Part shown: piece after piece, positions 1-64,000 of the stretch
How positions within the stretch are numbered: position 1 is the first letter of the stretch
Layout: every line of letters starts with the position of its first letter
From: Octopus vulgaris
Lineage: Eukaryota
Assembly: GCA_951406725.2 (NCBI GenBank)
Contig: OX597843.1
Coordinates: 7,626,001-7,690,000, forward strand
Reading direction: 5' to 3'
DNA length: 64,000 nt
Translations under genes and position numbers: made by a program
The notes under the pieces: generated by a model
What the model was told of the DNA's origin: nothing
The model's database searches: none
Seen by the model: only the letters and a program-made list of their open reading frames with translations

Positions 1-65
1 CTAAGTAACAGGGACATAAACACACCAGCATCGGTTGTCAAGCAATGCTAGGGGGACAAACACAG

Positions 66-117
<52 letters not shown>

Positions 118-297
118 ATATATATATACATATATAAGATGGGCTTCTTTCAGTTTCCGTCTACCAAATCCACTCACAAGGCTTTGGTCGGCCCGAGGCT
201 ATAGTAGAAGACACTTGCCCAAGGTGCCATGCAGTGGGACTGAACCCAGAACCATGTGGTTGGTAAGCAAGCTACTTACTACACAACCACTCCTGTG

Positions 298-352
<55 letters not shown>

Positions 353-769
353 GACGGGCTTCTTTCAGTTTCCGTCTACCAAATCCACTCACAAGGCTTT
401 GGTCGGCCCGAGGCTATAGTAGAAGACACTTGCCCAAGGTGCCATGCAGTGGGACTGAACCCAGAACCATGTGGTTGGTAAGCTAGCTACTTACTACACA
501 GCCACTCCTGCGCCATGTCTATACACATAGACATGAATGTGTAACAATTTCTCTGAAAAATAATATAAATCCATACAGACAGAGAGACATGAAGACATGC
601 GGACGGATGGACAGACAGGTAAACAGTTGGATGAAGGAATGGATGGGTGGATGGAAATGGAAATATAGCTGAAATTCCACAGCTTTATATTCAAGTGGAA
701 AAGAACATTTTCAGATGTCTGTGATAATTCCTTCTAATTTATGTCATGACTGACTTCGGTCTAATGGAT

Positions 770-1140
770 GGAAGCATTCTGTCGGTTACGACGATGTAGG
801 TTCCGGTTGATCCGATCAACGGAACAGCCTGTAAGTGTAAGTGGCTGAGTACTCCACAGACACGGGTACCCTTAACGTAGTTCTCGGGGATATTCAGCGT
901 GACACAGAGAGTGACAAGGCCGGCCCTTTGAAAAACAGGTACAACAGAAACAGGAAGGAAGAGTGAGAGAAAGTTGTGGCGAAAGAGTACAGCAGGGATC
1001 ACCACCATCCCCTGCCGGAGCCTCGTGGAGCTTTAGGTGTTTTCGCTCAATAAACACTTACAACGCCCGGTCTGGGAATCGAAACCGCGATCCTACGACC
1101 GTGAGTCCGCTGCCCTAACCACTGGGCCATTGCGCCTCCA
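770..1140 (-). mobile_element. tRNA-derived SINE family B. Other copies at about 13931-14317, 23036-23424, 23482-23875, 32321-32705, 32840-33441, 34325-34703, 49518-49901, 59335-59714
   Basis: Head GGAGGCGCAATGGCCCAGTGGTTAGGGCAGCGGAC...GGTTTCGATTCC with A and B boxes; ~380 bp dispersed repeat. Confidence 0.85.
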
Positions 1141-1867
1141 CTGACTCATGCTTCGAGAGGGTACAATAGTCCTAGTCGTATGCCCGTGTCAGAGATCAAC
1201 AGCAGGGGGGAGTTTTAAAAGTGATTAATTACTCTTTTACTCTTTTACTTGTTTTAGTCATTTGACTGCGGCCATGCTGGAGCACCGCCTTTTAGTCGAG
1301 CAAATCGACCCCACGACTTATTCTTTGCAAGCACAGTACTTATTCTATCGGTCTGTTTTGCCGAACCGCTAAGTGACGGGGACGTAAACACACCAGCATC
1401 GGTTGTCAAGCAATGCTAGGGGGACAAACACAGACACACAAACACACACACGCATATATATACATATTATACGACAGGCTTCTTTCAGTTTCCGTCTACC
1501 AAATCCACTCACAAGGCATTGGTCGGCCCAGGGCTATAGCAGAAGATACTTGCCCAAGATGCCATACAGTGGGGAACCATGTGGTTGGTTAATCCGATAC
1601 TTACCACACAGCCACTCCTGGCAAAATTTAACGAAAAAGACGTTAATGACTGCAGCCATGCAGTTACAATTTGTTTTTCTCTTTTACTTGTTTCAGTCAT
1701 TTGACAGTGGCCATGCTGGAGCAAATTGACCCCAAGACTTATTCTTTGTAAGTCTAGTACTTATTCTTTCACTTCCTTTTGCCGAACTGCTAAGTGACGG
1801 GGACGTAAACACACCAGCATCGGTTGTCAAGCGATGCTAGGGGGAACAAACACAGACACACAAACAT

Positions 1868-1925
<58 letters not shown>

Positions 1926-2479
1926 GACGGGCTTCTTTCAGTTTCCGTCTACCAAATCCACTCACAAGGCTTTGGTCAGCCCAAGGCTATAGTAGAAGAC
2001 ACTTGCCCAAGGTGCCACGCAGTGGGACTGAACCCGGAACCATGTGGTTGGTTAGCAAGCTACTTACCACACAGCCACTCTTGCGCCTATATATATATAT
2101 ATGATGGGCTTCTTTCAGTTTCCGTCTACCAAATCCACTCACAAGGCTTTGGTCAGCCCAAGGCTATAGTAGAAGACACTTGCCCAAGGTGCCACGAAGT
2201 GGGACTGAACCCAGAACCATGTGGTTTGTAAGCAAGCTACTTACCACACAGCCACTCCTGCGCCTATATATATATATATATATATGATGGGCTTCTTTCA
2301 GTTTCCGTCTACCAAATCCACTCACAAGGCATTGGTCGGCCCGAGGCTATAGTGGAAGACACTTGCCCAAGGTGCCACGCAGTGGGACTGAACCTGGAAC
2401 CATGTGGTTGGTAAGCAAGCTACTTACCACACAGCCACTCTTGCACCTATATATACATATATATATATTTATCACTTAC

Positions 2480-2531
2480 CGTCTTTTGATGTAAGACTCA
2501 TGTTACGCGGCTTGACTTGTTTGATCAGCTC
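2480..2531 (-). CDS. Probable RPTP exon: start of D2 region (ELIKQVKPRNMSLTSKD)
   Basis: Acceptor atttcaag, donor GTAAGT, 52 bp, phase 0-1, open frame. Weak motif support. Confidence 0.6.
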
Positions 2532-2868
2532 CTTGAAATTAGATATAAAAAATGACTGGATAGATTAAGCATTACTAATGTTAGATCAATACTAAGACAC
2601 AAAGGAAAATACTTCTATGAATGAACTGTAAAATACGTAGGATAATGATGAAACTATTCTCTTTCATTCTCTTTTACTTGTTTCAGCCATGTCACTGCGG
2701 CCATGCTGGAGCACCGCCTTTTAGTCGAGCAAATCGACCCCGGGACTTATTCTTTGTAAGCCTAGTACTTATACTGTCGGTCTCTTTTGCCGAACCGCTA
2801 AGTGACGGGGACGTCAAACACACCAGCATCGGTTGTCAAGCGATGTTGGGGGGACAAACACAGACACA

Positions 2869-2936
<68 letters not shown>

Positions 2937-3171
2937 CATATATACGACGGGCTTCTTTCAGTTTCCGTCCACCAAATCCACTCACAAGGCTTTGGTCAGC
3001 TCGAGGCTATAGTAGAAGACACTTGCCCAAGGTGCCACGCAGTGGGACTGAACCCGGAACGATGTGGTTGGTAAGTAAGCTACTTACCACACAGCCACTC
3101 CTTTTGCCGAACCGCTAAGTTACGGGGACGTAAAACACACCAACATCGGTTGTCAAACGATGTTGGGGGGA

Positions 3172-3227
<56 letters not shown>

Positions 3228-3474
3228 CATATATACGACGGGCTTCTTTCAGTTTCCATCCACCAAATCCACTCAAAAGGCTTTGGTCAGCCCGAGGCTA
3301 TAGTAGAAGACACTTGACCAAGGTGCCACGCAGTGGGACTGAACCCGGAACGATGTGGTTGGTAAGTAAGCTACTTACCACACAGCCCATCCTTTTGCCG
3401 AACCGCTAAGTTACGGGGACGTAAAACACACCAACATCGGTTGTCAAGCGATGTTGGGGGGACAAACACAGACA

Positions 3475-3526
<52 letters not shown>

Positions 3527-3786
3527 CATATATATATACGATGGGCTTCTTTCAGTTTCCGTCCACCAAATCCATTCACAAGGCTTTGGTCAGGCCGAGG
3601 CTATAGTAGAAGACACTTGCCCAAGGTGCCACACAGTGGGACTGAACCCGGAACGATGTGGTTGGTAAGCAAGCTACTTACCACACAGCCACTCCTCCGC
3701 CTATATGTTAAAAAGTTGCTACAAGTTGATTTTTCCATCAATAAGAATCGATCACTTCTTTAACCGTAATTACATTTTTGATTTAC

Positions 3787-3936
3787 CTGAAATTGCTGCT
3801 CTAAGATTGATCCTCTTGTCGAATCATTTGTTTGTTTTATTCTAGAGAATTCTTTTGGAATGTCGTCGACATCGATGTCGTAATCTGCTGTGATAATGTT
3901 CTCGACTAAGACATCGTATATGAACTCCAGCTGCAT
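3787..3936 (-). CDS. RPTP exon: end of D1 and D1-D2 linker (MQLEFIYDVLVENIITADYDIDVDDIPKEFSRIKQTNDSTRGSILEQQFQ)
   Basis: Acceptor ttttcag, donor GTAAAT, 150 bp, phase 0-0, QxxFIY..L.E motif. Confidence 0.92.
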
Positions 3937-4059
3937 CTGAAAACAGAGATGAAGGAGTCTGAAATTGCATGAACACAGTGTTGTCAGCAAGCAGTGAATT
4001 TTGATATAAAAATCAGTTGAGTTTTATGTGTATGTGTGTGTGTGATTTTAAAATATTGT

Positions 4060-4863
4060 GACACTTGTGAAGACCTGTTGAGGCAAGTGAAAGTCAAATC
4101 GAAGTCAAATCGAATCAAATCAATGTAGATGAACATCAATGGAATTTGTATCCTTGTGGTACCAGTGCCGGTGGCACATAAGAAAACCATCCGAACGGGA
4201 CCGTAGCCAGTACCGCATTGACTGGCCTCCATGCTGTGGGCACGTAACAAACACCATCCGATCGTAGCCGTTCGCCAGCCTCGTTTGGCACCTGTGTCGG
4301 TGGCACATAAAAACACCATCCGAGCGTGGCCGTCTGCCAGCCTCGTCTGGCACCTGTGTCGGTGGCACATAAAAAGCACCATCCGAGCGTGGCCGTCTGC
4401 CAGCCTCGTCTGGCACCTGTGTCGGTGGCACATAAAAAGCACCATCCGAGCGTGGCCGTCTGCCAGCCTCGTCTGGCACCTGTGTCGGTGGCACATAAAA
4501 AACACCATCCGAGCGTGGCCGTCTGCCAGCCTCATTTGGCACCTGTGTCGGTGGCACATAAAAAACACCATCCGAGCGTGGCCGTCTGCCAGCCTCGTCT
4601 GGCACCTGTGTCGGTGGCACATAAAAAGCACCATCCGAGCGTGGCCGTCTGCCAGCCTCGACTGGCACCTGTGTCGGTGGCACATAAAATCACCCACTAC
4701 ACTCTCGGAGTGGTTGGCGTTAGGAAGGGCATCCAGCTGTAGAAACACTGCCAGATCTGACTGGCCTGGTGCAGCCTTCGGGCTTGCCAGACCCCAGTTG
4801 AACTGTCCAACACATGCTAGCATGGGGAACGGACATTAAATGATGATGATGATGATGATGATG
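4060..4863 (+). mobile_element. SINE-like element with RTE-type (GAT)n tail and an internal 63-bp tandem repeat (~7 copies, 4250-4690). Related tails at about 19725-19960 and 36600-37080
   Basis: 63-bp period is directly visible; 3' end CATGCTAGCATGG...TTAAATGATGATGAT. Confidence 0.7.
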
Positions 4864-4958
4864 TTTTTCTTTTCTTTTTCTAAACACATTTTTGTATGAG
4901 ATATTATTGCTTCATAATTATGAGGAATTTCATTGATTGTCTGATTCAGTAATAACTC

Positions 4959-5985
4959 ATCATCATCATTGTTCGACCGTGGTCGAGACAATGGAATTTA
5001 CTATGTTACGCCAGACTTCACAGTCCATCATAGCATTACGGAGGTCCTGTTGCTGGATGCCTGTATCCCTGGAGATTACATCAGGGTAGGAGAGTGTGCA
5101 CCCTCTGGTATCGCGACCGTGGTCGAGGCAATGGAATTTACCATGCTACGCCAGACTTCACGGTCCATCATGGCATTACGGAGCTACTGTTGCTGGATGC
5201 CCGTATCCCTGGAGATTACATCAGGGTAGGAGAGTGTGCGCCCTCTGGTATTGCGAGTAGATGGCTTCCAGAGGAGAAGAGTAGAAATTACCTCTTTTTC
5301 AGCTCTACAACAATGTCCAGCAAACTGGACTCTTCTACGTGTCTGGACTTTTAACGTGTCCATGTGTGTGTGTGTGTGTGTGTGTGTGTTTATATGTGTG
5401 TGTATGTGTGTATGTGTATATATATGTATGTATATATATCATCATCATTGTTCGACCGTGGTCGAGACAATGGAATTTACTATGTTACGCCAGACTTCAT
5501 GGTCCATCATGGCATTACGGAGGTCCTGTTGCTGGATGCCTGTATCCCTGGAGATTACATCAGGTTAGGAGAGTGTGCGCCCTCTGGTATCGCGAGTAGA
5601 TGGCTTCCATAGGAGAAGAGTAGAGATTGCCTCCTTTTCAGCTCTACAACAATGTCCAGCAAACTGGACTCTCCTACCTTTCACAAGAGATGACACAGGT
5701 GGTAGTTTCCCATATATTTGCATTTTGGTTGGATGACGCTTCCACGAGAGATTTTGAGCTCTCATAAGGAGGCGAGTGTAGGTTCCATCCAACCGCCTCT
5801 CGAAGAGTGTGCGCCCTCTGGTATTGTGAGTAGATGGCTTCCAGAGGAGAAGAGTAGAAATTACCTCTTTTTCAGCTCTACAACAATGTCCAGCAAACTG
5901 GACTCTCCTACCTTTCACAAGAGATGACACAGGTGGTAATTTCCCATATATTTGCATTTTGGGTGGATGGCGCTTCCACGAGAGA
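4959..5985 (-). mobile_element. RTE-like LINE 3' end fragments, locally tandem-duplicated
   Basis: Translates to LDGTYTRLLMRAQNLSWKRH...RRVQFAGHCCR..., with a (GAT)n tail. Confidence 0.75.
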
Positions 5986-6424
5986 ATAACTACCGCATAC
6001 CCTGAATATATTCTCACGGAACATTTAAATGTAATAAGAATAAAAACGAACAGATTTGACAAGCACCTAGTGCAGTTTCAGACAGCTTCAAGTCATAATA
6101 GGAGGGAGAGAGAGAGAGAGAGAGAGAGGAGGGAGAAGAATCATTCTGAAAACAGGACAGGCATTTAATTTATAGATTGAAGAATTATAGGTGAAGCTGA
6201 CCTCAGCCAAATTTGAAATCAGAGCGCAGGCATAATCACGAACACTGCAAAGCAATTTGCCCGAAGTTTTAACGTTTCTGCCAATTCATCACCTTTTCTA
6301 AAAATTGCCAATTTATAGAATATGGCACCAATAGCCATTGCCGTTTGGAGAAAAGGTGAAAGCAAATCCAAAGAAGAGAGAGTTCCTGAGAGTTACGAGC
6401 TATTCGACGACTAAGTATTTTCTC

Positions 6425-8178
6425 GGATCTTTTCGGTTTGACCGGCAGTTTTTTCTAGCGGTTTCATATGAAATTGTCACCCATAATTATGACCTAATAT
6501 CGATCTATAGCATTTCAATCAGTTTTAGGGTTAGGGTGGGGGAAGGGTATCTTTTTTTTTCACAAATGTAAATAAAACCAATCTGTTTCTTAAACGAGGA
6601 ACATATTCATACGGCACAGAATGCTTTTTACCTCAATAGACGCCATTGATTGGTTGAAATTGCAGAAATTGAAGAAAAAAGCAGCAAATATCTTACAAAC
6701 TATAGAATTTTCTCAAGAAAGCCAAGAGGAAAAGATGTTTTATAAACACATTCTACCAGTATACGAAGTTTAAAAGTGTTTAGTTACGTGGAAATTATTT
6801 AAAAGAACTGCCCGTCAAACCGAAAAGATCCTGTTTCTTAAACGAGGGACATATTCATACGGCACATAATGTTTTCACCTCAATAGACGCCATTGATTGG
6901 TTGAAATTGCAGAGATTGAAGAAAGAAACAACAAATATCTTACAAACTATAGAATTTTCTCAATAAAGCCAAGAGAAAAAGATGTTTTATTAACACATTC
7001 TACCAGAATACGAAGTTTAAAAGTGTTTAGTTACGTGGAAATTATTTTTAAAAAATGCCATTCAAACCGAAAAGATCCAAACGAGGGACATATTCAAACG
7101 GCACAGAATGTTTTCACCTCAATAGATGTCATTGATTGGTTGAAATTGCAGAAATTGAAGAAAAAACAACAAATATCTTAGAAACTATAGAATTTTCTCA
7201 AGAAAGCCTGGAGGAAAAGATGTTTTATAAACACCTTCTACCAGTATACGAAGTTTAAAAGTGTTTAGTTACGTGGAAATTATTTTAAAAAACTGCCATT
7301 CAAACCGAAAAGATCCAAACGCGGGACATATTCATATGGCACAGAATATTTTCACCTCAATAGACGTCATTGATTGGTTGAAATTGCAGAAATTGAAGAA
7401 AAAAGCAACAAATATCTTACAAACCATAGAATTTTCTCAATAAAGCCAAGAGAAAAAGATGTTTTATAAACACATTCTACCAGTATACAAAGTTTAAAAG
7501 TGTTTAGTTACGTGGAAATTATTTAAAAGAACTGCCCGTCAAACCGAAAAGATCCCTGTTTCTTAAACGATGGACATATTCATACGGCACATAATGTTTT
7601 CAACCCAATAGACTCCATTGATTGGTTGAAATTGCAGAAATTGAAGAAATAACAACAAATATCTTACAAACTATAGAATTTTCTCAAGAAAGCCAAGAGA
7701 AAAAGATGTTTTATAAACACTTTCTACCAGTATACAAAGTTTAAAATATTTTAGTTACGTGGAAATTATTTTTAAAAACTACCGTTGAAACCGAAAAGAT
7801 CCAAACGAGGGACATATTCATACGGCACAGAATGTTTTCACCTCAATAGACGTCATTGATTGGTTGAAATTGCATTTAGTTACGTGGAAATTATTTTAAA
7901 AAACTGCCGGTCAAACCGAAAAGATCCAAACGAGGGACATATTCATACGGCACAGAATGTTTTCACCTCAATAGACGTCATTGATTGGTTGAAATTGCAT
8001 TTAGTTACGTGGAAATTATTTTAAAAAAACTGCCGGTCAAACCGAAAAGATCCAAACGAGGGACATATTCATACGGCACAGAATGTTTTCACCTCAATAG
8101 ACGTCATTGATTGGTTGAAATTGCATTTAGTTACGTGGAAATTATTTTAAAAAACTGCCGGTCAAACCAAAAAGATCC
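6425..8178 (+). mobile_element. TIR-bearing MITE (GGATCTTTTCGGTTTGA... / ...TCAAACCGAAAAGATCC) with its 3' half tandemly amplified. Other copies at about 20338-21000 (-) and 22308-22721 (+)
   Basis: ~26-bp terminal inverted repeats, internal TTAGGG repeats, ~240-bp and ~120-bp tandem sub-units. Confidence 0.75.
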
Positions 8179-8210
8179 ATTGCCTCTTATTTACGTTGTC
8201 ATTTACTCAC

Positions 8211-8346
8211 CCTTTTCTGAACCAAATGCATCCTGTCCTCGCGGAGCTTTTTGATACATGCCAGTACATCAACAGCTTCATTATTCAACATTTCATTTAG
8301 AAGAATGTCAATGCAAATGTAAGATCCGGTACGACCAACACCAGCA
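8211..8346 (-). CDS. RPTP exon: PTP D1 P-loop (AGVGRTGSYICIDILLNEMLNNEAVDVLACIKKLREDRMHLVQKR)
   Basis: Acceptor ttttcag, donor GTGAGT, 136 bp, phase 2-0. Completes HCSAGVGRTG. Confidence 0.96.
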
Positions 8347-9267
8347 CTGAAAAGGTAAGAGGATGATTATGGTAGCTTCTCTTTTACTCTTTGACTTGTT
8401 TCAGTCATTTGACTGCGGCCATGCTGGAGCACCGCCTTTATAGTCGAGCAAATCGACCCCCCCCCCCGAGCTCATTCTTTTGTAAGCCTAGTACTTATTC
8501 TATCAGTCTCTTTTTGCCGAACCACTTTGTTACGGGGACGTAAACACACCAGCATCGGTTGTCAAGCAATGTTGGTAGAAAAACACAAACACATATATAC
8601 ATATACATATATATATATATACACGACGGGCTTCTTTCAGTTTCCGTCTACAAATTCCACTCACATGACCTTGGTCGGCCCGAGGCTATAGAAGAAGACA
8701 ATTGCCCAAGGTGCCACGCAGTGGAACTGAACCCGGAACCATGTGGTTGGTAAGCAAGCTACTTACCACACAGCCACTCCTGCGCCTATTTATATACATA
8801 TATATGACGGGCTTCTTTCAGTTTCCGTCTACCAAATCCACTCACAAGGCTTTGGTCGGCCCGAGGCGATAGTAGAAGACACTTGCCCAAGGTGCCACAC
8901 AGTGGAACTGAACCCGGAACCATGTGGTTGGTAAGCAAGCTACTTACCACACAACCACTCCTGCGCCTATTCCTGCTCCTACTTCTAACAATAAAAAAAA
9001 AAATTAACAAAATATATATTTGGATTAGGCTCAGAGAACAAATCATTTACCATTTTTATTCGGGAGTAGGAAAAGAAAGAGATTTGAGTAATACTGGCAA
9101 TGAGATTCTAAATTTGACAGTAACGCATCTGACAGTATATTTCGTATCATCCACCAAAACAGTTTTACATAAAATCCTTCTTTAGGGGTGGAAACAATCA
9201 TGGAGACGATAGATTCTGTTGACTATGACAAAGTTAGTTAATATTTCTTGACTTACTACATCACATA

Positions 9268-9644
9268 CACTACCGTCAGAAATTAATTAGCACCCTTGAT
9301 TTGCTCTTCACTCAAGGTATGTGCTGTCACCTAGTGGCCATATCTCGAACTATTGCTTTGTTGCGAGTTCACTGTTGCGCAGAACGATGACGTAACTTTG
9401 TTTGCAGAGCAGTTTGAGAGTCTAAAGCCTTATGATGTTGACATAGCAGCGCAACAACTTGGAGTGCGGATGCAGACAAATCTTCCTTTGTTTAATAGAT
9501 TTCGCCTCGCAAGGACCGAAATCACACCGAAATCATACTAAGTTTTCTCATCGCGTAAGACGTTTTGAACAGCTCATAGGTTAATTGATTTAACCTATTT
9601 AATGTAGAAATTTGAGAAGTGCTAATTAATTTCTGACGCAAGTG
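9268..9644. mobile_element. Tc1/mariner-type MITE
   Basis: Imperfect TIRs CACT..CGTCAGAAATTAATTAGCAC / GTGCTAATTAATTTCTGACG..AGTG, with TA on both sides. Confidence 0.75.
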
Positions 9645-10164
9645 TATGCCTACGTTACTAAGAACCTAGGCGGCAAGATTTGATAATTATCCTATTTTGC
9701 GATGCTTTCTTTTTCTTAAACCATCTCAATGTTTAGAATTGACTATTTGTTGGCGTGTGTCTTCGTTCATTAAACATACGTTGACTCTAAAAACGTTTTG
9801 AATATCATTTTTACACACAAAAAAAAATGGAAAACTTCTTAAGGAGTGGCTGTATGGTAAGTAGTATAATACCAAATTTTAAAAACTTTATATTGTAACT
9901 ATTATATATATTTTATTGTAATCACCAACGTTTTAAGCTACTACACCCTATATGTTTGTCTGTATTTGTATGTCCCCTCTAAGTAACGCCTTAATGGTGA
10001 ATCTTTCATGAAATAAAGTAGCTTGCTAACCAACCACATGGTTCCGGGTTCAGTCCCACTGCGTGGCACCTTGGGCAAGTGTCTTCTACTATAGCCCCGG
10101 GCCGACCAATGCCTTGTGAGTGGATTTGGTAGACGGAAACTGAAAGATGCCTGTCGTATATATG

Positions 10165-10195
<31 letters not shown>

Positions 10196-11549
10196 TTGTG
10201 TCTCTGTGTTTGTCCCCCTAGCATCGCTTGACAACCGATGCTGGTGTGTTTATGTCCCCGTAACTTAGCGGTTCGGCAAAAGAGACCGATAGAATAAGTA
10301 CTGGGCTTACAAAGAATAAGTCCCGGGGACGATTTGCTCGACTACAGGCGGTGCTCCAGCATGGCCGCAGTCAAATGACTGAAACAAGTAAAAGAGTAAA
10401 ATGAACATTATGTAATAATTATTTTCTCTTTCAGTCAATTAGATCGATCCCACTAGGCAACAGGTACTTAATTTATCGATCCCGAAAGGATGAAAGGCAA
10501 AGTCGACCTCGGCAGAATTTGAACTCAGAACGTAAAGACAGGTGAAATACCTATTTCTTTATTACCCACAAGGGGCTAAACACAGAGGGGACAAACAAGG
10601 ACAGACATAGGTATTAAGTCGATTACATCGACCCCAGTGCGTAACTGGTACTTAATTTATCGATCCCGAAAGGATGAAAGGCAAAGTCAACCTCGGCAGA
10701 ATTTGAACTCAGAACGTAAAGACAGGTGAAATACCTATTTCTTTATTACCCACAAGGGGCTAAACACAGAAGGGGACAAACAAGGACAGACATAGGTATT
10801 AAGTCGATTACATCGACCCCAGTGCGTAACTGGTACTTAATTTATCGATCCCGAAAGGATGAAAGGCAAAGTCAACCTCGGCAGAATTTGAACTCAGAAC
10901 GTAAAGACAGGTGAAATACCGCTAGGCATTTTACCCGGCGTGCTTACGATTTCAACTGCCACAATATAGAAACATTTCTCATGGCACCAACACACAATTT
11001 TTTCTGTTTCAAAACATTGTATCTTGATTGGTTTTTGTGAGGTGGCCGAGAACTTTTGCATGGCCATCTTCGGTGGTCTTCTCGCATCTTCTGCACACAT
11101 TTTGAACCCTTAGTTTAGTAATTTATTTCAGTCATTTGACTGCGGCCATGCACCGGGACTTATTCTTTTGTAAGCCCAGTACTTATTCTATCGGTCTCTT
11201 TTTGCCGAACCACTAAGTAACGGGGACATAAACACACCAGCATCGGCTGTCAAGCAATGCTGGGGGGACAAACACAGACACACAAACACACACACGCATA
11301 CATATATATACATATATACGACGGGCTTCTTTCAGTTTCCGTCTACCAAATCTACTCACAAGGCTTTGGTCGGCCCGAGGCTATAGTAGAAGACACTTGC
11401 CAAAGGTGCCACGCAGTGGGACTGAACCCGTAACCATGTGGTTGGTAAACAAGTTACTTACCACACAGCCACTCCTATGCATCCAGTAGCACTAAGACCT
11501 GGCAACACCGTAAAATACAAATCATGTTGATATAATAATAGATGCAAAC

Positions 11550-11707
11550 CTGCAATGTACGACCAAAGGGTATGATATCTCTTCTCTGTTTTTCAAAGCG
11601 TTTCTGAATTCTAAGATGTATTCAGCGTGTTGTGGAATGTCGTGATCGGGCCATTTTTTAAAGAAGTATTGATCGATTGTCCAACTTCCATCCTGATCAA
11701 CTCCTGT
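11550..11707 (-). CDS. RPTP exon: PTP D1 WPD loop to catalytic Cys (TGVDQDGSWTIDQYFFKKWPDHDIPQHAEYILEFRNALKNREEISYPLVVHCS)
   Basis: Acceptor tttacag, donor GTTTGC, 158 bp, phase 0-2, WPD and VVHC motifs. Confidence 0.95.
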
Positions 11708-11789
11708 CTGTAAATAAACGTAAAGAGGTTTGAAATGAACGATATGGGAGATTATAAATGAACCACATACACTGCAATATTTGTTTCTG

Positions 11790-12515
11790 TTGTTGTTTGT
11801 TCCTTCTCGAGCCATGCCTGACACATAAGGGCCGGTTTTCCCGGTTTCCTTGGCGTATAAGTTCACCATGACCTTCTATCGGAACGGTGAGGAGCTTAGG
11901 TGTTTTCCCTCATAAACATACACATCGCCCGGCCTGAGATTTGAACCCGTGATCCCTCGACTGCAAGTCGGCTGCTCTAACTACTAGGCCATGTGCCTCC
12001 ACTAAATGTTCCTTCTTGAGCCATACTAGGCTCATAAGGGCCGGTTTCCCGGTTATCTTGGCGTATAAGTTCGCCATGACCTTCTGTCGGAACCGTGAGG
12101 AGCTTAGGTGTTTTCGCTCATAAACATACACATCGCCCGGCCAGAGATTTGAACCCATGGTCCCTCGACCGCAAGTCCGCTGCTCTAACCACTAGGCCAT
12201 GTGCCTCCACTAAATGTTCCTTCTTGAGCCATGCCTGGCTCATAAGGGCCGGTTTCCCGGTTTCCTTGGTGTATAGGTTCCCCACCTGGACGGGACGCCG
12301 GTCCATCGCAGGTGAGCTGCAAGATGCAGGAGGAAAGAGTGAGAGAAAGTTGTGGTGAAAGAGTCGGCAGAAGTTCACCATGACCTTCTGTCGGAACCAT
12401 GAGGAGCTTAGGTGTTTTCGCTCATAAACATACACATCGCCCGGCCTGAGATTTGAACCCATGATCCCTCGACCGCAAGTCCACTGCTGTAACCACTAGG
12501 CCATGTGTCTCCACA
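11790..12515 (-). mobile_element. tRNA-derived SINE family C, tandem copies. Others at about 24264-24550, 24578-24855, 42683-43295
   Basis: Head GGAGGCACATGGCCTAGTGGTTAGAGCAGCGGAC...GGTTCGAATC; (CAA)n-like tail. Confidence 0.8.
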
Positions 12516-13044
12516 TAATGCAATATGATAATGCTGCAATATATACTTATAATACTGATTTTGATACTTTTGTTATAATTACTTATTTCTTTACTACCCA
12601 CAAGGGGCTAAACATAGAGGGGACAAACAAGGACAGACAAACGAATTAATTCGATTATATCGACTCCAGTGCGTAACTGGTACTTAATTTATCGACCCCG
12701 AAAGGATGAAAGGCAAAGTCGACCTCGGCGGAATTTGAACTCAGAACGTAACGGCAAACGAAATACGGCTACGCATTTCGCCCGGCGTGCTAACGGTTCT
12801 GCCAGCTCGTAGCCTTCTTTTGCTATAATTACTCTATAACCAAATCTTTTCATGGCTTAACGAAATGTCAATTTTCAAAACAAAGTACTCAGTGTGTTTC
12901 TGATTAGATGTAGACTTTAAAACGAATTAGTGCTCGCTTCAGTGTGATAGAGACAATTTGGTTGGTCACATTCTTGTAGCATTTAAATGATACTGCCCAT
13001 CTTGCTAGGTATGTAGGCAAACATTGGTCCCGCCCGGACCATTC

Positions 13045-13083
<39 letters not shown>

Positions 13084-13097
13084 TATATGTATGTATG

Positions 13098-13137
<40 letters not shown>

Positions 13138-13342
13138 TATAGATATAGTTAATCCAAACAAGAACACACAAAAAAAAAAACACAGCAACGCGAGGACGTG
13201 GAACAAATAAAGTATTATTGGACGCTCAGGAAACAAGGAGGGTTTAACGTTTCGAGTGGAGCTCTTCGTCAGAAACAAAGGAGAAGGAAAGATCCCGAGA
13301 AGGGAAGACAGAGGAAAAAAATTGCTGGCGGTGCTCACGAGG

Positions 13343-13420
<78 letters not shown>

Positions 13421-14370
13421 ATAATATTAGGGAATAAATCCAAACTTACAGGGAAAAATTAGATTTAGGATTAAATCCATGATATATAAATATAAATAAA
13501 TAAATTAATTAATTAATAAATAAAATAATATATAAATATAAAAATATACATACATATATATATATATTTGTATATATATATATAAAATTTATAAGTTTAA
13601 ATTATTTAGATAATTTTTTATTTTCAACTTTTATATTTTTAAATTAATTTTATGTATTGGCTTATGTTTTTCACTGTTTGATTTGCCTAATAGTGGTCTT
13701 ATCTCTAATTTAATATAATATAATATATATATATATATATGTGTGTGTGTACACGATGGGCTTCTTTCAATTTCCGTTTACAATGGTTTGGTCGGCCCGA
13801 TTCTCTAATAGAAAACACTTATATCCAAGGTGACACACAGCGGGACTGAACCCGGAACAATCTGATTGGGGAACAAACTTATTTTACTGAACGCTTATTT
13901 CAAAGTGCTACCGTTTTAGACCTTTTAACCATGGAAGCACTCCGTCGGTTACGACGACGAGGGTTCCGGTTGATCCGAATCAACGGAACAGCCTGCTCGT
14001 GAAATTAACGTGTAAGTGGCTGAGCACTCCACAGACACGTGTACCCTTAACGTAGTTCTCGGGGATATTCAGCGTGACACAGAGAGTGACAAGGCCGGCC
14101 CTTTTGAAATACAGGTACAACAGAAACAGGAAGTAAGAGTGAGAGAAAGTTGTGGTGAAAGAGTACAGCAGGGACCACCACCATCCCCTGCCGGAGCCTC
14201 ATGGAGCTTTTAGGTGTTTTCGCTCAATAAACACTCACAACGCCCGGTCTTGGAATCGAAACCGCGATCCTACGACCGCGAGTCCGCTGCCCTAACCACT
14301 GGGCCATTACGCCTCCACCTTTTAAGCAGTACTATTTTTATATAGCAAGAAATATTATGGAAAGCCTTAC

Positions 14371-14493
14371 CTTTGAAATAAAGAATCTTCGGTGTATATA
14401 GGTGGAATGGCAGTTGGTTTCAATGTGCTTCACTTTGATGGTACCAAATGTCTCAGTATTCTTTTCATCCGGCCAATACTGCATATATTTCGT
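14371..14493 (-). CDS. RPTP exon: PTP D1 (TKYMQYWPDEKNTETFGTIKVKHIETNCHSTYIHRRFFISK)
   Basis: Acceptor ttggcag, donor GTAAGG, 123 bp, YWP...FG.I.V motif. Confidence 0.93.
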
Positions 14494-14669
14494 CTGCCAA
14501 AAAATGCTACTTTATTATTTTCATAATTAAACTGAGATGGAGAGGATGCTCATTCCATAATTAGACATTTTTAATTACTGAAAAACCGCTTTGGTGATTT
14601 TTTTTTTTAATAACTGTATTTCGTATGTGAAGAAAATACGAGAATTGAAATTGGGAAAGTATTGGGAAA

Positions 14670-16055
14670 GGCGAAGTCGACATCGGTGGAATTTGAACTC
14701 AGAACGTAGCGGCAGACGAAATACCTATTTCTTTACTATCCACAAGGGGCTAAACATAGTGGGGACAAACAAGAACGGACATAGATATTAAGTCGATTGC
14801 ATCGACCCCAGTGCGTAACTGGTACTTATTTAATCGACCCCGAAAGGATGAAAGGCAAAGTCGACCTCGGCGGAATTTGAACTCAGAACGTAACGGCAGA
14901 CGAAATACTTATTTCTTTATAACACACAAGGGGTTAAACATAGAGGGGACAAACAAGGACGGACATAGATATTAAGTCGATTGCATTGACCCCAGTGCGT
15001 AACTGGTACTTATTTAATCGACCCCGAAAGGATGAAAGGCAAAGTCGACCTCGGCGGAATTTGAACTCAGAACGTAGCGGCAGACGAAATACCTATTTCT
15101 TTACTACCCACAAGGGGCTAAACATAGAGGGGACAAACAAGGACGGACATGGATATTAAGTCGATTGCATCGACCCCAGTGCGTAACTGGTACTTATTTA
15201 ATCGACCCCGAAAAGATGAAAGGCAAAGTCGACCTCGGCGGAATTTGAACTCAGAACGTAGTGGTAGCCGAAATACCTATTTCTTTACTACCAACAAGGG
15301 GCTAAACATAGAGGGGACAAACAAGGACAGACATAGGTATTACGTCGATTGCATCGACCCCAGTGCATAACTGGTACTTATTTAATCGACCCGAAAGGAT
15401 GAAAGGCAAAGTCGACCTCGGCGGAACTTGAACTCAGAACGTAGCGGCAGACGAAATACCTATTTCTTTACTACCCACAAGGGGCTAAACATAGAGGGGA
15501 CAAACAAGGACGGACATGGATATTAAGTCGATTGCATCGACCCCAGTGCGTAACTGGTACTTATTTAATCGACCCCGAAAAGATGAAAGGCAAAGTCGAC
15601 CTCGGCGGAATTTGAACTCAGAACGTAGTGGTAGCCGAAATACCTATTTCTTTACTACCAACAAGGGGCTAAACATAGAGGGGACAAACAAGGACAGACA
15701 TAGGTATTACGTCGATTGCATCGACCCCAGTGCATAACTGGTACTTATTTAATCGACCCGAAAGGATGAAAGGCAAAGTCGACCTCGGCGGAATTTGAAC
15801 TCAGAACGTAGCGGCAGACGAAATACCTATTTCTTTACTACCCACAAGGGGCTAAACATAGAGGGGACAAACAAGGACAAAGGGATTAAGAAGTCGATTA
15901 CATCGACCCCAGTGCGTAACTGGTACTTATCTAATCGACCCCGAAAAGATGAAAGGCAAAGTGGACCTCGGTGGAATTTGAACTCAGAACGTAACGGCAG
16001 ATGAAATACCGCAAAGCATTTCGCCCGGCGTGCTAACGATTCTGCCAGCTCGCCG
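14670..16055 (-). repeat. Tandem array (~184-bp unit) of a Nin/Deu-domain-like SINE (family D). Related arrays or copies at about 10440-10950, 12585-12815, 26971-27200
   Basis: Unit contains GCCTTTCATCCTTTCGGGGTCGAT..A.TAAGTACCAG (Nin-domain-like) and B-box GAGTTCAAATT. Confidence 0.8.
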
Positions 16056-16329
16056 TCTTTAACTGTCACAATATAGAAACATTTCTCATAGCACCAACAC
16101 ACAATTTACAGATGCTTTTTAATAATTTCCGCGAATTTTTCACGGATCCAGGTAGTACGATATTAATGCTATAAAATTATAATTAAAATCTGTATTTTTT
16201 ACAACGAGTGGCTGTGTGGTAAGTAGCTTGCTAACCAACCACATGGTTCCGGGTTCAGTCCCACTGCGTGGCACCTTGGGCAATGCCTTGTGAGTGGATT
16301 TGGTAAACGGAAACTGAAAGAAGCCTGTC

Positions 16330-16385
<56 letters not shown>

Positions 16386-16632
16386 GTGTGTATGTATTTG
16401 CGTGTGTGTGTTTGTCTCCCTAGCATCGCTTGACAACCGATGCTGGTGTGTTTACGTCCCCGTCACTTAGCGGTTCGGCAAAAGAAACCGATAGAATAAG
16501 TACTGGGGCTTACAAAAGAATAAGTCCCGGGGGGTCGATTTGCTCGATTAAAGGCAGTGCTCCAGCATGGCCGCAGTCAAATGACTGAAACAAGTAAAAG
16601 TGTAAAAGAGTAAAAAGAGTAAAAGAGTATAC

Positions 16633-16730
16633 CTTTCCTGAGACATTCATATCTTTTAGTAGAACAATAGTATTACATTTTAATTGCCAAATCATCCTCC
16701 AAAAGTCAGTCACTGTACTTTGTGTAGGAC
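16633..16730 (-). CDS. RPTP exon: PTP D1 (PTQSTVTDFWRMIWQLKCNTIVLLKDMNVSGK)
   Basis: Acceptor gaatag, donor GTATAC, 98 bp, TxxDFWRMIW motif. Confidence 0.95.
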
Positions 16731-17424
16731 CTATTCAAATAAAAGAAGTATAAAATAACACTGAATCAGAAATATTTAAAGAAATTTTTATAGGCGCAGG
16801 AGTGGCTGTGTGGTAAGTAGCTTGTTTACCAGCCACATGGTTCCGGGTTCAGTCCCACTGCGTGGCACCTTGGGCAAGTGTCTTCTGCTATAGTCTCGGG
16901 CCGACCAAAGCCTTGTGAGTGGATTTGGTAGACGGAAACTGAAAGAAGCCCATCGTATATGTGTATATATATATATGCAGGAGTGGCTGTGTGGTAAGTA
17001 GCTTGTTTACCAACCACATGGTTCCGGGTTCAGTCCCACTGCGTGGCACCTTGGGCAAGTGTCTTCTGCTATAGTCTCGGGCCGACCAAAGCCTTGTGAG
17101 TGGATTTGGTAGACGGAAACTGAAAGAAGCCCGTCGTATATATGTATATATATATGCATGTGTATGTTTGTGTGTCTGTGTTGGTGTGTCTGTGTTTGTC
17201 CCCTTAGCATTGCTTGACAACCGATGCTGGTGTGTTTATGTCCCCGTTACTTAGCAGTTCGGCAAAAGAGACCGATAGAATAAGTACTGGGCTTACAAAA
17301 AGAATAAGTCCCGGGGTTGAGTTGCTCCAGCATGGCCGCAGTCAAATAACTGAAACAAGTAAAGAGTAAAGAGTATTATTCCCTTTATTCTATTCATTTT
17401 AAAATTTCCTTGTTATTTGTCATT

Positions 17425-18550
17425 ATCATCATTGTTCGACCGTGGTCGAGACAATGGAATTTACTCTGCTACGCCAGAATTCACGGTCCATCATGGCATT
17501 ACGGAGGTCCTGTTGCTGGATGCCTGTATCCCTGGAGATTACATCAGAATAGGAGAGTGTGCGCCTTCTGGTATCGCGACCGTGGTCGAGACAATGGAAT
17601 TTACTCTGCTACGCCAGACTTCACAGTCCATCATGGCATTACGGAAGTCCTGTTGCTGGATGCCTGTATCCCTGGAGATTACATCAGGGTAGGAGAGTGT
17701 GCGCCCTCTGGTATCGCGACCGTGGTCGAGACAATGGAATTTACTCTGCTATGCCAGACTTCACGGTCCATCATGGCATTACGGAGGTCCTGTTGCTGGA
17801 TGCCTGTATCCCTGGAGATTACATCAGAGTAGGAGAGTGTGCACCCTCTGGTATTGCGAGTAGATGGCTTCCAGAGGAGAAGAGTAGAAATTACCTCGTT
17901 TTCAGCTCTGCAACAATGTCCAGCAAACTGGACTCTTCTACGTGTCTGGACTTTTAACGTGTCTCTGTGTGTGTGTGTGTTTATATGTGTGTGTATGTGT
18001 GTATTTGTATATATATGTATATATATATATCATCATCATTGTTCGACCGTGGTCGAGACAATGGAATTTACTCTGTTACGCCAGACTTCATGGTCCATCA
18101 TGGCATTACGGAGGTCCTGTTGCTGGATGCCTGTATCCCTGGAGATTACATCAGAATAGGAGAGTGTGCGCCCTCTGGTATTGCGAGTAGATGGCTTCCA
18201 GAGGAGAAGAGTAGAAATTACCTCATTTTCAGCTCTACAACAATGTCCAGCAAAGTGGACTCTCCTACCTTTCACAAGAGATGACACAGGTGGTAGTTTT
18301 CCATATATTTGTACTTTGGTTGGATGATGCTTCCACGAGAGATTTTGAGCTCTCATAAGGAGGCGAGTGTAAGTTCCATCCAACCGCCTCTGAAGCTTCT
18401 TTGATAACGTTCAGGTTTCTGAGCCATATAATAGAACTGGTTCGACTGTGGCTTTGAAGATTTCAAGTTTGAAGTCTCTACTTAGATTTGATGACCAGAT
18501 CTTATGCATGTCATTACAGGCTGACCAGGCTATATCCTTTCTAGTTAGAA
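17425..18550 (-). mobile_element. RTE-like LINE 3' portion with tandem-duplicated tail
   Basis: Translates to DFLTRKDIAWSACNDMHKIWSSNLSRDFKLEIFKATVEPVLLYGSET and DGTYTRLLMRAQNLSWK. Confidence 0.8.
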
Positions 18551-19218
18551 AATCTTTTCCAGATGATGATATGTATGTATTTATTATTTGTACTAATCTG
18601 GCTAGCATGGTCCTGTACATTATATTTCCCGCAATCAATAAACTCCAAGTCATGCTCATGGCATGAGAATTGCTTTTCAAAGGCTCAAACATTAGAAGCA
18701 ATTGTCTTTGAAAATTGGAGTTACTCCCGTATACACCAAATAGGCCAACAGCTGGGACAAAGGCACATACAGGAGTGGTGATGTGAAACTTCTAAGATCA
18801 CGGTGATTGCTCCATTATGACCATAGATGCATGGCTGAAATGAGTAAAAGAACGTGTCACACTCACAGCGGCACACTCTCTCCCCCTCTCTCACTCACAC
18901 ATACAGAGCCAGACACCTCTCTCTCTCTTTCTCTCTCTGACAACACACATCTCTCGTTTTCTCTCTCTGTTAAACACACTCTCACTAAAAAATAATGTGA
19001 GGAAAATGTAAATACATATTCACACAAAGCAACACACATCTAAAAATCTAAAACATGTAGCACCATCTGTGGAACATAAGTGATATATTTCCGAAGCATA
19101 ACCGAAATCGGATGAAATATATTGATTTTACTTGAGAACAAGCTAATGGTTGGTCACTACGTGATCGCGCGCACACACACATCTTTCGTCTGATACAGTA
19201 TAGATTAATAACACTTAC

Positions 19219-19243
19219 CTTGACAAGCAATATAACGTTGGTT
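19219..19243 (-). CDS. RPTP micro-exon: PTP D1 (NQRYIACQG)
   Basis: Acceptor tttcag, donor GTAAGT, 25 bp, phase 0-1, YIAxQG motif. Confidence 0.9.
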
Positions 19244-20220
19244 CTGAAATGAAACAAAGTTAATTTTTAAAATTATTAACATGTCATTCATTTAATTTTT
19301 AAATATCAAACAATGAAATATATGATTTTATTCACTTTCAAACTTTCATACATTTTAATGGTCATGGTTTTTTCATAGTTTTTGTTATAGCAAATCTTAC
19401 TGTAAGATTATTGCATTTGTAACTCATCTACAATGAGATTGAGCATTGAGGGTTATGAAATAAACACAGTAAGTCCAAAGAAACAGTCGTCATTTATATT
19501 GCTCTCCCACTGACTACACTAGAAAATCTTTATATCTATCTTTATATAGGCGCAGGAGTGGCTGCGTGGTAAGTAGCTTGCTTACCAGCCACATGGTTCC
19601 GGGTTCAGTCCCACTGCGTGGCACCTTGGGCAAGTGTCTTCTAACATAGCCTCAGGCCGACCAAAGCCTTGTGAGTGGATTTGGTAGACGGAAACTGAAA
19701 GAAGCCCGTCGTATATATGTATATATCATCATCATCATCATCATCATCGTTTAACGTCCACTTTCCATGCTAGCATGGGTTAGACGGTTCAACTGGGGTC
19801 TGGGAAGCCAGGAGGCTGCGCCAGGCCCAGTCTGATCTGGCAGTGTTTCTACAGCTGGAAGCCCTTCCTAATGCCAACCACTCCGAGAGTGTAGTGGGTG
19901 ATTTTTATGTGCCACCCGCACAGGTGCCAGGCGAGGCTGGCAACGGCCACAATCGGATGGTGCTTATATATATATATGTTTGTGTGTCTGCGTTTGTTCC
20001 TCCAACATCGCTTGACAACCGATGCTGGTGTGTTTTACGTCCCCGTAACAAAGCGGTTCGGCAAAAGAGACCGATAGAATAAGTACTAGGCTTACAAAGA
20101 ATAAGTCCTAGGGTCGATTTGCTCGATTAAAGGCGGTGCTCCAGCATGGCCCCATGCAAATGACTGAAACAAGTAAAAGAGTAACTTATAGGAGGATAAA
20201 ATGAAAGGGTTTTGACGTAC

Positions 20221-20294
20221 ACAGATGAAGTTTGCATTGATGTAATCTGAGGAAGAAATCTCGTCAGGTTGAAGTCTCACACGTGAATGGTCGT
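20221..20294 (-). CDS. RPTP exon: PTP D1 (YDHSRVRLQPDEISSSDYINANFIC)
   Basis: Acceptor atttcag, donor GTACGT, 74 bp, DxSRVxL and DYINA motifs. Confidence 0.95.
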
Positions 20295-20874
20295 CTGAAA
20301 TATGCAACGAAAAATTATGTATGTTAGTAAGATATTAGGATCTTTTCGGTTTGAACGGCAGTTTTTAACATAATTTCTAGGTAACTAAAAATTTTAAACT
20401 TTGTATACAGGTAGAATGTGTTTATAAAACAACTTTTTCTCTTGGCTTTATTGAGAAAATTCTATAGTTTGTAAGATATTTGTTGTTTTTTTTCTTCAAT
20501 TTCTGCAATTTCAACCAATCAGTGACATCTATTGAGGTAAAAACATTCTGTAGCGTATGAATATGTCCCTTGTTTGGATCTTTTCCTTTTGACCGGCAGT
20601 TTTAAAAAAAATAATTTCCACGTAACTAAACACTTTTAAACTTCGTATACTGGTAGAATGTGTTTATAAAACATCTTTTTCTCTTGGCTTTATTGAGAAA
20701 ATTCTGTAGTTTGTAAGATATTTGTTGTTTTTTTCCTTCAATTTCTGCAATTTCAACCAATCAATGACGTCTATTGGGGTGAGCAACATTCTGTGCCGTA
20801 TGAATATGTCCCTCGTTTAAGAAACAGATTGGATTTATTTACATTTGTGAAGAAAAAAAGATACCCTTCCCCCA

Positions 20875-20925
20875 CCCCTAACCCTAACCCTAACCCTAAC
20901 CCTAACCATAACTAACCCTAACCCT
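20875..20925 (-). repeat. Interstitial (TTAGGG)n telomere-like repeat inside a MITE
   Basis: Run of CCCTAA units on the + strand. Confidence 0.8.
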
Positions 20926-21189
20926 AAAACAGATTGAAATGCAATAGATCGATTCTAGGGTCATAATTATGAGTGACAATTTCATATGACCCCACTAGAA
21001 ATAAATGAGGCATTCTAGATTACTTCGAACATAGAAGTGTCACATAATCCTTTCTAATGAAGGCACACGGCCTTGAAATTTTGCGGGAGGGGACTAGTCA
21101 ATCCATTGATTCCAGTGTTTCACTGGTACTTAATTTATCGTTCCCGAAAAGATGAAGGCAAAATCGACCACGGCAGAATTTGAACTCGG

Positions 21190-21475
21190 AATGTAGCAAC
21201 AGGCAAAATATCGCTAAGTATTTCGTCCAGAAGTGTTACATAATGGAAGAACTTTGTTCAGAATGTAGCAACAGGCAAAATACCGCTAAGTATTTCGTCC
21301 AGAAGTGTTACATAATGGAAGAACTTTGTTCAGAATGTAGCAACAGGCAAAATACCGCTAAGTATTTCGTCCAGAAGTGTTACATAATGGAAGAACTTTG
21401 TTCAGAATGTAGCAACAGGCAAAATACCGCTAAGTATTTCGTCCAGAAGTGTTACATAATGGAAGAACTTTGTTG
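21190..21475. repeat. 72-bp tandem repeat x4, derived from a SINE D-like head
   Basis: Exact 24-codon periodicity in the ORF track. Confidence 0.85.
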
Positions 21476-21690
21476 ATTTTTTTTCATAAATTTTTCTTTC
21501 ATTTTCCAAGTGTTTCGAAATATTTCCCATTAAAATTATTATGATTTCTCATCAATGTTCACCACAACTCTCTGTATCAATTCCGTTATTGTTAGAAAGA
21601 TGAATATTTGCTGAGTTGGAAAGAAAGCTATCTTTTCAGGACATAACAAAGGCATGCATTTTATTTAATTTGTTTTCAATTGTATAGCGA

Positions 21691-22052
21691 ACTAGCAGCA
21701 TAGCCCGGCGTTGCCCGGGTATGTAAGAGCCCCTAGTAGGCAACGACTAATCCCAATCTAGTCCTTTCCCTCTAGGGAACGAAGTCGCATGTGTAGGTTG
21801 CAATATAAAAAGGTCGAGTTGTGTCCCCTTGACAGAAAATGTGTTGCATATAAAAAGCTTAGATTCTCGACCCCATGTCGAATTTATCGATTTTTCTCAG
21901 AACTGGGGGAACTTTTCAAAATTTTCGCTGCGTTAGTTTTGAATTATGACATTGGGCTATGTGTGTGTCAAGTTTCATCAGAATCGGTTGAAAGCTGTGG
22001 TCAGGGTGAGGGTACAACCTGACAGACAAACTGCCGTTTATATAGAGAGAGA
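21691..22052 (-). mobile_element. Non-autonomous Helitron-like element. Related copies at about 26031-26408, 31535-31840, 35154-36066 (two in tandem), and 45759-49342 (split by insertions)
   Basis: Minus-strand 5' TC...TATATA start, 3' GC hairpin CCCG(A/G)GCAACGCCGGG followed by CTAG-T. Confidence 0.75.
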
Positions 22053-22091
22053 TACGAGGCCTTACAATAGATGAATGAAATCAGTAGTTAC

Positions 22092-22179
22092 ATGGAAGTA
22101 TAGTTTTATACTGATTCTTCTTTGCATTCTCAGGTTTCATTGCTTCATTATAAGGCATTGGAAAGAGTTTTGGTAGCCT
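22092..22179 (-). CDS. RPTP exon: PTP D1 motif 1 (RLPKLFPMPYNEAMKPENAKKNQYKTILP)
   Basis: Acceptor ttcacag, donor GTAAC, 88 bp, NxxKNxY..ILP. Confidence 0.92.
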
Positions 22180-24034
22180 CTGTGAATATAGGAAAATTAG
22201 AGTCGCACAGTGTTAGCAATAACATAAATAACAAGAATAAATTACAGAAAATCGTTCATAAATAACATTATTATTAGTGATACATATTTAGAATCTAGTA
22301 AGTAAGAGCGATCTTTTCGGTTTGAACGGCAATTTTTTCTAGCGGTGTCATATGAAATTGTCACCCATAATTATGACCCTAGAATCGATCTATTGCATAT
22401 CAATCTATTTTAGGGTTAGGGTTAGGGGTGGGGGGAAGGGTATCTTTTTTTCTTCACAAATGTAAATAAACCCAATTTGTTTCTTAAACGAGGGACATAT
22501 TCATACGGCACAGAATGTTGCTCACCCCAATAGACGTCATTGATTGGTTGAAATTGAAGAAATTGAAGAAAAAAACAAATATCTTACAAACTATAGAATT
22601 TTCTCAATAAAGCCAAGAGAAAAAGATGTTTTATAAACACATTCTACCAGTATACAAAGTTTAAAAGTGTTTAGTTACCTAGAAATTATGTTGAAAACTG
22701 CCGTTCAAACCGAAAAGATCCAGTAATAGTAATTAATAATAAAGTACTAGCAATATAATTAGTGAAAAGCTATTAACAATATATTTAGCGACTCAATGGT
22801 CTTTGATCTGGGCACAAGAGCAGCATTTTTTGTGGGGGAGTGGAGATAAGTCGATACTCTAGTTCCCAATTTTTTTTGCTATTTTATTTTATCGTCTCCG
22901 AAATGATCAAAGATGATCGCAGTGGGATTTGAACTCAGAATGTAAAGAATTCGATGAAATAACGCAAAGCAATTTTTTCCGACGCAGTAACGATTCTGCC
23001 AGCTTACCACCATTGTCATACAGTAGTGATACGTTTGGAGGCGCAATGGCCCAGTGGTTAGGGCAGCGGACTCACAGTCATAGGATCGCAGTTTCGATTC
23101 CCAGACCGGGGGGGGGCGTTGTGAGTGTTTATTGAGCGAAAACACCTAAAGCTCCACGAGGCTCCGGCAGTGATGGTGGTGATCCCTGCTGTACTCTTTC
23201 ACCACAACTTTCTCTCATTCTTACTTCCTGTTTCTTTTGTACCTGTATTTCAAAGGGCCGGCCTTGTCACTCTCTGTGTCACGCTGAATATCCCCGAGAA
23301 CTACGTTAAGGGTACACGTGCCTGTGGAGTGCTCAGCCACTTACACGTTAATTTCAGGAGCAGGCTGTTCCGTTGATTCGGATCAACCGGAACCCGCGTC
23401 GTCGTAACCGACGGAGTGCTTCCAAGTGATACGTTTAGTAAGAAAGTATTAACTAATAACAATACAGTAAATAATATGGAATGGAAGCACTCCGTCGGTT
23501 ACGACGACGAGGGTTCCGGTTGATCCGAATCAACGGAACAGCCTGCTCGTGAAATTAACGTGTAAGTGGCTGAGCACTCCACAGACACGTGTACCCATAA
23601 CGTAGTTCTCGGGGATATTCAGCGTGACACGGAGAGTGACAAGGCCGGCCCTTTGCGATACAGGTACAACAGAAACAGGAAGGAAGAGTGAGAGAAAGTT
23701 GTGGTGAAAGAGTACAGCAGGGATCACCACCATACCCTGCCGGAGCCTCGTGGAGCTTTTAGGTGTTTTCGCTCAATAAACACTCACAACGCCCCCCCCC
23801 CCCGGTCTGGGAATCGAAACTGCGATCCTATGACTGTGAGTCCGCTGCCCTAACCACTGGGCCATTGCGCCTCCACTGATTCTGTACTAACGATAGCAAA
23901 TAATACATAAGTCAAAAAAACTATCACATTACTCTGAAATAATGATATGTTAATTTATAATGACACGAATAACGATAAAATGGTTTATGAATGAACAAAA
24001 ACTGTTAAAATATTCATAGAAGACAGTCTCTGAC

Positions 24035-24174
24035 CTGGAATTCCTTATTAAATGGTTCCTCTTCCTGTTTTTTATGAGCAACATATTCCAGTAGATTTTG
24101 CCTAAACGAAGAACCGGCCATGATGATGCATATACTCTGGCATTCGTCCAACGGTATTTCTCCAGAGAGATGTG
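24035..24174 (-). CDS. RPTP exon: juxtamembrane/pre-D1 helix (HLSGEIPLDECQSICIIMAGSSFRQNLLEYVAHKKQEEEPFNKEFQ)
   Basis: Acceptor gttatag, donor GTCAGA, 140 bp, phase 1-0. Ends FxxEFQ, as is typical just before PTP D1. Confidence 0.85.
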
Positions 24175-25222
24175 CTATAACAAATAACAATGAATATTAA
24201 TAAGAAAGAATTGCGCAAATATTCTAATATAAATACTTATAAATAAGTAGAAATACGCACTCTGGTGGAGGCACATGGCCTAGTGGTTAGAGCAACGGAC
24301 TTGCGGTTGAGGGATCGTGGGTTCGAATCTCAGACCAGACGATGTGTGTGTGTTTATGGGCGAAACACCTGAGCTCCACACGGCTCCGGCAGAAGGTAAT
24401 GGCGAAACTTCTGCTGACTCTTTCGCCACAACTTTCTCTCACTCTTTCCTTCTGCATCTCGCAGCTTACCTGCGACGGACCGGCGTCCTGTCCAGGTGAG
24501 GAGCCTATACGCCAAGGAAACCGGGAAACCGGCCCTTATGGGTCAGGCAAATAAATCAAGATTTATTTGAAGCAATATGTGGAGGCACATGGCCTAGTGG
24601 TTAGAGAAGCGGACTCGCGGTCGAGGGATCTTGGGTTCGAATCTCAGACCAGACGATGTGTGTGTGTTTATGGGCGAAACACCTAAGCTCCACACAGCTC
24701 CGGCAGAAGGTAATGGTGAAACTTCTGCTGACTCTTTCGCCACAACTTTCTCTCACTCTTTCCTTCTGCATCTCGCAGCTCACCTGCGACGGACCGGCGT
24801 CCTGTCCAGGTGAGGAACCTATACGCCAAGGAAACCGGGAAACTGGCCCTTATGTTGTACCTGTATTTCAAAGGGCCGGCCTTGTCACTCTCTGTGTCAC
24901 GCTGAATATCCCCGAGAACTGCGTTAAGGGTACACGTGTCTGTGGAGTGCTCAGCCACTTGCACGTTAATTTCACGAGCAGGCTGTTCCGTTGATTCGGG
25001 TCAACCGGAACCCTCGTCGTCGTAACCGACGGAGTTCTTCCTTTCCTTGTCATCAATTGAGTATGATCACCCTTTGAACAACTGTAGCCTTAGTGTTTTT
25101 TTTTTTATATATGTCAACATTTTTGGTTCGCAAATGTCCTACATAAACCCGATTCTTTTTGCTTGGCAAGTAGAACATGTAGCGAAAATATTGTTGAAGA
25201 AACTGCGAGTTAATAAACCTAC

Positions 25223-25308
25223 CTGTCTCTTCAGAAATGCCTTCTGATAATATATTTCCCGATATTTTGGGAATTCTCACATCACGTTTTGCAACTGGCC
25301 TTTTTTTC
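25223..25308 (-). CDS. RPTP exon: juxtamembrane (KKRPVAKRDVRIPKISGNILSEGISEET)
   Basis: Acceptor ttctgtag, donor GTAGGT, 86 bp, phase 2-1, matching the TM exon. Confidence 0.82.
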
Positions 25309-25666
25309 CTACAGAAATATAGAAACATTTCATGAACTACCAGTGTGTAAATATCAATGTGGTTCTCTGATTAAAACAAACATGTAAAATATTATACAGT
25401 TACAATTAACATAAAACGTATTATTAATATTAATACACCTCACGTAAGATTACGTTAATTAATTAAAATAATAAAAAAGTGAACAGTACTTTAGGTGCAG
25501 GAGTGGCTGTGTGGTAAGGAGCTTGCCTACCAACCACATGGTTCCGGGTTCAGTCCCACTGTGTGGCACCTTGGGCAAGTGTCTTCTACTATAGCCTCGG
25601 GCCGACCAAAGCCTTGTGAGTGGATTTGGTAGACGGAAGCTGAAAGAAGCCCGTCGCATATATATG

Positions 25667-25700
<34 letters not shown>

Positions 25701-26701
25701 CATGTATGTTTGTGTGTCTGTGACTGTCCCCCTAACATTGCTTGACAACCGGTGCTGGTGTGTTTATGTCCCCGTTACCTAGCGGTTCGGCAAAAGGAGA
25801 CCGATAGAATAAGTACTGGGCTTACAAAGAATAAGTCCCGGGGTCGAGTTGCTCAACTAAAGGCGGTGCTCCAGCATGGCCGCAGTCAAATGACTGAAAC
25901 AAGTAAAAGAGTAAAAGAGTACTCGCGTGTATGTGCGCACGCACGCAGCTGTATATGCATGCACTAGCACTATGACCCGGCGTTGCCAGGTCATAGTGCT
26001 AGTTACAAATAAAATACTATTTTTTAATATACTAGCAGTATCGCCCGGCGTTGCTCGGGTTTGTAAGCATTTTTAGAGATGTAAAGTATAATAGCCATCT
26101 CAATATGGCTAACCACAAAGGGGGGGTTACTGTAGCTTTTTACGTTTTGAGATTTAATAATAAATTTTTAGAGAGTTACTTCCCTTATATATGCCAAAAA
26201 TGCATTAAAAATGAGAAAAAATTATGGTAAATTTTTTTTTAAATCGTAGACTCATCGTAGACGCGCGCTAATAGCCAGAAGGGCTCGATATGAATCACGA
26301 CTATAAGATACCCGCTTTTGGTTAAACTGCACCGCAAAATGTGGGAGTAGTTAGGAATCTAAATCGTAGGAGACAGACAGCACACAACCTTACTTTTATA
26401 TATAAAGATTTGTGTCAAATTGGCAAGTTCAAATTGCTCAATCTATTAATATAATTGTAACTGCGAACATTAATTTAGAATTTAAAGTAATAACAGGGCA
26501 ATTAATTAGTGCAATTAATGTTATCATAAAGAGTAACAATGAATACACCGAAATTGGGCTAAATATTGTAAATTTATACGGATCAGACTGTATGGATTAT
26601 GGATTATGTGTGATTCTTATATCTCAATAACCGAAAACCTCAGTCAAATTAGTCACATTTAAAAATAAATTAATATAAAAACAAAATACATATTCACATA
26701 C

Positions 26702-26792
26702 CAATACCAAATTGCAACCGCCATTACCGTGATTAGGACCATCAACAGAACCAATGGAACTATCACAAAAACCAGGTTATTCTCTGTTTTTT
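26702..26792 (-). CDS. RPTP exon: transmembrane helix ([30 protein letters not shown])
   Basis: Acceptor tttccag, donor GTATGT, 91 bp, phase 1-2. About 23 hydrophobic residues, followed by basic KKR in the next exon. Confidence 0.9.
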
Positions 26793-26811
26793 CTGGAAAT
26801 TGAAAAATGTA

Positions 26812-26972
<161 letters not shown>

Positions 26973-27256
26973 GGCGGCGAACTGGCAGAAACGTTAGCAC
27001 GCCGGGCGAAATGCGTAGCCGTATTTCGCCTGCTGTTACGTTCTGGGTTCAAATTCCTGCCGAGGTCGACTTTGCCTTTCATTCTTTCGGGGTCGATAAA
27101 TTAAGTACCAGTCACGTACTGGGGTCGATGTAATCGACTTAATCCGTTTGTCTGTCCTTGTTTGTCCCCTCTGAGTTTAGCCCCTTGTGGGTAGTAAAGA
27201 AATATATATATATATATATACACACACACATATACATATATATATACACGCACACG

Positions 27257-27304
<48 letters not shown>

Positions 27305-27305
27305 C

Positions 27306-27336
<31 letters not shown>

Positions 27337-27345
27337 CATATATAC

Positions 27346-27396
<51 letters not shown>

Positions 27397-27516
27397 CGCA
27401 TACATGTGCATATGAGTGTGTGTGTACAAACATGCACACACGCATATTTATACACACATGCATATGTATTATACATATAATATACGTCAGTATTTACGCG
27501 CATACCTATGTACATA

Positions 27517-27557
<41 letters not shown>

Positions 27558-27563
27558 GTATGT

Positions 27564-27604
<41 letters not shown>

Positions 27605-27629
27605 GTATATATATATGTACATATATGTG

Positions 27630-27677
<48 letters not shown>

Positions 27678-28279
27678 AGAGTTTACGAAAAAAACAGCAG
27701 ACGAAGACAGGTGGTGTAGAAAACAAACAGATGTATTTGTGTAACGCTCAGGAATAGAAAAAAGGCTTTTACGTTTCGAGCCTACGCTCTTCTACACAAA
27801 AGGACACAGAAAAAAATCAAGGAGAGAAACAAGGAGAGAAAATATGCCTTTATTCAGGAAAAGAACTTTTCGTAAAGACCTTTGTTTTCTTTTGTAGGAA
27901 TATGTCGTCCAAGGGGGCACCAGTTTTGCGCTTTTACCGGTTGATGATTCTGAGTGTTATTTGTGTTTATATACGAATGTTCTTGATTTGGCTTGTCTTA
28001 CCACTTTAGTACTTTTCATTTCCAAAAGTGCAATTGTCTTTATGGAGACTTTGCTCTTTCCGATATTGGAGAAGCAATCAATAGTTTAATGAAAATAGAG
28101 AATATACATAGACTAAGGCGCAGGAGTGGCTGTGTGGTAAGTAGCTTGTTTACCAACCACATGGTTCCGGGTTCAGTCCCACTGCGTGGCACCTTGGGCA
28201 AGTGTCTTCTACTATAGCCTCGGGCCGATCAAAGCCTTGTGAGTGGATTTGGTAGACGGAAACTGAAAGAAGCCCGTCG

Positions 28280-28325
<46 letters not shown>

Positions 28326-28469
28326 CGACGGGCTTCTTTCAGTTACTAAAATGGTAATTAATATTAATTAATATAATTAATATTATATATTATATTATAT
28401 TTTACTATAAAATTGGATTCAATCCTAAATCTGATTTTTCCCTGTAAATTTGGATTTATTCCCTAATAT

Positions 28470-28533
<64 letters not shown>

Positions 28534-28804
28534 ATATGTCTATATTTGTCCCCCCAACATCGCTTTGCCAACCGATGGTGGTGTATTTACGTCCCTGTAA
28601 CTTAGCGGTTCGGCAAAAGAGACCGATAGAATAAGTACTAGGCTTACAAAGAACAAGTCCTGGGGTCGGGTTGGTCGACTGAAGGCGGTGCTCCAGCATG
28701 GCCGCAGTCAAAATGACTGAAACAATTAAAAGAGTAAAAGAGTAAAGAGTAAAGAGTAAAGAGTATTAAATCAATTATACAGAATTTGATTATATTAGGT
28801 TAAC

Positions 28805-28948
28805 CTTCTTGAAAGGATCTTTCTTGGCAGTCGGATCCATGGAACCCTTCATTGCATTTGCCTGGACACGATCCAGTGATGTGGTTACATGTTTGGGAAC
28901 AATGACAAAGCTTTTGGCAATTTTGACCAAACAAGCCCCTGGAACATT
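28805..28948 (-). CDS. RPTP exon: EGF-like repeat (CSRGLFGQNCQKLCHCSQTCNHITGSCPGKCNEGFHGSDCQERSFQE)
   Basis: Acceptor tttcag, donor GTTAAC, 144 bp, phase 1-1. Confidence 0.9.
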
Positions 28949-29017
28949 CTGAAATAAAACAAATGTTATTAATGAATTGCTATTATAAGAGCTTTATGAT
29001 GTTATATGAGTGGTTTA

Positions 29018-31360
29018 ATCTCTCTATATATAAACGGCAAAATGTCTGTGTGTGTGTCCTTTATACAAATCCACAATTTTTCAGTTAGAGGGCTCGCACT
29101 TTCTATGTTCATTCAAAACCGTCCAAGGGTGGTGGTGCACATCTTTACATTTCCCCAGTCACCCCGTAAATCTCTCTATATATAAATGGCAAAATGTCTG
29201 TCTGTGTGCGTGTCCTTTATACAAATCCACAATTTTTCAGTTAGAGGGTTTGCACTTTCTATGGTCATTCAAAACCGTCCAAGGGCGATCGTGCACATCT
29301 TTACATTTCCCCAGTCACCCCGTAAATCTCTCTCTATATAAACGGCAAAATGTCTGTGTGTGTGTCCTTTATACAAATTCACAATTTTTCAGTTAGAGGG
29401 CTCGCACTTTCTATGGTCATTCAAAACCGTCCAAGGGTGGTGGTGCACATCTTTACATTTCCCCAGTCACCCCGTAAATCTCTCTATATATATACAGCAA
29501 AATGTCTGTCTGTGTGCGTGTCCTTTATACAAATCCACAATTTTTCAGTTAGAGGGCTCGCACTTTCTATGGTCATTCAAAACCGTCCAAGGGCGATCGT
29601 GCACATCTTTACATTTCCCCAGTCACCCCGTAAATCTCTCTATATATAAACGGCAAAATGTCTGTGTGTGTGTCCTTTATACAAATTCAGAATTTTTCAG
29701 TTAGAGGGCTCGCACTTTCTATGGTCATTCAAAACCGTCCAAGGGTGGTCGTGCACATCTTTACATTTCCCCAGTCACCCCGTAAATCTCTCTATATATA
29801 AACGGCAAAATGTCTGTCTGTGTGTGTCCTTTATACAAATCCACAATTTTTCAGTTAGAGGGCTCGCACTTTCTATGGTCATTCAAAACCGTCCAAGGGT
29901 GGTCGTGCACATCTTTACATTTCCCCAGTCACCCCGTAAATCTCTCTATATATAAACGGCAAAATGTCTGTGTGTGTGTCCTTTATACAAATTCACAATT
30001 TTTCAGTTAGAGGGCTCGCACTTTCTATGGTCATTCAAAACCGTCCAAGGGTGGTCGGGAACATCTTTACATTTCCCCAGTCACCCCGTAAATCTCTCTA
30101 TATATATACAGCAAAATGTCTGTCTGTGTGCGTGTCCTTTATACAAATCCACAATTTTTCATTTAGAGGGCTCGCACTTTCTATGGTCATTCAAAACCGT
30201 CCAAGGGCGATCGTGCACATCTTTACATTTCCCCAGTCACCCCGTAAATCTCTCTATATATAAACGGCAAAATGTCTGTGTGTGTGTCTTTATACAAATT
30301 CAAATTTTTCAGTTAGAGGGCTCGCACTTTCTATGGTCATTCAAAACCGTCCAAGGGTGGTCGTGCACATCTTTACATTTCCCCAGTCACCCCGTAAATC
30401 TCTCTCTATATAAACGGCAAAATGTCTGTGTGTGTGTCCTTTATACAAATCCACAATTTTTCAGTTAGAGGGCTCGCACTTTCTATGGTCATTCAAAACC
30501 GTCCAAGGGTGGTCGTGCACATCTTTACATTTCCCCAGTCACCCCATAAATCTCTCTATATATAAACGGCAAAATGTCTGTGTGCGTGTCCTTTATACAA
30601 ATCCACAATTTTTCAGTTAGAGGGCTTGCACTTTCTATAGTCATTCAAAACCGTCTAAGGGTTGTCGTGCACATCTTTCATTTCCCCAGTCACCCCGCAA
30701 ATCTCTCTATATATAAACGGCAAAATGTCTGTGTGTGTGTCCTTTATACAAATCCACAATTTTTCAGTTAGAGGGCTCGCACTTTCTATGGTCATTCAAA
30801 ACCGTCCAAGGGTGGTCGTGCACATCTTTACATTTCCCCAGTCACCCCATAAATCTCTCTATATATATACGGCAAAATGTCTGTGTGCGTGTCCTTTATA
30901 CAAATCCACAACTTTTCAGTTAGAGGGCTCGCACTTTCTATGTTCATTCAAAACCGTCCAAGGGTGGTGGTGCACATCTTTACATTTCCCCAGTCACCCC
31001 GTAAATCTCTCTATATATAAACGGCAAAATGTCTGTGTGCGTGTCCTTTATACAAATCCACAATTTTTCAGTTAGAGGGCTCGCACTTTCTATGGTCATT
31101 CAAAACCGTCCAAGGGCGATCGTGCACATCTCTACATTTTCCCAGTCACCCCGCAAAGCCATTAAAAAATCAATAGAAGTGACATTTTGTGAATTTTCTA
31201 TCCAAAACCCAATCAAAATGCCCAAAACTTGATACGCCAATTGAACGCCAGCTAGCTGTATGTGATTGGTCGGAGATTTGGACAGTATTCGCGTGTATGT
31301 GCGCTCGCACGCAGCTGTATATGCATGCACTAGCACTATGACCCGGGTTATAGTGCTAGT
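29018..31360 (+). mobile_element. Non-autonomous Helitron with its 5' ~153-bp segment tandemly amplified ~14 times
   Basis: Each unit starts A|TCTCTCTATATATAAA. The array ends in unique sequence, then hairpin CTAGCACTATGACCCGGGTTATAGTGCTAG|T. Confidence 0.75.
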
Positions 31361-33649
31361 ATAATATAAAAGGTTATCTCTCTTAGCGTTGCAGACACTA
31401 GATGGGGGTAGATATATACTTGATCCCTCATTGCATTTCTGGTTTGGGCAATGAAAACATCAGTGTAGTTAATACTTTGATGTTAATAAGATCAAACATG
31501 GCTTGTAAAAAAAAAAAATGCAGAAATATAAAATACTAGCAGTATCACCCGGCGTTGCTCGGGTTTGTAAGGGAAATAACTATATTAGTATTTTTAGAGA
31601 GTTACTTCCCTTATATAAACCGAGCAAAAAATGCATTAAAAAAACGAAAAAATGATGTTAAATTTTTTTTTAAATCGTAGACTCATCGTAGACGCGCACT
31701 AACACCCAGAAAGTCTCGATATGAATCACGACTATAAGATACCCGCTTTTGGTTAAACTGCACCGCAAAATGTGGGAGTAGTTAGGAATCTAAATCGTAG
31801 GAGACAGACTCTCACACAACTTCAGTTTTATATATAAAGATAAATAATTATATGGAATCAAGAGTAGACAAACTACTTTTATTACCTTTTGTATATTATC
31901 CATCCATTTTGAGTAGTTTTGTGGAATTATTTATTGACAAAATATATTAATAAACAGAAATATATAAATAAATATAAGCACACCTCAATTCTGTATGGTT
32001 ATGGATTTTCTCTGCAAATGCATTGCATGGAATAGAATTTAATTTCATCACAAATTTCATAAATTTCAGTAGAGCAATATTAAAATATTTTTTTACTATG
32101 ACAGAATTAAGGTGTTAACCAAATATTTCAGAAATAGCACTAAAACATATCAAAATATCCATATCTCTCATTGATACGTAATGTTATTACTTTGTGTTCA
32201 TTGACATTGAGAAATTTCATCCAGATTACCTGGTTGCAGGTATGATTGGGGTCAGATTCTCATTCTAAAGATAGCAGAAACTATCCACTACTGTTTCAGA
32301 CCATACCTTCTTTTGCATTGTGGAGGCGCAATGGCCCAATGGTTAGGGCAGCGGACTCGCGGTCGTAGGATCGCGGTTTCGATTCCCAGACAGGGCGTTG
32401 TGAGTGTTTATTGAGCGAAAACACCTAAAAGCTCCACGAGGCTCCGGCAGGGATGATGGTGATCCCTGCTGTACTCTTTCACCACAACTTTCTCTCACTC
32501 TTACTTCCTGTTTCTGTTGTACCTGTATTTCAAAGGGCCGGCCTTGTCACTCTCTGTGTCACGCTGAATATCCCCGAGAACAACGTAAAGGGTACACGTG
32601 TCTGTGGAGTGCTCAGCCACTTACACGTTAATTTCACGAGCAGGCTGTTCCGTTGATTCGGATCAACCGGAACACTCATCGTCGTAACCGACGGAGTGCT
32701 TCCATCCATCTTTTGCATAATGCCACTGCTAGCTAACGGTTACAAAGAAAAAGAGTTCTCTATGGGGGTCAACAACACGATAGAGCAATATAAGTAACAT
32801 TTTTAACATACTTTCACATAAAAACTATAATAGAATCAATGGAAGCACTCCGTCGGTTACGACGATGAGTGTTCCGGTTGATCCGAATCAACGGAACAGC
32901 CTGCTCGTGAAATTAACATATAAGTGGCTGAGCACTCCACAGACACGTGTACCCTTAACGTTGTTCTCGGGGATATTCAGCGTGACACAGAGAGTGACAA
33001 GGCCGGCCCTTTGAAATACAGGTACAACAGAAACAGGAAGTAAGAGTGAGAGAAAGTTGTTTTGAAAGAGTACAGCAGGGATCACCACCATCCCCTGCCG
33101 GACCCTCGTGGAGCTTTAGGTGTTTTCGCTCAATAAGCACTCACAACGCCCGGTCTGGGAATCGAAACCTCGATCCTACGACCGCGAGTCCGCTGCCCTA
33201 ACCACTGGGCCATTGCGCCTCCACCCTTTGTAATACAGGTACAACAGAAACAGGAAGTAAGAGTGAGAGAAAGTTGTTTTGAAAGAGTACAGCAGGGATC
33301 ACCACCATCCCCTGCCGGAGCCTCGTGGAGCTTTAGGTGTTTTCGCTCAATAAACACTCACAACGCCCGGTCTGGGAATCGAAACCGCGATCCTACGACC
33401 GCGAGTCTGCTTCCCCTAACCACTGGGCCATTGCGCCTCCACAAAAACAATAATAGAATCAATATCTCATTGGAAACAGTCGAAAGTAATGGAATTAATG
33501 AGGCAGATTAATTAAATAAGGCTGGTAAGGGTTAATATTCTTAAAAATTTTTTGAATATGGATATTTGTTGGAACTGACATAAGAAAGGTTTGCATGAAA
33601 ATCTAATAATCCCTTAGTAATATTATTGAGCATGAAAAGTTTATCTAAC

Positions 33650-33790
33650 CTTCGCATTTCCTGAAAAACTTGTCCCAGTAATATCCTTTAACGCAACCTT
33701 GCTTACAACCCATGACTTGATCACATTTAGAACCTTCACAAAATTTGCAGCGTTCCATACACATATCTCCATAGAATCCAGCAACACATT
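33650..33790 (-). CDS. RPTP exon: EGF-like repeat (CVAGFYGDMCMERCKFCEGSKCDQVMGCKQGCVKGYYWDKFFRKCE)
   Basis: Acceptor atttcag, donor GTTAG, 141 bp, phase 1-1. Confidence 0.88.
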
Positions 33791-33831
33791 CTGAAATAAC
33801 AAAAATGATTAAAAAAATATCGTGGTAACTC

Positions 33832-34297
33832 TATGTAAAACTAAGATAAAACTTAGATATGTTTCGACCACAGATTGGTCCAGGCCATGTCTAACTTAAT
33901 AGCACCACCTGATAGGATTATCTAAATCCTGTTTATGTAAAACTAAGATAAAACTTAGATATGTTTCGACCACAGATTGGTCCAGGCCATGTCTAACTTA
34001 ATAGCACCACCTGATAGGATTATCTAAATCCTTGTTTATGAAAAACTAAGATAAAACTTAGATATGTTTCGACCACAGATTGGTCACATTTAGAACCTTC
34101 ACAAAATTTGCAACGTTCCATACACATATCTCCATAGAATCCATCAACACATTCTGAAATAACAAAAATGATTAAAAAAATATCGTGGTAACTCTATGTA
34201 AAACTTAGATAAAACTTAGATATGTTTCGACCACAGATTGGTCCAGGCCATGTCTAACTTAATAGCACCACCTGATAGGATTATCTAAATCCTGTTT
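33832..34297. repeat. ~100-bp local tandem repeats containing a partial duplicate of the adjacent EGF exon
   Basis: Repeated TAAGATAAAACTTAGATATGTTTCGACCACAGATTGGTC; exon copy at 34084-34153. Confidence 0.8.
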
Positions 34298-34704
34298 AAG
34301 TCAAGTTTTTTTTGGGGGGTGGGGGAGCACTCCGTCGGTTACAACGATGAGGGTTCCGGTTGATCCGACCAACGGAACAGCCTGCTCGTGAAATTAACGT
34401 GTAAGTGGCTGAGCACTCCACAGACACGTGTACCCTTAACGTAGTTCTCGGGGATATTCAGCGTGACACAGAGAGTGACAAGGCCGGCCCTTTGAAATAC
34501 AGGTACAACAGAAACAGGAAGTAAGAGTGGGAGAAAGAGTGGTGAAAGAGTGCAGCAGGGTGCGACACCACCCCCTGCCGGAGCCTCGTGGAGTTTTAGG
34601 TGTTTTCGCTCAATAAACATTCACAATGCCCGGTCTGGGAATCGAAACCGCGATCCTATGACCGCGAGTCCGCTGCCCTAACCACTGGGCCATTGCGCCT
34701 CCAC

Positions 34705-35030
34705 TTAAGTTTTGTTTATGGTCCATTCAAGTAGTGAGTTTTTGTTGGGTGAGTTGTATCCATTTATGAGTGGCTTATCTGGTATTCCTTGAAGGAATCT
34801 ATCCAGACTCCGTTTAAAGTTGATGGGATCCTTTTCCTCTTTGATCTCTTTCGGGACAATGTTAAATAGGGCAGGGCCTGTTGAGGAAAAGAAATTATGT
34901 TGCAGTGTACATGTATGCTGTGATCTTGAATTGGGCAGGGGGCGTATGGCCCGTGGTCCCAGTCTTGGATGAACCTTGAAGCTAATGTTCAGGTCGTTTG
35001 GGCAAAGTTGGCGGTATATTCTCCCCATCG
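34705..35030 (-). mobile_element. LINE (CR1/L2 group) 3' end fragment
   Basis: Translates to GPALFNIVPKEIK...FKRSLDRFLQGIPDKP...NSLLEW. Confidence 0.7.
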
Positions 35031-37231
35031 TACAACTGTATTGCACTAACGTTAGTATCAAATATTCAGTTGTAATATTTCATAGAATGATTACGGTTTA
35101 AATTTAATAATAATTGGCGTGTCTCTTCATGTCAATGATACATATATAAATATACTAGCAGTATCGCCCGGCGTTGCTCGGGTTTGTAAGGGAAATAACT
35201 ATAAAGCATTTTTAGAGCGTTATAGCCAAAAAACAGCCAAAAATGCATTAAAAATGGAAAAAAATTATGGTAAATTTTTTTTAAAATCGTTGACTCATCG
35301 TAGACATTTTTAGAGAGTTACTTCCCTTTATTTAAAAAATATGCTTTAAAATGGAAAAAAATTATGGTAAATTATTTTTAAAATCGTAGACTCATCGTAG
35401 ACGCGCGCTAATACCCAGACGGGCTCGATATGAATCTCGACTATAAGATACCCGGTTTTGGTTAAACTGCACCGCAAAATGTGGGAGTAGTTAGGAATCT
35501 AAATCGTAGGAGACAGACACTCACACAACTTCACTTTTATATATAAAGACTAGCAGTATCGCCCGGCGTTGCTCGGGTTTGTAAGGGAAATAACTATATA
35601 AGCATTTTTAGATAGTTACTTCCCTTATAGATGCCAATTCGGGCTTTCTTAGCCATTTCTGTTTTGGTGTCTTCAAGCCATGAAGTCGTTGTTCTAAAAG
35701 AACGCTGGTCTCCTTGACAACGCATAACGACGGTGATTTCCTTAAAATCCCTTCCCCACAGCTTCACGAGGGAGGGAAGAAGGGGGAGAAGCAAACACAG
35801 GTGCAGGTGTTTGAGCGTGGACGCCAACTCCGCCGTCATCGACACACGAAAAATTATGCATTAAAATGGAATAAAAAATGATGTTAAATTATTTTTAAAA
35901 TCGTAGACTCATCGTAGACGCGCGCTAATAGCCAGACGGGCTCGATATGAATCACGACTATAAGATACCCGCTTTTGGTTAAACTGCACCGCAAAATGTG
36001 GGAGTAGTTAGGAACCTAAATCGGAGGAGACAGACACTCACACAACTTCACTTTTATATATAAAGATAAACTGATAACTATAAATCCTAAACGCCTGCAT
36101 TCAGTTAATCATTAGTACGTCGGACAAAATGCTGGTGTGTTTATGTCTCCGTTACTTAGCGGTTCGTCAAAAGAGACCGATAGAATAAGTACTGGGTTTA
36201 CAAAGAATAAGCCTCGGGATCGAGTTGCTCGATTAAAGGCGGTGCTCCAGCATGGCCGCAGTCAAAATGACTGAAACAAGTAAATATATATATATATATA
36301 TATATATAATAAATAAATAAATGCACCCTTTTAAAGTCTAGCCAGGCTCATGGGCCCGGTTTCCCGGTTTTTATGGCGTACGTGTTCCCCAGCTGGATGG
36401 GACGCCAGTCCTTCGCAGCGTTACTCATTTCGTCTTTACATTCTGAGATCAAATTCCGGTGGGGTCGATTTTTACCTTCCCGGGCGAAAAGATAAGTGCC
36501 GGTCAAACTATGGGGTTGATGTAATTTACTAGACCCCTCCTGCAAAATTTCAGGCCTTGAAAGATAACATTAGACATTTTTTAATGATCTTAAACCATAC
36601 ATCATCATCATCATCATCATCGTTTAACGTCCGTTCACCATGCTAGCATGGGTTGGACGGTTCGACCGGGGATCTGGGAAGCCAGAAGGCTGCACCAGGC
36701 TCCAGTCTTATCTGGCAATGTTTCTGCAGCTGGATGCCCTTCCTAACGCCAACCACTCCGTGAGTGTAGTGGGTGCTTTTTACCTTACTACCTCCTCATC
36801 ATCATCATCATTTAACGTCCGTTCTCTATGCTAGCATGGGTTGGACGGTTCGACCGGATATCTGGGAAGCCAGAAGGCTGCACCAAGCTCCAGTCTTATC
36901 TGGCAATGTTTCTGCAGCTGGATGCCCTTCCTAACGCCAACCACTCCGTGAGTGTAGTGGGTGCATTTTACCTTACTACCTCATCATCATCATCATCATT
37001 TAACGTCCGTTCTCTATGCTAGCATGGGTTGGACGGTTCGACCGGGGATCTGGGAAGCTGAAGGCTGCACCAGGCTCCAGTCGAATATTTGAATACACAT
37101 CATCTTTCCAAATCATGGAAAGTAGAATAAGATGAGTGATTGAATGTGCGTATGTAATGATATATGAATATATACATAAGCACATACATGCATACATACG
37201 TATATATGTATATACATACATATATACATAC

Positions 37232-37319
<88 letters not shown>

Positions 37320-37322
<3 letters not shown>

Positions 37323-39300
37323 TAGTTATATTTCGGAATGGTCATATTGCCAGTTTAGCCAATAAAAACACACGCACTATATATTTGGTGTTATTTTGCT
37401 TCAGTGATATTTATTTTTTACATTAATCTTAATCTTATTTCGGCCAAAGTTCTTTCGTCACACTCCTGTGACCGCATCAGTGGTCCTTTGTTTTCTTCTC
37501 ACTTACTTGTGTCTCTCCTTACTAACCGTCAGCCATTTTGTATTTCTATTGTATGTCTTCATTTGCGCATGCTTATATCTCTATGTGCGTCTATGTTTAT
37601 TTAGTGTGTGTGCGGGGGGGGTGGTGCCTGTAATATTTGTATCTTCTGGTTATATACATTCTTGTAATTTGTATTTTGTTTTTGTTGTTGTTGCTTTTGT
37701 TCTAATTTTGTTCATGTGTTTACATCCACCCATTATTATCATTACATATGCTTGTATGTATGTATAACAACAAAATTAGTAATAAAAATAATAAATCTAA
37801 TCGAAAAAAAAAAAAAGAATATACATATACATATATATACATACACATACATATATACACACATATATACACATATACATATACATATATATACACATGC
37901 ACATATATATAGATATTCATTTCTATTTCTTTAATTACCTGTGTATTTATTATGTTTGCAGGATCCACTATTGTCATATGTTGTGGTGTGCGCTATTGCT
38001 CCATTCTAGTTTTCTATTCAGGCTAGGTTTATTTTCTATTATATGTGTAGCTTCTGTAATTTGTCTAATTGTTGCATCTGTTCTATGTGTGGACAATATC
38101 TTAATCTCTATGTTATTGATTGATCCCCCGTGTTCTTGTTCGGCGTGTTGGTACAGAATCGATGAGCTTTTACCTTCCTTGAGTTGTCTCCAATGTTCAT
38201 TCACCCGCTCACCAATGCTTCTTGCAGTTTCCCCTACATATGTTACTGTCTTGTTACTGCATCGTCCCTCTATGCATCTTATACTATAGACCACATTTCT
38301 GGCTTTACAGTTCGTTTGTGGGCTAAATCTACATACAGTGCAATAGTTATCCGTACAGAGAGTTCTACTAAAAGGATAGCTTCTACCAATTATAGATCTG
38401 ATAGGGTTGCCTGGCTTTTCAACAACCTTAATTCTTAGTTTAAGTTTATCTAGGGTCCTTCTAAAGCGGTACGCTAGTTCACCTCCAGGGGTGGTGTCAA
38501 CGAACATGACACTCTGGTATTTATGGCTATCATACCAAGAGTTGGCCTTCCCTATTTTCTTTTTTGTCCTTTCTATAGTGTTCCATGACTTGTTCCTATA
38601 GAGTGGGCAAATCCCATTCCTATCATTACATAATATATTATCAAATTTCTTCATGGCTCCTTTGTATACTCTGATCCTTTCTTTATGGCTGTAACCTGAG
38701 AACTGCATGCGGTGAATGAAATACTGTATGTGTCTCTTTAATTCTGTAGGCTCGCACATGCGTGACACATTTCTCATTATTCTGATGAGGTCTGCCATCA
38801 AAATATTGAATTTGGCATTGCCCGCAATGGCTGAGTTCCGGTGGATCAGGTATTTTGAGGCCATAGGTTTTGCATAGTATGAATGAAGGATTTGGGTTTA
38901 TTTTTCACAATTTCTAGCCAGAGTTCAGTGTCTAGTACTGGTAGTCTATGGTTGGGGTGTTTAGTGGGGTAGTCTATTGTGACCTTAATACTCTGGTGGA
39001 TGGAGTTAGCTATTTGCTGGATGCTCTCCATAGTATTAGTTTCTATTACTATATCAACAGTACTCTCTTGTGGGGGTGCCTTTACTACTATATTGATATC
39101 ATCAACATAGCGAGAGTACATGTTTACGAGTATGGATTTCTGCAGTAGGCATTCTTTAAGCCTTCTGTCCCACCATACCATGAAGAGGTTGGCCACATCA
39201 CCAGTGATACTAATACCGATGGCTGCCCCCTCGTCCTGGGCATATATTTTATTATTAAATTTAAATGTGTGGCCTTTTAGGGTAACTCTTATACTAGCTC
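37320..39300 (-). mobile_element. 5'-truncated Penelope-like element (RT C-terminus + GIY-YIG endonuclease, frameshift near 38860, 3' pseudo-LTR)
   Basis: GIxITG...YSRYVDD...LPVLD RT motifs; VVYSIRC...YVGETARSIGERVNEH GIY-YIG motif; ORF ends at 37974. Confidence 0.92.
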
Positions 39301-39483
39301 TAATTGATCGATACTATTCTTATAAATCAATATTTTAAAAATTAATAGTTATCGCTATACTAATATGACATTCTTTAAATATAAGAACAAAGCTGTCGCT
39401 GATTAGCTCCAAGAGGCCACCACCTCAAGCTAGCTACTTGGACACACAAATTGCGTCCGTTATTAAACCTTCGAACAGGGGAG

Positions 39484-39544
39484 GTCTGACTACGCTGCAT
39501 TGAGAAGGGGCAACAACCCTGAAACCTGTCTGTAGCTGTCGGAC
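39484..39544 (+). ncRNA. Type I hammerhead ribozyme fold, U3-A8 core variant; second intact copy at 41254-41314
   Basis: GTCTGAC-tac-GCTGCA TTGAGAA GGGG-CAACAA-CCCT GAAAC-CT-GTC TGTAGC-t-GTCGGAC. Stems I and II pair by eye; GUC triplet present. Confidence 0.65.
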
Positions 39545-39801
39545 TAGCTGGTTGAAGCGGCTGACCTACCCTGTTCGAAGGTTTGATAACGGACGCAGTT
39601 TGTGTGTCAAGTAGCTAGCTTGAGGCGATGGCCTCTTGGAGCTAATCAGTGACAGCTTTGTTCTTATATTTAAGAATGTCATATTAGTATGGCGATAACT
39701 ATTAATTTCCAGTAACGCTGCCATAATCTCTTTTAAAGAGACTTAGTAATTTTTATATTTCTAATATTTTTAAAGTGAAATAACAAATATACATAACTTA
39801 C

Positions 39802-39985
39802 GTAATACTTCCACTTCACATAGAGTAAGCTGTTTCTCCTTTCCTTCTAACGATATTCTGACAATACTTGTATTTACTGGTTTTTCACATTTAATATGAA
39901 TTACTTGTTCCGTGTGTTCATGATACCTACTTTCAAAACAAAGTTTTTGGTCCAAGAAAAACTTTAAAATTTTTCAACCTGTAAC
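39802..39985 (-). pseudogene. Duplicated lectin C-terminal exon, copy A; one extra base in a homopolymer (real frameshift or consensus error)
   Basis: Same splice sites as copy B but 184 bp. Removing one T from the run at 39944-39948 restores VFLGPKLCFESRY...NTSIVRISLEGKEKQLTLCEVEVL. Confidence 0.75.
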
Positions 39986-40278
39986 CTAGAATCGAAATAT
40001 AAGAGTAAAACTGAAATCAATGTATCGGTATACTTATTTTTTAATTTTTGTATATGTTTATTATTATTTTTTTGAAAAAAAAAAAAACATTGTAAATTCC
40101 TTTTTTCCCCTTCCTCAATTTAAAAAAAAATTCTTTTCATCTTTCAATTCTTTAAAATTTGCTTTGCGATGAAAACCGGTTAGAGTTAATATTTTTAAAA
40201 TTAATTTTTAAAAATTTTCCATACACCCATTTTTATTAAAATTTACCTTCAATTCTGCATTTTTATAATTTTTTTCGC

Positions 40279-40372
<94 letters not shown>

Positions 40373-40470
40373 AAACTGAAACACTAAAGATGAAAGATAC
40401 GAGCATTTTCAGTAATCACTACAATTACTTCGACACATCTAGCACCAACGTTGTGTTCTTTTATGAAAAA

Positions 40471-41253
40471 GTCTGACTACGCTGCATTGAGAAGGGGCAA
40501 CAACCCTGAAACCTGATATTCTCTTCTCCACACTCAATAGCGTCAACAACTTATTGATCGATACTATTCTTAGAAATCAATATTTTTAAAATTAATAGTT
40601 ATCGCCATACTAATATGACATTCTTAAATATAAGAACAAAGCTGTCGCTGATTAGTTCCATGAAGCCATCGCCTCAAGCTAGCTACTTGACACACAAACT
40701 GCGTCCGTTATTAAACCTTCGAACAGGGGAGGTCTGACTACGCTGCATTGAGAAGGGGCAACAACCCTGAAACCTGATATTCTCTTCTCCACACTCAATA
40801 GCGTCAACAACTTATTGATCGATACTATTCTTAGAAATCAATATTTTTAAAATTAATAGTTATCGCCATACTAATATGACATTCTTAAATATAAGAACAA
40901 AGCTGTCGCTGATTAGTTCCATGAAGCCATCGCCTCAAGCTAGCTACTTGACACACAAACTGCGTCCGTTATTAAACCTTCGAACAGGGGAGGTCTGACT
41001 ACGCTGCATTGAGAAGGGGCAACAACCCTGAAACCTGATATTCTCTTCTCCACACTCAATAGCGTCAACAACTTATTGATCGATACTATTCTTAGAAATC
41101 AATATTTTTAAAATTAATAGTTATCGCCATACTAATATGACATTCTTAAATATAAGAACAAAGCTGTCGCTGATTAGTTCCATGAAGCCATCGCCTCAAG
41201 CTAGCTACTTGACACACAAACTGCGTCCGTTATTAAACCTTCGAACAGGGGAG
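40471..41253. repeat. 261-bp tandem repeat x3 (fold-back left arm + truncated hammerhead)
   Basis: GTCTGACTACG recurs at 40471, 40732, 40993 and 41254. Confidence 0.9.
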
Positions 41254-41571
41254 GTCTGACTACGCTGCATTGAGAAGGGGCAACAACCCTGAAACCTGTC
41301 TGTAGCTGTCGGACTAGCTGGTTGAAGCAGCTGACCTACCCTGTTCGAAGGTTTGATAACGGACGCAGTTTGTGTGTCAAGTAGCTAGCTTGAGGCGATG
41401 GCTTCATGGAGCTAATCAGCAACAGCTTTATTCTTATTTTTAAGAATGCCATATTAGTATGGCGATAACTATTAATTTCCAGTAACGCTGCCGTAATCTC
41501 TTTTAAAGAGACTTAGTAATTTTTATATTTCTAATATTTTTAAAGTGAAATAACAAATATACATAACTTAC

Positions 41572-41754
41572 GTAATACTTCCACTTCACATAGAGTAAGC
41601 TGTTTCTTCTCTCCTTCTAACAATATTTTGACAGTTTTTGTATTTACTGGTTTTTCACATTTAATATGAATTACTTGTTCCGTGTGTTCATGATACCTAC
41701 TTTCAAAACAAAGTGTTGTTCCAAGTAAAACTTTAAAATTTTTCAACCTGTAAC
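41572..41754 (-). CDS. RPTP exon: F-type lectin domain, C-terminal half, copy B (YRLKNFKVLLGTTLCFESRYHEHTEQVIHIKCEKPVNTKTVKILLEGEKKQLTLCEVEVL)
   Basis: Acceptor ttctag, donor GTAAGT, 183 bp in frame, terminal LTLCEVEV motif. Confidence 0.9.
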
Positions 41755-42044
41755 CTAGAATCGAAATATAAGAGTAAAACTGAAATCAATGTATCGGTAT
41801 ACTTATTTTTTAATTTTTGTATATGTTTATTATTATTTTTTTGAAAAAAAAAAAAACATTGTAAATTCCTTTTTTCCCCTTCCTCAATTTAAAAAAAAAT
41901 TCTTTTCCCCTTTCAATTCTTTAAAATTTGCTTTGCGATGAAAACCGGTTAGAGTTAATATTTTTAAAATTAATTTTTAAAAATTTTCCATACACCCATT
42001 TTTATTAAAATTTACCTTCAATTCTGCATTTTTATAATTTTTTT

Positions 42045-42147
<103 letters not shown>

Positions 42148-43486
42148 AAACTGAAACACTAAAGATGAAAGATACGAGCATTTTCAGTAATCACTACAAT
42201 TACTTCGACACATCTAGCACCAACGTTGTGTTCTTTTATGAAAAAGTGTATATCTTTGTATATCAATACATTAAAGTCAACTGTCTCTACTGTAACTTGT
42301 CTCAAAAACAATGTAATCTTAATAAACAGATTAAAATCTCCTCATTTGATAATGATTCAGTCATAAAAATCGACGCAACATTCAGCAAAATCCATACAAT
42401 CTAGTAATGCACGAGACATTAGGGATATTACAGATATCAAAGAATGCTTGTTAGATGGACCTGATCTCCTTAGTTCATAGCCACAATATTATCAAAGCAA
42501 TACGAGTTTCTACCATTCTGAAGTTAACATAGAGAGCAAACTAAAATTATTTCCATTGTCATCGAATCAGTGGTGGATAGAAAACTGTTCGAATTCCACC
42601 AACAATTGCAGTGTTCTTTTAATTCTCTGTATATCCATTTATATACATTATTTCAACACAAATGAACATATGTAATACGAATGTGGAGGCACATGGCCTA
42701 GTGGTTAGAGCAGCGGACTTGCAGTTGAGGGATCGCCGGTTCGAATCTCAGACCGGGTGATGTGTGTATTTATGAGCGAAAACACCTAAGCTCCACGCGG
42801 CTCCGGCAGAAGGTAATGGCGAAACTTCTGCTGACTCTTTCGCCACAACTTTCTCTCACTTTTTCCTCCTGCATCTTGCAGCTCACCTACGACAGACCGG
42901 CGTCTCGTCCAGGTGGGGAACATATACGCCAAGAAACCAGGAAACCAGCCTTTATGAACCTGGCATGGCTCAAGAAGGAACATTGTGGAGGCACATGGCC
43001 TAGTGGTTAGAGCAGCGGACTTGCGGTAGAGAGATCGTGGGTTCGAATCTCAGACCGGGCGATGTGTGTATTTATGAACGAAACACCTAAGCTCCACGCG
43101 GCTCCGGCAGAAGGTAATGGTGAACTTCTGATGACTCTTTCGCCACAACTTTCCCTCACTCTTTCCTCCTGCATTTTGCAGCTCACCTGTGACGGACCGG
43201 CGTCTCGTCCAGGTGGGGAACCTATACGCCAATGAAACCGGGAAACCGGCCCTTATGAGCCAGGCATGGCTTGAGAAGGAACAAACAACAAAAAACAATG
43301 TAATACGAATCGACTGACCCTCTAACTGACCACTGGAAATTTTAAAAACAGCAGCGTCAACATCACAGTCTTAAAATTGATTGGATGGTCACGGCTGAAA
43401 ATCCTTTGATCAGAGGTCTAGTTAACCAAGACTTATTCAAACTGGGTAACAGCAATACGAAAGTAGTATTTTTTAGCAATACTTAC

Positions 43487-43738
43487 GGTCTGCCATTTGA
43501 TTGTATATTCTCAGTTGAGATATCATGTATGGTTTATCAAATGTCACTTCCCAGTATGGATTTTTTCGTTGTTTAGTTTGTGCACATGATTTGTGTATTA
43601 ATGCAGGGTCAAAATTACCGTCAACCGCCTTGTCAGATCTCGTATTTGAGTCCTTCAACTCACATTTTCCATTGTGGAAAAAGAATTGCCTGGACGCAAT
43701 TGCTGATTGATTTGTGTTTTTACCTTGAGCAATATTAA
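43487..43738 (-). CDS. RPTP exon: F-type lectin domain, N-terminal half (VNIAQGKNTNQSA...KAVDGNFDPALIHKSCAQTKQRKNPYWEVTFDKPYMISQLRIYNQMAD)
   Basis: Acceptor tttcag, donor GTAAGT, 252 bp, phase 1-1. Has the NxAxGK..QS, AVDGN, SC.xT and PxWxV motifs of fucolectin domains. Confidence 0.9.
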
Positions 43739-43764
43739 CTGAAAAAGATTGACGCCTGGATTAA

Positions 43765-45535
43765 TACTGAAACAAGTAAAAGAGTAAACTTAGCGGTTCG
43801 GCAAAAGAGACCGATAGAATAAGTACTGGGCTTACAAAAAAGAATAAGTCCCGGGGTCGATTTGCTCGACTAAAGGCGGTGCTCCAGCATGGCCGCAGTC
43901 AAATGACTGAAACAAGTAAAAGAGTAAAAAGAGTAAACTTAGCGGTTCGGCAAAAGAGACTGATCGATAGAATAAGTACTGGGCTTACAAAAAAGAATAA
44001 GTCCCGGGGTCGATTTGCTCGACTAAAGGCGGTGCTCCAGCATGGCCGCAGTCAAATGACTGAAACAAGGAAAAGAGTAAACTTAGCGGTTCAGCAAAAG
44101 AGACCGATAGAATAAGTACTGGGCTTACAAAAAAGAATAAGTCCCGGGGTCGATTTGCTCGACTAAAGGCGGTGCTGCAGCATGGCCGCAGTCAAATGAC
44201 TGAAACAAGTAAAAGAGTAAACTTAGCAGTTCGGCAAAAGAGACCGATAGAATAAGTACTGGGCTTACAAAAAAGAATAAGTCCCGGGGTCGATTTGCTC
44301 GACTAAAGGCGGTGCTCCAGCATGGCCGCAGTCAAATGACTGAAACAAGTAAAGAGTAAAAGAGTAAACTTAGCGGTTCGGCAAAAGAGACCGATAGAAT
44401 AAGTACTGGGCTTACAAAAAAGAATAAGTCCCGGGGTCGAGTTGCTCGACTAAAGGCGGTGCTCCAGCATGGCCGCAGTCAAATGACTGAAACAAGAGTA
44501 AAAAGAGTAAACTTAGCGGTTCAACAAAAGAGACCGATAGAATAAGTACTGGGCTTACAAAAAAGAATAAGTCCCGACCGGGGTCGATTTGCTCGACTAA
44601 AGGCGGTGCTCCAGCATGGCCACAGTCAAATGACTGAAACAAGTAAAAGAGTAAACTTAGCGGTTCGGCAAAAAGAGACCGATAGAATAAGTACTGGGCT
44701 TACAAAAAAGAATAAGTCCCGGGGTCGATTTGCTCGACTAAAAAAGGCGGTGCTCCAGCATGGCCACAGTCAAATGACTGAAACAAGTAAAAAGTAAAAA
44801 GAGTAAACTTAGCGGTTCGGCAAAAGAGACTGATCGATCGAATAAGTACTGGGCTTACAAAAAAGAATAAGTCCCGGGGTCGATTTGCTCGACTAAAAGG
44901 CGGTGCTCCAGCATGGCCACAGTCAAATGACTGAAACAAGTAAAAGAGTAAACTTAGCGGTTCAGCAAAAGAGACCGATCGAATAAGTACAGGGCTTACA
45001 AAAAAGAATAAGTCCCGGGGTCGATTTGCTCGACTAAAAGGCGGTGCTCCAGCATGGCCACAGTCAAATGACTGAAACAAGTAAAAGAGTAAACTTAGCG
45101 GTTCAGCAAAAGAGACTGATCGAATCGAATAAGTACTGGGCTTACAAAAAAGAATAAGTCCCGGGGTCGATTTGCTCGACTAAAAAAAAAGGCGGTGCTC
45201 CAGCATGGCCACAGTCAAATGACTGAAACAAGTAAAAGAGTAAACTTAGCGGTTCAGCAAAAGAGACTGATCGAATCGAATAAGTACTGGGCTTACAAAA
45301 AAGAATAAGTCCCGGGGTCGATTTGCTCGACTAAAAAAAAGGCGGTGCTCCAGCATGGCCACAGTCAAATGACTGAAACAAGTAAAAGAGTAAACTTAGC
45401 GGTTCAGCAAAATAGACCGATAGAATAAGTACTGGGCTTACAAAGAATAAGTTCCGGGATTGATGTAATCGACTAAAGGCTGTGCTCCAGCATGGCCGCA
45501 GTCAAATGACTGAAACAAGTAAAAGAGTAAAAGAG
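43765..45535 (+). repeat. Tandem array (~13 copies, ~140 bp) of the SINE A 3' half
   Basis: Repeated ACTTAGCGGTTC...ATGACTGAAACAAGTAAAAGAGTAA. Confidence 0.9.
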
Positions 45536-45551
45536 TGAAATATGTACTCAC

Positions 45552-45695
45552 CGTATGTTTTGTTGTCACACTTCTCCCCATACCATCCATCTTCGCAGCC
45601 AGTTTTACAGATTCCAGAAATTTGGTGACATGATTCTCCTCGAGAACAATGGCATTCACTGATACAGTCTTCTCCATACAATACTGGTGGACATC
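45552..45695 (-). CDS. RPTP exon: EGF-like repeat (CPPVLYGEDCISECHCSRGESCHQISGICKTGCEDGWYGEKCDNKTY)
   Basis: Acceptor tgcag, donor GTGAGT, 144 bp, phase 1-1, MEGF10/SREC-type cysteine spacing. Confidence 0.92.
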
Positions 45696-46348
45696 CTGCA
45701 TTGATAATATCGAAACAATTTCTTTTTAAATGTGCATGGAAATAAAACATTTACTGAATACTAGCAGTATAGGCGCAGGAGTGGCTGTGTGGTAAGTAGC
45801 TTGCTAACCAGCCACATGGTTCCGGGTTCAGTCCCACTGCGTGGCACCTTGGGCAAGTGTCTTCTGCTATAGCCCCGGGCCGACCAATGCCTTGTGAATG
45901 GATTTGGTAGACGGAAACTGAAAGAAGCCTGTCGTATATATGTATATATATATCAGGAGTGGCTGTGTGGTAAGTAGCTTGCTAACCAGCCACATGGTTC
46001 CGGGTTCAGTCCTCCACTGCGTGGCACCTTGGGCAAGTGTCTTCTGCTATAGCCCCGGGCCGACCAATGCCTTGTGAATGGATTTGGTAGACGGAAACTG
46101 AAAGAAGCCTGTCGTATATATGTATATATATATCAGGAGTGGCTGTGTGGTAAGTAGCTTGCTAACCAGCCACATGGTTCCGGGTTCAGCCCCCACTGCG
46201 TGGCACCTTGGGCAAGTGTCTTCTGCTATAGCCCCGGGCCGACCAATGCCTTGTGAATGGATTTGGTAGACGGAAACTGAAAGAAGCCTGTCGTATATAT
46301 GTATATATATATCAGGAGTGGCTGTGTGGTAAGTAGCTTGCTAACCAG

Positions 46349-48581
46349 ACATGCGCAGTTAGTCGGTTGCTTCTTGTTGAGCTAGAGTGGACGTGAGTAA
46401 CAAGCTCTGTCCAACTAAAGAAAAAGACCAAAAACGGAAAGTTATCGAGGTATGTGATTTTGTTTATTGTGAGTTGGGCATAATTTATTGCGTGCCAATT
46501 ATTATTTCAGTAGGTTGTGTCCAACTCTGAGACAATTTCGCCTGCGCTAGGCGGCTGCCGTTTTTGTGTTCATTGAAAAAAAAAGAAAAAACAGTGGAGG
46601 GGCGTATACTCAGAATTCAATACAGTTACTGTTAAAATTACCATTGACGGTAGCCAGTGCTGCGTTTGAGTTTGCTGAATTTATTCCCTTGTCAGAGTAC
46701 TTCGCAAGAAAAGTATAAAAATAAGCCACTATTGGATTACCTTTCGGACCCATTTTTGTGGAGGTTGTGTTGCAGTTGCGGCGTTCCAGGTTCAACCCAG
46801 GCCGGGAGTACCGCAAGGCCAGAATATTTTTTCTGTGTTTTTTCTGTTTATTAACTTTCTTTTGAACTTCATTTACATCCCCCCCCCTTTTGTTTTTTCT
46901 TTATTGCGACTTACCGTTAATTTCTTCCCTTCTGTTGTGCTTTCTCCTTTTTGTTTTTTCAAAAATCTATCAAATTTATTTAGACTTTTGAACTTTTTTC
47001 TTCCTGCTATTGAGTTTAATTTGAATATATTTTTAAAAAACATGGCAATGAAAAATAACAAAATTTTGGAGTGGGAAATCATACTACCCAAAAAGTGGTT
47101 AAAAGACCGTGAAGATAGGACGGTGGTGTTGAGAACCTACTCCAAGGCACTTGACACCATCGCCCTATTCGAAAAGACGGCAATTGAGGAGGAGTTGGAG
47201 GAGTATTTGCCAACAATTAAATTCATTTCAGGGGTGTCAAATATGCAACGGTGTGGTTGCTATTTGACACCCCTGAAGAGGCTTGCAAATTTGCTAGCGA
47301 ACCCTTGGAGGGCAAGGAAATCTTATTCCTGTCCACGTACAAAAAAAAGAAATTGATGAAAGCTTGGATCTGCGAACTGCCACCCGACATAGAACCTGAG
47401 TGGATAGAGGAGACTATCCGCCGGGGTCTGGGTGACAGCGAAACTAAGCTCCTCAATGTAAAGTTCTTCCTGCGGCTGCTTGGGTTGGCTCGAAAGCAAT
47501 TTTGACCTTGTGGACCCAATCAGCCAATCTGGTTTTTCCAGATTTTTTGAAAATGGCCGGGTGCAGGTACCCGGTGATGCTTGAGGGTCGCGCCCCTAAG
47601 TGTCATCGGTGCTTGGAGTCCGGCCACATAAAGAAGAACTGTCCTCGGGAACAAAATAGGATCCCGGAACAGTTAAGTAAAACCCCTCTAGAAGAGGGAA
47701 CGATAACGGCCGAGAAAGCAGAGGATTCCTCAAACAGAGGCCGAAAGAGGAAGGTGAGCAACAATGGGTGCTCACCAAAGGATAATAGGGATGAGGAGAG
47801 GAAGGCGAATCTTCCAGCCACAGAGGAGACGCACCCTCCCTCAGTTGAAAAGGGAAAAAAAAAAAGAAAAAGAGGAAGAAAACGGGACATTACCGGCTGT
47901 CAGTGTAGCACCGGAATGTCGCGGAACTACGTCGGTTGGGGTTGTGCCACCGACAAGAGAAGGAATACCGTTGGCGGAAACTGTGCCGCCAACAAAAGAA
48001 CTGAATGTATTGGTCCTCTTCTATAGAGGAGGAGAAATTGAAAAAGTGATGGAAGAGCACTACAAGGGAGCACCTTTAGCCTTCACACAGGACCCCGAAT
48101 GGCCTCCGCAGGTAGCTGTGGAGGCCGTGGCGTTCGACGTGACGCTAGGGCTAAAGGAGCTCAATGAAGATTATAACTTGGTCCCGGGCAACGCGAACTC
48201 GGAACTTGACTACGTTCTGAGGGAGGCGTGGTTGATGGTGGAGGGCGCGGGCACAAGCTATTTCGAGGACGATATGTATTATTAGTAATGGACTTAAGTC
48301 CAAAAATTGGAAAATTGTAAGAGGATTAATACCTCGTTTTGTATTAATAATGGACTGCTAAGCCCAAAATTGGAAAAATTGTAAGAGGTTAAATACCTCG
48401 TTTTGTGTTTATCTTTTTAAAAAGAACAATGTTTTAGAGAAGCAAAAGTCGGCGGGCGCTTTCTGCCTTCTCCCATCCTTATCATCTTTCTTTCATTATC
48501 ATTCACCTCATTAATGTCCTCGTCCAGCCCGCAAAGCTAACTTGATCTGTGTACTGCCTTTATGGCAAATGTTTTGAAATA
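46349..48581 (+). mobile_element. Tx1/L1-like element carrying only a frameshifted ORF1 (~47042-48285; CCHC knuckle CHRCLESGHIKKNC), with an 18-bp TSD
   Basis: AAGTAGCTTGCTAACCAG at 46331-46348 and 48582-48599. Gag-like ORF1 pieces in several frames; no endonuclease or RT motifs seen. Confidence 0.8.
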
Positions 48582-50811
48582 AAGTAGCTTGCTAACCAGC
48601 CACATGGTTCCGGGTTCAGTCCACTGCGTGGCACCTTGGGCAAGTGTCTTCTGCTATAGCCCCGGGCCGACCAATGCCTTGTGAGTGGATTTGGTAGACG
48701 GAAACTGAAAGAAGCCTGTCGGATATATGTATATATATATATATGTATGTGTGTATGTGTGTTTGTGTGTCTGTGTTTGTCCCCCTAGCATTGCTTGACA
48801 GCCGATGCTGGTGTGTTTACGTCCCCGTCACTTAGCGGTTCGGCAAAAAGAGACCGATAGAATAAGTACTGGGCTTACAAAAGAATAAGTCCCGGGGTCG
48901 ATTTGTTCGATTAAAGGCGGTGCTCCAGCATGGCCGCAGTCAACTGACTGAAACAAGTAAAAGAGTAAAAGAGTAAAGAGTATCGCCCGGCGTTGCTCGG
49001 GTTTGTAAGGGAAATAACTATAGAACATTTTTAGAGAGTTATAGCCAAAAAATAGCAAAAAAATGGAAAAAAAAGATGGTAAATTTTTTTTGAGAGTTAA
49101 AAAGGTCGAGTTGCGTCCCCTAGACAGTCTGTGGTTTGTGTTTCTGATTCTCGACCCCATGTCGAATTTATCGATTTTTTTCAGAACTGGGGGAACTTTT
49201 CCAAATTTTCGCTGCGTTAGTTTTGAATTATGACATTGGGCTATGTGTGTGTGTCAAGTTTCATCAGAATCGGTTGAAAGCCGTGGTCAGGGTGAGGGTA
49301 CAACCTAACAGACACACACACAGACACGCAGACAGACAAACTGCCGTTTATATATAGAGAGATAAAATTGAATCTTCCAAAATCTCACAAATCAGGTAAT
49401 TTATCAAGTAGTAAGGATATTTACTATATTTAACTTTGACTATCTTAAAATTGTAGAAATTTATCTACATATAAGAAATAAAAAAATATGCAATTCATGT
49501 ACATGTATAAACTACTTATGGAGGCACAATGGCCCAGTGGTTAGGGCAGCGGACTCGTGGTCGTAGGATCGCGGTTTCGATTCCCAGACCGGGCGTTGTG
49601 AGTGTTTATTGAGCGAAAACACATAAAGCTCCACGAGGCTCCGGCAGGGGGTGGTGGTGATCCCTGCTGTACTCTTTCACCACAACTTTCTGTCTCACTC
49701 TTACTTCCTGTTTCTGTTGTACCTGTATTTCAAAGGGCCGGCCTTGTCACTCTCTGTGTCACGCTGAATATCCCCGAGAACTACGTTAAGGGTACACGTG
49801 TCTGTGGAGTGCTCAGCCACTTACACGTTAATTTCAGGAGCAGGCTGTTTCGTTGATCGGATCAACCCGAACCTCGTCGTCGTAACCGACGGAGTGCTTC
49901 CATAAAATACTTAAGGAAAGTTGATGAAAATAACTTTCCTTCCCGTTTGATAGGTAAAGGAAAATTGAAATGATTATATAAAAATAAATCAACAGTTTCT
50001 ACACTTTCGGTAATATGGGAACACTGGGTAGTTGCATTGGGGCTTCTTGATCTGGGGCCTCTGTGGTAAGTAGCTTGTTTACCAACCACATGGTTCCGGG
50101 TTCAGCCCACTGCGTGGCACCTTGGGCAAGTGTCTTACTATAGCCTCGGGCCGACCAAAGCCTTGTGAGTGGATTTGGTAGACGGAAACTGAAAGAAGCC
50201 CGTCGTATATATGTATATATATATATGTGTGCGTGCGTGTATGTTTGTGTGTCTGTGTTTGTCTCCCTAGCATTGCTTGACAACCGATGCTGGTGTGTTT
50301 ACGTCCCCGTCACTTAACGGTTCGGCAAAAGAGACCGATAGAATAAGTACTGGGTTTACAAAGAATAAGCCTCGGGATCGAGTTGCTCGATGAAAGGCGG
50401 TGCTCCAGCATGGCCGCAGTCAAAATGACTGAAACAAGTAAATATATATATTTGAAGAGAAGAGGATAGTTTCTGCAATCTTTGAATGAGAATCTGACTC
50501 CAATCATACCTGCAACCAGGTAATCTGGATGAAATTCAGTTAAAGATTTCCAAATTCATTTGAGTCTCAATCAATACCATTTGACATTTTAGAATACTGT
50601 AAAATTTGATACAAATTACAGAGAGAATACCAAACGAGTTCCCTATGGATACTGTATTTATTACAAGCCACGAATTGTAATAAATACGATATCCATAGGG
50701 AATGAGTTTGGTATTTTATTTATTACACACGAATAAACGACCGTATTTTATTAACCCAATAACTAAATTCTTCACATTTAGTCGTAACTTATGAATGACA
50801 AAAGTAGTGCC

Positions 50812-53800
50812 GTCACCGTGACCTCGGGTCATCACCATGAATTGACCAATCAGAAGCAGCGCTGTCACCGTGACCTCGGGTCATAGCCGTGGATTGACCA
50901 ATCAGAAGCAGCGCTGTCACCGTGACCTCGGGTCATCACCATGGATTGACCAATCAGAAGCAGCGCTGTCACCGTGACCTCGGGTCATCACCATGGATTG
51001 ACCAATCAGAAGCAGCGCTGTCACCGTGACCTCTGGTCATCACCATAGATTGACCAATCAGAAGCAGCGCTGTCACCGTGACCCGGGTCATCACCATGAA
51101 TTGACCAATCAGAAGCAGCGCTGTCACCGTGACCTCGGGTCATCACCATGGATTGACCAATCAGAAGCAGCGCTGTCACCGTTACCTCGGTCATCACCAT
51201 GGATTGACCAATCAGAAGCAGCGCTGTAACGCAATCGTGACCTCGGTCATCACCATGGATTGACCAATCAGAAGCAGCGCTCGTAACCGTGACCTCGGGT
51301 CATCACCATGGATTGACCAATCAGAAGCAGCGCTGTCACCGTGACCTCGGGTCATCACCATGGATTGACCAATCAGAAGCAGCGCTGTCACCGTGACCTC
51401 GGGTCATCACCATGAATTGACCAATCAGAAGCAGCGCTGTCACTGTGACCCTCGAGTCATCACCATGGATTGACCAATCAGAAGCAGCGCTGTCACCGTG
51501 ACCTCGGGTCATCACCATGAATTGACCAATCAGAAGCAGCGCTGTCACCGTGACCTCGGGTCATCACCATGAATTGACCAATCAGAAGCAGCGCTGTCAC
51601 CGTGACCTCGGGTCATCACCGTGGATTGACCAATCAGAAGCAGCGCTGTAACCGTGACCTTTGGTCATCACCATGGATTGACCAATCAGAAGCAGCGCTG
51701 TCACCGTGAGCTCGGGTCATCACCATCAATTGACCAATCAGAAGCAGCGCTGTCACCAGACCTTGGGTCATCACCATGAATTGACCAATCAGAAGCAGCG
51801 CTGTCACCGTGACCTCGGGTCATCACCATGGATTGACCAATCAGAAGCAGCGCTGTCACCGTGACCTCGGGTCATCACCATGGATTGACCAATCAGAAGC
51901 AGCGCTGTCACCGTGACCTCGGGTCATCACCATGAATTGACCAATCAGAAGCAGCGCTGTCACCGTGTCCTCGGGTCATCACCATGGATTGACCAATCAG
52001 AAGCAGCGTTGTCACCGTTACCTCTGGGTCATCACCATGGATTGACCAATCAGAAGCAGCGCTGTAACCGTGACCTCGGGTCATCACCATGGATTGACCA
52101 ATCAGAAGCAGCGCTGTAACTGTGACCTCGGGTCATCACCATGGATTGACCAATCAGAAGCAGCAGTTGTCACCGTGACCTCCGGTCATCACCATGGATT
52201 GACCAATCAGAAGCAGCGCTGTCACCGTGACCTCGGGTCATCACCATGGATTGACCAATCAGAAGCAGCGCTGTCACCGTGACCTCGGGTCATCACCATG
52301 GATTGACCAATCAGAAGCAGCGCGTCACCGTGATCTCGGGTCATCACCATGGATTGACCAATCAGAAGCAGCGCTGTTACCGTGACCTCGGGTCATCACC
52401 ATGAATTGACCAATCAGAAGCAGCGCTGTCACTGTGACCTCGAGTCATCACCATGGATTGACCAATCAGAAGCAGCGCTGTCACCGTGACCTCGGGTCAT
52501 CACCATGAATTGACCAATCAGAAGCAGCGCTGTCACCGTGACCTCGGGTCATCACCATGAATTGACCAATCAGAAGCAGCGCTGTCACCGTGACCCGGGT
52601 CATCACCATGGATTGACCAATCAGAAGCAGCGCTGTAACCGTGACCTCGGGTCATCACCATGGATTGACCAATCAGAAGCAGCGCTGTCACCGTGAGCTC
52701 GGTCATCACCATCAATTGACCAATCAGAAGCAGCGCTGTCACCGTGACCTTGGGTCATCACCATGAATTGACCAATCAGAAGCAGCGCTGTCACCGTGAC
52801 CTCGGGTCATCACCATGAATTGACCAATCAGAAGCAGCGCTGTCACCGTGACCTCGGGTCATCACCATGAATTGACCAATCAGAAGCAGCGCTGTCACCG
52901 TGACCTCGGTCATCACCATGGATTGACCAATCAGAAGCAGCGCTGTAACCGTGACCTCGGGTCATCACCATGGATTGACCAATCAGAAGCAGCGCTGTCA
53001 CCGTGACCTGGGTCATCACCATGAATTGACCAATCAGAAGCAGCGCTGTCAACGTAACCTCGGGTCATCACCATGGATTGACAAATCAGAAGCAGCGCTG
53101 TCACCGTGACCTCGGGTCATCACCGTGGATTGACCAATCAGAAGCAGCGCTGTAACCGTGACCTCGGGTCATCACCATGGATTGACCAATCAGAAGCAGC
53201 GCTGTCACCGTGACCTCGGGTCATCACCATGGATTGACCAATGAGAAGCAGCGCTGTCACCGTGACCTCGGGTCATCACCATGAATTGACCAATCAGAAG
53301 CAGCGCTGTCACCGTGACCTCGGGTCATCACTATAAATACATACAGAAGCAGCGCTGTCACCGTGACCTCGGGTCATCACCATGGATTGACCAATCAGAA
53401 GCAGCGCTGTCACCGTGACCTCCGGTCATCACCATGGATTGACCAATCAGAAGCAGCGCTGTCACCGTGACCTCGGGTCATCACCATGGATTGACCAATC
53501 AGAAGCAGCGCTGTCACCGTGACCTCTGGTCATCACCATGGATTGACCAATCAGAAGCAGCGCTGTCATCAGACCTCCGGTCATCACCATGGATTGACCA
53601 ATGAGAAGCAGCGCTGTCACCGTGACCTCGGGTCATCACCATGGATTGACCAATCAGAAGCAGCGCTGTCACCGTGACCTCGGGTCATCACCATGGATTG
53701 ACCAATCAGAAGCAGCGCTTTCACCGTGACCTCGGGTCATCACTATAAATTGACCAATCAGAAGCAGCGCTGTCACCGTGACCTCGGGTCATCACCATGG

Positions 53801-54340
53801 ATTGACCAATCAGAAGCAGCGCTGTCACCGGACCTCGGGTCATCACCATGGATTGACCAATCAGAAGCAGCGCTGTCACCGTGACCTCCGGTCATCACCA
53901 TGGATTGACCAATCAGAAGCAGCGCCGTCACCGTGACCTCGGGTCATCACCATGGATTGACCAATCAGAAGCAGCGCTGTCACCGTGACCTTCGGGTCAT
54001 CACCATGGATTGACCAATGAGAAGCAGCACTGTAACCGTGACCTCGGGTCATCACCATGAATTGACCAATCAGAAGCAGCGCTTTCACTGTGACCTCGGG
54101 TCATCACTATAAATTGACCAATCAGAAGCAGCGCTGTCACCGTGACCTCGGGTCATCACCATGGATTGACCAATCAGAAGCAGCGCTGTCACCGTGACCT
54201 GGTCATCACCATGGATTGACCAATCAGAAGCAGCGCTGTCACCGTGACCTCGGGTCATCACCATGAATTGACCAATCAGAAGCAGCGCTGTCACCGTGAC
54301 CTCGGGTCATCACCATGGATTGACCAATCAGAAGCAGCGC
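50812..54340. repeat. 52-bp minisatellite, ~68 copies
   Basis: Unit CTGTCACCGTGACCTCGGGTCATCACCATGGATTGACCAATCAGAAGCAGCG. Confidence 0.97.
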
Positions 54341-54399
54341 TCGCAGTCTCTGACATATGTTAGGTAGCAAAAATATCTCAAAGTGTTCTCACTCACATG

Positions 54400-54650
54400 T
54401 GTGTAATAAATATATGATTTGCCTTCTACTGCAAATTTAAGGAATATTGTTACTTCTTTTCGTAGTTCATTAACCGTGTCCAAGCATGTTCCCCTCTGAT
54501 AGCCGTCGTACGTTCGTGTGGAAAAACAATGCTTCATGTTCAGATGCCGTATCTCTCACAACAGCGTAAAAAAGACGACTGTTTAAGCCGCCACCTTTAA
54601 CAAAGTTGAAAACCTTGAAACAACTTTAAGAACATTTCCCATTTCAATTT
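54400..54650 (-). pseudogene. hAT (Buster/Charlie-like) transposase remnant
   Basis: Frame-broken SRLF..., RDTASEHEALFFHTNVRRLSEGNML, VNELRKEVTIFL, resembling the H.EVRWLS.G..L motif. Confidence 0.7.
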
Positions 54651-54712
54651 GCTTCGATGAAAAGATGTGTGATAAATTGTCGTTTGATTTTAAAATAATA
54701 ATAATTATGAAA

Positions 54713-56670
54713 TTATTGTATACAGTGCTCAGGTGCACCACAACTTGTCAGAAAGTGCATATAAAGTACATGCAGTAATGTAGAAATGTCTGGAAAGTGA
54801 ACAATGTATGAGTCAGATACATGCTTGTGTGTGTATGGAGCGGAGAAAATCAAGTGTAGTGTTGGCGAATCTCAGGAAGCATGGAAGTTTTGAAGGATGC
54901 AGTGCTCTGACAACCAACAACTGATGCCGGCAGTTTGTTCCATGCTTCAGCGTGTGTATGGTGGGGAGAAAATCAGGTGTAGTGTTGGCGAATCTCAGGA
55001 AGCATGGAAGTTTTGAAGGATGCAGTGCTCCGACAACTAACAACTGATGCCGGCAGTTTGTTCCATGCTCCAGCGTGTGTATGGAGCGGAGAAGATCAGG
55101 TGTAGTGTTGGCGAATCTCAGGAAGCATGGAAGTTTTGAAGGATGCAGTGCTCCGACAACTAACAACTGATGCCGGCAGTTTGTTCCATGCTTCAGCGTG
55201 TGTATGGAGCGGAGAAGATCAGGTGTAGTGTTGGCGAATCTCAGGAAGCATGGAAGTTTTGAAGGATGCAGTGCTCCGACAACTAACAACTGATGCCGGC
55301 AGTTTGTTCCATGCTCAGCGTGTGTATGGAGGGGAGAAGATCAGGTGTAGTGTTGGCGAATCTCAGGAAGCATGGAAGTTTTGAAGGATGCAGTGCTCCG
55401 ACAACTAACAACTGATGCCGGCAGTTTGTTCCATGCTTCAGCGTGTGTATGGTGGGGAGAAAATCAGGTGTAGTGTTGGCGAATCTCAGGAAGCATGGAA
55501 GTTTTGAAGGATGCAGTGCTCCGACAACTAACAACTGATGCCGGCAGTTTGTTCCATGCTCCAGCGTGTGTGTATGGAGGGGAGGAGATCAGGTGTAGTG
55601 TTGGCGAATCTCAGGAAGCATGGAAGTTTTGAAGGATGCAGTGCTCCGACAACTAACAACTGATGCCGGCAGTTTGTTCCATGCTTCAGCGTGTGTATGG
55701 TGGGGGAAAATCAGGTGTAGTGTTGGCGAATCTCAGGAAGCATGGAAGTTTTGAAGGATGCAGTGCTCCGACAACTAACAACTGATGCCGGAAGTTTTTT
55801 CCATGCTTCAGCAACTCTCAGCGTGAAAATGTTTCCTGAAGTCATGGGAGCTGTGCTGTTTTCTGACTTTGTAAATATGTCCACAGGTGTTAGATGGTTG
55901 GAGTTTGAAAAGGTGCTCAGAGTTATTGTTTGTACGATGGTTGATAATTTTATGGGTGTCTGCCAAGTCAGCTGCCAGACGTCGGAGTTTCAATGTGTTC
56001 ATGCCCAGGGAAGTAAGGTGTTCAGAATATGGCAAATGCCTGATGGAGGGTATTCTCTTGGATGTCAGATACATGCCTGCGTATGTATGGAGGGGAGAAA
56101 ATCAAGTGTAGTGTTGGCGAATCTCAGGAAGCATGGAAGTTTTGAAGGATGCAGTGCTCCGACAACTAACAACCGATGCCGGCAGTTTGTTCCATGCTTC
56201 AGCGTGTGTATGGTGGGGGGAGAAAATCAGGTGTAGTGTTGGCGAATCTCAGGAAGCATGGAAGTTTTGAAGGATGCAGTGCTCTAGACAACCAACAACT
56301 GATGCCGGCAGTTTGTTCCATGCTTCAGCGTGTGTATGGAGGGGATGAGATCAGGTGTAGTGTTGGCGAATCTCAGGAAGCATGGAAGTTTTGAAGGATG
56401 CAGTGCTCCGACAACTAACAACTGATGCCGGCAGTTTTTTCCATGCTTCAGCAACTCTCAGCGGGAAAAAATGTTTCCTGAAGTCATGGGAGCTGTGCTG
56501 TTTTCTGACTTTGTAAATATGTCCACGGGTGTTAGATGGTTGGAGTTTGAAAAGGTGCTCAGAGTTATTGTTTGTACGATGGTTGATAATTTTATGGGTG
56601 TCTGCCAAGTCAGCTGCCAGACGTCGGAGTTTCAATGTGTCCATGCCCAGGGGAGTAAGGTGTTCAGGAT
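54713..56670 (-). mobile_element. CR1-type LINE 3' ends with a ~121-bp tail segment tandemly amplified
   Basis: Translates to LRRLAADLADTHKII...TRGHIYKVRKQ...RKHFF.LRVAEAW.KLPASVV. Confidence 0.85.
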
Positions 56671-56969
56671 AAAATGTTTTGGTATCACTTACTACATATG
56701 AAATAAAATAACAGAAATAAATTAGAAGAAACAATTGAAAATCGCTATTAATACGAGATGTAAATTACCATAGAAAATACGATAAAGGGTTGCCTTGTCT
56801 ATACATCTCTAGCCAATCATGCAAATTGTCTTTTCCATTTGAGTTGTTTGCAGTCCATTCCGATCGGATACGTAACCTTCATTGTTGCATCTGCAGGGAA
56901 GAGTATATACACAAAAATAGATTTATGCCTGTAAATGTGTGTACACACACACACACACACAGACACACA

Positions 56970-57069
<100 letters not shown>

Positions 57070-57462
57070 TTATTTGAGGGAATAAAATCCAAACTTACAA
57101 AGAAAAAGAATTCAATTAAGAAATACTAAATCAAATTACACACAATATGATATATATATAAAATATTCGAAGAAAACCCACCTTTTTTCAATTCAAAATG
57201 AATAATTAAATTACACCATCTAGAAAATTACATATAATAGAAAAGTTAAAATTAAAATAACAAAAAATGTAGAGATTAAGTAAATTGCAAAAATAATAAT
57301 AAATAATATATATAATAGGTATATTATATACATTTTTATTATTATTTTTTGCAATTTACTTAATCTCTACATTTTATTGTTATTTTAATTTTAACTTTTC
57401 TATTATATGTAATTTTCTAGATATATATGTTCATTTTGAATTATAAGAGGTGTTTTTTTTTC

Positions 57463-57515
<53 letters not shown>

Positions 57516-57537
57516 CGGGAAGGTTTACGAAAATAGG

Positions 57538-58959
57538 CAGGTGGAGTTGGACAAATAATGGAAACACCTAGCATCATAGCATCATAATTTTGAAATATCT
57601 ATAAAACATAGCATGTCAAAAGCTTGTTTATTTTTATGTTTTTTTATTTATTATTAGTGTTGCTTAATATGTTTTGCTAAAATTGCTGTTTCTTTTCAGA
57701 TATCATCAGAAAAAGGTAATTAAAATTCATTAAAATGACAGATCTATCGACTTTCAAAGAGGTCAAATTGTTGGTGCTCGTATGGCAGGCGCTAGCGTAA
57801 CGAAAACAGCCGAAATGTTTGGTGTATCAAGAAGTACTGTCTCGAAAGTAATGACAGCCTTTGAGAAAGAGGGAAAAACCTCCTCGTCGAAACAAAACTC
57901 CGGAAGAAAACCAAAACTTTCAGATAGGGACCGTCGGACTCTTACGCGAATTGTTAGAAAGGATCACAAAAGTACAGCTCCCAAAATTACTACAGAGCTT
58001 AATGACCACCTCGAGAACCCAGTTTCCACAAAAACTGTTCGCCGGGAGCTGCACAAACCGGGATTTCACGGGAGGGCTGCAATCAGAAAACCACTACTTT
58101 CAAAAACAAACTTTGCAAAGCATTTAGAGTGAAGTAAAAACCTAACATGCAGTGGAAGAATATTATTTTCTCAGACGAGTCATCCTTTACCTTATTTCGA
58201 CCACTGGGCAAGTATACGCGCGGAGAGAGCCAAAAGAAGCATTTGACCCAGACTGCATTCTTCTAACTGTTAAACATGGAGGAGGATCTGTGATGATCTG
58301 GGGGTTATATTTTGGAAATCCGCCAGCCCAATGGTTTCGTTTCATGGCAGGATTAATAATCAAGACTCTTTTAACATTTTATCTGATCAAATTTATCCTA
58401 TGGTTGTGGAACTGTTTCCGGCGGGAAATAATTTTCAGAATGATCCAATGCACCAATTCACACAGCTAAAGTTGTTACTGAATGGCACGAAGAACATTCT
58501 AGTGAAGTCGAACATCTTATCTTCTGGCCACCACAGTCCCCAGATCCCAATATTATTGAACTTTTATGGTGCATTTTAGGAGTGGCTGTGTGGTAAGTAG
58601 CTTGCTAACCAACCACATGTTTCCGGGTTCAGTCCCACTGCATGGCACCTTGGGCAAGTGTCTTCTGCTATGGTCCCGGGCCGACCAATGCCTTGTGAGT
58701 GGATTTTGTTGATTTTTTTGAAACTGAAAGAAGCCTGTCGTATATATATATATATATATATATTTATTATATAGAAGGAGCTTTTACAGGACTAGTACTG
58801 TTTCATTCAAGAGAAATCTTCAGGAAGCTTCCTGAAGATTTCTCTTGAATGAAACAGTACTAGTCCTGTAGAAGCTCCTTCTATATAATAAATTAATTTT
58901 ACTCTGCTATGTATTGAGTACCTTACTTACTGTGGTTAACCCCGAATCAACCCGGGACC

Positions 58960-59026
<67 letters not shown>

Positions 59027-59255
59027 TTGTGTGTCTGTGTTTGTCCCTCTAGCATTGCTTGACAACCGATGCTGGTGTGTTTACGTCCCCGTCACTTAGC
59101 GGTTCGGCAAAAGAGACCGATAGAATAAGTACTGGGCTTACAAAAGAATAAGTCCCGGGGTCGATTTGCTCGACTAAAGGCAGTGCTCCAGCATGGCCGC
59201 AGTCAAATGACTGAAACAAGTAAAAGAGAGAGTCGATATCCTCCACCATCATCAA
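57538..59255 (+). mobile_element. Degenerate Tc1-like transposon (transposase ~57735-58580, with stops and frameshifts), interrupted by a SINE
   Basis: TIR-like CAGGTGGAGTTGGACAAATAATGGAAACACC; HTH region, GRKPKLS, VKHGGGSVMIWG and WPPQSPD motifs; SRYPPPSS resumes after the SINE at ~59231. Confidence 0.9.
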
Positions 59256-59772
59256 TAGATAATCTCTAAATACTGTAAATTTAAAACAAATTAATTTCAA
59301 TTTACCGTCATAAAAAATGTAACCACCGGATGTAAGCACTCCGTCGGTAACGACGACGAGGGTTCCGGTTGATCTGAATCAACGGAACAGCCTGCTCGTG
59401 AAATTAACGTGTAAGTGGCTGAGCACTCCACAGAGACGTGTACCCTTAACGTAGTTCTCGAGGATATTCAGCGTGACACAGAGAGTGACAAGGCCGGCCC
59501 CTTTGAGATACAGGTACAACAGAAACAGGAAGTAAGAGTGAGAGAAAGTTGCGGCCAAAGAGTACAGCAAGGATCACCACCATCCCCTGCCGGAGCCTCG
59601 TGGAGCTTTAGGTGTTTTCGCTCAATAAACACTCACAACGCCCGGTCTGGGAATCGAAACCGCGATCCTACCACCGCGAGTCCGCTGCCCTAACCACTGG
59701 GCCATTGCACCTCCACTATATAACCACTACAATCATTATCAACAATGTATTAGAAAAAGAAATGTTTCTCAC

Positions 59773-59931
59773 CAGAATAATTACTGTAAATTTCTACTGT
59801 ATTAAATCTGTATATGTTCCTAAATCGTATTTTCATTGGAGGTTTCACTTCCTTTTTGTTATCAGAGGAAAACAGATACGAATGCTTGTTTGTCTTACTA
59901 GACTCATTCTTTATGAATTCATGATATTTCC
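59773..59931 (-). CDS. RPTP exon: divergent galactose-binding/F-type-lectin-like segment (KYHEFIKNESSKTNKHSYLFSSDNKKEVKPPMKIRFRNIYRFNTVEIYSNYS)
   Basis: Acceptor tctatacag, donor GTGAG, 159 bp open in phase 1-1. Its C-terminus loosely parallels VTFDKPYMISQLRIY of the clear lectin exon. Confidence 0.7.
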
Positions 59932-59979
59932 CTGTATAGAAAGAAAAAAATTATTTTAGATTACTAAACTGAAAAATTG

Positions 59980-61520
59980 GAGAACGACAGACGAAATACC
60001 TATTTCTTTACTACCCACAAGGGGCTAAACACAGAGAGGACAAACAAGAACAGACAAATGGATTAAGTCGATTATATCGACTCCAGTGCGTAACTGGTAC
60101 TTAATTTATCGACCTCGAAAGGATGAAAGGTAAAGTCGACCTCGGCGGAATTTGAACTCACAACGTAACGGCAGACGAAATACCTATTTCTTTACCTACC
60201 CACAAGGCTAAAACACAGAGAGGACAAACAAGAACAGACAAATGGATTAAGTCGATTATATCGACCCCAGTGCGTAACTGGTAGTTATTTAATCGACCCC
60301 AAAAGGATGAAAGGTAAAGTCGACCTCGGCGGAATTTGAACTCAGAACGTAGCAGCAGACAAAATACCTATTTCTTTACTACCCACAAGGGGCTTAACAC
60401 AAAAAGGACAAACAAGAACAGACAAATGGATTAATTCGATTATATCGAACCCAGTACGTAACTGGTACTTAATTTATCGACCTCGAAAGGATGAAAGGCA
60501 AAGTCGACCTCGGCGGAATTTGAACTCACAACGTAACGGCAGACAAAATACCTATTTCTTTACTACCCACAAGGGGCTAAACACAAAAAGGAAAAATAAG
60601 GACAGACAAATGGATTAAGTCGATTATATCGACCCCAGTGCGAAACTGGTACTTAATTTATCGACCTCGAAAGGATGAAAGGCAAAGTCGACCTCGGCGG
60701 AATTTGAACTCACAACGTAACGGCAGACAAAATACCTATTTCTTTACTACCCACAAGGGGCTAAACACAGAGAGGACAAACAAGAACAGACAAATGGATT
60801 AAGTCGATTATATCGACCCCAGTGCGTAACTGGTACTTAATTTATCGACCTCGAAAGGATGAAAGGCAAAGTCGACCTCGGCGGAATTTGAACTCACAAC
60901 GTAACGGCAGACAAAATACCTATTTCTTTACTACCCACAAGGGGCTAAACACAGAGAGGACAAACAAGAACAGACAAATGGATTAAGTCGATTATATCGA
61001 CCCCAGTGCGTAACTGGTACTTAATTTATCGACCTCGAAAGGATGAAAGGCAAAGTCGACCTCGGCGGAATTTGAACTCACAACGTAACGGCAGACAAAA
61101 TACCTATTTCTTTACTACCCACAAGGGGCTAAACACAGAGAGGACAAACAAGAACAGACAAATGGATTAAGTCGATTATATCGACCCCAGTGCGTAACTG
61201 GTACTTAATTTATCGACCTCGAAAGGATGAAAGGCAAAGTCGACCTCGGCGGAATTTGAACTCACAACGTAACGGCAGACAAAATACCTATTTCTTTACT
61301 ACCCACAAGGGGCTAAACACAGAGAGGACAAACAATGACAGACAAACGGATTAAGTCGATTATATCGACCCCAGTGCGGAACTGGTACTTATCTAATCGA
61401 CCCGGAAAGGATGAAAGGCAAAGTCGACCTCGGCGGAATTTGAACTCAGAACGTAGCGGCAGACGAAATACCCCTAAGCATTTCACCCGGCGTGCTAACT
61501 TTTCTGCCAGCTCGCAGCCT
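59980..61520 (-). repeat. Tandem array (~8 copies, ~187 bp) of SINE family D
   Basis: Same unit as the 14670-16055 array, ending in a full SINE head. Confidence 0.88.
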
Positions 61521-61821
61521 TTTAATTCTGATTTAGTTAAACCGTTATTTTATGAAAACCGTTTTATAAATGCAACACGGTCCTGTCTATCTGCAAACTT
61601 GTGCATTAATGAAGTATTTGGGGGCGGGCTCCATTTTTCTATATACAGAAGGCCTTAATATTTTTCCATGTCGTACTTAAAATTTCGATTTAGTCATCAG
61701 AATTAAAATGTTTGGAATGAAAGTTAAGCGTTAAACAATTGTATTTATCATCAGAAATACATAACTTTCGGTCAGCCCAGGTTTCAGGAAATTGTAATTT
61801 AAACAGAATATATAATCTTCA

Positions 61822-62262
61822 AGCATTAATAAATCTCCGAACGAGAAATAAACAGTAACCGCTCGACAACGTAAAGTGTACTAGCCATCTGAATGTGGCT
61901 AGCCACTGGGGGTGGGTGTTACTGACGCTTTTAGCCCCAGGAGATCGACGTCTCCAGCTGGCTTTAGACACAATTTCTGTGCCCTTATGATATTTGCAAA
62001 GGGAGGTCATCCTCCCTCGAAAACCTAAGTGATACATACGGACTATAGTTTTGAGGTTTTTGCCTCTCGTCAACGTATGGTAAACACCGGTTTTCGATGA
62101 AGGAGACCTGTTTGCGAATAACTATTTAATGTTTTTCCCAGCAACCACAGTCACTGATTTAGGAAAACTGTCTGAAAGCATTGTCGATCTCCTGGGGCTA
62201 AAAGCGTCAGTAACACCCACCCCCAGTGGCTAGCCACATTCAGATGGCTAGTACACTTTACG
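61822..62262. mobile_element. Fold-back element with 80-bp inverted arms, an internal hammerhead fold and a 12-bp TSD
   Basis: Arms at 61870-61949 and 62183-62262; ATATAATCTTCA at 61810-61821 and 62263-62274. Confidence 0.75.
62035..62079 (-). ncRNA. Degenerate type I hammerhead ribozyme fold
   Basis: Minus strand reads CATACG TTGACGA GAGG-CAAAAA-CCTC AAAAC-TATA-GTC CGTATG. Stems I-III pair; G12 is replaced by A and C3 by U. Confidence 0.6.
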
Positions 62263-62854
62263 ATATAATCTTCAGCAATCCTGCTAATATTTTACTCACG
62301 TGCATTGTTTACATTATTTACATTATTTACATTCAACAGATATTTGCCCTCATCTTGTTTATTGTTAACATAACGTTTCGGCTGATATAACCTCCAGCCT
62401 TCTTCAGGTGTCTTGGGGGAAATTTCGAACCTGGGTTCTCATTTCAAGACACCTGAAGGAGGCTGGAGGGTATATCAGCCGAAACGTTATGTTAACAACA
62501 AACAAGATGAGAGCAAATATCTCTCTTTTACTCTTTACTCTTTTAGTTGTTTCAGTCATTTGACTGCGGCCATGCTGGAGCACCGCCTTTTTTTTAGTCG
62601 AGCAAATCGACCCCGGGACTTATTCTTTGTAAGCCCAGTACTTATTCTATTGGTCTCTTTTGCCGAACCGCTAAGTGACGGGGACATAAACACACCAGCA
62701 TCGGTTGTCAAGCAATGCTAGGGGGACAAACACAGACACACAAACATATACACACACAAACATACATATATATATACATATATAAATAATGTAAATAATG
62801 TAGATAATGCACACAATTCCTCATCTCTTAAATATAGAACTGTATTTTACTTAC

Positions 62855-63007
62855 GTGTTTGGCAATATGGCTCTTTATATCCAGGTAAGCATCCTCCTTT
62901 ACATTTACTATGGATCCGGAAACGACAGTTACTAATGTTTTTACAGTGACACTGGAACTTTTGGTCTTTTCCAAATAAGTCAGCTCCTTTATGGTTTTCA
63001 CAACCCT
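62855..63007 (-). CDS. RPTP exon: Cys-rich EGF-like repeat (GCENHKGADLFGKDQKFQCHCKNISNCRFRIHSKCKGGCLPGYKEPYCQT)
   Basis: Acceptor ttctaaag, donor GTAAGT, 153 bp, phase 1-1, CHC...C..GC.PGY..PYCQ pattern. Confidence 0.85.
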
Positions 63008-63267
63008 CTTTAGAAAGATAAAATACCAACAATATCACAAAACTTCTTTCAACAATTCACGAAATTTATTTTGTTAATATTAATGAATATCTAAGATATA
63101 CAAACGTCTTTAGATGAACATAGGGTGAAGATTCATACCTTATAAAGAACAATCTCAATGATGAGAAATAAATCAATCTACAATTGCAGCGTGGAAGGTG
63201 TTTGTAAGCCATTTAAGAAACACACAAAAGCCGTTCGATTCACTTCAACATTTAAGTTTAATTTGTC

Positions 63268-63920
63268 GCTGACTTGGCAGACACCCATAAAATTATCAAC
63301 CATCGTACAAACAATAACTCTGAGCACCTTTTCAAACTCCACCCATCTAACACCCGTGGACATATTTACAAAGTAAGAAAACAGCACAGCTCCCATGACT
63401 TCAGGAAACATTTTTTTCACGCTGAAAGTTGCTGAAGCATGGAACAAACTGCCGGCATCAGTTGTTAGTTGTCGGAGCACTGCATCCTTCAAAACTTCTA
63501 TGCTTCCTGAGATTCACCAACACTACATCTGATCTTCTCCCCTCCATACACACGCTGGAGCATGGAACAGACTGCCGGCATCAGTTGTTAGATGTCGGAT
63601 CACTGCATCCTTCAAAACTTCCATGCTTCCTGAGATTCACCAACACTACATCTGATCTTCTCCCCTCCATACACACGCTGGAGCATGGAACAAACTGCCG
63701 GCATCAGTTGTTAGATGTCGGAGCACTGCATCCTTCAAAACTTCCATGCTTCCTGAGATTCGCCAACACTACACTTGATTTTCTCCGCTCCATACACACA
63801 CAAGCATGTATCTGACTCATACATTGTTCGTTTTCCAGACATTTCTACATTACTGCATGTACTTTATATGCACTTTCTGACAAGTTGTGGTGCACCTGAG
63901 CACTGTATACAATAATTTCA
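63268..63920 (+). mobile_element. CR1-type LINE 3' end with tandem tail; inverted relative to 54713-56670
   Basis: Same family sequence on the opposite strand. Confidence 0.85.
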
Positions 63921-64000
63921 TTATATTATATATTATATATATATTTTTTTTTGTTTCAGCACACGATCTCAGATCAAATCACTTGCTATGCAAGTACATC

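Follow-up and report, generated by a model that had tools for sequence, protein, structure and literature searches.

Two versions of a lectin-fold exon in a fast-evolving octopus receptor tyrosine phosphatase gene

The stretch of Octopus vulgaris DNA analysed here (the window, 64,000 nt of G000:C30) carries on its reverse strand, between 2481 and 63002, part of a gene that, read from its sequence, is an octopus receptor tyrosine phosphatase (PTP) with EGF modules and an F-type-lectin-fold domain. Its closest named proteins are P0001 from O. sinensis (1124 aa) and P0002 from O. bimaculoides, and its parts follow in the order EGF, lectin-fold domain, two EGF exons, transmembrane segment (TM, 26704-26790), PTP D1 and PTP D2; the window does not reach the N-terminal exon or PTP D2, which are in neighbouring stretches. 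PTP D1 contains the catalytic motifs WPD and HCSAGVGRTG (positions 754 and 786 of P0001, both motifs being identical in the window exons), and the phosphatase domain, conserved in these features, is probably active. Two exons make up the lectin-fold domain, a single-copy upstream exon (43738-43487, reverse strand) for its N-terminal half, which differs from O. sinensis at 9 of 83 residues, and an exon for its C-terminal half that the assembly presents twice. The assembly is poor within this gene: an ectodomain exon at 56769-56890 (reverse strand) is riddled with scattered deletions, about 22 of 146 bases being missing relative to P0001, the downstream EGF exon (33650-33790, reverse strand) is partly repeated at 34080-34153, next to a 102-bp array, and two 100-N gaps lie 9.5 and 12.3 kb past the window end. 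The damaged exon at 56.8 kb, for which a DNA search returned no paralogue, resembles an unpolished long read inside an otherwise conserved gene. The EGF duplication pairs 33717-33941 with 34080-34304, and its partial copy encodes Asp, as do sequencing run X5 and O. sinensis, while the full copy encodes Ala.

Comparison of the assembly with itself places the duplicated lectin exon in two blocks, A (39300-40472) and B (41072-42247), that are 96% identical, block B running uninterrupted into unique upstream intron. This agrees with an earlier note, made from the letters alone, that had described a duplicated block of about 1.17 kb with both splice sites. Exon copy A (39985-39802, reverse strand, 184 nt) and exon copy B (41754-41572, reverse strand, 183 nt) are 1586 nt apart, have identical splice sites and are both phase 1-1. 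They differ by one extra T in A and at 9 codons, with 10 nonsynonymous substitutions and no synonymous one, as the note had seen. Seven of these substitutions fall within 30 nt (patch 1, at 41608-41637 in B and of ancestral type in A) and change 6 residues, and the other three, near a T-run, change 3 residues (patch 2). Such clustering of 7 of 10 substitutions is improbable by chance (P = 0.004). The 10:0 ratio has a chance probability of 0.04-0.09, depending on kappa, with 73-79% of sites nonsynonymous, and taken alone it is weak evidence of selection; adding two further changes found in run X2 gives 12:0 (P = 0.02-0.06). The A-type exon is 1 nt from X5, 3 nt from X2 and 10 nt from B, and relative to the X5-type sequence exon B has 9 nucleotide states of its own, affecting 8 residues.

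The adjoining intron, which had been called near-identical, is so upstream of the exon, where the near-exon intron has 2 substitutions in 462 nt, but not downstream, where 18 substitutions and 2 indels separate the two copies of a foldback element over 421 nt. Divergence in the exon exceeds that in the near intron (10/183 versus 2/462, P = 1e-4), and the excess is less clear against all flanks (10/183 versus 20/883, P = 0.025) because of the 18 substitutions in the foldback. When nonsynonymous sites are set against the non-coding flank downstream, P is 0.10. Over the roughly 655 nt downstream of the exon the copies differ by 28 substitutions, and their left flanks also differ.

Much of this flanking sequence is repetitive. 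The left flank of copy A is a truncated Penelope-like retroelement that abuts it (37977-39313, reverse strand), consisting of a reverse transcriptase fragment (38849-39313; RVT_1, E = 0.004) and a GIY-YIG part (37977-38897; E = 0.00075), both profile matches being below the Pfam cut-off; the combination of these two domains we take to be a Penelope-type layout. A MITE-like foldback, very high-copy in the genome, occupies 39339-39708 in copy A and 41111-41478 in copy B, and some differences between its two copies are matched on both arms, which suggests arm-to-arm conversion. Between the exon copies sits a 261-bp tandem array (40471-41298) of 3.2 units, each composed of the foldback left arm and a 37-nt spacer, with the units 100% letter-identical. 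The earlier note had mentioned neither this array nor the retroelement. The spacer occurs nowhere else in G000, and the 37-nt flank aligned to 8 paralogue introns no better than did shuffled sequences. Block A passes into the array at 40471-40473 with 2 nt of microhomology, and tandem arrays are common locally within the window.

To compare the two exon forms with independent sequence, we used contigs from 6 of the 14 runs listed: X1 and X2 (DNA), X5 and X6 (RNA by guess) and X11 and X12; X5-X10 are RNA by guess, none of the matching runs listed being on record as RNA. The T-run at 39944-39948 (forward strand) is one base too long in the assembly, as the base is missing from all four runs compared on copy A (X1, X2, X5 and X6), with the shorter form at a depth of 42 of 42 in X1. 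The frameshift in copy A is therefore a consensus error, as the earlier note had supposed when it took both copies to be phase 1-1. A single 218-nt contig of X1 carries all 7 B states of patch 1 together with A's patch 2, of which A's private Lys codon is part. The A-type patch 1 is found in X2, X5, X6 and P0001, and in these three runs patch 2 has the form found in P0001; the exon form in X2 encodes the O. sinensis sequence. Since B states occur in X1 and A states in X2, X5 and X6, both forms of patch 1 are real, and the earlier proposal of divergent, allele-like copies is supported. No contig of X1, X2, X5 or X6 shows patch 2 in its B form.

Contigs of both RNA-guess runs compared, X5 and X6, join the upstream lectin exon to one 183-nt A-type exon and this in turn to an EGF exon. 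Across the six RNA-guess runs, 0.20-0.30 of copy B's words are present (presence data only), against an expected share of 0.27 for a non-B transcript and about 0.73 for a B-type transcript. Because contigs drop rare variants, these data show that the non-B type is used and not that B is absent. A whole-domain protein search (18 matches) gave no further product of the host gene, and a search for short proteins containing exon B gave no candidate.

The join between block A and the array (40472/40473) is bridged by no listed contig in the four runs searched over 40372-40731 (X1, X2, X11 and X12), of which X11 and X12 are uninformative there because their contigs reach neither the left side of the junction nor the 37-nt spacer. 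The X1 and X2 contigs that cover 40372-40472 are unbroken at the junction and continue for 280 and 461 letters, respectively, in sequence unlike the window. These contigs derive from a simplified graph (10.1101/2024.07.30.605881), and the simplification could have deleted a short link leading into a very high-copy repeat; short links beside the foldback repeat did survive, at depths of 3.6-5.3 in X2 and 69.8 in X1. The comparison covered about 80% of X1 and 76% of X2. In the X1 contig that includes the 37-nt spacer, 226 letters of other sequence stand to the left of the spacer, and on the right 111 nt are skipped relative to the window, which is why X1 may come from an animal other than the one assembled.

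Depth was read as copy number under four models, a use against which the tool itself warns since contig depth does not equal copy number, and two X1 calibrations disagree. In X2 the depths of exon and flank are equal (30.7 and 30.8), from which the exon is single copy. In X1 the exon contig has 0.75 of the depth of a paralogue on C3, where two alleles predict 0.73 and a duplication carried by both homologues 1.46. Three local depths in X1, observed at 42/37.8/16.5, are fitted by a three-copy model (41.6/38.1/16.9), comprising a real tandem on one homologue and a mosaic allele on the other, better than by a two-allele model (31.4/43/21.5).

The duplicated exon has 10 paralogue matches, one on C3 and nine on C14, which lie at least 110 kb apart; none of the 10 is doubled, and the exon is likewise single copy in the gene models of O. 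sinensis and O. bimaculoides. On C14, each lectin exon has nine matches and each PTP exon seven, and an O. vulgaris protein agrees at 100% with two exons there. The C14 paralogues, about nine in number, are clustered on both strands at G000:C14:73.28-74.73 Mb (L004-L010, L016-L024, L028-L042); in four of them the first lectin exon contains a common in-frame stop, and two have in common a copy of part of that exon, which lies 2.4 kb off (L025, L026). The C3 paralogue (L003, L015; G000:C3:20.86 Mb) has an O. sinensis counterpart, P0156 (470 aa), that stops after the TM, and its lectin domain differs little between the two species. As the two PTP exons used in the search gave no match on C3, this paralogue may be a receptor lacking a phosphatase.

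The lectin domain differs from that of O. sinensis at 12 (copy A) or 19 (copy B) of its 143 residues. The remaining ectodomain exons in the comparison differ at 9 of 238 residues and the intracellular part at 0 of 353, a count that omits one short cytoplasmic exon (2 residues differ) and the damaged ectodomain exon. The lectin domain is thereby set apart from the cytoplasmic part (P = 2e-7 for A, 2e-11 for B) and, with B, from the other ectodomain exons (P = 0.07 for A, 0.0009 for B); evolution is fast in the ectodomain but not in the cytoplasmic part. Pairwise dN/dS between B and the paralogues is 1.0-1.65 in the duplicated exon (8 pairs), 0.44-0.81 in the upstream lectin exon (10 pairs) and 0.19-0.34 in two PTP exons (14 pairs). 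In our own codon models, run with identical rows dropped and the tree shape fixed, M2a is favoured over M1a, with some 10% of sites in a class whose omega is near 7 (P = 2e-11), a signal that gene conversion among paralogues may inflate. It persists when the window copies (P = 2e-8) or the four stop-carrying paralogues (P = 5e-8) are dropped, and the PTP control gave no positive-selection signal under these models. The diversifying selection suggested earlier is thus borne out for the domain at the level of the family. The patch that separates A from B is not the family's main hot spot, as only one of the nine A/B codons (codon 49) has a posterior above 0.5.

Which surfaces these changes may affect can be judged from the structural model of the O. 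sinensis domain, which predicts an F-type jelly-roll fold (pLDDT 85) and whose top 11 Foldseek matches, including 1K12 and 3CQO, are all F-type lectin structures (TMq 0.68-0.74). Aligned to eel agglutinin, with residue numbering from PMC5712786, the octopus domain keeps the calcium site (eel residues D38, N40, S49, C146 and E147) and the main disulfide, Cys50-Cys146. The fucose motif HX24RXDX4[RK] (His52, Arg79, Arg86) is lost, with Gln, Gln and Arg at the triad positions and no Asp81, whereas several C14 paralogues retain the triad His and Arg; the Asp64-Arg131 salt bridge is also absent, the aligned positions being Thr and either Ser (A) or Lys (B). The earlier identification of a lectin exon accordingly stands for the fold, as modelled, and not for fucose binding, and because the triad is lost we use "lectin" to name a fold and not a ligand. 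Of the changed positions, 40, 42 and 44 are interleaved in a single strand of the model with the invariant Val41, Ile43 and Leu45; a second strand contains position 9, and the loop preceding the last strand contains 48-49. We infer that the two strands are neighbours whose changed positions face outward on a five-stranded sheet, and that the 48-49 loop belongs to the set surrounding the pocket. Outward-facing changes together with a pocket loop would suggest a non-fucose ligand, and on this modelling the domain probably binds something other than fucose, possibly a protein.

Our preferred account of the exon pair, to which we assign a probability of roughly 0.55, is that A and B are two old alleles of one exon that were joined in tandem by assembly error. 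The two chromosomes would differ in the flanks of the exon, with the Penelope-like insertion on one haplotype and the array together with the 37-nt flank on the other, and the assembler would have kept both and set the alleles one after the other. The missing bridge and the X1 and X2 contigs that run on unbroken past the junction argue for such a join, as do the single copy in X2, the X1 depth ratio close to that of two alleles, the letter-identical array units, the poor local assembly, the distance of the A-type exon from the X2 form (3 nt, against 10 nt from B) and the one A-type exon spliced in X5 and X6. It is opposed by the continuity of the sequence between the exon copies, which contains no N gap, by the better fit of the three-copy model, by the absence of B's patch 2 from every run, by the frequency of real local duplication here, by the chance that X1 is a different animal, and by the fact that cleaning of the contig graph could hide a true junction. 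Heterotype false duplication, described in PMC8081667 as a common assembly error that mimics exon duplication, is similar in that two diverged haplotypes enter one primary sequence, and dissimilar in that no gap separates the copies here. Because depth does not decide, we also entertain, more tentatively and as the less probable course, that the tandem is real and limited to one haplotype, two old alleles having been captured on one chromosome. A possible route would be a replication stall at the foldback, a template switch between homologues at the 2-nt microhomology, and subsequent array expansion. The three-copy model fits X1 well under this account and explains the mosaic contig with B's patch 1 and A's patch 2; the ungapped sequence and the microhomology are also in its favour, as is the apparent frequency of real local duplication, given that arrays are common here and that two C14 paralogues share the copied first-exon fragment. 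However, neither the junction nor the junctions between array units occur in X1 contigs, even though short repeat-side links survived, the C3 paralogue would need to be present at 3.3n in X1, and X2 has a single copy. A captured tandem may be neutral, harmful (with both exons in frame, one and a half domains would be made) or usable as a splice choice. Joining of two alleles on one chromosome is known from the heterogeneous duplication of mosquito ace-1 (PMC6121789), which, unlike the putative octopus case of a half-domain exon in need of splicing, joins whole genes.

That such a capture, of two positively selected alleles, took place at exon scale and that either exon is spliced, so that an exon pair was born from a balanced polymorphism, we regard as unlikely; were it so, one haplotype would make two receptor surfaces, and a balanced polymorphism would be seen becoming a splice choice. 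Less credible still is the first suggestion of the earlier note, that these are established mutually exclusive exons that swap the ligand surface of the receptor. The shared phase, the equal length once the extra T is discounted and the identical, intact splice sites (in the assembly only) would suit exons of this kind, and the differences avoid the invariant core, with 1 of 9 on the 25 invariant sites of 60 (P = 0.045). Against the suggestion, however, stand the single copy in X2 and in the two gene models, the widely spaced and undoubled paralogue matches, and the RNA-guess runs, where no B-type transcript was seen, either as word share (at most 0.30 against about 0.73, six runs) or in the contigs of X5 and X6, which splice one A-type exon. 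We also found no exclusion mechanism among steric, frame, splice-site-type and symmetric-docking arrangements: the copies are 1586 nt apart with identical splice sites, their joint inclusion would be in frame, and, with all foldback arms downstream of B in the transcript, pairing of the arms would be able to loop out A but not B. Most probably the exon pair does not serve as a splice device. We give equally little credence to a single locus with a single sequence, in which the differences arose as noise from consensus building or polishing, or by conversion from a paralogue. The erroneous T, the noisy exon nearby and the absence of B's patch 2 from all runs are what noise would leave, but B's patch 1 occurs in full in an independent X1 contig, with the A states in other runs and in P0001, and we rejected noise as the source of the patch-1 differences. 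Conversion was rejected in turn as the source of B's patch, which matches none of the 8 paralogue exons compared out of 10.

If the preferred account of two alleles joined by the assembler holds, the exon pair is an artefact that brings to light two old alleles of an octopus receptor that evolves fast, and the assembly is unreliable where such receptor genes vary most. By architecture the gene belongs, on sequence comparison, with the MEGF/GBD receptor-like tyrosine phosphatases of the SudRes1 region of the snail Biomphalaria sudanica, identified in a GWAS of schistosome resistance (PMC12297450). Both have EGF modules, a galactose-binding-like domain, one TM and tandem PTP domains, and SudRes1 also resembles the octopus family in its clustered paralogues, its extracellular nonsynonymous diversity, its structural differences between haplotypes and a region that is hard to assemble. 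The octopus gene differs in having no link to a pathogen or phenotype, and its variation has been placed on the lectin-fold domain and assessed with codon models. Since the snail GWAS ties the family to schistosome resistance, the octopus receptor is a candidate for cephalopod immune or self/non-self recognition. It would be a cell-surface recognition receptor whose lectin-fold domain has been diversified by selection at its top loops and outer beta-sheet face, and it probably signals through its conserved phosphatase domain, as has been proposed for the Biomphalaria receptors. A limited search of titles and abstract openings found no paper on this receptor family in octopus.

A second parallel is offered by Pacific oyster bindin, a sperm protein with whole-domain repeats, documented alternative splicing and selected sites clustered on the pocket (PMC5712786). 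Its F-type domain is likewise split by a central intron and under positive selection, some bindin forms have also lost the His-Arg-Arg triad, and a microsatellite and a retroelement lie beside the exon. Unlike bindin, the octopus sequence has a half-domain doubled in a membrane phosphatase, and most of its A/B changes lie on beta-strand.

Other features of the window include a 52-bp satellite of 68 copies in an intron of the receptor gene (50812-54341) and a short interstitial (CCCTAA)n array of 9 copies (20876-20927). By eye, frameshifted ORFs at 57734-58576 (forward strand) resemble a Tc1/mariner transposase, and ORF fragments with a CCHC zinc knuckle at 46679-48282 (forward strand) are probably a retroelement ORF1.
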